58,361 nucleotides of DNA from Ruditapes philippinarum (lineage: Eukaryota), in contig NW_026859270.1 in NCBI RefSeq assembly GCF_026571515.1, positions 62,001-120,361 of the forward strand, in the 5' to 3' direction. Below the pieces are notes generated by a model. That model was not told the origin of the DNA. It worked only from the letters and a program-made list of their open reading frames with translations, and searched no databases. The position numbers and the translations under genes were made by a program. This document shows, one piece after another, positions 1 to 58,361 of the stretch (position 1 is its first letter; each line of letters begins with the position of its first letter).

Positions 1-290
1 ATTCTTGCATAGCAGACTGGTATTTCCGTGAGTTTTACCCATGCAGAAAATCTCATCTGGCATGGGGGTGTCAGATGAGTCGCGTGTCATACAACAACGT
101 CATTTTATGAATGAACCGCGTTAACATGACGTTATTTTAGAAGGGAACTATGTTCTTAGGATGACGTCATTTCGCCGTTGTTATTAAAGTTGTAAATTCA
201 TACGCTATTGTATTTTATTATTGTGTTTAATTTCCAAGTGGGGTAAACGATTTTAAATATGAAATAGTATGGCAGAATATGCAAGAAAAA

Positions 291-449
291 ATATCTGACA
301 TATGCTTGCGGTTTGGTTTGGAATGTCCGTCCCTCGGGAACGCGCCAATGGGCGGTAACTCGGCAAGCCTCGTTACAGCCAAATGGAGGGGGGAGGGGGG
401 GTCCCTCGGGAGGGATATTCCGATCTGAACTGCAACATATGACAAATAT
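291..449. mobile_element. Long imperfect palindrome, probable end of a non-autonomous hairpin-terminated (Crypton-like) element upstream of the Tc1 coding relic
   Basis: atatctgacatatgcttgcggtttggtttggaatgtccgtccctcggga is the imperfect reverse complement of tccctcgggagggatattccgatctgaactgcaacatatgacaaatat. Family assignment is by recollection only. Confidence 0.55.
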
Positions 450-469
450 TATTACACCTGCTAAACGAC

Positions 470-1200
470 ACCTTAGGCAACGTTTTCAAGCATTAGGGCT
501 TACAGAAGATCGACCGTGTACTAGACGCCAAGGCCGCTATATTCGGAACACCCACCTGTGCAATCGCTTCCAAACTGCCACAGCTTCTGCTGCTTACATC
601 CCTGGTACCCACAATAATCGTATATCTGCACAAAGTGCGCGCAATCCATAGCGCGAGGACGGGTAACGTGGACGCGAACCATACGTTTGTTGTGTTTTGA
701 GGCGACATCACCGTGTAAACCGTGTTAATTTGGCACGTACAAACCAACACTGGCTTAGACAACAATTGAATAGCGTTCTTAACTCAGACAAGTCGAGGTT
801 TTCCATTCATCGAGCTGATGACAGGGTTCGGGTATACCGTAGGAGAAATGAATGTTTTGCTTACTGCTGCGTACATGAACGAGATCGTTTTGGTGTGGGG
901 GTTTTGTTTTGGTCTGGGCAGGCATTGCACGTAGCTTTCGCACTAATCTTGTCGTTATCGAAGTGAATTTGAATGCCCAACGCTACCGAGATGAAATTCT
1001 CGCGAGGCATGTTATCACACTGTTTCAAAATAGGCCAACATCATGATAATGCCACAAGCCATACGGTTAGGGACACTGCGAGTTTCCTCAGGTCGAATAA
1101 CATTAAATTTATCAAAGACTGGCCTGCCAAAAGCCCTGATCTAAAAACCAATTGAACACATTTTGGGATAATTTAGACCAGCGTGTTAGACATCGCCCAA
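470..1200 (+). mobile_element. Degenerate Tc1/mariner (DD34E-type) transposase relic
   Basis: Fragments across several frames: LRQRFQA..DRP..RRQGRYIRNTH (HTH region), NSVLNSDKSRF..RVRVYRRRNE (WxxVLFSDESRF-like), QHHDNATSH, WPAKSPDL..IEH.WD. Frameshifts and stops throughout. Bases 1-130 may be its 5' non-coding part. Confidence 0.9.
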
Positions 1201-1509
1201 TCATAATGCTGATCCGTTGCCAGGCAGTCCTGAAATTCATTCAGCTGACGACAATTATATTGAGAGGTTGCGCTAAACGTCAAGATATAATTTTACAAAT
1301 ACATGTATTGTTACTTAGTATTGTAGAGGCTGTTTTCAGATATTTATATAAACAACCCACATATAATAACTTGTCAAATGAAACCAGTTATTGAAATATA
1401 AATTTTAACAGCTGTTACTGTGAATAAAAAACGCCTCAATTATTATTGAAAATGCAAATACTCTTGATGATGGTGGACTTATTATATATCATATATCACG
1501 TATAGAATT

Positions 1510-1667
1510 NNNNNNNNNNNNNNNNNNNNNNNNNNNNNNNNNNNNNNNNNNNNNNNNNNNNNNNNNNNNNNNNNNNNNNNNNNNNNNNNNNNNNNNNNNN
1601 NNNNNNNNNNNNNNNNNNNNNNNNNNNNNNNNNNNNNNNNNNNNNNNNNNNNNNNNNNNNNNNNNNN
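1510..1667. other. Assembly gap (others at 7462-7606 and 32239-32380)
   Basis: N runs. Confidence 1.
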
Positions 1668-1920
1668 TTGGTCATTTGACAGTGCGCCAGGCAAATCTTT
1701 CAGAAGAAATTGATTTTGTTAAGATTACAGTATAGCCGTGAATTTCAATTTCATTTTATTTCAAATCTTATTCCTTATTTTCTTAGTGCTTTTCTAAGTT
1801 GGGTTTTACGTCACACCAACACAGTATCAGAAAAGGCACGTTTTGTTTTCAGAAACAAACAATAACACAACTTCTAACTGATCTATCATTTTGTTTTCAT
1901 TTATCTTTTCAATTTACATT

Positions 1921-3964
1921 TTATTTTCCAACAACACTAGGACTTGAAGAATCTTCGAACAGAAGAAATCCAGAGAACATACTCCGAGCTCCACCGATGA
2001 AGGATTTATCTGAATCAATATTTTGGATTGTGAAGACATCCCCTTTCCGCACGGGAAGAACAATGGTTTGGCTAATCGTATCCTGACCCGATCCTGCGCC
2101 GCTGACAATCATCACCGTCATGGGCTGACCATTCCACATAAAACGCACCTGTGCGTTAACATTAGAGAATGATACAAGGGTTGCAGAAAACACGTATATT
2201 CCTGAAACCGGGGCAACAAATGCTCCTGATTTATTGTTGTAGCCATTTCCTATATTGATGGCTACAACTTCGAAGATGAAATTCTGGTGGACCCCAGCAT
2301 GTTCTAGGTTTTCGTCCATTTTCGCGAAAAAGGCCACGGGAGTTCCATTTCCAAATCTCCTTATTCTGATTTTGTTTGCATCTTAAAATAAAATCAACAA
2401 AGATATTTTTATACACAAAACAAAACCAACAGCTACAACAACAGCAACAACAACAAGTAAAAAGCAAAACAGACGAAAATACACAAATAACAAACAACAA
2501 AAACATCCCCAAAGAAGAAAAAGATAACAATTAAAAAATAGATAAAAAAACCAACAGCAAAAGAAAATCACCAACCACAAGAACAAAAAAAACCCCAACA
2601 AAACACAAAAACAAAACACCATTTTACAGCATATGGTTAATGAACACCGAAGAAACCATATGCTGTTTGATAAATACATTATTCGAAAATTCGGACATGA
2701 CGTGACATGATATTTTTGTTCGAGATTTCTTTTTCATATTTTTCATTTTTTCATTATCTTGAACAATAAATTGTGTGCACAAAATTTATGCTTACTTGCT
2801 CACTTCATTTCTTCCAGAAATATCATATTATTGCTCAAAATGACGGCAAAATGAACCTTTTTAATATGATATAATCGGGCTAAGAATCATACAAAAAATC
2901 TATTTTGAATTTGATTCTGGTTATATCATTTTTCTTATCTTTTTGTAAAATATTACGTTTTAAGTGTCATATTTGATCAATGTTAGACATTTAAATTGTT
3001 GTCAACCTTATTGGAGCTACTTTAATATACTTATGAGGCAAAATTTCGTTAAAAATGTATAAAATTATTTCATTGATGTATGACCTTGCTTGATGTTCAC
3101 GTCACTCGGCTGTCTCTTGATTACTGAATTTACATCTTCCAAAGACCCCGTCTCTAGTTTACTGGTTGTTAAGCTGTTATGTTTTCCAAAGTTGTTATGT
3201 TGTCGCTGCGAGTGTAACTGTTTCTTTAACTCGACAATCTGCTCCCTATGGATTAGGTCCTGAGCTTTAAGGCTTGCAACTTCATCGAAAAGATCATGAA
3301 CGAGCTTTTCAGTTGCTTCCAGTCTTTTCAGAATGGCGGACTCTGCTTCTAAAAAAGGAAACAATGTTTCGATGTTGTTATGTTTTGATGAAAGTTTTGG
3401 AAATGTTAAAACATCTAAGCAAGGAAGATAACCGATATGAATAGGATAAATAGGTATATGCGTGAGTAGCCCGGGATTCAGGCGTTGATTGTTTTTCCGT
3501 ATTCATATGTGCGTTATTTCGTGTTCGTTCGTGTTTTTGATAGTGTCGATTTGCCGAACATAAAAAAATTGACACACCTGAACTCAGGCTAATGCGTGTG
3601 TAACGTTTTGGACTTTCAGCGGACCAAAATACGATGTTACCATTTTACATTAAGAAATGATACCCTCTGACGTCACATAATACTTTAATTTAAATGAGTT
3701 AACATGACAGACTTATATGAAATGTATCTAGGCATTATCCAGCTTTGAAACATTTATGGCACAGGTAACGCCAGAAAAATCACAAGAAACATAATCAACG
3801 CTTAAGTAAAAATTACAACTTATAATATAACTATTTCTGCAAAAAGATCAGTTTAGTTTGTATCTAAGATCAAGAAATAATTTCCTCAAACATTACTTAC
3901 CAGAATCAGCTAATGCCATTCCAGACATAGTCGCACAAATCAAAATTAGAACTTGATACATCAT
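1921..3964 (-). CDS. Secreted coiled-coil C1q-domain protein, type A copy 1 (intact, ~262 aa)
   Basis: Exons 3964-3901 (MMYQVLILICATMSGMALADS), 3348-3085 (EAESAILKRLEATEK.. coiled coil), 2381-1921 (DANKIRIRRFGNGTPVAFFAK..GAFVAPVSGIYVFS..FSGFLLF). GT-AG introns, phase 1, frame closes. Confidence 0.92.
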
Positions 3965-4088
3965 TGAAACTCTGGACCAAACACCTACTTTTAACATCAG
4001 GGTTAAAAGTGATACGGAACGAGGTTCTTTTTGTATACGATTTTGTAGGCACGATAACGAATACGTCATAATTCTTTTACGGAGTTAA

Positions 4089-4099
4089 TGACCTATATT
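4089..4099 (-). promoter_or_regulatory. Conserved promoter motif AATATAGGTCA (extended nuclear-receptor half-site, RORE-like) in type A and B genes
   Basis: TGACCTATATT at 4089, 6820, 10999, 13834, 31734, 35059, 42955 (variant at 45743), about 110-135 bp upstream of each ATG and beyond a TATA-like element. Confidence 0.5.
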
Positions 4100-5238
4100 T
4101 TTGACAAAGATTAGCACATACAAGAGTTTATTTAATTGATGCTAAACAAATTTTGATAATGTCGACTTTATTCCTCATACCTATATATTTTCATAAGTAT
4201 ATTAAATGTATAGATAAGACTGGAAGTCAATTGAGATCAAATGATTTTGAACATATTGTTGACACTGAAATTGTCTTCATTGCCCATCTAATGTACCTAT
4301 ATGTTTTACTCCATAACATATGTGTTATATACCGACATACCAATGTTAAATCACTTAAAACATTATCATTTTTTTATTTAAAAAAATTGTATAATTATAT
4401 TCAAATGATACATTTCTATTTTTTTAACCAAAATTCGAAATACTTTAAGAAAATAATCTGGTATAAAATTATTCATCTTTTACAAGTAAAAGTATGAAGT
4501 TTCACTTTAAAAGGTCGCTGTAGTTTTTATTGTAAACCGTATCATAGTTGTTTACTGGCCAATTACTTTTTAACATCACATGTTTGAGTTTGTCGATTAT
4601 TTATTATTTCAGCTGTAACGATGGTTTTTCTGCGGTAGACTTTTATCCCTAAAACTGCCGATTAAGCAATAATTACTTGTAAACTGTAGACAACGGTTAA
4701 AATGCATTTTCATTTTTTATTTCAAAAGGTATGATACGCATATATTTTGATATATTATTCTTTTACATACTGTTACCATATATATCAAGCACTATTGGTA
4801 TGTTAAAAGACTGATTATGCCTCAGAAAACAATATTTTTTAATTCTTTAGATGTTAAATTTGTTCAATAATGTCTTAATAATAATGGATTTAGAGCATTT
4901 TTGAGGTTGAACAACTGAAGAGAGTAGCACTGAACATTTAGTTATGTGCCGTAAAGGTTGCAGAAAAAAAAAGAAAAAATGATAAATGATAGTATTTCTA
5001 AGGCTTTATGAGCCTTAAAGTTTAATCAAATCTTTTTGCTCAACTCAAAACACTTTTACTTTAAAATAACTTCTGTTTTCGAGGAAATCACTTTTAACAG
5101 CTATCAACTATGTCTATAACAACATCAATGCGATATTATTATAATTTTGTAATAATATTGCATGAAAAACTTAAAGAAAACAAATGATAAAACTGATCTC
5201 AGAATTATTTATTCTTTCTTGTATCTTTACATTTCATT

Positions 5239-6710
5239 TCATTTTCCAACGACACTTGGACTTGAGAAATCCTCAAACAGAAGAAACCCAGAGAAGGTAC
5301 TATGGCTCCCGCCATAGAAAGACTTGTCGGTGTCTGAATTTTGGACCGTCACGTCATCCCCCTTTTGCAGCTGAAGAACTATTGTTTGGCTTGTTGTATC
5401 ATAACCGGCTTCAGCACCGCTAACATACATTGTTGTGACAGCTTGGCCGTTCTTTACAAATTGTGCATGTGCACTTACATGATAGAATGAAACAAGGGTT
5501 GCGGAGAATACGTATGTTCCTGACATCGGAGCTATGAATGTCCCTACATGACTGTGGTAACCATTTCCTACATAAGTGACAACCGTTTCAAAGATGAAAT
5601 TCTGATGGATACCAGCATGTTCCAGATGTTTGTCCATTTTTGCGAAAAAAGCCACGGGAGTTTCATTTTCGGCTCTTCGTATTCTGTTTACATGTGCATC
5701 TATAAATTACATCAATTCATTTTTTCTTTAAACTTCAACGATTGTTCAGAAATGTATACAATATTCCTAAAATCTAAGTTGAAAAACTTATGTTATCAGG
5801 GATATTATAAATGCTAGCAACAATTCAAAATTTCATGTAATAGAATAATTATATATTGCATAAAGAAAGTTCATTTCAAAATCAAAGGAATCCTATTATG
5901 TCATGGATAAAACAAGAAATGCTGTTACCATGTTTGGTTTCAACATGATCCGGATTTCTATTGCTGACTGATAGACTGTCTTCCACGGGACCCGTCTTTA
6001 GTTTACTGGTACTTAGCCTGTTAAGTTTTCCAACGTTGTCCCTGCCAGTGTAACTGTTTCTTCAAGCCGACAATTTGCTCTTTATGGATTTGGTCCTGCA
6101 CTTTCAAGCTTGCCACTTCATCAAAGAGATTTTGAACGAGCCTTTCTGTTGCTTCCAGCCTTTTTAGAATAGCGGACTCTGTTTCTAATAAGAGATAGTG
6201 AAGACACATTTGAACTTCTTGATTAATTATTTCGAAACCTGCTTGCATTATACAATCCCTTAAGCTTGTATGAGTTATGTCAAATATAACATATAAAGCA
6301 ATGGATATGTATATGTGTATATGTGAAGGGTTTCATTGACAAATATAGGCAAAACAGCTGTGAACTCGCTCAAGTTTGTAAAGTCCCCAAAGATTCAATC
6401 GGTGTTCAACCGGCCTGGGTATGATTCGATAGTTATTTTACTAATATAAATTTGTCAATTGAATAACAAACGTAATAAAAAGGTCTTATTAAATTGTTTA
6501 AGGAAGAATGTTGGTCAACAAAAATAATATAACCGACTTTAGCATATGGTAACAAGCACAAGTAAAAGGAAACACGAAATAATGCTTTTTCTAAAACAAA
6601 TTATATATTTGATAAATTCAAAATCATGTCTTCACAAATGACTTACCAGACTCAGCTGTTGCCATTCCAGACACAGTTAAACATATTAGAATTAAAACTT
6701 GATGCATCAT
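5239..6710 (-). pseudogene. C1qDC type B copy 1, 11-bp frameshifting deletion in exon 2
   Basis: Exons 6710-6647, 6184-5929 (256 nt vs 267 in other B copies; + strand ggtaactgtta missing near 6033, giving WQGQRWKT*), 5699-5239 (intact C1q exon). Confidence 0.85.
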
Positions 6711-7314
6711 TGATTCTTTAAACCAAACTCTTTGTTTAAAATCAAATTTGAATATGACAAGGACTCATTTGTTTTCTAAATACGACCATAGATGTTATCA
6801 TCATAATTTACGCTATTTATGACCTATATTGGACACAGGACTTATTTTGAAGATTGACACGTTGGAAAATGTACTTGTAGGCACCATGTGTCCTCGGCTA
6901 ATTCGTCCTGAGTCGTTTCGTCACAAAAACATCTCTGAGAAGTAATACTTGATGAAATACCGGATTAAGGTGATAATTTTTTTTCAAAACATATGATTAT
7001 TCACTCGTTAGATCAAAGAAAGATTTTTCATTTGTAATAACGTTTTGCAAACTATGATTTAAAAATCTTCAATTTCACAATCATTTTCTTCAAAAGGTTA
7101 CCAAAGAAATCAAAGAATGACAAAAACGTAAATTATATATAGATGACAAATACTGTTAAGTACCTTTAAATGTACGCTGTTTTGTTGTTGCAATTTACTA
7201 TAGTATTTAATTACATACTATACTTAGTGAATCAGTACTCATAGTAAACTTAACCCCGCGTGGCATTGAGACTCTTAATTGATAACCAATAGACATCTTT
7301 ATAAATGTTTAGTC

Positions 7315-7461
7315 ACAATTTTCGTGTTTAAATGTTGAATTCTGTTTAAACCGGTGCTAGCGGGCGGTGACGGTAACTTGCACTTTCCAGTTCCGTCGAT
7401 GAACAGGCTCAATCAAACCGAGCCTGCAACATTATCAATTTTGCTTTTAAGGGGTTCCTTT
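7315..7461 (+). mobile_element. Duplicated copy of the 26313 insertion, cut by an assembly gap
   Basis: Same left flank and same motif as 26313-26460; runs into Ns at 7462. Confidence 0.75.
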
Positions 7462-9175
7462 NNNNNNNNNNNNNNNNNNNNNNNNNNNNNNNNNNNNNNN
7501 NNNNNNNNNNNNNNNNNNNNNNNNNNNNNNNNNNNNNNNNNNNNNNNNNNNNNNNNNNNNNNNNNNNNNNNNNNNNNNNNNNNNNNNNNNNNNNNNNNNN
7601 NNNNNNTCTGGTATGATAAAATATATTTTACTGACTAGTATTTACTTTTGTGTGTGCTTCTTTCGTTGGTAGAAGAATGCAGTCCGTGCATCAAATACAT
7701 CATCATGAGTATTCAACGAGGTTAATAGACCATGTCAAATCTTTCAAAGCTACACCTGTCATATGTTTACAACACTTAAGCAGTAAGAATTATACATAAT
7801 ATTTATACTATACAAACTTATGTTGTTTAAATTTGGATTATATACTATAAACATAAACATTGCAGAAAAATGATGACATATTTATAATGATAGAATGTTT
7901 TATATAAAAAAAATTGTGAATGTGTCATTTACATGAAACAGGTTCTTCAATCTGGCATGATACAAAACACATTTTAGACAAGGCATTTTTGAATATTCCA
8001 TGTATTCTATGTTCACTTCCATTGAGTGTATCGGTGGAATACTTTTCGGTATACTGGACTTGAGATCAAATGGTTTTAAACAATTTTAATGCACCTCCAT
8101 TATCTAAATCGCACTGTTATTAAAAAAGTTTGAACCAATATCATATGAATACTTAACTGTAGCTATATCTCAAGAGATAATTAAATAATATTTAGTTCCA
8201 GATCAGGTGTCTTTATTAAAATTAAACCACTTTGATTTAGCGTCCATCTATAAAATTTTCAGAGTGATAAATGTATAAAATAAATTATTAAATACTGTAT
8301 AATCAAATCTAAATTTGCAGATTTGTAGAAAGAAAAATAAACACAAATAAAATGATGATTATATTTTAATAAATTCATTTTTTCTGCCAATCCTCAATAT
8401 AATCAATCATTCTTTGACTTATTTATTTGGAATATAACAGCAATAATGATAAGCTACATATTAATATATAAAATTTCAGTTTTATCTTATGTGCAGTTTG
8501 CATCTGACATTGATATGAATATGTATTTGTCAATAAACTATTACAAATATGAATCCGACTCAATTAGAAATTAGTTACATGCTTGGAGGATCGGCGATTT
8601 TAGCGATATTCCCTCTATTGTCTTATAGAAAGGAAAACTTCATTATGTCGAAGTTAGATACTTGCGTAGAAACTTCGACACATCGGGTCTTCGACTTATG
8701 AATATACATGCATATTGTTATAAGTTAAGCAGTGTGGCGTTCAAATTTATCCTAATTAATTAAATGACTCTAAGCTTAATTTTGAAGATAATTATAGTCG
8801 CATCGTAGTATCCTGAAAATACCAAATGCGATGACAAAAATAATAAGATTGGAGATTCTTGTCATGAATGTAGGAACTAATTAAGGTTAAAGAGAGTGAA
8901 GCATTGCTGGACAATTTGTTTTTTCCTTTCTTTATTTAGTTCATTGAGATCCACCAATTTGTTGTTTATATTTCAAATCAGGAAAATTCTTATCCTGGTC
9001 AGGTTTTATGTTTTAATGATAACAATGTTTCCCTTTATTAGAATCTTTGTCTCTAAAACGGACAAAAATAGTTTCTAAGTACTTGAATACTTCTAATGTA
9101 TATGTTATTCGTTAATTTCTTGATTCTTTGATAATAATTTAAGCGCATACATTGATTAACTGTGAAATGCGACTT

Positions 9176-9578
9176 TGAGGGATGTTGCACTTATTCATAA
9201 TCCCTCATGTACAGACTCAATCAAACCGAGTCTGCAATTCTTATGTAATTTTGTTGTGATAATGCTTCCGAGGGATCACTTTGTTTCCAGATTTTTATAC
9301 TTCACAACAGCAGGTGTCAAGTGCTCTGTGGCAGCTGTAAAAAGTTGCCCCGTACTTCACTTCAGTGTTGTTATATTTTTCTGGTCCTTCGGGATCATTG
9401 ATGCCAGCACTATTAAGTGTTGAGAATTGAGTACCGCTCAAGCCGGTGCTAGGGGGCGTGAGGGATGTTGCACTTATTCATAATCCCTCATGTACAGACT
9501 CAATCAAACCGAGTCTGCAATTCTTATGTAATTTTGTTGTGATAATGCTTCCGAGGGATCACTTTGTTTCCAGATTTT
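9176..9578 (+). mobile_element. Small insertion with identical 120-bp terminal direct repeats (283-bp period, ~1.4 copies); retrozyme-, Penelope pLTR- or TRIM-like
   Basis: 9176-9295 equals 9459-9578. Absent from the four paralogous X blocks (empty site aaatgcgtcttt|aataataa, e.g. ~28081-28100). Confidence 0.85.
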
Positions 9579-10419
9579 AATAATAAATTTACAGCGCATA
9601 TTGATTTTTGCCTTAACCGATTAGAAACAAATATCTTAATTTATACCCAGACAAACATTTGTATCTATATAGCTTGTATTTATAAAGCTCAATTCATACT
9701 GATAGTACAGAAATATTTATAAATAATCACAATATATCTTACGAATCAAATATATATGGATTTAATAAAGTGCCAGAACGTGAGACATACATTGTGAATG
9801 TATGAAATAAATGAGAGTACAGAAAGCAAATTGCAACAATGATGTACCGGCGTTCATTTAGTTAAATGAAAGGTCAACCTTACATTGGTCCATTGTTTAA
9901 TGAAATTTCGAATCAGGAATATTGTTATTCCGCTCAGATCTAATGCGTATTGTTTTCTTCATTTGGTATTTCTTGCGACGTTTATTGTTCAATAGTTAAG
10001 TAAAGTGTTGTTGTGTCGTATAATAAACTCGACAAGTGTTAAACCTTTTGCAAATTTTAAATACAGAGAAAAGTGCATGTTGTAAGCATTCGTTCAATCG
10101 AACCTTAAAATTTCATTTTAAAGAATCAAGCGAGCTGCAACAGAAAATATAGCTAGCTTAAGCATCAGTCAACTTTGAAATATCAAATCACGATGGAACA
10201 AATAATATGGGCTATTTCGAAATGTTGCCGCCAAGTCATACATTGAAAGTCAATTTGTTATAACTCGAATACCCCGTTAACATAAATAAGTCTGCAAGGG
10301 TCTTTATATTTATACATAATGTTATACATTTAGTTTGAGAATAATGTGGTACATTGGTGGCATGCCATTAATACATAATGTTAAATAATTTTAACAAACT
10401 GGATTTAAGGTACACATGA

Positions 10420-10678
10420 AAATGAAGTATACCATTTTTATTTATATAAAGAATAAAGTATACCATTTTTATTGATATAAAAATGGAATATACCATTTTA
10501 AATGATGTAAAATGAAGCATATCACTTTTGTTGATTGATGTATAAAAATGAATTTTACCATTTTATTGATATAAGAATGAAGTATACTATTTCTATTGAT
10601 ATTAAAATGAAGAATATAATTTTATTTGATTTTAAAAAATGATGTATACCATTTTTTACTGATATTAGAATGAAGTAT
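10420..10678. repeat. ~29-30 bp minisatellite (aaaaatgaagtataccatttttattgatat)
   Basis: Degenerate tandem units; also at ~17968-18175, ~28931-29175, ~38594-38778 and ~48651-48922 with varying copy number. Confidence 0.85.
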
Positions 10679-10821
10679 TAATCAACCAGAAAAATATCTG
10701 GCCTAAGAATAAGGTGACAAGCCTTAGTAAAAATAACAACTTATTTATAAAACATCTATTTCCAAATGTAGATAACTTTGTAGATAAAAAAAAAAAAAGT
10801 ATTTCCTCAAACATTACTTAC

Positions 10822-10872
10822 CAGAATCATCTAATGCCATTCCAGACACAGTCGCAAAAATTGATACATCAT
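10822..10872 (-). pseudogene. Orphan type A exon 1 (signal peptide) with 13-bp deletion; exons 2-3 absent
   Basis: Matches 3901-3964 with ATGATG start and gtaagt donor but is 51 nt instead of 64. Promoter (10880-11020) and part of intron 1 (from ~10680) retained; no C1q exon between 6710 and 10820. Confidence 0.85.
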
Positions 10873-11713
10873 TGAAACTCTGGAGGAACACCTACTTTTA
10901 TCATCAGCAGGGTTAAAAGTGATTCGGAATGAGGTTCTATTTATATACGATTTTTCAGGCACGATAGCGAATACGTCATAATTCTAATACGGAGTTAATG
11001 ACCTATATTTGTGACAAAGATTGACCCACAAAATAATTTATTAAACTGATTTGGAAACGCCGACTTTGTTTCCATGACCTATGTATTATCAAATATTTCG
11101 TTTTGATAAATATTTTGGTAGTTTATAGATAAGACTGGAATTCAATGAGGATCACATGATTTTGAACATATTGTGGGCGCTGAAATTGTCTTCATTGCCT
11201 ATCTAATGTACCTATATGTTTAGCTCCATAACATAATTATGTGTTATATATTGACATATAAATGTTCATATTAAATTCCTTAAAACTTAGTCATTTTGTA
11301 TTTCAAGAAATATGCAAATGATACATTTCTATTTTCTTTTATCGAAATTTGAAATACTGAAAGAAAATAATCTGGTGTAAAATTATCATCTTTTACAAGT
11401 AAAACTATGAAAATTCACTGAAAAAGGTCGTTGTAGTTTCAATTCTAAATCGTGTTATGGTTGTGTACTATCCGTTACCTCTTAACATCAAATGTTCGAA
11501 TTTGTTGATGATTTATTTTTTTAGCCGTAACGATTGTTATTCTTCGGTAGACTTTTATGCCTAAAAATGCCGATTAAGCAATAAATACTTGTATATTGTA
11601 GACAACGGTTAACATGCATTTTTTTTATTTCTAAAGGTATGGTACACTAATATTTTAATATATAATTCTTTAACATACTGTTACCATATATATCAAGCAC
11701 TATTGGAATGTTT

Positions 11714-11992
11714 AAAAACTGATTATGCCTCAGAAAACAATATTTTTAAAAAAATCTTTAACTGAAGCGAGTAGCACTGAACTGTCGTAAAGGTTGCAAA
11801 TATGAATGAAGTAGTATTTCGACTTCCATACAAAAATACTGAATTACTATAATTACACAAACTGCCAAAAAGTAAAGGAACAGAAGATAGTTTGTTCAAT
11901 AAGTACTCTTTGGGAGCTATAACTAGATAAATAAAACAGACAAAATGAAAAAATGCAAAAGACAGTATTTCGAAAGATTTATGAGCCTTTAA
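11714..11992. mobile_element. Related MITE in opposite orientation downstream of type B genes
   Basis: Starts ttaaaaactgattatgcctcagaaa, ends tttatgagcctttaa. Internal 11810-11885 is the reverse complement of ~14020-14090. Equivalents at ~4805-5016, ~32937-33290, ~43672-43882. Confidence 0.55.
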
Positions 11993-12199
11993 GTTTAATC
12001 AAATCTTTTTGCTCAACTCAAAACTCTTTACTTTAAAATAACATTTTTTTTCGAGGGAATCACTTAAAACAGCCATCAACTATGTCTATAACAGCATCAA
12101 TGCGATATTATAATAAATTTGAAAAAAAAACTTAAAGAAAACAAATTATAAAACTGAACTCAGAACTATTTATTTTTTCTTGTATCCTTATATTTCATT

Positions 12200-13707
12200 T
12201 CATTTTCCAACGATACTTGGACTTGAGAAATCTTCAAACAAAAGAAACCCAGAGAAAGTACCTTGACCTGTGCCATAGAACGACTTGTCAGCGTCTTTAT
12301 TTTGAACAACTACGTCATCCCCTTTTTGCAGCTGAAGAACTATTGTTTGGCTTGTTGTATCATAACCAGCTTCAGCACCATTAACAAACATTGTTGTGAG
12401 GACCTGGCCGTTTTTTACAAACTCTGCATGTGCATTTACATGGTAGAATGAAACAAGAGTTGCAGAGAATACGTATGTTCCAGACACCGGAGCTATGAAT
12501 GTTCCTACATGACTGTGATAACCATTTCCTACATTAGTGACAACAGTATCGAAGACGATATTCTGGTGGATTCCAGCATGTACCAGATGTTTGTCCATTT
12601 TTGCGAAAAAAGCCACGTGAATTTCATTTTCGGCTCTCCTTATTCTGTTTACTTGTGCATCTGTAAATTAAATCAATTCAATTTTTTATACTTCAAACGA
12701 TTGTTAAAAAATGTAAACATTGTTCCTAAAACCTGAGTTGAAAAACTGATGTTAACAGGGATATTAGAAAATGCTTGCAACAATTCAAAATTTCATGCAA
12801 TAGAATAATTATCAATGGCATAAATAAACTTCATTTTCAAAATCTCAGGAATCTTATAATGTCATCAATAAAACAAGAAATGCTCTTACCATGTTTGGTT
12901 TCAACATGATCCGGATTTTTATTGCTAACTGGCACAGTATCTTCCACTTGACCCGTCTTTAGTTTACCGGTTCTTAGCCTGTTAAGTTTTCCAAGGTAAC
13001 TGTTACGTTGTCGCTGCCAGTGTAACTGTTTCTTCAAGCCGACAATTTGCTCTTTATGGATTTGGTCCTGCACTTTCAAGCTTTCCACTTCATCAAAGAG
13101 ACTTTGAACGAGCCTTTCTGTTGCTTCCAGCCTTTTTAGAATAGCGGACTCTGTTTCTAATAAGAGAAAGTGAAGACACATTTGAACTCCTTGATTAATT
13201 ATTTCGAAACATGCTTGCATTATACAATCCCTTAAGCTGAGTTATGTCAGGTATAACATATAAAGCAATGAATATGACTTGTATATGTGAAGCGTGTTAT
13301 TGTCAAATATAGACAAAATAGCCGTGTACTCGCTCAAGTTTGTATTTTATTCTCCAAAGATTCAATCTGTGTTCATCCGACCTGGGTATGATTACATAGT
13401 AATGTTATGTTACTAATGCAAAATTTGTTTCATGTGAATTGAATAACAATCGTTATTAAAAGGTCTAATTAAATTGGCGAAGAAGATACAAAGTTTTAAA
13501 GGAAGAATGTTGGTCAATCAAAATAATTATACCGCCTTGAGCATATGGTTGCGAGCACAAGTGAAAGGAAACACGATAAAAATGCTTATTCTTAAACAAA
13601 TTATATAATTGATAAATTCAAAATCATTTCTTCAGACATTACTTACCTGACTCAGCTGTCGCCATTCCAGACACAGCTAAACATATTAGAATTAAAACTT
13701 GATGCAT
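12200..13707 (-). CDS. C1qDC type B copy 2 (intact, ~262 aa)
   Basis: Exons 13707-13647 (MHQVLILICLAVSGMATAES; first ATG mutated to ATT, second retained), 13156-12890, 12660-12200 (DAQVNRIRRAENEIHVAFFAK..). Confidence 0.92.
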
Positions 13708-14396
13708 AATTGGTTCTTTAAACCAAATCCTTCGTGTAACATCAAATTTAAATATGATAAGGAATTATCTGATTTCTATATACGACTATAGCACAAAGAA
13801 TGAGCACGTTATCATCATAACTTGCGCAATTTATGACCTATATTGTAAACAGGATTGCCACGTTATATAATGTACTTGTAGACACCATATGTACGAGACT
13901 GATTCGTCCTTACAGGCCCATTATGCCCAAGTAATACTTTTATTTTTATTTCTCGAAAGCTTATTATTTTTGATGTCCTCAATAAGTTACTCATTAGCCA
14001 ATTACCTGAACCATCTTTTGCTTCTGTTACCTTTTTGGTAATTACTACAGTATAGTGATTTGATATTTTGTATGGAAGTCAAAATACTTCTTTGTTTACA
14101 CTTTACTATATTTATGACAAATAATTTCATATTTAGCGCTAATTTTTGAAATGTGATAAGCATCTAGCTAGCTCTAAACTATGATTTTAATGTTATGACA
14201 TTTATGTTTGCCTTTTCTATGAAGGAAAAAAAAAGAATTAATTTCTGAGGCATATTGTGCCTTTAAATGTGTTATCGCTCTGAGTAAAAAATTGGCAGAC
14301 ACTTGAATGTAGCAATACATCTTAAATAAGTAATACTTCATGAAATACCGATTTAAGTTGATGAATATATATTCTTAAAATCTGAATATATACTAG

Positions 14397-14440
<44 letters not shown>

Positions 14441-14960
14441 CACTAATCTCTAATGCTTTTTATTTGCAGTGATATAAAAATGTCCAATGTCACAATCATT
14501 TTCTTCAAAAGATAATAAAAAAAACCAGAAGAATCACAAAAAAGTAAAGTACGAGTATAGCTAGTATCTGTCAATGTACGCTGTCATTGCTTTGCGTTCA
14601 ATACTTACAAACTAGTCTTAGTGCATGAGTACTCATAGATAACTTAACCCCGTGTGAAAATGCGACTCTAAATTGATAAACAATAGTCCCATATTTATAA
14701 ATGTTTAGTCTTAAAGACAATTCTGATAATATATAAAAAGCAAAAAAACCAACAGAACATAATAATCCCTTTACCACGGAACCGTTTTGTATTATATTTC
14801 ATTTTTTCATTTAAAAATGTCAAATATAAATTTATAGCAAATGTGTTGTTTAAAAAAGCCTATAAGTGTTAAAATTTAATATGATGGTAGAAATGTATTC
14901 ATTTTTGAGACATTCCACATACTAGTACATTTTCAATCATTTACCGATCAATAAGAATGT

Positions 14961-15501
14961 TTATTATATGATCTAAAAATAGCTGCAATCTCATTGGTCC
15001 AAACTGTAGTCAACATAACTTTTTATAAAAACATATTCACTGGGTGTAGTATCATATTAACTGGCTGAATTGGATTTTCCAAGTCTAAATATAGATTGAG
15101 ACTCATATTCAATGACCATACACCGTAGACTGTTAATTACGTGTGTTAATTAAAAAATAATTGTTGCGTTTTGTTCTTTATGGCATATTTCTCGATTGAA
15201 ATATCATTACTTTACTGTTATACTTAAAGGCTAAACCGTATCGATGAGTATAAACTTGAATTTCTTTTGTATGCGCAGCGTTCGCGTAGTCGTTGCACGC
15301 CTAACACGTGCGTCTTTTTTCCCGCGCTTCAACGAGGCAAAATTTGTACATGTATATAAGGATGTACTTTTTCGTGATTTTTTTTAATTCTTAGCCTATT
15401 CATATAATAAAACAATTATTGACTATCGCCTCGGTCAATATGTCATCTGCCGGTGAATATCACATCATATTCAATGGCTCACAAGTCAATAATTGTATAG
15501 T
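14961..15501. mobile_element. ~540-bp hairpin-ended non-autonomous insertion (Crypton-like)
   Basis: Absent from paralogue (~36200 aataagaaggtatatgtacttc). Right end carries the inverted pair acaattattgac..gtcaataattgt; no clear TSD. Confidence 0.65.
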
Positions 15502-18262
15502 ATGTACTTCAATATTTATTTTATATTTGTAATTCAGCTCTTTGGCAAACAAAAAGCTGATCGGGCTAACTTAAGGGGTTTTACGTAATACTTAAATTCG
15601 GATATGATAAGACATATTTTACCAACAAATATTTATTTTTGTGTGTGCTTCTTTCGTTGGTAGAAGAATGCAGTCCGTTCATCAAATATATCATCATGAA
15701 TATTCAACGAGGTTAATAAACCATGTCAAATCATTCAATGCTACACCTGCCATATGTTTGCAACACTTAAGCAGTATTTATACTATACAAACTTATTGTG
15801 TTAATATTTGCATAAGATATTATAAACATAAACATTGCAGAAAAATGATGACATATTTATAATCATGATAGATTGTTTCAGATAAGTTTGTGAATTTGTC
15901 ATTTACATGAATCAGATTCTTCAACATGGCATGATGCAAAACATATTTTAGACATGGCATTGTTAATAGTCCATGTATTCTATGTTCACTTCCATTAAGT
16001 GTATCAATGGAATAATTTTCGGTATATTGGACTTGAGATCAAATGGTTTTAAACAATTTAAATGCACCTCCGTTATCTAAATCCCGCTGTTATTTAAAAA
16101 GTTTGAACCTATATCCTATGAATACTTAACTGTAGTTATATCTCAACAGACAATTAAAGAATAGTTAATTCCAGATAAGGTGTCTTTATTTCAATTAAAC
16201 CCCTTTGATTTAGCGTCCATCTTCAAAGTTTTCAAAATGATGAACGTCTAAATATATTTTTAAATACTATATGATCAAATCTAAATAAGAAAAATAAACG
16301 CAAATAAAATGATGATCATATTTTAATAAAATCATGTTTTCTGCCAATAATTAATTTAGTCAATCATTATTTGACTTGTTTATTTCGAAAATAACAACAA
16401 TATTGATAAGCTACATAATATATACAATTTCAGTTTTATCTTATGTGCAGTTTGAATCTGACATTGATATGAATATGTATTTGTCAATAAAGTCTTACAA
16501 ATATGAATCCGACTTCATTAGAAAAATTAGTAGCATGCTCGGAGGATCGACGATTTTAGCCATATACACTCTTTTGTCTCATAGAAAGGAAAACTTCAGT
16601 AAGTCGAAGTTGAGATACTTAAGTAGAAACTTCGTCACATCGGGACTTCGACTTATGAATATACATGCATATTGTTATAAGTAAGCAGTGTGACGTTCAA
16701 ATGTATCCTATTTAACTAAATGACCCTAATCTTAATTTTGAAGATAATTATAGTTACATCGTTTTATCCTGAAAATATCAACTGCGATGACAAAAATAAT
16801 AGATTGGAGATTCTCGTCATGAATGTAGGAACTAATTAAGGTTAAAAGAGTGAAGCATTGCTGGACGGTTTGTTTTTCTTTCTTCATTTAGTTTATTGAG
16901 ATCTACAAATTTGTTGTTTATATTGCAAATCAGGAACAACATTATTCTGGTCAGTTATAATGTTTTAATGATAACCATGCTTCCTTCTATTAGAATCTTT
17001 ATCTCTAAAAAGGACAAAAATAGTTTCTCAGTACTAAAATACTTCTTATGTATTTGTATATGTTATGCGTTTATTTATTGATTCTATGATAATAATTTAA
17101 CCGCATACATTCATTAACTGTAAAATGCGTCTTTAATAATAAGTTAACAGCACATATTGATTGATTTGAACAAATGTCTTAATTTCTACCCAGACAAAGC
17201 ATTTGTATCTATATAGCTTGTATTTTTAAAGCTCAATTCATAATGATGCTACAGAAATATTTAGTAATAACCAAAATATATCAATTAATCCATATCTATA
17301 TATAGATTGAAGTACCAAAACTTGAGACACACATTAATGAATGTATTAAATGTATGAGAGCACATAAAGCAAATTGCATCTTTGATGTACCGGCGTTCAT
17401 TCAATTAAGTGATAGGTCAACCTTACATTGGTCCACTGATTAACAAGATTTCAAATAAATCAGGTATATTGTTATTCCGGTCAGTCCTAATGCTGCAATG
17501 ACACTCATTGTTTTCTTCATTTGGTTAATTTCTGGCGACGTTTGATTGTTCAGGAGTAAAGTAAAGTATTGCTTAAGCGTTAAACCTTTTGCAAATTTCA
17601 AGTTCAGAGAAAAGTGCATGTTGTAAGCATTCGTTCAATCTAACCTTAACATTTTATTTATTTTGAATAAAACTGCTGCAACAAAAAATATTGCTTAAGC
17701 ATCAGTCAACTTTTAAATATCAAAGCACATATTATGGAACAAATAATAGAAACAAATAATATGGCTTTTCCGAAATGTTGCCGCCATTGGAAGTCAATTG
17801 TTTATAGCTCGAATACCCCGTTAACATAACTAAGTCTGCAAATGCCTTGACAATTATAAAGAATATTATACATTTTGTTTGAGAGTAATGTGGTAAGTTT
17901 ACTGGTGGCATTCCATTAATTAGTGATGTTAAATAATTATAGCAAACGAGATTTAAGATACACACAAGAAATGATTAATACCATTTTTATTGATGAAAAA
18001 AATGAAGTATACCATTTAATTGATATAAAAATGAAGCATACCAATTTTAGTGGTATAAAAATGGTGTATACCATTTGCATTGATATAAAATGTAGTATAC
18101 CATTCTAATTGATACAAAAATGAAGTATACCATTTTAATTGATATAATCATGAAGAATACCATTTTATTGATAAACACATGTACATGCCCAGTCGAGTCA
18201 GTATTATGTGTGACTTGCCTTTCTTTTCAAGGTCAACATTGTAATTTTTAAACAAACATTTC

Positions 18263-19437
18263 TTATTTTATGCTTTTCAGTGGATTACTGATTTATCCGT
18301 GAAAATTATATATGATAATTTCACAGTGAAAATTATCAAAATATAACTTCACTTTTTTCAATGACGAAACTACTTTTTTAAGATTTTCCCCATGTGGTAC
18401 CTCAATTTTATTTTTACTAACAATTCTGACAATATATGGCTGTTAAAAAAAATAGCAAAGCTGAAATAGATAAATAACTTAAATGTCAAAAGTAATAAAG
18501 AGAGAAAACTTACTTCTATTCCTTCAAATTCCAATCACAAAATTTCGTCTCTTAATTTTTTTGTTTCGTTTTTACAGTTTGAAAAATACATTCCTTCCCC
18601 ATGCTAAACTGCTCTTGATGACATTTGGGCATATTAAAGTATCCTACGAGCAATAACTGCCGTATGCTTTATGAAAAATTGAAAAGCATTGACAGCCATC
18701 ACTCGTAAAATAAGTAAAACAACCCAGCGTTCCTTACAATGCCTTAGCAAGCTTCCAAGTTTTCCATTTTCCTAGCTCCTTTTCTGAATGTTTTCACTTC
18801 TGTCAACACTTATTTTTTGTCTGTTACAATCCTCAAATAAGTTTTCTTTCTTTTAAAAAGGTGTATGACTAACAAATCCAAATTATATCCTTCTGAATCT
18901 TACACAATAATTTTCCTCCCATGAAATACACAACTTTAAAAAAATGGCTGCCGCTTACATTTTACAAAGCCAGGTCTAATATAAATTCGCAGTAAGTAAC
19001 AGAAATATGGATGGATGGTTGGACTTTTTCTCCTACAAGAAATGTTTGTTTTTATTATTTAAACAAGCGATCATTCATATTTTTTTAATAAAATGAATAA
19101 ATATCACCGTCATTTAACCTTGATTGGCGGACTTATTTTTCAGCTCAAGACTTCTTGTTTTTAATGAGAAATTCCCTCTAAATGGGGCTCTCAATGGGGG
19201 AAACAGATTTTAATATTAAAGTTAAAATTATGGAGATTTCGTTTTAACTTGTTTTAAAGCATAAAATAAAAAGAAAATTTGTCTGTTTGTTGTGTAATAT
19301 GTAATTTTATTTCATCTCGTGAACTTTAAAAACAATATTCTCACTCGTGGCTACGCCACTCGTGAGAATACTGTTTTAAAGCCCACTTGATGAAATAAAA
19401 TTTCATCTTACACACAAACAAACAAATATCCTCTATA
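18263..19437. mobile_element. ~1.17-kb insertion ending in a ~150-bp imperfect palindrome
   Basis: Absent from paralogue (~38835 acacattttatgattcatag). Palindrome 19277-19427 centred on cactcgtggc-tac-gccactcgtg, ending tatcctctata. Confidence 0.7.
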
Positions 19438-22400
19438 TGATTCATAGAATAGCATATAAAACTTAATCTAACCAATCCTTTAAACACGCACATATTACTT
19501 AATAAACTGAAGAAAATAAATAAATGATAACACAGTTTTCAAAATATATTTGTATAAAATGATAAACTTGATATATATTTGTTGCGCACATACTTCAGTA
19601 AAAACTGATGACATATCATAATTATAATCTTTCCTTATTTGAACTTTCTTGAATTGTACATGTTGGTTGTATTGCAAAACCAGCAATTTCTTTCCAATAT
19701 TTACACTTGGCTATCAGATTGAGTGTTTTCGAATTACAGCGAATGTGACATTTACGACGATAATGTAATCTCAACACAATCAAATAATGCTCACAATTCT
19801 GTTAGCCTTGTTGTAGATAATTTACAACAATGAACGAAGAGTTTCCGCTTAATGAAATTTCTAGGATCATAGGTCCATTGGGAGTTCTTGTTTCCAACAA
19901 ATACATTAGATATCTTGATGAAATATTGATTCTGATGACATGTAAGACATAATTGTACAAGGTTACCATCCGAACTTATGGTTCAATTAAAAACGCACAA
20001 TAAAGTGAACCATTATTCCAGGTGTAATGCGAGGAACGTTTTGTTAAGAAAGTTTATTCTGTAATAAATCATATTACAACTTTTTAAACAAAAACATCTT
20101 TTTGAATTCCAGAATAAAAAAATGAAAACTTAGAGGCTAATTATGTGGATGTTTCGTCTACTGCAAAATCAATTAAATTTGTAATATGCAAGAAATCTTT
20201 ATAATTATAATTCATTTCATTATCGTTCATTTTCAAAATCAGGTCAAACAAGTGTACTATGAAGATGAAGTGTTCTTGATATCTTATATCCACGGAAATC
20301 GTCAAAATTAGTAACTATAGTAACTTTATTTTATTGTCTATAAAACGAACACACTTTGGAAGTTGGAAATTTAAAACTGAACAAATGTTGATATTGTGAC
20401 TTTGTAAATGTTGTATGATAAATGATAATATAAATGTAATGTAAAATTGACCTATTTTATGTATAAAGCGGAACTGGTTAGTTTTTATAGAGAGGCTTTC
20501 TCTGTTATTAAAATGTTCCATTCAAATGAATTCTGTGAGCCGAATATTTTACCAAATTGAGTGAAAAATATAAAATACAATAAATATATAAATAAATAAA
20601 TGAATAAATAAATAAGAACAACATGTACTTTACATTCATTTTATTAGATGTCTACGGCTGCTATATTATACTTAACTTGCATCTTTAACAAAACAATATT
20701 TTTTAACTTTAACTATGATTATGGAATTTTTGTCATTTCATTTCAACAATCTCCTAAAGATATTTCTTTAAGATATCATGCAATAATTTTACTAGCTATG
20801 TCTGTTTTTGAGCATAAATTAGATTATTTTTTCATTTGATACAACTAGAAATTCAAAGATAAAGGTTTATAGTCATATAAATGCGTATATACATGTCCGT
20901 TTCAAGTCCTTAAATATGATACTTTACTAAATTTATTTTGTACGTTTATTTTCTGTAAAACGAGTCCGATGTTATGTCATAAAATCTTTAAAACTAAATT
21001 ATCTTTTTTATTGTGATTCATCAAATATATAATTTTATAACTTCTTTATATATTTGATGTTTTTGTAACTCCTCGTCAAATTCTAAATATGAATACTGTA
21101 ATTGTATATCAAACATGGTTCAGATATATAACGCTGAAAAATAAAACAAATGAACATTAAGGGCCTCTTTTTGAATTTAGACGCAAAATCAAAACCAAGA
21201 ATTCGACATGGAGCACGTTATATATGTAAATCGGCAATATAGTGGCTCGAGTTGTCATTTAGCTGGGTCTTCTTCGGACCTCCACAAGTGTTATTGATAA
21301 AACTTATTTTCTCTGTTCTAACATATAAACTCGTCAGGTGCCATTTAATTATATATAAGGTAAGAGATTAGGATAAAAGCGACACAAATAAGATCATTTA
21401 AAATAAAAAAAATAATTGGAATTGAAATTTTAAATCGAAATAATCTATTTATACTTAATCAAAACTTTACAAGTTGAAATATATCCTGGAGGAAAAGAGC
21501 AGTGCACAAAAAACCCTCTTCTGTCTTTCATTTGTCCGAGCTATAAAATATTTATTTAAAGATATAATCTTGCATTTCATAAGTAGATATATGTTATGAG
21601 AACAAGACGTCAATTTAAAAATTGATTCAGCATCATGCTTTTGAAAAAAAGTTTCAAATACATATTCGTGTTCTTACACTACTTTACATAGAAGTGTTAA
21701 TAGAATATTGGGCATTTTTGAATAACAATACACTCAGGTGATATTTTCTGCAATACTATAACCTCTTCCCAATCAGATAATACTCACAGAACTGTTAACC
21801 TTGTTGGAGATAACGTACGGCAAGAAATGGAGAGCATTTCACGTAATGGAATTTCCACAATCATAAGTCTATAGGGATTCCTTGTTTTCAACAAACACAT
21901 TGTTTGTCGTGATGAAATATTGATTCTGATTACATATAAGACATATGTGAATAAGGTTAACATCCATATAAGTTAAAAACGTTGACAACGAACTCCATGG
22001 CTTAAAACATTAGGAAAGTAATTTTATCCCAATTAAAATGTGATGAAAGATGATTTCAGAAATTGTTTCCGCGTTTATTTTCGTTTTTATTTTCACATAT
22101 AGCAAACATGTCAATGTTATCTGACGAAAAGAACAATGTTTATGATTCAAAATTGAAAATTCTACAACTTTCAAAATATTTGACATCATTATAAGGCGTC
22201 ATGATAATTAAAAACATAATATATACTTTACTCTAGAAACATCAAAAATCTTTCATCAGGTCCATTTTTTTATGAAAAAAGACTAAGATGCTTAGCATGC
22301 TATTTTGGTTTCATGCTAAGACGTTTTTTCCAAGAGTATTTCTTTCCATAAGTGAAATTTAGGTCCTTTATTTCCGTTATCTCTTTTTATCTTTTGTTAT

Positions 22401-23300
22401 TTCATATAAAATATGACAAATGAACATGATTCATTAACAAAGGTTAATCAAAATCAAGAAAGACTGCCTCAATATCTCTTACACTGTTTATCCCGTTCTA
22501 ATGTATTGCCTAAAGGTGGGTACCCAATGCTCTGCATCCTGAGCAGAAACGTGCAAAATGAATGTATCTTAATTGGTTACCAAAAATATACCAAAATGCG
22601 AGTGATATGTTTCTTAACACGGACGTTTCAATAGATGATATTTTGATAACGTTGTTATGACGCAGAACTGAAACGACAAAATGGAACACATGGGCCTTAT
22701 AAGAATAAGACGAAGAAAAAGATATTTGAATATGATGATGGTTATCGCCAATAAAAATAAAAACTTATTATTGCATTTATATCGCATGACAACACCGCAG
22801 TTAAAAAACCTGGACGAGTGTCACATTTGACGTAATATGACTTGGAAACTTTGCCACACCCTCTCTGAAATTGAGTCAAATCCATCATACTTTGATTTGT
22901 TTCCTAAAGAACAACTGATATAAGCGCGTTAGGAGGGCCTACAGTCGGGTAGTAGTGTAACCACTGAAATATGACGTATATAAAATTTTGGTTCCCTTGT
23001 TATGCAAGATCGAACACTTCCACACATATGTTCATGAAAATGCTGGTTCCTAAATTAAGCATTAGATACTCAGTCAGTTGCAGTAAACACATATTGAAAA
23101 TGTGCATATCTGCATACATGTATATGTAAAAGTGTGTGTTGAATGAATGTTAAAAGACGGAAAGATAACATATAAATTTTATGCATATTTTCATTTATTC
23201 TACAAACCATTTTTTTGGAATGTTGAATATCATTTTTATAGAGTGTGGATAAAATGATAAGGCATCTTATTACTTGCTTACATTTATTGTACTCATTATA

Positions 23301-24533
23301 TTATTTCCCAACGATAGGACTTGAAGAATAGTTTTCATACAACAAAAATCCAGAAAAGATGCTATGTCCATGACCATAGAACGACTTGTCAGACATCAGG
23401 TTTTGTATTGTTATATCATCTCCTTTTTGAAGCTGAAGAACAATAGTTTGGGCTGTGGTATCATTTCCGGACTCTACACCACTTACGTACATATTTGTGA
23501 TTGCTTTTCCATTTTTTACAAATTGAGCATAGCCACTGACATGGAATAATGAAACAAGCGTCGTAGAGAACACGTATGTTCCTGATACTGGAGCAACAAA
23601 TGATCCTAGATGCGGATTGTATCCGTTTCCAATATTTGTAACAGCATTTTCAAAAATAAATGGTTGATGAATGCCAGCATGTTCCAAATGTTTGCCCATC
23701 TTTGCGAAAAAAGCGACTTGTGTTTCAGGTTCTTGTCTCCTTATCCTATTTATTTGTTGGCCTGTAAAACAATTTAATAGAAACTTTTCATTTTGGATGA
23801 AATATATTTTAATTGATTAAATATAGACTGAGTGCGCTGCAAATGTCTATAAAGATAAACCAAATAGTACTTCATTCTTATTTTCAATGTGTTGCAACTT
23901 ACGATAACGTTGAATGACAAATAAAATACTTTAAAGACATAATTAACCTTGCTATTGCAATTTAACCTGAAGAAAAATGTCGAAAATATACCACTTCCTC
24001 TGATGGTATCGGTTTCCACTTCGGCTTGAACAGTTGCCTTTTTTCCTCTTATTTGCATTCTCTTTCTATGGTTCACACTTAGTCGCCTAATTAGATTTTC
24101 CAAATGGATGGTACGTTCATGTTGGACCTGCATCTTATTCTCCAAGCTTGCAATTTGCATTTTCTGAAGTTGGTCTTGTGAAGATAGAGTATCCACTTTA
24201 AGCAGAAGCTCTTGAATTACACCTTCATACACATCCAACCGTTTTAGAATAGCAGCTTCTGTTTCTATAGATAAATAAATAAATAGATTGATGAGTTTTG
24301 CGAAGAAAAGATTATTTCAATTACAACTAATAAAATGTACACATATATGGCTTCGAGTCTTGTTATCAAAATCAAAGAGAAAGGCAAACACATATCACAT
24401 TGTATAATTTATCTTTAAATAAATGTTATATCATTATACTTCCTTTCGATATAATTCGTTTTTGTTTCTTACCAGTTTCAGTCTTTGCCATCCCAAATAG
24501 AATAACACTGAGTATTATATACACCAGAAACAT
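23301..24533 (-). CDS. C1qDC type C copy 1 (intact, ~264 aa)
   Basis: Exons 24533-24473 (MFLVYIILSVILFGMAKTET), 24264-23992 (ETEAAILKRLDVYEG..), 23761-23301 (GQQINRIRRQEPETQVAFFAK..SPIVGK). Confidence 0.92.
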
Positions 24534-25526
24534 TTTCTCTTCTATTCTCATTAGAGCAATACTTCATAAAAATTGCTAAAATTATAATATTGTGTTCACA
24601 TATAGATAAGAAATGAGGTCAGTGTCATGTAGTATGTCTTGCATATATTAGTGATTAAAGTACTAATATACGACTTTAATGTATACGTTTCTAAAATTGG
24701 AAATGCATATTTTTATCTTCAAGATATTGAAATGACTTGGTGCCTAGGTCAATGTTGTAATTTTAGTCATATGCTACATATAATACATGCATACAATTCT
24801 AAAATTGAAAAAATAGTTTTATCAAATAAGTCTCAGTATCTAAGTATTTGTTGCTATAGTTTGGTCAGTCCTTCACGATGGGTAATTTTATCGAATGGTA
24901 CATATGTCATACTCGTGAGAAAAACAGATTTTACAAGTTACGAGCTTTCCAAACTATTGTTTAAAGTCCATGAATTTGCTTTCCAAACTATTATTTAGAG
25001 TCCATGAATTTGATAAGAAAAATTGGAATGCCCGTGAGAATGTTTAAAAAAAAGATTCACTGAATTTGATAAGTAGTTATTTAAATGGCCGTGAGAATGT
25101 TTAAAATATTATTTTGAATTAAGGTATTACCATCCTAATGCCTTACCTCCACTTTGAAGAGTATTCAAATAGGCTAACTACTGTTAACTACATTAAAACT
25201 GAGGGCCATGGGTTCAAACCTCAGATGGGTCATTTTTTTCTTTCTTTTTTTTTCTTTTAACATTATTTATGTTTCTTTCCATCCATTTTGGGTATAAAAA
25301 TGTTTATTTTTTATTATTTAATTATTTTCCTACTTAGGGAGCCTAAAAATCCTTAAAATTTACGCGATTGAGTGCCTGTTTTCAAAGTTTCCCTTTTTCC
25401 AAAAAGTATATTGGTTGATCTTGTAAAATATTAAATACTTTCACCGTCTAGTTTTGATTTTATTACACTTTGAAAATATCAGGTACCATATTAATTACTA
25501 GATTAAGCATTATTTAGCCAATCAAT

Positions 25527-25807
25527 AAATAGATGGCAAGTGACCTAGCCATGCGGAGATCTCCTGGACATATGACTTGGGTTAGGGCGTTAAGCCTTTT
25601 CATGTGCAAAGAAGACGCTCTCTAGTTGTACAAAATCAAATTTGCAACGGAATTGATCAAAGAACTTTTAAATAGTAGGCTCGTGAATATGCTTTTTCTT
25701 CCCGAAATTTACATAGGGAAAGAACAAATCGCCGGTGCAAAAAATGACCAAGCCACGTGGAAATCTCCTGACATATTACTTGGGTTAGGGCTTTAGGCCT
25801 TTCCATG
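25527..25807. repeat. Truncated start (~1.4 monomers) of the same satellite
   Basis: Same monomer and same left flank as 54742 onward. Confidence 0.9.
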
Positions 25808-25999
25808 ACTTCGATGACTTCTAATCCAATTACCTCTCTGGCGTGGGATCAATCCCCGGGAGATGTTTTGGTAGTTTAGCACGGAGGAAGGTAGTCTAGT
25901 ACTGGTGTTACTCTCCAAGAACGATGGTTAGGACACTACCTGTCTACATGACTGAAATACTGTTGGGAAAAGGCGTAAAATGAAACAAACAAACAAACA
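25808..25999 (+). mobile_element. Diverged tRNA-derived SINE of a second family, at the large duplication junction
   Basis: Degenerate B-box gtgggatcaatcccc, 3' end catgactgaaatactgttgggaaaaggcgtaaaa plus (AAAC)n tail. Confidence 0.65.
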
Positions 26000-26312
26000 T
26001 CTACTAGATCAAAGAAGGGTTATTTTTGGTATATCATTGTGCAAACAATGTTTTAAAAATCCCAAATTTCACAATCATTTTCTTCAAAAGGTAATCAAAG
26101 AAATCAAAGAATGACAAAAACGTAAATTACATATACATGTAGATAACAAATACTGTTGAATACCTTTAAATGTACGCTATCATTGTTTTGTTGTTGCAGT
26201 TTATTTAATTACAATCTATACTTAGTGCATCAGTACTCATAGTTAACTTAACCCCGCGTAGTATTGAGACTCTAAATTGATACAAAAGTCTAATTTTTAT
26301 AAAGGTTTAGTC

Positions 26313-26482
26313 ACCATTTTCGTGTTTAAATGTAGAATTCTGCTTAAGCCGGTGATAGCGGGCGGTGACGGTAAGTTGCACTTTTCCAGTATCGTCAATG
26401 AACAGGCTCAATCAAACCGAGCCTGCAACATTATCAATTTTGCCCTTTACGGGTTCCTTTAGGAATTCTGATTTTCTCTATT
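26313..26482 (+). mobile_element. ~170-bp insertion related to the 9176 element (shared structured motif)
   Basis: Empty site atgtttagtc|ttaaagacaa at ~14701-14720. Contains aagccggtgatagcgggcggtgacgg..gttgcac..caggctcaatcaaaccgagcctgcaa. Confidence 0.75.
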
Positions 26483-26489
26483 TTAAGAC

Positions 26490-26529
<40 letters not shown>
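26490..26529. repeat. (AAT)n microsatellite
   Basis: Direct reading. Confidence 0.9.
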
Positions 26530-29500
26530 TCAATACGTAAAACATAATTCTGATATGATAAAACATATTTTACTGACTAGTTTTTATTTTTGTAGAAAAA
26601 TGCAGTCCGTTCATCAAATATATCATCATGAGTTTTCAACGAGGTTAATATACCATGCCAAATATTTCAAAGCTACACCTGCCATATGTTTACAGCACTT
26701 CTATAGTAAGCTTTATACATAATATTTATACTATAAAAACTTATGTTGTTTATATTTGCATTAGATATTATAAACATAAACATTGCAGAAAAATGATGAC
26801 ATATTTATAATGATAGAATGTTTTATATAAGTTTATGAATATGTGTCATTTACATGAAACAGATTCTTCAACTGGTATGATGCAAAACATATTTTAGACA
26901 TGGCGTTTTTGCATATTCCATGTCTTCCTTGTTAACTTCCATTAAGTGTATCAGTGGAATAACTTTCGGTATATTCGACTTGAGATCAAATGGTTTTAAA
27001 CCTCTGTTATCTAAATGAAAATGTTATTGTAAAAGTTTGAACCTATATCCTATGAGTATTAAACTGTAGCTTTATCTTAATTAAAGAATAGTTAGTTTCA
27101 GATCAGGTGTCTTTATCAAAATTTAACCTCTTTGATTTAGCGTCCATCTTTAAAATTTTCAGAATGATAAACATATAAAATATATCAGTAAATACTATAT
27201 AATCAAATATAAATTTGCAGATTTGTAGAAAGAAAAATTAACACAAATGGAATGATGATCATATTGTAATAAATTCATGTTTTCTGCCAATAATCAATTA
27301 CATCAATTCTATCTTTATTCGACTTGTTTATTTCGAAAATAACAACAAAAATGATAAGCTACATAATATATGAAATTTCAGTTTTATCTAATGTGCAGTT
27401 TGAATCTGACATAGATATGAATATGTATTTGTCAATAAATTTGTCTTACAAATTAGCATCCGACTCTATCAAAAATTAGTTACATGCTTGAAGGATCGAC
27501 AATTTTAGCCATATACCCTCTCTACAGCCTCATAGAAAGGAAAACTTCAGTATGTCGAAGTTGAGATACTTGCGTAGAAACTTCGACACATCGGGACTTC
27601 GACTTATGAATATACATTCATATTGTCATAAGTTAAGCAGTGTGACGTTCACATTTATTCTAATTAATTAAATGACTCTAAGCTTAATTTTGTAGAAAAT
27701 TATAGTCGCATCGTAGTATCCTGAAAATATCAACTGCGATGACAAAAATAATAAGATTAGAGATTCTCGTCATGAATGTAGGAACTAATTAAGGTTTAAG
27801 AGAGTGAAGCATTGCTGGACAATTTATGTTACTTTCTTCATTTAGTTTATTGAGATCCACAAATTTGTTGTTTAAATTTTAAATCAGGAACATTATTATT
27901 CTGGTCAGTTATAATGTTATATTGATAACCATGCTTCTCTCTATTAATTAGAATCTTTATCTCTAAAACGGACAAAATAGTTTCTAAGTACTAGAGATCT
28001 TCTTATGTACATTGTATATATAATTCGTTAATTTCTTGATTCTTTAATAATAATTTAACTGCATACATTGATTAACCGTAAAATGCGTCTTTAATAATAA
28101 GTAAACAGCGCATATTGATTTTTGCCTTAACCGATTAGAAACAAATGTCTTAAGTTGTACCAAGACAAAACATTTGTATCTATATAGCTTGTATTTATAA
28201 AGTTCAATTCATAATGATGCTACAGAAATATTTATTGATAATCACAATATATCTTACGAATCAAATATATATGGATTTAATAGAGAGCAAGAACGTGAGA
28301 CATACATTGTGAATGTATGAAATATATGAGAGTACAGAAAGCAAATTGCAACATTGATGTGCCGCCGTTCATTTAGTTAAGTGAAAGGTCAACCTTACAT
28401 TAGTCCATTGTTTAATGACATTTCGAATCAGGAATATTGTTATTCCGATCAGTTCTAAAGCTGCAATGACACTCATTGTTTTCTTCATTTGGTATTTCTT
28501 GCGACGCTTGATTGTTCAATAGTTAAGCAAAGTGTTGTGTGTCGTTTTTTACACTCGACAAGCGTTAAACCTTTTGCATTTCAAATACAGAGAAAAGTGC
28601 ATGTTGTAAGCATTCGTTCAATCTAACCTTAACATTTTATTTTTAAGAATCAAGCGTGCTTTAATAGAAAATATAGCTTTGAACTTTGAAATATCAAATC
28701 ATATATTGAACAAATGATATGAGCTATTACGAAATGCTGACGTCAAGTCATACATTGGAAGTCAATTTGTTATAGCTCGAATACCCCATTAACATAAATA
28801 AGTCTATAAGTTTATACATAATGTTATACATTTAGTAAGAGAATAATGTGGTACATTGGTGGCATTCCATTAATACAATGTAATACGTGATGTTAAATAA
28901 TTATAACAAACAGGATTTAAGATACACACAAGAAATGAAGTATATCATTCTCATTGGTGTAAAAAATGAAGTATACATTTTTAATTGATATAAAAATGAA
29001 GTATACCCATTTAATTGATATGAAAATGAAGTATACCAAATTCATTGGTATAAAAATGATGTCTACCAGTTTCATTGATATAAAATGAAGTATACTTTTT
29101 TAATTGATACAAAAAATGAAGTTTAAAATTTTAATTGATATAAACATAAAGAATACCATTTCTATTGATAAACACTTGCCAAGTTGAGTCAGTATTGTGT
29201 GTGACTTGCATTTTAAAAGTCAAAATTGTAATTTCAACAAACATTTCATGAACCATAGAGACGCATAATGAACATAATCTTACCAATCCTAAAAACACGC
29301 ATATATTAGTTAACAATCTGGAACAAATAAATAAATGATAACAAAATTTTCAAAATATACCTTTATATAGCGATATACTTGATATATATATGTCGCACAC
29401 ATATTTCAGTTAAAACTGATTGCAAACCATGATAAATATATTCTTTTCTTATTTGAACTGTCATGAATTGTACATGTCGGTTGTATTGCAAAACCAACAA

Positions 29501-30492
29501 TTTCTTTCCAATATTTACACTTGGCTATCAGATTGAGTGTTTTCGAATTACAGCGAATGTGACATTTACGACGATAATGTAATCTCAACACAATCAAATA
29601 ATGCTCACAATTCTGTAATCCTTGTTGTAGATAATTTACAACAATGAACGAAGAGTTTCCACTTAATGAAATTTCTAGGATCGTAAGTCCATTGGGAGTT
29701 CTTGTTTCCAACAAATACATTAGTTGTTTTGATGAAATATTGATTCTGATGACATGTAAGACATAAATGTAAAAGGTTACCATCCGAACGTATGGTTCAA
29801 TTAAAAACGCACAATAAAGTGTACTATTGTTTTAAACGAGGGAAATACATTTAAAAATGTGTTTAAGAGTAAACAAAAGTGTGAAGTGAACAAATCAAGT
29901 TATTTACACATTGCAAACGGCACTTACAATCCACTTATATTATCAAAATATGACAAATAGCCCTTGCTGCGTTTGTAACACTGTAAGAAAATGTTGATAA
30001 ATACTGCAAAATCAGCCATAATTCGTAAACAACATGTTAGTTATCTCTTCAATATTGAACCTTTTTTACTTTTTTTGATTTTCTTGAATTATTTTATCTT
30101 TTCCTAAGGCATGGAGCTTTAAAAGGTCGTTGCAGTTTTAATTGTAAATAGTATCATTTTTATGTACTGACCAATTACTTCTTAACATCATAATTATGTT
30201 CGAATTTGATGATTTTTTTTAAATTGAAGCTAAAGACTCCCATGCCTAAAAAGTTCTGGTCAAACAATTATTACGTTGTAGATAACTGTTTAAACTGTTT
30301 AAACAGCTACCGGCCATCTTTTACCACGACGAATATTTAATTTAATTGTTTTTTTTTTATATAACTTAACTAATGAAAAGATTTGAAATAATTCTAACAT
30401 GAAAGGAAGGCATGTTTTCTATCAGAAACAATCAATACCACAACCTTAACTGATCTATGATTTTCTTTTCAGTTATCTTTTCAATTTACATT

Positions 30493-31621
30493 TTATTTTC
30501 CAGTAATACTAGGATTTGAGGAATCTTCAAACAGAAGAAATCCTAAGAAAATACTTTGGGCCCCACCAATGAAGGATTTATCTGAATCAATATTTTGGAT
30601 CGTAACGATATCCCCTTTTCGCAGATGAAGAACTATGGTTTGACTTATCGTATCTTGACCCGATCCATACGCGTTGCTGACATGCATCACTGTGACGGGG
30701 TGACCATTCCATATAAACTGCACATCTCCATTTGAATTAAAGAAAGAAAGAAGTGTTGCGGAGAACACATATGTTCCTGAGACTGGAGCTACAAATACTC
30801 CTGAATTATTGTTGTAACCAATTCCAATATTGGTGACCAAGTTTTGAATATGAAATTCTGGTGGACCCCAGCATGTTGCAGATTTTTGTCCATTTTTGCG
30901 AAAAAAGCCACGGGAGTTCCATTTCCAAATCTCCTTATTCTGTTTTTGTTTGCATCTTAAAATAAAATCAACACAGATATTTTTTATACACAAAACAAAA
31001 CTAACAGCAACAACTACAAAAAGCACAACAAACAAAATACACACAATGTTTTGAATTTTTGATGAAATTTTTGAAAATGTTAAAGCATCTAAGGGAGATA
31101 GCCGATACGAATGGCATAAATAAGAACATGCGTGAGTACCCTGAGGTTCAGGCGTTGATAGTTTTTGCTTATACATATGTTCGCCATTTCGTGTTCCTTC
31201 GTGTTTTTGATAGTGTCGATTTGCCGAACTTAACACGAGTTTTTGATAGTGTCGATTTGCCGAACATAAAACAGTTGACAGACTTGAACTCAGGCTAATG
31301 CGTGAATATCATTTTGGAATTTCAGCGGACCAAAACAAAAAAAACGATGATTTTACATTACGAAATGATACCCTCTGACAACATGGCACACATCACCAAT
31401 CATATAACGGAGACTGTTGGTAACCAACCAGAACAAAAAGACTTAAGCATAAGCGTGACACTCCTAAGTAAAGTAATTTATTCATAAAATATCTATTTCT
31501 AAAAATAGATCAGTTTGTAGATAAGATCAAAAAAGTATTTCTTCAAACATTACTTACCAGAATCAGTCAATGCCATTCCAGACACAGTCGCACTTATTAA
31601 AATTAAAACTTGATACATCAT
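30493..31621 (-). pseudogene. C1qDC type A copy lacking exon 2, with a 1-bp frameshift in the C1q exon
   Basis: Exon 1 31621-31558 intact; exon 3 30955-30493 is 463 nt vs 464 in the 41-kb copy (c missing at 30839/30840). Intron 2 sequence joins intron 1 sequence at ~31043-31046 with no exon 2. Confidence 0.85.
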
Positions 31622-33416
31622 TGAAACTCGAAACGAAACACTTACTTTTAACATTAGGGTTAAAAGTGATACGGAATAAGGTTCTATTTATATACGATTT
31701 TGCGGACAAGTCAATATTGTTATACGGCGTTAATGACCTATATTTTTGACAAAGATTAGCACATAAAATAGTTAATTAAAGTGATTAAAAAATTGAAATG
31801 CCGACTTTGTTTCTAGTATAAAACAGTTAATTTTCATAAGTATATTATTGGTATAAATAAGACTGAAAGTCAATGGGGATCAAACGATTTTGAACACACA
31901 ATATGTGTATATTTAATGTGGGGCATACATAAGGCCTCGCAACTCTGGCATGTTTAAAACGATGTATGGGGGCGTAGGCTACCCTTCTTACATAGTGCCT
32001 GTAGGCCGGTTTTAGTAGTAAATGATATATGTCCCACAAATGTATATATTTTTAATGGGGTTTTATGTTATTGGTCAATATGTTTTCACCTATGGTAAAA
32101 TTAAATATATAGTTGATATATATAACTTAGTACCCCTTAGTTCTGTTGTTTGGAAATGTCATTATATGCCTACATAGTGGCATATATAAAAACTGACTGC
32201 ATGAAATAATGCCACTCAACTCGGTCTTATAAATAGGCNNNNNNNNNNNNNNNNNNNNNNNNNNNNNNNNNNNNNNNNNNNNNNNNNNNNNNNNNNNNNN
32301 NNNNNNNNNNNNNNNNNNNNNNNNNNNNNNNNNNNNNNNNNNNNNNNNNNNNNNNNNNNNNNNNNNNNNNNNNNNNNNNNATGTGGATGGTATTTACATT
32401 TATTTTGTCACATATTCTGTTAAATAAAAAATACTTAGTTCATTTTTTATAGCTACACCAAAATTATATATTTTTTACATTAAAGGCTTATTGTCATCAT
32501 TTGATAGAATTAACAATAACTTAGATCTAGCTGTTTTGCTGTGCCTCAAAGTATGTAAAATGTTTAGGTCGCAATTGAACTTTTTTATGTACATTCAATT
32601 ATTTATAAAATCTTTGTATTATTTGTTATATGAAGGAAGATAATAGAGTGAGTTTGAGAATGACAACTAATAACTGTCAATATCGTGAGCAAGAAATTTG
32701 TTGAAAACTTAAAATAATGGTAAAATACTGCTTCATTTAACTTGGTTTGCCTTAGTAACGTTATCAATGGAATAATATAAAAATAACTTTTTCTTCTGCT
32801 TAACTATATTACTATATATTGGATTTTCGGAAATATGTCAGCAATATAGAATGCAAGGGACACATGTTGGAGTTTTATAATGATCCGAATTAATTGGCGT
32901 CGCAACCAAATGTCGTTCGTTGACTCCTTGATAATTTGAAGGCACATATAGCCTCGGAAATGCATATTCAATAAGTTCTTAAGAAATATCAAACATGTGT
33001 TTAATAATGTTCTAATAATAGATTCAGAGCATGTAAGATGTTTAATTTCTGAAGAAAGTAACGCTGAATGTGAATTTATGTGTAGTAAAGGTAGTAAAAT
33101 GTAAAAAAGTAGTATTTCGACTTCCATACAAAATACTTAATTAATATAATTACACAAATTGCTAAAGAGAATAGGAACAGAAAATGGGAACAGAATATAA
33201 CCAATGAGTAACTGTTTGGAAACTGTAACAAGATAAATAAAACAGAAAAATATAAATGATAGTATTTCTAAGGCTTCACTAGCCTATGCGTTTCATCAAA
33301 TTATATTGCCCAACTCAAAACTCTTTTACTTTAAATAAAAGTGCATGAAAAACTTTAAGAAATAATAAAACTGCTATCAGAATAATTTATTCCTTCTTGT
33401 ATCTTTGCATTTCATT

Positions 33417-34936
33417 TCATTTTCCTACGATACTTGGACTTGATAAATCTTCAAACAAAAGAAACCCAGAGAAAGTACTTAGACCTGAGCCATAAAACGA
33501 CTTGTCGGGGTCTTTATTTTGAACCACTACGTCATCCCCTTTTTGCAGCTGAAGAACTATAGTTTGGCTTGTTGTATCCCAAGCAGCTTCTCCCCCGCTA
33601 ACATACATTGTTGTGACGAGTTGGCCGTTCTTTACAAACTCTGCATGTGCATTTACATGGTAGAATGAAACAAGAGTTGTGGAGAATACGTATGTTCCTG
33701 ACACCGGAGCTATGAATGTTCCTACATGACTGTGGTAACCATTTCCTACATTAGTGACAACAGTTTCAAAGATGATATTCTGATGAATTCCAGCATGTTC
33801 AAGGTGTTTGTCCATTTTTGCGAAGAAAGCCACGGGAGTTTCATTTTCGGCTCTCCTTATTCTGTTTACCTGTGCATCTGTAAATTAATATAAATTAATA
33901 TATATTAAATATTAATTCAATTTTCTTTATACTTCAAACGATTTTTCAGAAATGTTTACAATGTTCCTTAAACCTAAGTAGAAAAAACTAATGTTATCGA
34001 TGATATTAGAAAATCCTTGCAAAAATTCAAAATTTCATGTAATAGAATGATTATCAATGACATAAATAAACTTCATGTTCAAAATCTCAGGAATCCTATA
34101 ATGTCATCAATAAAACAAGAAATGCTCATACCATGTTTGGTTTCAACATGATCCGGATTTCTATTGTTAACTGGCAGACTATCTTCCACGGGACCTATCT
34201 TTAGTTTACTGGTACTTAGCCTGTTAAGTTTTCCAAGGTAACTGTTACGTTGTCGCTGCCAGTGTAACTGTTTCTTCAAGCCGACAATTTGCTCTTTATG
34301 GATTTGGTCTTGCTCTTTCAAGCTTGCCACTTCATCACAAAGATTTTGAACGAGCCTTTCTGTTGCTTCCAGCCTTTTTAGAATAGCGGACTCTGTTTCT
34401 AATAAGAGATAGTGAAGACACGTTTGAATTTCTTGATTATTTTTTATTATTTTGGAACATGCTTGCGAATAAAATCTCTAAAGGTTGTATGAGTTATGTC
34501 AAATATAACATATCAATATGTATATGTGACTGGTGTCATTGACAAATATAGGCTAAACAGCTGTTTACAGGCTCAAGTTTGTATTTTTGTCTCCAAAGAT
34601 TCAATCTGTGTTCATCCGACCTAGGTATGATTAGAAAGTTATGTTACTAATGCAAATTTTGTTTCATGTGATTTGAATAACAATCGTTATTAAAAGGTCT
34701 AATTAAATTGGTGAAGAAAATGTAAAGTGTTTAAGGAAGAACAATCAAAATATTATAACCGACTTGAGCATATGGTGGCAAGCATAAGTAAAAGTTAACA
34801 CTAAAAAATGCTTATTCTAAAACAAATTATATAATTGATAAATTCAAAATCATGTCTTCACACATTACTTACCTGACTCAGCTGTCGCCATTCCAGACAC
34901 AGTTAAACATATTAGAATTAAAACTTGATGCATCAT
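33417..34936 (-). CDS. C1qDC type B copy 3 (intact, ~263 aa)
   Basis: Exons 34936-34873, 34398-34132, 33877-33417; canonical splice sites, open frame. Confidence 0.92.
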
Positions 34937-37900
34937 TGGTTTTGTAAACCAAATTCTTCGTTTAACATTAAATTTAAATATGACAAGGAATTATTTCTTT
35001 TCTATATAAGACTATAGCACAAGAATGAGCACGTTATCATCATAATTTAAGCAATTCATGACCTATATTGTAATCAGGACTTATTATGAAGATTGACACG
35101 TTAGATAATGTACTTGTAGACACCATGTGTACGAGACTGATTCGTCCTTAAAGTCCAATTATGCCCAGTAATACTTTTGTTTTTATTTTTCAAAAGCTTA
35201 TTATTATTGATGTCCTCTTAAAGTTTCCAAAAGTTATTCATTGATCAATTACCTGAACCATCTTTTGCTTCTGTAGTCTTTTGACAATTACTGCAGTATA
35301 GTGATTTTGTTTTTTATATGGAAGTCAAAATACTACTGCGTTTACATTTTAATACTTTTATGACAAATAATTTAATATTTAACGCTAATTTTTTTAATGT
35401 GATAAGCATCTAGCTAGCTCTGAACTATTATTTCAATGTTATAAAATTAATGTTTACCTTTTGTAGAGAAGGAACACATTATCCATTTCTGAGGCATATT
35501 GTGTCTTTAAATGCGTTATTATTCTGAATAAAAAATAGACAGAGGCTTGAACGTAACAATGCATCTATAATATGTAATACTTGATGAAATAACTTAAAGG
35601 TAATGAATATGTTTTAGTATAAACTAGATGAAAATTAAAATAGATAGATAGATAAATAAATATATAAATAAATAAACAAATAACAATAACCTCAAAGACT
35701 TTTTGTTTGCAGTGATGTAAAAATCTCCAATTTCACAATCATTTCCTTCAAAAGGTAATCTAAGAAACCAGAAAAAAGTAATGCTAACAAATAATGTTGA
35801 GTATCTTAAAATATACGCTGTCATTGTTTTTCGTTCAATAATTACAAACTAGTCTTAGTGCATGAGTACTCATAGCTTACTTAACCCCGCGTGAAAATGC
35901 GACTCCAAAATTGATAAACAATAGTCCCATATTTATAAATGTTTATTCTTTAAGACAATTCTGATTATATATTTAAAACAGCAAAAAACCCACAGGACAT
36001 TTAATCACTTTACCACAGAACTGTTTTGTATTATACTCGTATTTCATTTTTTTTATTTAGAAATGTCAAATATAAATTTATAGCAAATGTGTTGTTTAAA
36101 AAAGCCTATAAGTGTTAAAATTAAACATAATGGTAGAAATGTATTTCATTATTGAGACATTCCACATACTAGTGCATTTTCAATCCAAAACCAATCAATA
36201 AGAAGGTATATGTACTTCAATATTTATATTATTTTTGTAATTTAGTTTTTATGGCAAACAAAAAGCTGAGCTATGTTTTTTTACGTACAACTTAAATTCT
36301 GGTATGATAAAACATATTTTACTGACTTGTATTTATTTTGGTGTGTGCTTCTTTCGTTGGTAGAAAAATACAGTCCGTGCATCAAATACATCATCATGAA
36401 TATTAAATGAGGTTAATAAACCATATCTAATCTTTCAATGCTACACCTGTCATGTGTTTACAACACTTAAGCAGTAAGCATTATACGTTATATTTATTCC
36501 TATACAAAATTATGGTATTTATATTTTTATAAGATGAAATAAACCATAAACATTGCAGAAAAATGATGACATATTTATAATGATATAATGTTTTATATAA
36601 GTTTGTGAATATGCCATTTACATGAAACAATTTCTTCAATCTGACATGATGCGAAACATATTTTAGTCATGGCATTTTTGAATATTCCATGTAATCCTTG
36701 TTAACTTCCAGTAAGTGTATCAGTGGAATAACTTTCGGTATATTCGACTTAAGATCAAATGGTTTTAAACAATTCTAATGCATCTGCGTTGTCTAAATTG
36801 CACTGTTATTTTAAAAGTTTAAACCCATATCCTATGAGTGTTAAATTGTAGCTTTATCTCAAGAGATAATACTCCAGATGAGGTGTCTTTAAAATTAAAC
36901 CACATTGATTAAAGGTCTATCTTTAAAGTTTCAGAATGATGAAAATCTAAAACATTCATTGAATATTTATAAATATAATTAAATGTAAATTTGCAGATTT
37001 GTAAAAAGAAAATGATGATCATATTTTAATGAATTTATGTTTTCTGCTAATCACCTTTGACTTGATTATTTGAAAAAAAAAACAGCAATAATGATAAGGT
37101 ACATAAAATTTCAGTTTTATCTTATGTGCAGTTTGAATCTTATATTGATATGAATATGTATTTGTCAATAAACTTTTACAAATATGAATCCAACTCCATT
37201 TGAAATTAGTTACATGCTTGAAGGATCGGCGATTTTAGCCATATACCTTCTATTGTCTCAAATAAAGGAACACTTCAGTGAGTCGAAGTTGAGATACTTG
37301 CGTAGAAACTTCGACACATCGGGTCTTCGACTTATGAATATACATGCATATTGTTATAAGTTAAGCAGTGTGACGTTCAAATTTATCCTAATTAATTAAA
37401 TGACTCTAAGCTTTATTTTGAAGATAATTATAGTCGCATCGTAGTATCCTGAAAATATCAACTGCGATGACAAAAATAATAAGATTGGAGATTCTCGTCA
37501 TGAATGTAGGAACTAATTAATGTTAAAGAGAGTGAAGCATTGCTGGACGATTTGTTTTTCTTTCTTCATGTAGTTAATTGAAATCCACAAATTTGTTATT
37601 TCAATTTCAAATCAGGAACATCATTATTCTGGTCAGTTATAATGTTTTATTGATAACCATGCTTTACTCTATTAGAATCTTTATCTCTAAAACGGACAAA
37701 AATAGTTTCTTAGTACTAGAAAAATTCTTATGTATATGTTATTCGTTAATTTCTTGATTCTTTGATAATAATTTAACTGCATACATTGATTAACTGTAAA
37801 ATGCGTCTTAAAAAATAAGTTTACAGCGCATATTGATTTTTTCCTTATCCGATTAAAAACAAATGTCTTAATTTGTACCCAGACAAAACATTTGCATTGA

Positions 37901-40145
37901 TATAGCTTGTATTTATAAAGCTCAATTCATAATGAATAATGATGCTACAGAAATATTTATTAATAATCGCAATATATCTTACGAATCAAATATATATGGA
38001 TTTAATAAAGAGCCAGAACGTGAGACATACATTGTGAATGTATGAAATTTATGAGAGTACAGAAAGCAAATTGCAACACTGTACTGGCGTTCATTTAGTT
38101 AAGTGAAAGGTCAACCTTACATTGGTCCATTGTTTAATGTAATTTCGAATTAGGAATGTTGTTATACTGGTCAGTTCTAATGCTGCAATGACACTCATTG
38201 TTTTCTTCATTTGGTATATCTTGCGACGCTTCATTGTTCAATAGTTAAGCAAAGTGTTGTGTGTCGCATTTTACACCCGACAAACGTTAAACCCTTTGCA
38301 TTTGAAATGCAAAGTGGATGCTGTAAGCATTCGTTCAATCCAACCTTAACATTTCATTTAAAAGAATCAAGCGTGCTCAAACAGAAAATATAGCTATCAA
38401 ATCATATATTGAACAAAGGATATGAGCTATTTCGAAATGCTACCGCAAAGTCATACATTGGAAGTCAATTTGTTGTAGCTCGAATACCCCGTTAACATAA
38501 ATAAGTCTATAAGTTTATACATAATGTTATACATTTAGTTAGAGAGGAATGTGGTTAGTTTAATTATAACAAACGAGATTTAAGATACACACAATAAATG
38601 AAGTATATCATTTTCATTGGTGTAAAAAATGAAGTATACAATTTTAATTGATATAAAAATGAAGTACACCAATTTAATTGATATGAAAATGAAGTATACT
38701 ATTTTAACTGATACAAAAATGAAGTACACTATTTTAATTGATAAAAACATGAAGAATACCAGTTTTATTGATAAACACATGCCAAGTTGAGTCAGTATTA
38801 TGTGTGGCTTTTAAAAGGTCAACATTGTAATTTAAACACACATTTTATGATTCATAGAATAGCAGAAAGAACTTAATCTTACCAATTCTAAAAAACGCGC
38901 ATATATCAGTTAACAAACTAGAAAAAATAAATGATATCAAAATTTTCAAAATATACCCGTATATAGTGATATACTTGATTTATGTTTGTCGCGCACAGTA
39001 AAAACTGATGACAAACCATAAACCTATTCCATTCTGATTTGAACTTTTATGAATTGTACTTGTTTGTATTGCAAAACCAACAATTTTTTTCCAATATTTA
39101 CACTTGGCTATCGGATTGAGTGTTTTCGAATTACAGCGAATGTGACATTTACGACGATAATGTAATCTCAACACAATCAAATAATGCTCACATTTCTGTA
39201 ATCCTTGTTGTAGATAATTTACAACAATAAACGAAGAGTTTCCACTGAATAAAATTTCTAGGATCATAAGTCCATTGGAGTTCTTGTTTCCAACAAATAC
39301 ATTAGTTGTCTTGATAAAATTTTGATTCTGATGACACGTAAAGTAAAACATAACTGTAAAAGGTTACCATCCGAACGTATGTCCGATTAAAACTCACAAT
39401 TAAGTGTATCATTGTTTTAAGTGTTATGTGAGGGAAATACATTTAAAAAATGTATTTAAAAGTAAAAGATAGAATGAAGTGAACGAATCAAGTTATTTAC
39501 ACATTGCAAATGGCACTTACAACCACTTATATTATCACAATTTGAAAAATAGCCCTTGCTGCGTGTGTTACACTGTAGAAAAATGTTGATAAATACTGCA
39601 AAATGAGCCATAATTCGCAAATAACATGTAAATTATCTCTTCAATATTGAATCTTTTTACTTTTTTGATTTTCTTGAATTATTTTACCTTATCCTAAGGC
39701 ATGGAGCTTTGAAAGGTCGTTGCAGTTTTAATTGTAAATAGTATCATTTTTATGTACTGGCCAATTACTTCTAAATACCATATGTTCGAATTTGTTGATT
39801 TTAAAAAAAAATTAGGCTAAAGACTCCCATGCCTAAAAAGTCCCGGTCAAACAATTATTACGTTGTAGATAACTGTTTAAACTGATATCGGCCACTCTTC
39901 TGAAGTTTGAACCTACGAACCCAGTTTCAATGCAGTTGATAATAATTCTAGCTTATTTGAATACTCTTCAAATCTAGGGGGGGGGGGTTTATACCTTAGT
40001 TCAATACAAAGGACACAATGTGATCTGAACCTCGCAGCTCATTGACTCTTTGACAGATATATCTATGAGATAATAGTATTGTCGTGAATTTCAAATTCAT
40101 TTTTATTTACAATTTTTGTCTTATTTTCTTGTCTTAGTACTTTTC

Positions 40146-40272
40146 TTGTTTGGGTTTTACGTCACACTTACATAGCATAGGTAATATAGCGATTTTAAAG
40201 CTAGTGGTAGAGTGAGACCTCAGGTGCCCTACCGTGCATTATTTCAGACAAGAACAGGTACCTGAGTACGTA
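40146..40272 (-). mobile_element. Older, diverged fragment of the same SINE family
   Basis: gggttttacgtcacac..gacctcaggtgccctaccgtgcattatttcag is the reverse complement of the 48976 SINE 3' half. A shorter remnant lies at the equivalent position 1798-1828. Confidence 0.75.
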
Positions 40273-40778
40273 GAGCAACCAAGAGTCAAGTTGTTTGAAA
40301 CAACTCAGAGGTTTCGACAGTGACAATCTTGAATAAAATGTCGGAGGTATAGATTTTACCTTGATCATAGTATTCATTTAATTTTTCACTTCGCTTTATC
40401 GTAAGTTATTTATTAGCACGATGAACTGTTCAATTATAGTTCACAATTAAGTGCAATTTATTCACTTTGGGCATATAATATAGCATATGCCAATAAGATT
40501 GATAAACTTAAAAACATTTCCGATAAACTTTTGAGTTCACGGTATTTTGAGCAAATGCATAATCATGCTTGTATACATGTAGTATATTAAGTTAAATTGG
40601 CCTTTTATATAGCTTTAACTAATTTAAAGATTTGGGATAAGTTTAACATTAGGAAGGAAAGGCACATTGTTTATCAGAAACAATCAATACCACAACTTAA
40701 AACTGATCTATCATTTTCTTTTCATTTATCTTTTCAATTTACATTTTATTTTCCAGTAAAACTAGGATTTGTAGAATC

Positions 40779-42838
40779 CTAAAACAGAAGAAATCCTGAG
40801 AATATACTTCGGGCCCCGCCAATGAAGGATTTATCTGAATCAACATTTTGGATCGTAACGACATCCCCTTTTCGCAGATGAAGAACAATGGTTTGGCTTA
40901 TCGTATCCTGACCCGATTGATACGCGTTGCTGACGTACATCTGTGTGACGGGCTGACCATTCCATATAAACTGCACATATGCATTTGTATTATAGAAAGA
41001 AAGAAGTGTTGCGGAGAACACATATGTTCCTGAGACTGGAGCTACAAATGCTCCTGAATTATTGTTGTAACCATTTCCTATATTGGTGACCACAGTTTCG
41101 AAGATGAAATTCTGGTGGACCCCAGCATTTTCCAGATTTTTGTCCATTTTTGCGAAAAAGGCCACGGGAGTTCCATTTCCAAATCTCCTAATTCTGTTTT
41201 TGTTTGCATCTTAAAATAAAATGAACACAGATATTTTTTATATACAAAACAAAACTAACAGCAACAACTACAAAAAGAAAAAAAAAACACGAAAATACAC
41301 GCAAATGATAAATAACAAACAGCAAAAAAACGCCCCAAAGAACAAAAACAAATAAAAAAAAGAACAACCAAAAACAAAAGAAAATAATCAACATCAAGAA
41401 CACAAAATAACACTTTACAGTAGATCTATATGGTAATTTATGAACACCGAAGAAACCCAAAACAGTTTGAGAAATACATTATTTTATTCGAAAATTCGGA
41501 CATGACGTGACTTGATATTATTGTCCGAGATTTTTTCTTCTTCAAATAAGTGTTGAACAATAAATTGTGTGCAAAATCTATTATCAGGCTATGATGAGTC
41601 ATGACTTAAAAATTTGATTTTGAATTTTATTCTGGTCATATCATTTTCTTATCTTTTCGCAAAAATGTTCCGTTTTTAGTGTCATATTTGATATATGTCA
41701 GAATTTAAAATTGTTGTTGACCTCAGTTTTGCTACTTTGATAATCTATTTTAAATTAGACAAAATTTCATTATAAAGGTATTTCATTGATGTAACAAGTT
41801 AATATCTGACCTGGCTTGATGTTGGTGTGGCTCGGCTGTCTCTTGATTTCTGGTAAACTTTCATCTTCAACAAATCCTATCTTTAGTTTTCTGTCTGTTA
41901 ATCTTCTGTTAAGTTTTCCAAGGTGACTGTTATGTTGTCGCTGCAAGTGTAACTGTTTCTTCAAGTCGACAATCTGCTCTCTATGGATTTGGTCCTGAGC
42001 TTTTAGGCTTGCCACTTCATTGAAAAGATTTTGAACGAGCTTTTCTGTAGCTTCTAGTCGTTTTAGAATGGTGGACTCTGTTTCTAAAAAAGGAAAAAAT
42101 GTTTTAATTTTTTAATGAAATGTTTGGAAATGTTCTTGCATGTAAAGTATTTAAAGCTTTTATATTATAGGTCTAATATTCGATATATTGTACAAATATC
42201 AGATTCCACTGAGAGAGATAAAACGGGATATTCATGTTATCATGTATCATGTACCGAACTTAAAAGGAGATAACCGATACGGATAACGTAACTAAAATCC
42301 GACAACCGTGTATAATATGTGTGAGTACCGTTTGGTTATTTCAGCTGACCAAAACATTATGTTACCATTTTTACAACGTCTGACGTCATATAATACTTTA
42401 ATTTTAATACATGTATATATTTCAGGTGAGTTTTAATAAAACAATAGATATGGACTGGAATTTTATGAAGCGTACCTAGGCATAAACCAGCTTTGAAACA
42501 TTTCTTGGACAAGTTACGCCAGAAAATATATATAAAAAAAGAATCAAAAGACTTGCATATATTTTGTGAAAGATATTAAATCATGATCATTATGTAAATT
42601 CCTATCTCAATTAGGGGAGAAAGATGCTTGTTGTTAGGAATGAAGTTTAACGGAGACTGTTATGAATGTGTCAGGCCTAAGTAAAAAACATATTTTTTTT
42701 TTATAAAATATCTATTTCTTAAATAGATCAATTGTAGATAAGATCAAAAAAGTATTTCCTCAATCATTACTTACCAGAATCAGCTAATGCCATTCCAGAC
42801 ACAGTCACACAAATTAAAGTTAAAATTTGATACATCAT
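40779..42838 (-). CDS. C1qDC type A copy, C-terminal tail removed by premature TAG (~255 aa; C1q fold complete)
   Basis: Exons 42838-42775, 42083-41811, 41209-40779. A Glu codon became TAG right after FSGFLLF; the ancestral tail and TAA are still visible down to 40746. Confidence 0.85.
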
Positions 42839-44104
42839 TGAAACTCGAAACAAAGCACCTACTTTTAACATCCAGGTTAAAAGTGAAACGGAATGAGGTT
42901 CTATTTATACATGTATACGATAACGAATACGTCACGATTCTTTCACGGAGTTAATGACCTATATTTGTGATTGACCCACAAAAAAGTTTATCAAACTATG
43001 CGAAATGCCAACTTCTAAGACTTATATATTATCAAATAATTCGTTTTCATAAGTAAATTTGAAGTATAGATTAGACTGGATGTCAATTGGGATCAAATGA
43101 TTATTGAACACCTTGTTGGTACTAAAATTGTCTACATTACCCATCTAATGTACCTAAATGGTTAGCTCCATAACATAATTAAAATGTGTTATTTGTTAAC
43201 ATATAAATGTTCATAATAAATCCCTTAAAACTTTGTCATTTTTTTTCAAGAAATATTGTGAAGGATTTTTCAAATGATACATTTCTATTCTCTTTTATCA
43301 AAATTTGAAATACTTTAAGAAAACTATCTGGTATAAATGTATCATCTTTTACAAGTACGAGTATGAAGTTGCACTGTAAAAGGTCGTTGAAGTTTTAATT
43401 GTAAATCGTATCATAGTTGTTTACTGGCAAATTACCTCTTAACATCACATGTTCGAATGTGTTGATTATTTATTATTTCAGCTGTAACGATGTTTTTTTT
43501 TTCTTCGGTAGACTTTTATCCCTAAAAATTAAGCAATAATTACTTGTATGTTGTAGACAACGGTTAAAATGCATTTTCATTTTTTATTTCTAAACGTATG
43601 ATACACTAATATTTTATATATAATTCTTTAACATACTGTTACCATATATATCAAGCACTATTGATATGTTTAAAGACTGATTATGCCTCAGAAAACAAAT
43701 ATTTTTAAATTCTTTAGAGATGTCAAATTTGTTCAATAATGCCTTAATAATGGATTTAGAGCATTTAAGAGGTTAAACAACTGAAGAGAGTAGCACTGAA
43801 CATTTAGTTATGTGTCGTAAAGGTTGCAGACAAAAAAGAAAAAATGATAAATGATAGTATTTCTAAGGCTTTATGAGATTTAAAGTTTAATCAAATCTTT
43901 TTGCTCAACTCAAAACTCTTTAACTTTAAAAATAACTTCTGTTTTCGAGGAAATCACTTTTAACAGCTGACATATAAACTATGTCTGTAACAACATCAAT
44001 GCGATATTATTATAATTTTGTAATAATATTGCATGAAAAACTTAAAGAAAACAAATAATAAAACTGATCTCAGAATTATTTATTCTTTCTTGAATCTTTA
44101 CATT

Positions 44105-45627
44105 TCATTTCATTTTCCAACGACACTTGGACTTGGAGAAATCCTCAAACAAAAGAAACCCAGAGAAAGTACCTTGACCTGTGCCATAGAACGACTTGTC
44201 AAGTTCTTTATTTTGAACGACTACGTCATCTCCTTTTTGCAGCTGAAGAACTATTGTTTGGCTTGTTGTATCATAACCGGCTTCACCTCCACTAACAAAC
44301 ATTGTTGTGATGAGTTGGCCGTTCTTTACAAACGCTACATGTGCATTTACATGGTAGAATGACAGAAGAGTTGCGGAGAATGCGTATGTTCCTGACACCG
44401 GAGCTATGAATGTTCCTACATGACTGTGATAACCATTTCCTACATTAGTGACAACAGTTTCGAAGATGATATTCTGGTGGATTCCAGCATGTTCCAGGTT
44501 TTTGTCCATTTTTGCGAAAAAAGCCACAGGAGTTTCATTTTCGGCTCTCCTTATTCTGTTTACTTGTGCATCTGTAAATTGCATCAATTCAATTTTCTTT
44601 ATACTTCAAACGATTTTTCAGAAATGTATACAATGTTCCTAAAACCTAAGTTGAAAGTTAATGTTTATCAGTAAGAAAATGCTTGCAACAATTCAAAATT
44701 TCATGTAATAAAAAAATTATCAATGGCATAAATAAACTTCATTTTCAAAATCTCAGGAATCCTATAATGTCATCAATAAAACAAGAAATGCTCTTACCAT
44801 GTTTGGTTTCAACATGATCCGGATTTCTAATGCTAACTGGCAAACTATCTTCCACGGGACCCGTCTTTAGTTTACTGGTACTTAGCCTGTTAAGTTTTCC
44901 AAGGTAACTGTTACGTTGTCGCTGCCAGTGCAACTGTTTCTTCAAGCCGACAATTTGCTCTTTATGGATTTGGTCCTGCGCTTTCAAGCTTGCCACTTCA
45001 TCGAAAAGATTTTGAACGAGTCTTTCTGTTGCTTCCAGCCTTTTTAGAATAGCGGACTCTGTTTCTAATAAGAGATAGCGAAGACACGTTTGAATTTCTT
45101 GATTATTTTTTTATTATTTTGGAACATGAATGCAGATAAAATCCCTAAAGCTAGTATTAGTTATGTCAAATATAACATATAAAGCAACGAATATGTGTGT
45201 ATATGTGAAGCGTGTCATTGTCAAATATATGCTAATCAGCTGTGTACTCGCTCAAGTTTGTATTTAAGTCTCCAAAGATTCAATCTGTGTTCATCCGACC
45301 TGGGTATGATTAGAAAGTTATGTTACTAATGCAAATTTTGTTTCATGTGAATTGAATTGAATAACAATCGTTATTCAAAGGTCTAATCAAATTGTCGAAG
45401 AAGATGTAAAGTTTTTAAGGAAGAATGTTGGTGAATCAAAATAATTATACCGACTTGAGCATATGGTTGCGAGCACAAGTAAAAGGAAGAAGATATAAAT
45501 GCTTATTCTAAAACAAATTATATAATTGATAATTTTAAAATCATATCTTCACACATTACTTACCTGACTCAGCTGTCACCATTCCAGACACAGCTAAACA
45601 TATTAGAATTAAAACTTGATGCATCAT
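44105..45627 (-). CDS. C1qDC type B copy 4, frameshifted tail (~265 aa)
   Basis: Exons 45627-45564, 45064-44798, 44571-44105. An extra base at ~44135 changes SPSVVGK* to KSKCRWKMK*. Confidence 0.85.
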
Positions 45628-45839
45628 TGGTTCTTTAAACCATATTCTTCATGTAACATCAAATAGAAATATGATAAGGAATTTTCTACATACGGCTATA
45701 GCACAAGAATGAGGACGTTATCATCATAATTTACGCAATTTATGACCTTATATTATATTAATAATTTATATTACGCAGGACTTATTTTGAAGATTGCCAC
45801 GTTAGATAATGTACTTGTACGAGACTGATTCGTCCTTAA

Positions 45840-46246
45840 AGGCCCGTTATGCCCCAGTAATACTTTTGTTTCTCGAAAGCTTATGATTATTGATGTCCTC
45901 AATTAGTTACTCATTAGCCAATAACCTGAACCTTTTTTGCTTCTGTTACCTTTTTGGCCATTACTACAGTATAGTGATTTAGTATTTTGTTACTCTCCTG
46001 CGCATCGGTCGAATGTTCCACTATCGCTCAAGTAACGTGAGTGTATTCAGTGAGCTGCGAAGGGAGCGTAGTATTTTGTATGGAAGTCAAAATACTACTT
46101 TGTTTACAATTTACTACTTAATTTGCTAATTTTTGAAATTTTATAAGCATCTAGCTAGCTCTAAACTATGATTTCAATGTTATGAAATTTATATTTGCCT
46201 TTTCTATAAAGGAAAAAATTATTCATTTCTGAGGCATATTGTGCCT
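45840..46246. mobile_element. MITE with TTAA TSD and imperfect TIRs (Kolobok-like) upstream of type B genes
   Basis: ttaa-aggcccgttatgccccag ... ctgaggcatattgtgcct-ttaa. Copies at ~13914-14262 and ~35152-35506; absent upstream of B copy 1 (~6905). Confidence 0.65.
45991..46070. mobile_element. 80-bp GC-rich mini-insertion with imperfect TIRs and 9-bp TSD, nested in the MITE
   Basis: TSD gtattttgt at 45982-45990 and 46071-46079; termini tactctcctgcgca / tgcgaagggagcgta; absent at ~14065 and ~35310. Confidence 0.75.
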
Positions 46247-46699
46247 TTAAATGTGTTATCGCTCTGAGTAAAAAATTGACAGACACTTGAATGTAGCAAT
46301 TCATCTTAAAAAGTAAAACTTGATGAAATACCGATTTAAGTTGATGAATATATATTCTTAAAATCTGAATATATACTAGATAAAAAATAAAATAAATAAT
46401 AATAAACTAAATAACACAATCTCTAATGCTTTTTGTTTGCTGTGATATAAAAATCTCCAATGTCACAATCATTTTCTTCAAAAGATAATAAAAGAAACCA
46501 GAAGAATCACAAAAAAATAAAGTACGAGTATAGCTAAAAAAAAATACTGTTGAGTATCTGTCAATGTACGCTGTCATTGCTTTGCGTTCAATACTTACTA
46601 GTCAAAATTAGTCTTCGTGCATGAGTACTCATAGATAACTTAACCCCGTGTGAAAATGCGACTCTAAAATGATAAACAATAGTCCCACATTTATAAATG

Positions 46700-46724
46700 T
46701 ATATATATATATATATATATATAT
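46700..46724. repeat. (TA)n microsatellite
   Basis: Direct reading. Confidence 0.9.
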
Positions 46725-48975
46725 AAGTGTATCAGTGGAATAACTTTCGGTATATTCGACTTAAGATCAAATGGTATTAAACAATTTTAATGCATCTACG
46801 TTGTCTAAATTGCAGTGTTATTTTAAATGTTTGAACCCATATCCTATGAGTGTTAAATTGTAGCTTTATCTCAAGAGATAATGCTCCAGATGAGGTGTCT
46901 TTAAAATTAAACCACATTGATTAAAGGTCTATCTTTAAAAGTTTCAGAATGATGAAAATCTAAAACATTCATTGAATATTTTTAAATATAATTAAATGTA
47001 AATTTGCAGATTTGTAGAAAGAAAATGATGATCATATTTTAATGAATTTATGTTTTCTGCCAATCATCAATATAATCAATCATTCTTTGACTTGTTTATT
47101 GTGAAAATAACAGCAATAATGATAAGCTACATAATATATAAAAGTTCAGCTTTATCTTATGTGCAGTTTGAATTTGATACTGATATGAATAGGTATTTGT
47201 CAATAAACTATTACAAATATGGATCCGAATCCATTAGAAATTAGTAAGATGCTTGGAGGATCGATAATTCTAGCCATATACCCTCTATTGTCTCATAGAA
47301 AGGAAAACTTTAGCATGTCGAAGTTGAAGGTACTTGAGTAGAAACTTCGTCACATCGAAACTTCGACTTACGAATATACATGCATACTGTTATAAGTTAA
47401 GCAGTGTAACGTTATAATTTATCCTAATAAATTAAACGACTCTAAGCTTAATTTTGAAGATAATTATAGTCGCATCGTAGTATCCTGAACATATCATCTG
47501 CGATGAAAAAAATAATAAGATTGGAGATTTTCGTGATGAATGAAGGAACTAACTAAGGTTAAAGAGAGTGAAACATTGCTGGACGATTTGTTTTTCTTTC
47601 TTCATTTAGTTTATTGAGATCCACAAATTTGTTCTTTAAATTTCAAATCAGGAACATCATTATTCTGGTCAGTTATAATGTTTTATTGATAACCGTGCTT
47701 TCCTCTATCAGAATCTTTATCTCTAAAACGGACAAAATAGTTTCTAAGTACTAGCATACTTCTTATGTATATGTTATTCGTTAATTTCTTGACTTTTTGA
47801 AAATAATTGAACCGCATACATTGATTAACTGTCAAATGCGTCTTTAAAAATAAGTTTACAGCGCATATTGATTTTTGCCTTAACCGATTAGAAACAAATG
47901 TCTTAATTTGTACCCAGACAAAACATTTGCATTTATATAGCTTGTATTTATAAAGCTCAATTCATAATGATGGAACAGAAATATTTATTAATAATCACAA
48001 TATAAAGAGCCAGAACGTGAGACATACATTGTGAATGTATGAAATATATGAGAGTACAGAAAGCAAATTGCAACATTGATGTACCGGCGTTCATTTAGTT
48101 AAGTGAAAGGTCAACCTTACATTAGTCCATTGTTTTATGAAATTTCGAATCAGGAATATTGTTATTCTGGTCAGTTCTAATGCTGCAATGTTTTCTTCGT
48201 TTGGTATTTCTTGTGACGTTTGATTGTTCAATAGTTAAGTAAAGTGTTGTGTCGTATTTTACACTCGACAAGCGTTAAACCTTTTGCAAATTTCAAATAC
48301 AGAGAAAGGTGCATGTTGTAAGCATTCGTTCAATCTAACCTGACCATTTCGTTTTAAAGAACCAAGCGTGCTACAACAGAAAATATAGCTTAAGCATCAG
48401 TGAACTTTGAAATAGCAAATCATAAATGGAACAAATAATATGGGCTATTTTGAAATGCTGCCGCCAAGCCATACACTGGAAGTCAATTTGTAATAGTTCG
48501 AATACCCCGTTGACATAAATAAGTCTGCAAGGGTCTTGATATTTATACATAATGTTATACATTAAGTTTGAGAATAACGTGGTACATTGGTGGCATGCCA
48601 TTAATAGGTGATGTTAAATAATTATAACAAACGGGATTTAAGATACACATAAAAATGAAATATACCATTTTTATTGATATAAAAAATGGAATATACCATT
48701 TTATTGATATAAGAATGAAGTATACTATTTCTATTAATATGAAAATGAAGAATATAATTTTCATTGATATTAAAAAATGATATATACCATTTTTAATGAT
48801 ATAAGAATGATGTATACTTTTTCTATTGATATAAAAATGAAGTATGTCATTTCGTTGTTAAAAAATGAAATATACGTTTTTTTTATTGATATAAACATGA
48901 GGAATACTATTTTAATTGATAAACGCATCCTCAGGCTAGTCAGTATTATATATGACTTGGCCTTCAAAAGGTCAA

Positions 48976-49216
48976 TTCAAACCACTTGCCCCTCACCGCT
49001 ATGGGTTCGAATCCTGACAGGGACTTTGGATTTTTTCATGTGAGGAAGCTATCCAGCTAGCTTACGGAACGTCGATGGTTCTACTCAGGTGCCCGTTCGT
49101 GCCTGAAATAATGCACGGAAGTGCACCTGAGGTCTTCCTCCATCAGTAAAGCTGGAACGTCGCGATATGACCTATACTGTGTCGATGTGACGTAAAACCC
49201 AAAACAAACAAACAAC
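48976..49216 (+). mobile_element. 5'-truncated tRNA-derived SINE with 11-bp TSD
   Basis: B-box gggttcgaatcc, (AAAC)n tail, TSD caaaaggtcaa at 48965-48975 and 49217-49227; empty site in paralogue at ~38812-38830. Confidence 0.9.
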
Positions 49217-52200
49217 CAAAAGGTCAACATTGTAATTTAAACAAACATTTCAATTCATGATTCATAGAATAGCAGAAAGAACTTAATCTTACCAATTCTA
49301 AAAAAACGCGCATATATCAGTTAACAAACTTGAAAAAATAAATGATATCAGAATTTTCAAAATATACCCGTATATAGCGATATACTTGATATATATATAC
49401 ATGTCTCACACATATTTAAGTTAAAACTGATTGCAAACCATGATAAATATATTTTTTTCTTATTTGAACTGTCATGAATTGTACATGTCTGTTGTATTGC
49501 AAAACAATTTCTTTCCAATATTTACACTTGGCTATCAGATTGAGTGTTTTCAAATTACAGAGAATGTGACATTTACGATGAAAATGTAATCTCAACACAA
49601 TCAAATAATGCTCACAATTCTGTAAGCCTTGCTGTAGATAATTTACAACAATGAACGAAGAGTTTCAACTTAATGAAATTTCTAGGATCGTAAGTCCATT
49701 GGGAGTTCTTGTTTCCAACAAATACATTAGTTGTCTTGATGAAATATTGATTCTGATGACATGTAAGACATATATCATATGTATAAGGTTACCATCAGAA
49801 CTTATGGTTCAATTAATACCGCAAATAAATAAATAAAAAAACATCATGTACTTTACATTAATTTTATTATATGTCTACGGCTGCTGTAATTATACATAAC
49901 TTGCATTTTTAAGAAAACAATATTTCTTAACCTTTACTATGATAATAGAATTTTTGTCATTAATCTCCTGCCATTTCATTTTTAACAATCTCCTAAATAT
50001 ATTTATTTGAGATATCATGCAATAATTATACTAGCTATGCCTGTTTTTAAACATAAATTAGATTATTTGTTTCATTTGATACAACTAAAAATTCAAAGAT
50101 AAAGATTTATAGTCATATAAATGCATATATACATGTCCGTTTCAAGTCCTTAAATACGATACTTTACTCAATTTATTTTGTACGTTTATTTTCTGTAAAA
50201 AGCGTCCGATGTTATGTCATAAAATCTTTAAAACTAATTATCTTTTTGACTGCGTTTAATCAAATATATAATTTTATAAATTCTTTATATATTTGATGTT
50301 TTGTAACTCCTCGTCTAATTCTAAATATGAATATTGTAATTGTTTATCACATATGGTTCAGGTTCTCGTATAACGCTGACAAATAAAACAAATAAACATT
50401 AAGGGCCTTATTTTGAATTTAGACGTAAAATCAAAACCAAGAATTCGACGTTGAAGCAAGTTGGATATGTCAATCGAGCAATGCAGTGGTTCGAGTTGTT
50501 ATTTAGCTGAGTCTTCTTCGGACCTCCACAAGTGGTATTGGTAAAACTCATGTTCTCTGTTCTATTTCATAAACTCGTCAGTTGCCTTTTTATTATACAT
50601 AAGGTAAAAGATTAGGATAAAAGCGTCAAAATAACATCCTTAAAAATAATTGAAAAAAAACTTGATTAGAAATAAGCTATTTATGCTAAATCAAAACTTC
50701 ATCAGTTGAAATAAATCATTGAAGAAAAGAGCAATGCACAAAATGCCCTCTTCTGTCTTTCATTTGGCCGGCGATTAACCAAAAACTATAAAAATATTTA
50801 TTTAAAGATATTATCTTGAATTTCATAAGTAGATATATGTTATGAGAACAAGACGTCAATTTAAAAATTGATTCAGCATCATTGCCTCATGCTTTTGAAA
50901 AAAAGTCTCAAATACATCTTCGTGTTCTTACATATTTTATACATATTTGTAAATGAAAAATTGAGCATTTCAAATAACAATTAAAGTGACATTTTCTGCA
51001 ATACTATAACCTCTTTCCAATCAGATATTACTCATAGTACTGTTAACCTTGTTGTAGATAACGTACGACAATAAATGGAGAGCATTTCACGTAATGGAAT
51101 TTCCAGAATTATAAGTCTATAGGGATTCCTTGTTTTCAACAAACACATTTGTTATCTTGATGAAATATTGATTTTGATTACATATAAGACATATATGAAT
51201 AAGGTTAACGGCCATATAAGTCTAAGTGAAACATTGATTGTGAGCTCCGTGGCTTAAAACGTTAAGAAAGTAATATTATTCTAATTAAAATATGATGAAA
51301 GATGATTCACTCAAGATTTTTCTGAACTTGTTTCCGCGTTTATTTTCGTTTTTATTTTCACAGATAGCTAAAATGTCAATGTTATCTGACCAGAAGAACA
51401 ATGTTACTGATTCAAAATTGAAAATTCTGCAATCCAACTTTCAAAATATTGGACAATATAAGGCGTCATGATAATTAAAAACATAATATTTACTTTACTC
51501 AAGAAACATCAAGTATAAACCAATATTTCATCAGGTAGATCTGTTTTATAAAATAAGATTAAGTTTCTATGTTGGTTTCATATCAAGACTTTTCCACAGA
51601 TTTTTTTCGGAGAAAACCGCAGTGAACGTCTTTTATTTATTTTATCTTTTGCTTTATTTTGTTACTTCTTATAAAACATGAAAAAAAGCATGATTCTTTA
51701 ACATAGGTTATTTCAAATCAAGACAGACTCACAAAATATCTCTTTAACCGCTTGTCCAGTAAAGGTATTTACAATAGGTGGATACCCCCTGCTCTGAATC
51801 CTGAGCAGAAACATGCAAAATGAATGTTGCTAAAAGGTTACCGAAAATAAACCAAAATGACAATGATCTGTTTCTTAACACGGAAGTTTCAATAGATGAG
51901 ATTTTGATATGACCCCGAACTGAAACGACAAAATGGAACACATGGGCCTTATTATAATTAGACGAAAAAAAGATATTTGAATATAAAGGTGATCATCGCC
52001 AATAAAAATAAAAACTTACTATTCAATTAATATCGCATGACAACACCGCATTAAAAAACCTGGATGAGTTTGTCACATTTGACGTAACATAACATGGAAA
52101 GTTTGCCATACCCTCTCTGAAATTGAGTCAAATCCATCATATTTTGATTTATTTCCTAAAAAACAACTGCTAGAAGCGCGTTAGGAGGGCCTACAGCCTC

Positions 52201-52559
52201 GTAGTAGTGTAACCACTGAAATATCACGTATATAAAATTTTGGTTCCCTTGTTATGCAAGATGGAACACTTTTACACATATGTTCATAAACCATTGAAAA
52301 TGGTGGTTCTTAAATTAAGTATTAGAGATACTCCGTCAGTTGCAGTAAACAAATATTGCAAATGTGCATATCTGCATATATTTATAAAGTGTGTGTTGAA
52401 TAAATATTTAAAGACGGAAAGATAACATATAAATTTCATGCATATTTTCTCTTGGTCTACATACAATTTTTTTGGAGTATTTAGCATCATTTTAATAGAG
52501 TGTGGATAAAAGGATAAGGCACTTTATTACTTGCTTACATATATATTGTATTCATTATA

Positions 52560-53784
52560 TTATTTCCCAACAATAGGACTTGTATAGTTTTCATACAACA
52601 AAAATCCAGAAAAGATGCTATGTCCATGACCATAGAACGACTTGTCAGACACCAGGTTTTGTACTGTAACATCATCTCCTTTTTGAAGCTGAAGAACAAT
52701 AGTTTGGCCTGTGGTATCATTTCCGGACTCTACACCACTTACGTACATTGTTGTGATTGCTTTTCCATTTTTGACAAATTGAGCATTGCCACTGACATGG
52801 AAGAATGAAACAAGCGTCGTAGAGAACACGTATGTTCCTGACACTGGAGCAACGAATGATCCTAGATGCGGATTGTACCCATTTCCAATATTTGTCACGA
52901 CATTTTCAAAAATAAAAGGTTGATGAACGCCAGCATGTTCTAAATGATTTTCCATCTTGGCGAAAAAGGCGACTTGTGTTTCAGGTTCTTGTCTCCTTAT
53001 CCTATTTATGTGTTGGCCTATAAAGAATTAAAAAGAAACATTTCATTTCGACCTTAATCTTATTTAACTTGATTAAATATAGACTTAGTTCGATGCAAAT
53101 GTCACTAAAAATAAACAAAAAAGTGCTTCAATTACACTTTCAATGTGTTGCAACTTATGATTACGTTGAATAACAAAAAAACAATACTTATATAGACATA
53201 ATTTTACCTTTTTATTGCAATTTATCCTGACAAAAATGTAGAAAATATACCATTTTCTCTGTTGGCATCGGTCTCCACTTCGGCTTCAACTGTTGTTGCC
53301 TTTTCTCCTCTTCTTTGCATTCTCTTTCTATGGTTCACAGTCAGTCGCCTAATTAGATTTTCCAAATGGATGGTACGTTTATGTTGGACTTGCATCTTAT
53401 TTTCCAAGCTGGCAATTTGCACCTTTTGAAGTTGGTCTTGTGAACTTAATGTATCCACTTTAAGCAGAAGCTCTTGAATTACACCTTCATATATATCCAA
53501 CCGTTTTAGAATAGCAGCTTCTGTTTCTATAAATAAATAAATAAATAAATAAATTGATGAGTTAAACGTAAAAATGATTATTTCAATTACAACTAATAAA
53601 ATGTACACATATTTGGCTTCGAGTCTTGTGAGAAGGGCAAAAACATATCACATTCCTTAATTAAACTTTAAATAATTTTTATCATTATACTTCCTTTCGA
53701 TAAAATTCTTTTTTGTTTCTTACCAGTTTCAGTCTTTGCCATCCCAAATAGAATAACACTGAGTATTATATACACCAGAAACAT
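52560..53784 (-). CDS. C1qDC type C copy 2 (intact, ~264 aa)
   Basis: Exons 53784-53724, 53526-53251, 53017-52560; paralogue of 23301-24533. Confidence 0.92.
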
Positions 53785-54741
53785 TTTCTCTTCTATTTTC
53801 ATTAGAGCAATACTTCATAAAAATTGCTAAAATTACAATATTGTGTTCACATATAGATACGAAATGAGGTCAGTGGCATGTAGTATGTCTTGCATATATA
53901 AGTGAATGCGACGTAGTTTTAAATCACTAGTATACGATTTTAAAGTATACGATCTAAAATTGGAAAGGATTTTTTTATCTTCAAAATATAGAAATGACTT
54001 AATGCCTCGGTCAATACATTGTGTTGTAATTTTAGTCATATGCTACATAGTATACATGCATACAATTCTAAAATTGAAAAATTAGTTTTATCATATGAGT
54101 GTCAGTATCAAAGTCATTGTTTCTATAATTATGTCAGTCCTTCACAACAGGTAATCTAATCGAATGAGAAAAACAGATTTTACAAGTTACGAGCTTTCCA
54201 AACTATTATTGAGAGTCCATTAATTTGATTAGAAAAATTGGAATGTCCGTGAGAATGTTAAAAAAGATTCACTGAATTTGATAAGTAATTATTTAAATGG
54301 CCGTGAGAATGTTTAAAATATTATTTTGAATTAAGGTATTACCATCCTAATGCCTTACCTCCACTTTGAAGAGTATTCAAATAGGTTAGAACTACTGTTA
54401 ACTACATTGAAAATGAGGGCCATGGGTTCAAACCTCTAATGGGTCAACTTTTTCTTTCTTTTTTTTCTTTTAACATTATTTATGTTTCTTTCCATCCATT
54501 TTGGGTAGAAAAAAGTGTTTATTTTTTATTATTTATTTTCCTACTTAGGGAGCCAACAAATTCCTTAAAAATTACCCGAATGAGTGCCTGTTTTCAAAGT
54601 TTTCCTAAATTTTCAAAAAAGTATATTGGTTGATCTTCTAAAATATTACATACTTTTACCGTCTTGTTTTGATTTTATTACGCTTTGAACATATCAGGTA
54701 CCATATCTATAACTAGATTTAGCATTATTTAGCCAATCAAT

Positions 54742-57700
54742 AAATAGCTGGCAAGTGGCCTAGTCATGCGGAGATCTCATGGACGTGTTCTTTGGGTTAG
54801 GGCTTTAGCCCTTATCATGTTCAAAGAAGACCCTCTCTAGTAATACAAAATCTAATTTGCAACGGAAATGATCAAATGGTATTTTGAATGGTAGGCTCGT
54901 GAATATGATGTTTCTTCCCGAAATTTACATAGAGAAAGAACAAATCGCCGGTACAAAAAATGACCAAGCCACGCGGAAATCTCCTGCACATATAACTTGG
55001 GTTAGGGCTTTAGGCCTTTTCATGCTCAAAGGAGACCCTCTCAAGTTGTACAAAATTAAATTTGCAACGGAAATGATCAAATGGTTTTTGAATGGTTGGC
55101 TCGTAAATATGATGTTTCTTCCCGAAAATTACATAGAGAAAAAACAAATCGCCGGTGCAAAAAATGACCAAGCCACGCGGAAATCTCCTGGACATATTAC
55201 TTGGGTTAGGGCTTTAGGCATTTTCATGTGTAAAAGAAGACCCTCTCTAGTTATACAAAATCGAATTTGCATTTGAATTGGTCAAATGCCTTTTGAACGG
55301 TTAGCTAGTAAAATTGATGTTTCTTCCGAAATTTATATACAGAAAAAGCAAATAGCTGGCAAGTGACCTAACCATGCAGAGATCTCATGGACGTGTTCTT
55401 TGAGTTAGGGCCTTAAGCTTTATCATGTGCAAAGAAGACCCTCTCAAGTTGTACAAAATAAAATTGATTTGAAACGGAATTGATCAAATGGTTTTTGAAT
55501 GGTAGGCTCGTGAATATGATGTTTCTTTTCGAAATTTACATAGAGAGAGAACAAATCGCCGGTGCAAAAAAAAGACCAAGCAACGCGGAAATCTCCTGGA
55601 CATATTTCTTGGGTAAGGGCTTTAAGCTTTTTCATGTGTCCAAAATTTATATACAGAAAAAGCAAATGGCTGGCAAGTGACCTAGCCATGCAGAGATCTC
55701 ATGGACGTGTCCCTTGGGTTAGGGCTTTAAGCCTTATCACGTGCAAAGAAGACCCTCTCAAGTTGTTCAAAATCAAATTGCAACGGAATTGCTCAAACGG
55801 TGTTTGAATGGTAGGCTCGTGAATATGATGTTTCTTCCCAACATTCACATAGAGAAAGAACAAATCACAGGTGTAAAAATGACCAAGACACGCGGAATTC
55901 TCCTGGACATATTACTTTGGTTAGGGCTTTAGGCCTTTTCATGTTCAAAGATCGTCTCAAGTTGTACAAAATCAAATTTGCAACGGAATAAATCTAAGGC
56001 TTTTTGAATGGTAGGCTCGTGAATATGATGTTTTTCTCGAAATTTACATAGAGAAAAAACAAACCGCCGATGCAAAAAATGACCAATCCTCGCGAAAATC
56101 TCCCGGACATATTACTTGGGTTAGGGCATTGAGCCTTTTCATATCCAAAGAAGACCCTCTCTAATGGTACAAAATCGATTTGCATTGGAATTGGTCAAAT
56201 TGCTTTTGAACGGTAGGCTCGTAATTTTCTGTTATTTATGAATTATTATACAGAAAAAGCAAATCGCTGGCAAGTGACCTAGCCATGCGGAGTTCTCATG
56301 GACGTGTTCCTTGGGTTAGGGCTTTAAACCTTATCAAGTGCAAAGAAGACCTTCTCAAGTTGTACAAAATCAAAATTGCAGCGGAATTGATCAATGCTTT
56401 TTTAATTGTTGGCTCGTGAATATAGTGTTCTTTTCCGAAATTTACATAGAGAATAAACAAATCGCCGATGCAAAAAATGACCAATCTACGCGGAAATCTC
56501 CTAGACATATTACTGGGGTTAGGGCATTAGGCCTTTTCATGTCCAAAGAAAACCCTCTCTAGTGGTACAAAATCGATTTGCATTGGAATTGGTCAAATGG
56601 CTTTTGAACGGTAGGCTCGTAAAATTAATGTTTTTTTTCCCCAAAATTCATATACAGAAGAAGCAAATCGCTGGCAAGTGACCTAGCCATGCGGAGATCT
56701 CATGGACGTGTTCCTTGGTTTAGGGGTTTAAGCGTTATCATTTGCCAAGGAAACCCTCTCAAATTGTACAAAATTAAATTTGCAACGGAATTGATCAAAT
56801 GGTTTTTGAATGGTAGGCTCGTGAAAAAGATGTTTCTTCCCGAAATTTATATAGGGAAAGAACAAATCGCCGGTGCAAAAAAATGACCAAGACACGCGGA
56901 AATCTCCTGGAAATATTAGTTGGGTTAGGGCTTAAGGCCTTTTTATGTGCAAAGAAGACCCTTTTTACCAGTACAAAATCGAATTTGCATTGGAATTGGT
57001 CAATGGCTTTTGAACAGTAGGCTCGTAAAATTGATGTTTTTTTTTTCCGAAATTTATATAAAGTAAAAGCAAATCGCTGGCATGTGACCTAGCCATGCAG
57101 AAATCCCATGGACGTGTCCCTTGAGTCATTGGGTTAAGGCTTTAAGCCTTATCATGTGCAAAGAAGACCCTCTCTAGTTGTACAAAATTGAATTTGAATT
57201 GGAATGGGTGAAATGGCTTTTGAACGGTAGGCTCGTAAAATTGACGTTTTTTTCCGAAATTTATATACTGGAAAGCAAATCGCTGGCAAAATGCGGAGAT
57301 CTCATTGACGTGTTCCTTTGGTTAGGGCTCTAAACCTTATAATGTGCAAAGAAGACCCTCTCAAGTTGTACAAAATCAAATTTGCAACGGAATTGATCAA
57401 ATGGTTTTTGAATGGTAGGCTCGTGAATATGATGTTTCTTTTCGAAATTTACATAGAGAGAGAACAAATCGCCGGTGCAAAAAATAACGAAGCCCCGCGG
57501 AAATCTCCTTGACATATTACTTGGGTTAGGGCTTTAGGCCTTTTCATGTGCAAAGAAGACCCTCTCTTGTTGTACAAAATCGAATTTGCATTGGAATTGG
57601 TCAAATGGCTTTTAAACGGTAGGCTTGCAAAATTGATGTTTTTTCCTAAATTTATATACAGAAAAACCAAATCGCTGACAAATGACCGAGCCATGCGGAG

Positions 57701-58361
57701 ATCTCATGGACATATTCCTTGGGTTAAGGCTTTAAGCTTTATCATGTGCAAAGAAGTCCCTCTCAAGTTGTACAAAATCAAATTTGCAACGGAATTGATC
57801 AAATGATTTTTGAATGGTAGGCTCGTGAATATGATTTTTCTTCCCGAAATTTACATAGAGAAAGAACAAATCGCCGGTGCAAAAAATGACCAAGCCATAC
57901 GGACATCTCCTGGACATATTACTTGGGTTAGGGCTTTAGGCCTTTTCATGTGCAAAAAAGACCATCTCTAGTTGTACAAAATCGAAATTGCATTGGAATT
58001 GGTCAAATGGCTTTTCAACGGTAGGCTCGTAAAATTGGTGTTTTTTTTCCGACATTTATATACAGAAAAAGCAAATCGCTGGCAAATGACCTAGTCATGC
58101 GGAGATCCCATGGACGTGTTCCTTGGGTTAGGGCTTTAAGCCTTTTCATGTGCAAAGAAGACCCTCTCAAGTTGTACAAAAATCAAATTTGCAACGGAAT
58201 TGATCAACTGTTTTTTGACTAGTAGGCTCGTGAATATGATGTTTCTTTTCGAAATTTACATATAGAAAGAACAAAACGCCTGTGCAAAAAATAACGAAGC
58301 CACGCGGAAATCTCCTGGACATATTACTTTGTTTAGGGCTTTAGGCCTTTTCATGTTCAAA
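54742..58361. repeat. ~204-bp satellite array with two monomer subtypes, each with GGGTTAGGG; runs off the window
   Basis: ttgggttagggcttta recurs at 54792, 54997, 55201 and onward; roughly 18 monomers. Confidence 0.95.

What the first reader, a model, noticed from the sequence alone, without database searches (positions are those of the whole stretch)
9176..9240. Covarying stem-pseudoknot-hairpin motif shared by two independently inserted small elements: candidate new structured RNA or ribozyme
Seen: element 1 has TGAGGGAT-[GTTGCACTTATTCATA]-ATCCCTCA-TGTA-CAGACTC-[AATCAAACC]-GAGTCTG-CAA (9176-9237, repeated at 9459). Element 2 has TGACGGTA-[AGTTGCACTTTTCCAG]-TATCGTCA-ATGAA-CAGGCTC-[AATCAAACC]-GAGCCTG-CAA (26366-26428; also ~7368-7429). 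The 8-bp stem shows three compensatory changes plus one G-C to G.U, with a 16-nt loop in both. The hairpin shows one compensatory change around an invariant loop. Loop GTTGCA can pair with downstream TGCAAY as a pseudoknot. Both are preceded by AAGCCGGTGMTAGSGGGCG, which can itself form a hairpin. Element 1 begins exactly at the first stem. Known: small self-cleaving ribozymes (HDV-like, hammerhead, twister) define the ends of non-LTR, Penelope-like and retrozyme RNAs. Inference: the topology recalls an HDV-like nested pseudoknot but I find no J4/2 catalytic C, and no hammerhead, twister or pistol core. It may be an unclassified self-cleaving RNA or an RT-recognition structure.
Basis: partly seen in the sequence, partly recalled or inferred. 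Interest (0 to 1): 0.9.

Follow-up and report, generated by a model that had tools for sequence, protein, structure and literature searches.

The report
Structured tail module of mollusc retroposons
The two-hairpin motif is real and conserved, but it is the shared tail signal of a very abundant family of non-coding mollusc retroposons that insert as head-to-tail strings. It is most likely the handle their reverse transcriptase recognises, and nothing found here supports a new ribozyme.

Summary
In 35 distinct copies, 93% of cells pair, against 30-40% in slid controls, and 10 of 18 pairs change on both sides.

It is not shared by two unrelated elements. Element 1 (283-bp unit) is a deletion derivative of element 2's family (630-bp unit). 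The two element-2 copies in the window are paralogues from a segmental duplication.

The hairpin-2 core occurs 20,905 times exactly in this 1.4-Gb genome. Diverged relatives occur in another species.

Both families insert as head-to-tail multimers of 0.4 to at least 8 units. The 3' end falls about 60 nt past hairpin 2, wanders over about 10 nt and reads into the next unit. The 5' ends are ragged and there are no target-site duplications. This points to reverse transcription primed internally on a multimeric or circular RNA.

- The pseudoknot and the upstream hairpin are not supported.
- No Rfam family matches, including hammerhead, HDV and twister.
- Starting exactly at stem 1 is not special genome-wide: 61 such starts, against 34 and 69 at control positions.

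Best reading: a cis-acting RT-recognition and positioning module of a Penelope-like or LINE-dependent non-autonomous retroposon. The scan had already met these 283-bp and 629/630-bp elements on other DNA of this genome. RNA reads and the partner element could not be obtained.

The parts
9176..9581 (+). Element 1: one insertion of 1.43 units of the 283-bp retroposon, arranged as a 122-bp tail part, a 161-bp body and the 122-bp tail part again. The 3' end lies at ...CCAGATTTT, 9578-9581, and is ambiguous against the T/A-rich target.
   Evidence: It is absent from four paralogous sites of the ~10-kb repeat. The target is ...ATGCG(T/A)CTT|TAATAATAA and there is no TSD. Genomic copies are 96-100% identical, with 283-bp spacing in arrays.
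9176..9237 (+). Module copy 1, lacking the upstream G-rich box because the insertion starts here. Stem 1 is 9176-9183 with 9200-9207. Hairpin 2 is 9212-9218 with 9228-9234, with loop AATCAAACC.
   Evidence: 80 bits, E 2e-17.
9440..9545 (+). Full module copy 2. Upstream box 9440-9458. Stem 1 is 9459-9466 with 9483-9490, extendable outward by G.U and C-G pairs. Hairpin 2 is 9495-9501 with 9511-9517. The conserved TGCAA...TTTTGYYGTG follows.
   Evidence: (116 bits).
9546..9581 (+). 3' terminal segment ending in the T-run where copies end (unit positions 120-132 in 32 independent arrays). This is the inferred priming zone.
26311..26489 (+). Element 2: a 5'-truncated copy (~180 bp) of the 630-bp-unit family, ending ...TCTCTATTTTAAGA(C) and followed by (AAT)n.
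   Evidence: genomic copies match from query position 12, at 87-89% identity..
26336..26453 (+). Module of element 2. Box 26346-26364. Stem 1 is 26366-26373 with 26390-26397. Hairpin 2 is 26403-26409 with 26419-26425.
   Evidence: 125.5 bits.
7338..7461 (+). Paralogous copy of element 2 (90% identical, homologous flanks). Its module is 7338-7454 and it is cut by the N run that starts at 7462, which was left untouched.

Best explanation
The motif is a cis-acting structured module of the sense-strand RNA of a superfamily of non-coding, non-autonomous retroposons (283-bp and 630-bp units).

Its parts, in order:
- a conserved G-rich box;
- an 8-11-bp stem 1, capped by a 3-bp extension and a small loop;
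- a 4-5-nt linker;
- a 7-bp hairpin 2 with an invariant 9-nt loop, AAUCAAACC;
- a conserved UGCAA...UUUUGYYGUG stretch.

Proposed mechanism: a reverse transcriptase supplied in trans binds this module on a long transcript, either multimeric or circular. The RT is of Penelope-like or stringent LINE type. It primes cDNA from a nicked T/A-rich target within the U-rich tract about 60 nt downstream. It then copies upstream through one or several units and stops at a random point.

Shown here: the structure and its conservation, the copy architecture, and the position of the 3' end.

Inferred: RT binding, the identity of the RT, and the RNA nature of the template.
For: Structure:
- In 35 distinct copies 93.4% of cells pair, against 30-40% when partners are slid. 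Ten of 18 pairs change on both sides, and 0 of 500 shuffles reach the observed values.
- In 10 subfamily representatives, 6 of 8 stem-1 pairs covary.
- G.U pairs outnumber A.C 65 to 14, so the folded strand is the element's sense strand.

Constraint:
- The hairpin-2 22-mer has 20,905 exact copies, with 0 for the reversed control.
- Contigs from another species carry the same module with new compensated stems (TGGGCAGTA/TACTGCCCA) and an identical hairpin 2.
- Their unique flank is absent from this genome. Only the ~132-nt module region matches, at 86-92%.

Retroposon behaviour:
- Arrays run from 0.4 to at least 8 units with ragged 5' ends spread around the unit.
- The 3' ends cluster about 61-64 nt after hairpin 2 in both families. 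They spread over ~10 nt, and the extra bases match the start of the next unit, for example ...TTTTGTA and ...TTTTATTGATCA. So the template ran on past the insertion end.
- Extra bases occur at a 5' junction, and some arrays are joined directly to the 3' end of another retroposon.

Literature: heavy 5' truncation, partial tandems, non-autonomous head-to-tail multimers sharing the autonomous element's 3' end, hammerhead-less Naiads and their dominance in Mytilus are all described for Penelope-like elements (PMC8557442).
Against: - No autonomous element carrying the same tail was found, so no partner RT is identified.
- No target-site duplications are seen in 78 arrays. Shared flank words match the permutation expectation. 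This is unusual for many LINEs.
- Head-to-head inverted pairs, a Penelope-like hallmark, are no commoner than tail-to-tail pairs: 5 against 5 among 148 arrays.
- Folding energy is not exceptional for the window copies (z -1.2 and -1.0), and is exceptional only for the foreign copy (z -3.3).
- The many invariant unpaired bases would also suit a catalytic RNA.
- Covariation rests on a handful of subfamily-level events. Part of the alignment was fitted to the model.
Confidence: 0.6

Rival explanations
1. The module, or the unit around it, is an unclassified self-cleaving ribozyme. It would process multimeric transcripts into unit-length RNAs that circularise, as hammerheads do in retrozymes.
For: - The architecture is retrozyme-like: short, low-GC tandem units (43% and 40% GC) without a hammerhead.
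- Many unpaired nucleotides are invariant across subfamilies and species.
- Multi-unit arrays need some way of being regenerated, and rolling-circle copying of a circle is one (inference).
- Penelope-like relatives carry hammerheads, and Naiads lack them (PMC8557442).
Against: - No Rfam ribozyme family matches at E<=10, even in 241 nt.
- The HDV-like pseudoknot fails the covariation test.
- Genome-wide, starts at position 1 (61) are no commoner than at two control positions (34 and 69).
- That position lies inside the extended helix.
- The 3' ends are spread out rather than sharp.
- No catalytic core could be mapped by hand onto the twister, HDV or hammerhead topologies.
Confidence: 0.07
2. 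The hairpins act in single-stranded DNA as the 3'-terminal palindromes of a rolling-circle (Helentron/HINE-type) non-autonomous transposon. Such elements are common carriers of tandem repeats in bivalves.
For: - There are no target-site duplications.
- Insertion is at T/A-rich sites; the window target is CTT|TAAT.
- The elements carry tandem repeats and have a fixed 3' side.
- HINEs with 3' palindromes, TT targets and no TSD are described in oysters and mussels (PMC7492417).
- Covariation alone cannot tell RNA from DNA hairpins.
Against: - All of roughly 110 arrays examined have ragged 5' ends with no common left module, no subterminal inverted repeat and no left-flank microsatellite. A Rep that nicks a defined 5' terminus does not predict this.
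- The hairpins lie 60-120 nt from the end, not within the ~60-bp right flank.
- The 3' segment is part of the repeat unit rather than a separate flank.
- Fixed G.T pairs sit in the stems.
- Some arrays are joined to another retroposon's 3' end.
Confidence: 0.08
3. The module is functional in the element's RNA but serves something other than RT recognition. Candidates are RNA dimerisation or alternative pairing, stability or nuclear export, or an internal promoter.
For: - The box AAGCC and the hairpin-2 strand GAGCC can both pair with GGCU(C/U) of hairpin 2 or of the downstream GGGCUU. Minimum-energy folds do close a three-way junction with the box.
- Conservation by itself does not say which function is selected.
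Against: - The long-range helix is not kept across subfamilies. It shows a mismatch in the type-C and foreign copies, no covariation, and RNAalifold does not predict it.
- A Pol III promoter is unlikely, because T4+ runs occur inside the units.
- The constant ~60-nt distance to the 3' end in two diverged families fits a positioning role.
Confidence: 0.15

Closest known systems
3'-tail stem-loops of 'stringent' LINE/SINE pairs (e.g. eel UnaL2/UnaSINE1), recognised by the LINE reverse transcriptase (own knowledge, not tested here)
   Same: A conserved, covarying stem-loop with sequence-specific loop bases lies near the 3' end of a non-autonomous element. The 3' end is fixed and the 5' end truncated. 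Initiation is in a short simple tract downstream.
   Different: Here the module is larger: two helices plus conserved single strands, ~130 nt. It sits ~60 nt from the end. Copies are head-to-tail multimers with no TSD, and no partner LINE with the same tail was found.
Penelope-like elements (especially hammerhead-less Naiads) and their non-autonomous derivatives, such as MRC1 of Chlamydomonas (PMC8557442)
   Same: Heavy 5' truncation, partial tandems and multicopy head-to-tail insertions, complex neighbouring copies, great abundance in mussels, A/T-rich or microsatellite targets, and no hammerhead.
   Different: No RT/GIY-YIG element sharing this tail was identified. Inverted head-to-head copies are not enriched. 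No 30-40-bp 'tail' extension was recognised. A defined structured 3' module has not, to my knowledge, been described for these elements.
Metazoan non-LTR retrozymes (PMC7229834, PMC7761336)
   Same: Non-coding, low-GC tandem units of a few hundred bp, present in thousands of copies in a mussel-like genome, thought to be mobilised by Penelope-like RTs.
   Different: The defining type I hammerhead is absent on both strands. One unit is 630 bp, above the reported 150-450 bp. circRNA expression is not shown.
Helentron-associated interspersed elements (HINE, pearl, MgE, DTC84) of bivalves (PMC7492417)
   Same: Tandem repeats carried by a mobile element, 3' palindromes, no TSD, T-rich insertion sites.
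   Different: There is no left module, subTIR or microsatellite. The 5' ends are ragged. The terminal segment belongs to the repeat unit.
HDV-like ribozymes at the 5' ends of R2, L1Tc and other LINEs (cited in PMC7761336)
   Same: A stem, an internal loop and a hairpin, with a possible loop-to-3' pairing, in a retroelement.
   Different: There is no Rfam hit, no supported P2/P1.1 pseudoknot, no P3/L3 and no J4/2 cytosine. The module lies in the 3' region, not at a defined 5' end.

Membership tests
Hammerhead ribozyme / non-LTR retrozyme | Catalytic core CUGANGA ... GAAA with three helices | tested here: not met
   There is no CTGANGA on either strand of the circularised 283-bp and 630-bp units. 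No Hammerhead family appears in Rfam at E<=10.
Hammerhead ribozyme / non-LTR retrozyme | Short (150-450 bp), low-GC tandem repeats in many copies | tested here: met
   The 283-bp unit has 43% GC and sits in arrays of up to at least 8 units. The 630-bp unit (40% GC) exceeds the reported size range.
Hammerhead ribozyme / non-LTR retrozyme | Expression as unit-length circular RNA | not testable with these tools
HDV-like ribozyme | Nested double pseudoknot (P1, P1.1, P2, P3, P4) with a catalytic C in J4/2 and cleavage 5' of P1 | tested here: not met
   No HDV or CPEB3 family hit. The proposed P2 pseudoknot is 66.7% paired with no covariation and broken outer pairs. The loop bases instead form a local covarying pair, U.G to A-U.
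Twister ribozyme (types P1, P3, P5) | Match to the Rfam models, with conserved L1/L2/L4 nucleotides and T1/T2 pseudoknots | tested here: not met
   No twister hit at E<=10 in 241 nt around the module or in full units. By hand, the AAGCC...GGGGGCG resemblance does not map onto the twister topology. The genome does hold twister-P1-like motifs at other loci.
LINE-dependent SINE / 3'-tail recognition element | Fixed 3' end with variable 5' truncation | tested here: met
   32 element-1 arrays end at unit positions 120-132, with 5' ends from position 1 to 258. About 60 element-2 arrays end at 355-382 with 5' ends all round the unit.
LINE-dependent SINE / 3'-tail recognition element | An autonomous partner sharing the 3' tail | tested here: inconclusive
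   None turned up in ~280 kb of fetched loci or in 7 metagenome contigs. The RT ORF abutting element 1 in L009 is a one-off junction.
LINE-dependent SINE / 3'-tail recognition element | Target-site duplications | tested here: not met
   Across 78 arrays, shared words between the 5' and 3' flanks match the permutation expectation. The window insertion has none.
Penelope-like non-autonomous element | Partial tandems or head-to-tail multimers with 5' truncation | tested here: met
Penelope-like non-autonomous element | Adjacent inverted 5'-truncated copy at the 5' end | tested here: inconclusive
   5 head-to-head against 5 tail-to-tail pairs within 150 bp among 148 arrays. One head-to-head arrangement is seen in the foreign contigs L093 and L094.
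Helentron / HINE | Left module with 5' subTIR, inverted repeat and microsatellite; right module with 3' subTIR and palindrome | tested here: not met
   There is no common left flank, and 5' ends are ragged in every array examined.
Helentron / HINE | Insertion at TT or T-rich sites without TSD | tested here: met
   The window target is CTT|TAAT with no TSD. No TSD signal appears in 78 arrays.
SECIS element | AUGA ... AA ... GA quartet around a helix | tested here: not met
   AUGA is not conserved (element 1 has AUGU). No GA follows the helix. There is no Rfam SECIS hit.

The most novel reading that the evidence does not exclude
These hammerhead-less concatemer elements are copied from small circular RNAs. 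The conserved module, with its 40-odd invariant unpaired bases, would contain a new class of self-cleaving or self-ligating RNA that replaces the hammerhead of retrozymes and Penelope-like elements.
Probability: 0.07. Interest if true: 0.85.

Novelty: new member of a known kind. Interest (0 to 1): 0.35.

Why it matters
It gives a concrete, covariation-supported RNA module that is not in Rfam. The module marks tens of thousands of retroposon copies in a bivalve-type genome and recurs in another species.

If it is the RT handle, it offers three things:
- a way to find the still unknown partner element;
- a way to annotate a large 'unknown repeat' fraction of mollusc genomes;
- an entry to the poorly understood mechanism that makes head-to-tail retroelement strings.

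It also explains a class of spurious 'hypothetical proteins' in metagenome catalogues. As a ribozyme candidate it is weak.

Tried and rejected
I did not try to get round either limit.
- Exact-pattern scans of genome contigs and viral contigs found nothing.
- A full-text search for two motif strings found no paper. No supplements are held for PMC8557442.
- Known RNA families: none at the gathering threshold in the window, and none relevant at E<=10. There are no tRNA genes.
- Hammerhead core: absent.
- Twister: rejected for this module.
- SECIS: rejected by reading the sequence.
- Pseudoknot: rejected as unsupported.
- Upstream-box hairpin: rejected.
- Long-range helix between the box and the downstream GGCUU: considered because it appears in minimum-energy folds. 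It is not kept across subfamilies.
- Sharp 5' end at stem 1: suggested by 4 of 32 arrays, but rejected by the genome-wide counts.
- Target-site duplications: none.
- Inverted-copy enrichment: none.
- RT ORFs next to arrays: L056 is a LINE cut by an insertion. L009 is a one-off junction.
- Earlier notes of this scan on a twister-like motif in Naiad tails were used only as a lead. A look-up by sequence returned nothing.

Full report
**Observation.**
- Element 1 carries TGAGGGAT, a 16-nt loop, ATCCCTCA, TGTA, CAGACTC, AATCAAACC, GAGTCTG and CAA at 9176-9237, and again at 9459-9520.
- Element 2 carries the variant TGACGGTA ... TATCGTCA, ATGAA, CAGGCTC, AATCAAACC and GAGCCTG at 26366-26428, and a 90%-identical copy at 7368-7429.
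- The box AAGCCGGTG(C/A)TAG(G/C)GGGCG precedes the motif at 9440-9458 and 26346-26364.
- A covariance model built from nine variants finds exactly these four places in the 58-kb window (E 2e-17 to 2e-28) and nothing else.

**What the two 'elements' are.**
- Element 1 is a true insertion. Four paralogous copies of the surrounding ~10-kb repeat have the empty site ...ATGCGTCTT|TAATAATAAG. The insert runs from 9176 to about 9578-9581 without a target-site duplication.
- Element 1 is 1.43 copies of a 283-bp unit.
- Element 2 is a 5'-truncated ~180-bp copy of a family whose unit is 630 bp (L078:1501-2130).
- The two element-2 copies in the window share homologous flanks on both sides, so they descend from one insertion through the segmental duplication.
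- The two units are homologous and collinear. Unit 1 positions 238-283 and 31-204 align with unit 2 positions 207-253 and 285-452. Unit 1 is therefore a shortened derivative.
- The motif is shared by descent, not acquired twice.

**Abundance and spread.**
- The 22-mer CTCAATCAAACCGAGYCTGCAA occurs 20,905 times exactly in this 1.41-Gb assembly, and 0 times for the reversed control.
- The element-1 internal junction GCG|TGAGGGATGTTGCACTT occurs 4,507 times.
- A pattern scan of metagenome contigs returned seven contigs with diverged relatives.
- The unique flank of one contig, L094, has no counterpart in this genome. Its module region matches more than 1,000 places here at 86-92%, over about 132 nt only.
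- So the contig is from another species, and the module is the part that is kept.
- The module is open in one reading frame. 142 'hypothetical proteins' of public metagenomes are evidently spurious calls over it.

**Structure.** RNAalifold on subfamily representatives gives two helices and nothing else.
- On 35 distinct copies aligned to the model, 93.4% of cells pair, against 30-40% when the 3' partners are slid by 1-3 columns.
- Ten of 18 pairs have changes on both sides, and none of 500 shuffles reaches the observed values. The caveat is that this alignment was fitted to the model.
- On a MAFFT alignment of ten subfamily representatives, 6 of 8 stem-1 pairs and 1 of 7 hairpin-2 pairs covary.
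- Stem 1 exists as TGAGGGAT/ATCCCTCA, TGGACGGTA/TACCGTCCA, TGACGGTA/TATCGTCA, TGGATGGTA/TACCATCCA and, in the foreign contigs, TGGGCAGTA/TACTGCCCA.
- Hairpin 2 has G-C, A-T or T-A at its one variable pair.
- G.U pairs outnumber A.C 65 to 14, mostly at two fixed positions. So the folding strand is the element's sense strand.
Only the palindromic TGCA is constant, the outer pairs are broken in 5 of 10 and 8 of 9 rows, and nothing covaries.
- In the foreign lineage the loop changes from UUG...CAG to AUG...CAU, which keeps a local 3-bp extension of stem 1 instead.
- The upstream box alone does not fold better than shuffles.
- Whole-module folding energies are unremarkable for the window copies (z about -1) and notable only for the foreign copy (z -3.3).

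**Copy architecture.** Both families occur as head-to-tail arrays of 0.4 to at least 8 units, with exact 283-bp or ~630-bp periodicity.
- In 32 independent element-1 arrays the 3' end lies at unit positions 120-132, with a mode at 121. The 5' ends range from 1 to 258.
- In about 60 element-2 arrays the 3' end lies at 355-382, and the 5' ends fall all round the unit.
- In both families the 3' end is about 61-64 nt past hairpin 2.
- The 3' ends are not sharp, and the extra bases match the beginning of the next unit. Examples are ...CCAGAATTTTGTA...CTATTTTATCAT and ...TTTTATTGATCA.
- So the template continued beyond the point where copying began. That means internal priming in the U-rich tract of a multimeric or circular RNA.
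- There are no target-site duplications. In 78 arrays the longest shared words between flanks match a permutation control.
- One nested insertion shows four extra bases at its 5' junction.
- Several arrays abut the exact 3' end of a third abundant retroposon, as template switching would give.
- Head-to-head and tail-to-tail neighbours are equally frequent, 5 and 5 of 148.

**Does the element begin at the stem?** In my sample 4 of 32 arrays begin at position 1. That sample, however, was chosen by similarity to the window copy.
- Genome-wide, requiring all three preceding bases to differ from the unit consensus gives 61 starts at position 1.
- The same test gives 34 and 69 at two control positions 32 and 40 nt further in.
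- Some of the 61 are 1-nt insertion variants (CGT|).
- The helix also probably continues outward by G.U and C-G pairs beyond 9176.
- The coincidence is therefore not evidence of a processed 5' end.

**Known families.**
- No Rfam family reaches its threshold in the window.
- At E<=10 nothing relevant appears in the element-1 region, in two full 630-bp units, or in 241 nt around the module.
- There is no hammerhead core on either strand, and there are no tRNA genes.
- Earlier notes of this scan mention twister-like motifs in Naiad tails of this genome. I used that only as a lead.
- The genome does hold 25 twister-P1-like hits, best 64.4 bits against a cut-off of 67.2, but at other loci. This module matches no twister model.
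- The AAGCC...GGGGGCG resemblance does not map onto the twister topology.

**Interpretation.** The module is the most conserved, strand-specifically structured part of the 3' region of a non-autonomous retroposon, and it lies at a constant distance from the place where copying starts. The best-supported reading is a cis-acting recognition and positioning signal for an RT supplied in trans.

The architecture matches what is described for Penelope-like elements and their non-autonomous derivatives. These show heavy 5' truncation and head-to-tail multimers that share the autonomous element's 3' end. Naiads lack a hammerhead and are very abundant in mussels (PMC8557442). The architecture also resembles metazoan non-LTR retrozymes minus their hammerhead (PMC7229834, PMC7761336).

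A stringent LINE partner is equally possible. I could not find the partner:
- One RT ORF next to an array is a LINE cut by the insertion.
- Another belongs to a large RT-like family without Pfam hits, and its junction is unique.

The Helentron/HINE alternative (PMC7492417) shares the lack of TSD and the T-rich targets. It does not explain the ragged 5' ends or the absence of a left module. A new ribozyme or a circular-RNA template is not excluded, but nothing here supports it.

**Limits.**
- Own-genome DNA could no longer be fetched.
- The N runs at 1510-1667, 7462-7606 and 32239-32380 were left as they are.
- Earlier agents of this scan reached the same reading of the 283-bp and 629-bp elements on other windows. 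I re-derived the architecture independently and do not count their notes as support.

Noticed in passing
L063:980-1090, L074:1400-1500, L088:512-600 and 23 other places in the fetched loci: A third very abundant repeat ends ...GGGGTTGCGTTCATTGAACGCCGCCTTTCCTTGTTGATCTTGTTT(T/A)TCATATT and contains a perfect hairpin, GCGTTCA-T-TGAACGC. Its exact 3' end often abuts the ragged 5' end of the arrays. Genome-wide, 18 of 69 non-consensus junctions before TCAATCAAACCGAGTCTG read ATT|. This could be template-switch chimeras or an amplified chimeric subfamily.
   Followed up: partly
L009:1653-3065 (-) and L088:1-700 (-): An RT-like ORF family with the motifs IPKLHK, GIPMGTNCAPL and YLDDIF. It has more than 4,154 homologues of about 480-500 aa in public data and no Pfam hit. 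Here it is repeatedly hit by insertions of the retroposons.
   Followed up: partly
other contigs of the same genome (e.g. C5098:38097-38160, C102:237743-238280): 25 twister-P1-like motifs, best 64.4 bits, just under Rfam's 67.2 cut-off. Some are closely spaced on one contig. They are unrelated to the module studied here.
   Followed up: no
window 26490-26540: An (AAT)n microsatellite of about 17 units starts right at the 3' end of element 2. Element 1's target is also TAATAATAA. This may reflect an A/T-microsatellite target bias.
   Followed up: no
window 54600-58361 and 25410-25850: A satellite with a period of about 200 bp (16 or more units) lies at the end of the window, with one related block at 25.4-25.85 kb (families D2, D4, D6, D7).
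   Followed up: no
window 1-53000: The window is a series of diverged repeats with a period of about 7-11 kb (families D1, D3, D5, D8-D20). Element 1 is present in only one of five repeats.
   Followed up: partly
P0121-P0240 (public metagenome proteins): 142 predicted 'hypothetical proteins' share the peptide ...ILLKPVLGGVDGNLHFPVPSMNRLNQTEPATFSIL..., which is simply the module read in its open frame. They are spurious gene calls on host retroposon DNA in metagenomes.
   Followed up: partly

What the first reader, a model, noticed from the sequence alone, without database searches (positions are those of the whole stretch)
9176..9578. 283-nt, 1.4-copy, densely base-paired insertion resembling a reverse-transcribed circular RNA (retrozyme-like, but without a hammerhead)
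Seen: identical 120-bp direct repeats 283 bp apart, inserted at a TTT in only one of five X paralogues, so probably recent. The unique part folds into a long rod 9304-9371 (ACAACA/TGTTGT, AGGTG/CACTT, AAGTGC/GTACTT, GGCAGCT/AGTTGCC), a C(UUCG)G hairpin 9383-9396 and CAGCACT/AGTGTTG 9405-9422. Every non-Watson-Crick pair in these stems is G.U on the + strand, indicating strand-specific folding. Homology to element 2 continues across the repeat boundary at 9459, which fits a circularly permuted or tandem unit better than true LTRs (no CA end, no PBS seen). Known: animal retrozymes are short tandem units thought to be mobilised by Penelope-like elements via circRNA. Inference: a non-autonomous retroelement family using a different RNA motif.
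Basis: partly seen in the sequence, partly recalled or inferred. Interest (0 to 1): 0.8.

Follow-up and report, generated by a model that had tools for sequence, protein, structure and literature searches.

The report
Known clam mini-retroelement, probably misclassified
This is a young copy of a short clam jumping element already published as 'biv-TRIM'; its copies all share one end and are cut short at the other, so it probably spreads from a tightly folded RNA the way Penelope-type elements do, not as the LTR element it was named.

Summary
Window 9176-9582 is a 1.44-unit copy of a 283-nt unit, with 124-nt terminal repeats differing at 1 base. It is absent from four paralogous sites.

The family is in print as 'biv-TRIM' (Satovic et al. 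2019, PMC6934838), described on the opposite strand as an LTR-type TRIM. The paper's primer and conserved segment match this copy at 19/20 and 13/14 bases.

My data do not fit a TRIM:
- The 3' ends are fixed (25 of 38 arrays), while the 5' ends are scattered.
- Arrays run from 0.15 to more than 8.8 units.
- There is no regular target duplication.
- A 630-nt sister family and relatives in six metagenome contigs share the same 3' end and unit order.

The + strand RNA is unusually structured (z -5.4, against -1.3 for the minus strand). The fold is kept through compensatory changes.

No hammerhead, twister or other Rfam ribozyme was found. No autonomous partner was found either; five canonical Penelope families do not share the tail.

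Best reading: a pseudo-LTR, target-primed, non-autonomous element that is Penelope-like and resembles a retrozyme without a hammerhead. A circular RNA template is possible but not shown.

The parts
9176..9582 (+). Whole insertion: 1.44 units of the 283-nt family-1 (biv-TRIM) unit
9176..9299 (+). First copy of the terminal redundancy (unit positions 1-124), a 'pseudo-LTR'
9459..9582 (+). Second copy of the terminal redundancy. Its end is the family's fixed 3' terminus.
9304..9371 (+). Rod hairpin, tipped by the GGCAGC...GUUGCC stem. It matches part of the paper's TDR-F primer region on the minus strand. A cluster of family 5' ends lies in its 3' arm.
9385..9402 (+). 5' strand of the long-range helix, overlapping the alternative local UUCG hairpin at 9383-9396. 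On the minus strand it holds the paper's conserved inner-domain segment.
9542..9558 (+). 3' strand of the long-range helix (also at 9259-9275 in the first repeat)
9421..9429 (+). 5' strand of the helix that closes the four-way junction. It pairs with 9518-9526 (also 9235-9243).
9430..9458 (+). Hairpin Hx (9430-9450, loop CUCAAGC) plus the G-rich junction (9451-9458). This is the most conserved block; the paper's primer TDR-R matches 9434-9453(-) at 19/20.
9459..9490 (+). Hairpin H1 (also 9176-9207). It has 6 pairs with compensatory changes across lineages.
9495..9517 (+). Hairpin H2 with a conserved loop (also 9212-9234). Found at about 90% identity in the other families.
9570..9582 (+). U-rich unpaired linker where genomic copies end; inferred site where reverse transcription starts
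   Evidence: end positions; start of reverse transcription is inference
9174..9176 (+). Target TTT. The duplication is at most 3 bp and is ambiguous because the element itself ends in a T run.
26311..26486 (+). 5'-truncated copy of sister family 2 ('element 2'; full unit about 630 nt), followed by an (AAT)n run
7312..7462 (+). Paralogous copy of the same family-2 insertion, cut by the N run 7463-7606 (not filled)

Best explanation
The feature is a recent copy of the bivalve repeat family published as biv-TRIM. It is a non-coding, non-autonomous retroelement. Its + strand RNA folds into a rod hairpin plus a long helical domain capped by a four-way junction.

Inferred mechanism: a reverse transcriptase supplied in trans starts cDNA synthesis on nicked target DNA. 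It starts at one fixed place, a U-rich unpaired linker between the two folded domains. It then copies the template for a variable distance, often for more than one unit, because the template is either a head-to-tail multimer or a circle. It stops at variable points.

This gives a fixed 3' end, scattered 5' ends, 0.15 to more than 8.8 units per insertion, and, whenever more than one unit is copied, a terminal redundancy that looks like a pair of LTRs (a pseudo-LTR).

This is the insertion style of Penelope-like elements and of animal non-LTR retrozymes, but the element has no hammerhead. The most likely helper is a Penelope-like element. The hammerhead-less Naiad clade, abundant in clams, is the obvious candidate, but no Naiad could be located or tested here.

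Shown: the copy anatomy, the end statistics, the lack of a regular TSD, and the conserved strand-specific fold. Inferred: target-primed reverse transcription, the start site, and the helper. Open: whether the template is circular.
For: Ends:
- 25 of 38 de-duplicated family-1 arrays end at unit position 119-125.
- With a permuted consensus, 32 of 41 family-1 and 43 of 59 family-2 3' ends lie in the last 8 nt. This includes 15 of 23 family-2 copies in loci fetched for other reasons.
- Only 2 of 44 and 3 of 58 5' ends lie in the first 8 nt (overlapping loci were not de-duplicated there).
- Family-2 5' extents run continuously from 0 to more than 1200 nt.
- Relatives in metagenome contigs end at the homologous place and show the same tandem junction.

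Target sites:
- Two empty-site comparisons give 0-3 bp of T only.
- In 65 copies, flank matches of 5 nt or more occur in 13, against 12 expected from shuffled pairings.

Fold:
- z -5.36 on the + strand against -1.28 on the minus strand.
- Tail hairpins are 97.5% paired, with 7 pairs changed on both sides; 0 of 500 shuffles and no slid register reach this.
- Of 95 family-1 pairs read in the family-2 consensus, 52 are the same, 19 compensatory, 5 changed on one side, 15 broken and 4 gapped.
- With the metagenome relatives, 93.9% of cells pair and 13 pairs are compensatory.

Arrays: units within an array are 97.4% alike, against 94.6% between arrays.

Precedent: non-autonomous Penelope-like elements with pLTRs and multicopy head-to-tail insertions were once described as non-autonomous LTR elements (MRC1). 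Naiads lack hammerheads and are abundant in invertebrates (passages of PMC8557442).
Against: - No autonomous partner was found. Two canonical Penelope families next to copies end at their own 3' ends (0 of 39 and 0 of 39 other copies run on into the element).
- The 30 GIY-YIG loci, which hold at least five canonical families (groupings, plus the L091 type fetched), show no tail similarity beyond 3 chance neighbours.
- No N-terminal-endonuclease (Naiad) copy could be located.
- The 30-40 bp 'tail' extension and the inverted 5' copies typical of Penelope insertions are not a regular feature. Inverted neighbours were seen in about 2 loci only.
- About a quarter to a third of arrays do not end at the terminus, mostly in rearranged loci.
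- The covariation rests on only about 4-5 independent lineages.
- The RNA-seq reads show no preferred ends and come largely from a few particular copies.
Confidence: 0.62

Rival explanations
1. It is a SINE-like element mobilised by a LINE, by stringent recognition of the structured 3' tail. Insertions are single 5'-truncated units, and the multi-unit arrays and terminal redundancy arise from tandem master copies or later unequal crossing-over.
For: The fixed 3' end, 5' truncation and conserved 3' hairpins are equally what a LINE-dependent element shows. The paper reports a median locus length of 126 bp and 96% of loci shorter than one unit. LINE reverse transcriptase fragments are present in the genome.
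Against: No Pol III head was found (ARAGORN 0 genes in 5 loci; no tRNA, 5S or 7SL match in Rfam scans). There is no A-rich or microsatellite tail in most copies. Partial head-to-tail tandems are the typical form in three lineages, including another organism. The window copy was inserted as 1.44 units in one event. The only LINE found next to a copy is simply interrupted by it.
Confidence: 0.2
2. It is what it was published as: a TRIM, a non-autonomous LTR retrotransposon. Arrays and solo repeats would come from recombination between LTRs.
For: Direct terminal repeats flank a short internal part in this copy, and the repeat starts with TG. The published description gives a purine tract and tandem 'TDRx_I(x-1)' arrays (PMC6934838, section 4).
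Against: The repeat length is not constant. It is 124 nt here and 202-218 in the paper, because the 5' ends vary. There is no CA end and no regular 4-6 bp TSD. The paper itself found no PBS and no LTR partner, and it never mentions target-site duplications ('TSD' and 'target site' occur 0 times). The conserved RNA fold lies on the strand opposite to the published orientation.
Confidence: 0.06
3. It is a satellite-like tandem repeat spread by DNA-level processes such as unequal exchange, extrachromosomal circles that re-integrate, or Helitron/Helentron-type rolling-circle transposition.
For: Tandem arrays reach 8.8 units in held loci and 58 in the paper. Bivalve satellites are often linked to Helentrons (discussion of PMC6934838).
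Against: Random breakage predicts random phases at both ends, but the 3' end is fixed, where about 1 of 41 would be expected by chance. There are no L/R flanking arms and no TC...CTRR ends. The conserved pairs include 11 G.U pairs on one strand only. This matches the + versus minus energy gap and points to selection on an RNA.
Confidence: 0.05

Closest known systems
biv-TRIM (Satovic et al. 2019, Sci Rep 9:19962, PMC6934838)
   Same: It is the same family. TDR (202-218) plus inner domain (77-80) gives the 283-nt unit. Primer TDR-R matches 9434-9453(-) at 19/20, and the conserved inner-domain segment matches 9384-9397(-) at 13/14. The species is the same according to earlier scan notes. Tandem arrays and mostly sub-unit fragments agree, as do the absence of a PBS and of a partner.
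   Different: The paper files it as an LTR-type TRIM, in the opposite orientation. Here the 'LTR' length varies from copy to copy, one end is fixed and the other is not, and no regular TSD exists. Primer TDR-F does not match this copy within 3 mismatches.
Animal non-LTR retrozymes (Cervera & de la Pena 2020, PMC7229834)
   Same: Short units (about 170-400 nt there, 283 here), low G+C (43%), head-to-tail arrays from dimers to large multimers, highly self-paired RNA, no PBS or PPT, non-coding (passages).
   Different: Retrozymes are defined by a type I hammerhead and by abundant circular RNA. Here there is no CUGANGA core on either strand, no Rfam ribozyme, and circles are untested.
Non-autonomous Penelope-like elements with pseudo-LTRs (e.g. 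MRC1/Chlamys; Naiad clade; Craig et al. 2021, PMC8557442)
   Same: Frequent 5' truncation, partial tandems that form pLTRs, multicopy head-to-tail insertions, an earlier misreading as a non-autonomous LTR element, and, for Naiad/Chlamys, no canonical hammerhead (passages).
   Different: Those elements share their 3' ends with an identified autonomous family. Here no such family was found.
Plant TRIMs and LTR retrozymes
   Same: A small non-coding element with direct terminal repeats in some copies.
   Different: No fixed LTR, no PBS, no 4-bp TSD.

Membership tests
biv-TRIM repeat family (sequence membership) | Sequence identity to the published primers and conserved segment, and a unit of TDR plus inner domain | tested here: met
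   TDR-R matches at 19/20 and the conserved segment at 13/14, both on the minus strand of this copy. Unit 283 = 202-218 + 77-80. TDR-F gave no match within 3 mismatches.
TRIM / LTR retrotransposon | Two terminal direct repeats of constant length with both element ends fixed | tested here: not met
   3' ends are fixed but 5' ends are scattered, and length runs from 0.15 to more than 8.8 units.
TRIM / LTR retrotransposon | Regular 4-6 bp target-site duplication | tested here: not met
   Two empty sites show 0-3 bp. In 65 copies the flank-match distribution equals the shuffled control.
TRIM / LTR retrotransposon | TG...CA termini, PBS next to the 5' repeat, PPT next to the 3' repeat | tested here: inconclusive
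   This copy starts with TG but ends in a T run. ARAGORN finds no tRNA-like part. I did not test PBS complementarity to tRNA 3' ends; the paper reports none and gives a 7-nt purine tract on the other strand.
Animal non-LTR retrozyme | Short tandem unit, low G+C, highly self-paired RNA | tested here: met
   283 nt, 43% G+C, z -5.36.
Animal non-LTR retrozyme | Type I hammerhead ribozyme in each unit | tested here: not met
   No CUGANGA...GAAA core on either strand of families 1 and 2, while a neighbouring Penelope tail scores as a positive control. Rfam scans up to E = 10 find none. However, Rfam also missed the control's minimal hammerhead-like core.
Animal non-LTR retrozyme | Monomeric circular RNA in vivo | not testable with these tools
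   Tandem genomic copies make junction reads uninformative. No preferred read ends were seen in two RNA-seq runs.
Non-autonomous Penelope-like element | 5' truncation plus partial head-to-tail tandems (pseudo-LTR) | tested here: met
Non-autonomous Penelope-like element | 3' end shared with an autonomous RT plus GIY-YIG element | tested here: not met
   Only 3 of 30 GIY-YIG loci have any hit, and all three are separate insertions. Two families were checked copy by copy: 0 of 39 and 0 of 39 run on into the element. Naiad-type elements could not be located, so they remain untested.
SINE | Pol III head (tRNA, 5S or 7SL) and a LINE-derived tail | tested here: inconclusive
   No head was found. The tail was not compared with LINE 3' ends genome-wide.
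Twister ribozyme (lead from earlier scan notes on Naiad tails) | Match to the Rfam twister models | tested here: not met
   No twister hit at E <= 10 in 207 nt or 1001 nt. Twister-P5 gave 0 matches in the whole genome, though only 80 of 14721 candidates were scored. By eye, the order of helices around the AAGCC...GGGGG block does not fit a twister; this is my inference.
Helitron / Helentron | TC...CTRR ends, insertion at A^T or T^T, a 3' hairpin and both ends defined | tested here: not met
   The ends and targets read do not fit, and one end is variable.

The most novel reading that the evidence does not exclude
biv-TRIM-type elements are the hammerhead-less counterpart of animal retrozymes. 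A 283-nt viroid-like RNA circle or multimer is copied by rolling reverse transcription by a Naiad-type Penelope enzyme. The ultra-conserved hairpin-loop plus G-rich junction (9430-9458), together with hairpins H1 and H2, is either the enzyme's docking site or a self-cleaving/ligating motif of a class not yet described.
Probability: 0.2. Interest if true: 0.8.

Novelty: new variant of a known kind. Interest (0 to 1): 0.45.

Why it matters
The family fills about 0.26% of the Manila clam genome (27,489 loci in PMC6934838; about 10^4 unit copies by my depth ratio). It occurs in many bivalves and has stood since 2019 as one of the few animal 'TRIMs', with no PBS and no partner.

If it is in fact a pseudo-LTR, target-primed element, three things follow:
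- Animal TRIM lists and bivalve repeat annotation need correcting.
- The published puzzle of the missing PBS and missing partner gets an explanation.
- The retrozyme/Penelope way of making tandem repeats extends to an element without a hammerhead. This makes it directly testable whether a ribozyme is needed at all for that life cycle, and what the enzyme recognises in the RNA.

Tried and rejected
Ribozymes
- Rfam scans at E <= 10 on 8900-9900 and on 9376-9582, and at E <= 1 on three loci, gave only chance-level matches.
- Twister-P5 over the whole genome gave nothing, but only 80 of 14721 candidates were scored.
- As a control, a Penelope tail with a clear CUGAAGA...GAAA core was not reported by Rfam either. 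The Rfam negative is therefore weak for minimal hammerheads; the regex negative carries that point.
- I considered HDV-like and twister-like foldings of the region around 9430-9520 by eye. I rejected them because the helix order does not fit. This is inference, not a test.

Partner search
- GIY-YIG loci, BLAST of both families against them, copy-by-copy checks of two Penelope families and the 3' limits of two more showed no shared tail.
- All 30 top GIY-YIG hits, and 7 of 8 further ones, are C-terminal (canonical) types, so no Naiad was found.
- A 415-aa ORF upstream of one array has no Pfam match. An RT ORF next to a family-2 array is a LINE fragment interrupted by that array.
- A diverged tail variant in L090 turned out to be a rare relic.

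Other tests
- tRNA-like head: none.
- TSD search: not different from the control.
- Default MAFFT misaligned the 5' half of families 1 and 2 (A2). I therefore used my own E-INS-i alignment for that comparison.
- RNAalifold on the gappy A4 alignment gave a poor consensus. I counted pairs on the projected fold of the window copy instead, which favours that fold.

Reads
- Runs X21 and X22 are labelled RNA-Seq but behave as Hi-C DNA. They show GATC-GATC ligation junctions at all three GATC sites, equal strands, and flank depth of about 1-2 per mate direction, roughly the genome coverage of the letters read. I used them only for copy number.

Not seen
- The supplements of PMC6934838 (Table S3, Fig. 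S1) may hold element boundaries. They were closed and not seen.

Literature searches
- 'biv-TRIM' gave 2 papers.
- retrozyme / Penelope-like / circRNA, retrozyme / twister / tandem and Ruditapes / satellite / tandem / transposable were also searched.
- None of the listed titles or abstracts, nor the passages I read, re-files biv-TRIM as a non-LTR element or reports a hammerhead-less retrozyme.

Full report
**What is there**

The window holds a 407-bp insertion at 9176-9582. It is built from a 283-nt unit, of which the first 124 nt are repeated at the end; the two repeats differ at 1 base. An alignment of the five roughly 10-kb paralogous segments of the window shows the insertion in one segment only. 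The other four read GCGTC-TTT-AATAAT at that point (TTA in one). The event is therefore young, and any target duplication is at most the TTT, which cannot be told apart from the element's own terminal T run.

**The family**

The genome is a 1.4-Gb eukaryote. Earlier scan notes call it the Manila clam.

- The 407-bp query finds 62 matches at 76-100% identity, out of 1068 first-look candidates.
- In two runs that are labelled RNA-Seq but behave as Hi-C genomic DNA, the element's depth is about 14,000 per mate direction, against about 1-2 per direction in the flanks. That is on the order of 10^4 unit copies. The Hi-C signs are GATC-GATC junctions at all three GATC sites and equal strands.
It has the same modules in the same order, plus a roughly 330-nt insert.
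- A scan of metagenome contigs with a 19-nt pattern from the most conserved block returned 26 contigs. Six of them (L092, L098, L101, L103, L104, L111; 33-38% G+C) carry a third lineage, 73-82% identical to family 1, with the same unit order and the same tandem junction.

**Ends**

- Among 40 de-duplicated family-1 arrays, 38 do not touch a locus edge. Of these, 25 end at unit position 119-125, and one more ends at 127. The rest lie mostly in two rearranged loci.
- With a consensus monomer permuted to start just after this terminus, 32 of 41 family-1 3' ends and 43 of 59 family-2 3' ends fall in the last 8 nt (overlapping loci were not de-duplicated there). This includes 15 of 23 family-2 copies that sit by chance in loci fetched for other reasons. 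About 1 of 41 would be expected by chance.
- The 5' ends are scattered. Only 2 of 44 and 3 of 58 lie in the first 8 nt.
- Loose clusters of 5' ends lie in the 3' arm of the rod hairpin and around the four-way junction, not at one sharp position.
- Family-2 copies extend 0 to more than 1200 nt upstream of a common point, without a preferred start.
- Arrays range from 0.15 to more than 8.8 units.
- The two complete ends in the metagenome lineage lie at the homologous place.

So the '120-bp LTR' of this copy is simply what results when copying runs 1.44 units back from a fixed start.

**Target sites**

A family-1 copy that landed inside a family-2 copy can be compared with the family-2 consensus. 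It has no duplication beyond 0-2 T, and two extra bases at the 5' junction. Over 65 copies with the regular 3' end, the best match between left and right flanks is 5 nt or longer in 13 copies, against 12.0 expected when flanks are paired at random. A regular 4-6 bp duplication is excluded. Short duplications that begin with the T(A) of the element's own end may exist in some copies; two looked like 7-8 nt.

**RNA fold**

- One unit folds at -97.4 kcal/mol on the + strand (z -5.36), against -68.6 (z -1.28) on the minus strand.
- The family-2 unit gives z -5.1 and -4.4, from 20 shuffles only.
- In the frame that starts after the 3' terminus, the family-1 consensus folds at -107.4 kcal/mol. It forms a rod hairpin plus a long helical domain in which the segment after the rod pairs with the 3' tail. 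That domain is capped by a four-way junction of hairpin Hx, a G-rich joint, H1 and H2.
- The genomic 3' terminus lies in the U-rich unpaired linker between the two domains.
- Eleven of the 95 pairs are G.U on the + strand.
- Read in the family-2 consensus, the 95 pairs are 52 unchanged, 19 changed on both sides and still paired, 5 changed on one side, 15 broken and 4 gapped.
- On a 43-sequence tail alignment, H1 and H2 are 97.5% paired, with 7 pairs changed on both sides. None of 500 shuffles reaches this, and slid registers give 0-3.
- On family 1 plus the metagenome lineage, the projected fold is 93.9% paired, with 13 compensatory pairs against 2-9 in slid registers.

Caveats: there are only about 4-5 independent lineages, and the tested fold was derived from one of the sequences.

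**Ribozymes**

No Rfam family comes close. Neither strand of either family contains a CUGANGA core, while a neighbouring Penelope tail does. That control was itself missed by Rfam.

Earlier scan notes report twister-like motifs in Naiad tails of this genome. I took this as a lead. The conserved AAGCC...GGGGG block recalled a twister to me, but no twister model matches, and the helix order does not fit.

**It is already in print**

Satovic et al. 2019 (PMC6934838; I read the outline, section 4 part 1, section 10 and searched passages) described 'biv-TRIM' in eleven bivalves, including Ruditapes philippinarum.

- TDRs of 202-218 bp plus an inner domain of 77-80 bp add up to this unit.
- In the clam draft genome they report 27,489 loci, a median length of 126 bp, 96% of loci shorter than one copy, and arrays up to 58 repeats.
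- They report transcripts in TSA/EST data, no PBS and no autonomous partner.
- Their primer TDR-R matches 9434-9453 on the minus strand at 19 of 20 bases. Their conserved inner-domain segment matches 9384-9397 on the minus strand at 13 of 14. TDR-F does not match within 3 mismatches.
- The words 'TSD' and 'target site' do not occur in the paper.
- Only one other paper in the library mentions biv-TRIM.

**How it most likely works**

The anatomy is that of target-primed reverse transcription from a fixed internal or 3' site, with a template longer than one unit. Partial head-to-tail tandems with heavy 5' truncation are the hallmark of Penelope-like elements. Craig et al. 2021 note that non-autonomous ones with pLTRs and multicopy head-to-tail insertions were earlier taken for non-autonomous LTR elements. 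They also note that the Naiad clade lacks hammerheads and is very abundant in invertebrates, including clams (passages of PMC8557442). Animal non-LTR retrozymes share the unit size, low G+C, tandem form and self-paired RNA, but carry a hammerhead and form circles (passages of PMC7229834).

Units within one array are more alike (97.4%, 35 pairs) than units of different arrays (94.6%, 785 pairs). Both repeats of the window copy share minority variants of the family at the same unit positions, for example 9199 and 9482. This fits copying one template sequence more than once, but it also fits later homogenisation.

**What the reads say**

Two RNA-seq runs (X23, X24) cover the element at 40-270 per mate direction, with zero in the flanks. 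Their variant spectrum is unlike the genomic one: at 9352, A is read in 3% of DNA reads (X21) but in 52-61% of RNA reads. Loose ends with 0.99 agreement point to a few particular copies inside longer transcripts. No place shows many molecules starting or ending.

Fourteen older runs from eleven studies hold 68-75% of the sampled words, but their RNA label is only a guess. Transcription is therefore likely. An abundant discrete small RNA is not shown.

**Partner**

None was found.

- Only 3 of the 30 GIY-YIG loci contain any family sequence.
- In the two cases where a copy sits just downstream of a Penelope ORF in the same orientation, 0 of 39 and 0 of 39 other copies of that Penelope family continue into it.
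- All 30 loci, and 7 of 8 further hits, have the endonuclease at the C-terminus, so no Naiad was sampled.

**Verdict**

This is a real, young copy of a known family. It contradicts the published TRIM label. The circular-RNA template and the Penelope helper remain inferences.

Noticed in passing
window 1-58361: The window is built of about five diverged copies of a roughly 10-kb segment (repeat families with spacings of about 7-11 kb). The biv-TRIM copy and the family-2 copies can be dated relative to these duplications: family 2 at 7312 and 26311 predates one duplication, and the 9176 insertion postdates them.
   Followed up: partly
window 54600-58361 and 25410-25850: Satellite-like array with a period of about 203 bp (16 copies of a 142-nt core, 61-84% alike). 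One outlying copy lies 29 kb upstream.
   Followed up: no
window 10418-10680: Short array of a roughly 31-nt AT-rich unit with internal inverted repeats.
   Followed up: no
runs X21 and X22: Two public runs labelled transcriptomic RNA-Seq behave as Hi-C genomic libraries: GATC-GATC ligation junctions, chimeric reads at every GATC site, and flank depth close to genome coverage. They should not be used as expression evidence.
   Followed up: partly
L091 (G000:C10567:25400-29000), minus strand, about 280 nt after the GIY-YIG ORF's stop codon: A canonical Penelope family has a CUGAAGA-helix-GAAA hammerhead-like core in its tail. Rfam's models did not report it at E <= 10.
   Followed up: partly
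L029 (G000:C13045:1889-5292) 189-723: A family-1 array is inserted into a family-2 copy. This gives a clean filled/empty comparison: no duplication beyond 0-2 T, and two extra bases at the 5' junction.
   Followed up: yes
L051 602-1225 and 1092-2824: A 5'-truncated LINE reverse transcriptase fragment (RVT_1, E 2.4e-12) is interrupted by a 2.7-unit family-2 array in the same orientation.
   Followed up: partly
L092, L098, L101, L103, L104, L111 (metagenome contigs): Environmental contigs of low G+C carry a related element lineage, presumably DNA of another mollusc. L098 and L104 hold the same sequence from two samples.
   Followed up: partly
unit loop of H1 (9186-9191, 9469-9474) and the bases just after H2 (9515-9519): The conserved loop UUGCA(C) is complementary to the conserved UGCAA that overlaps the end of H2, so a pseudoknot is possible. 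One lineage keeps it through a G-C to G.U change, and one degenerate copy breaks it.
   Followed up: partly
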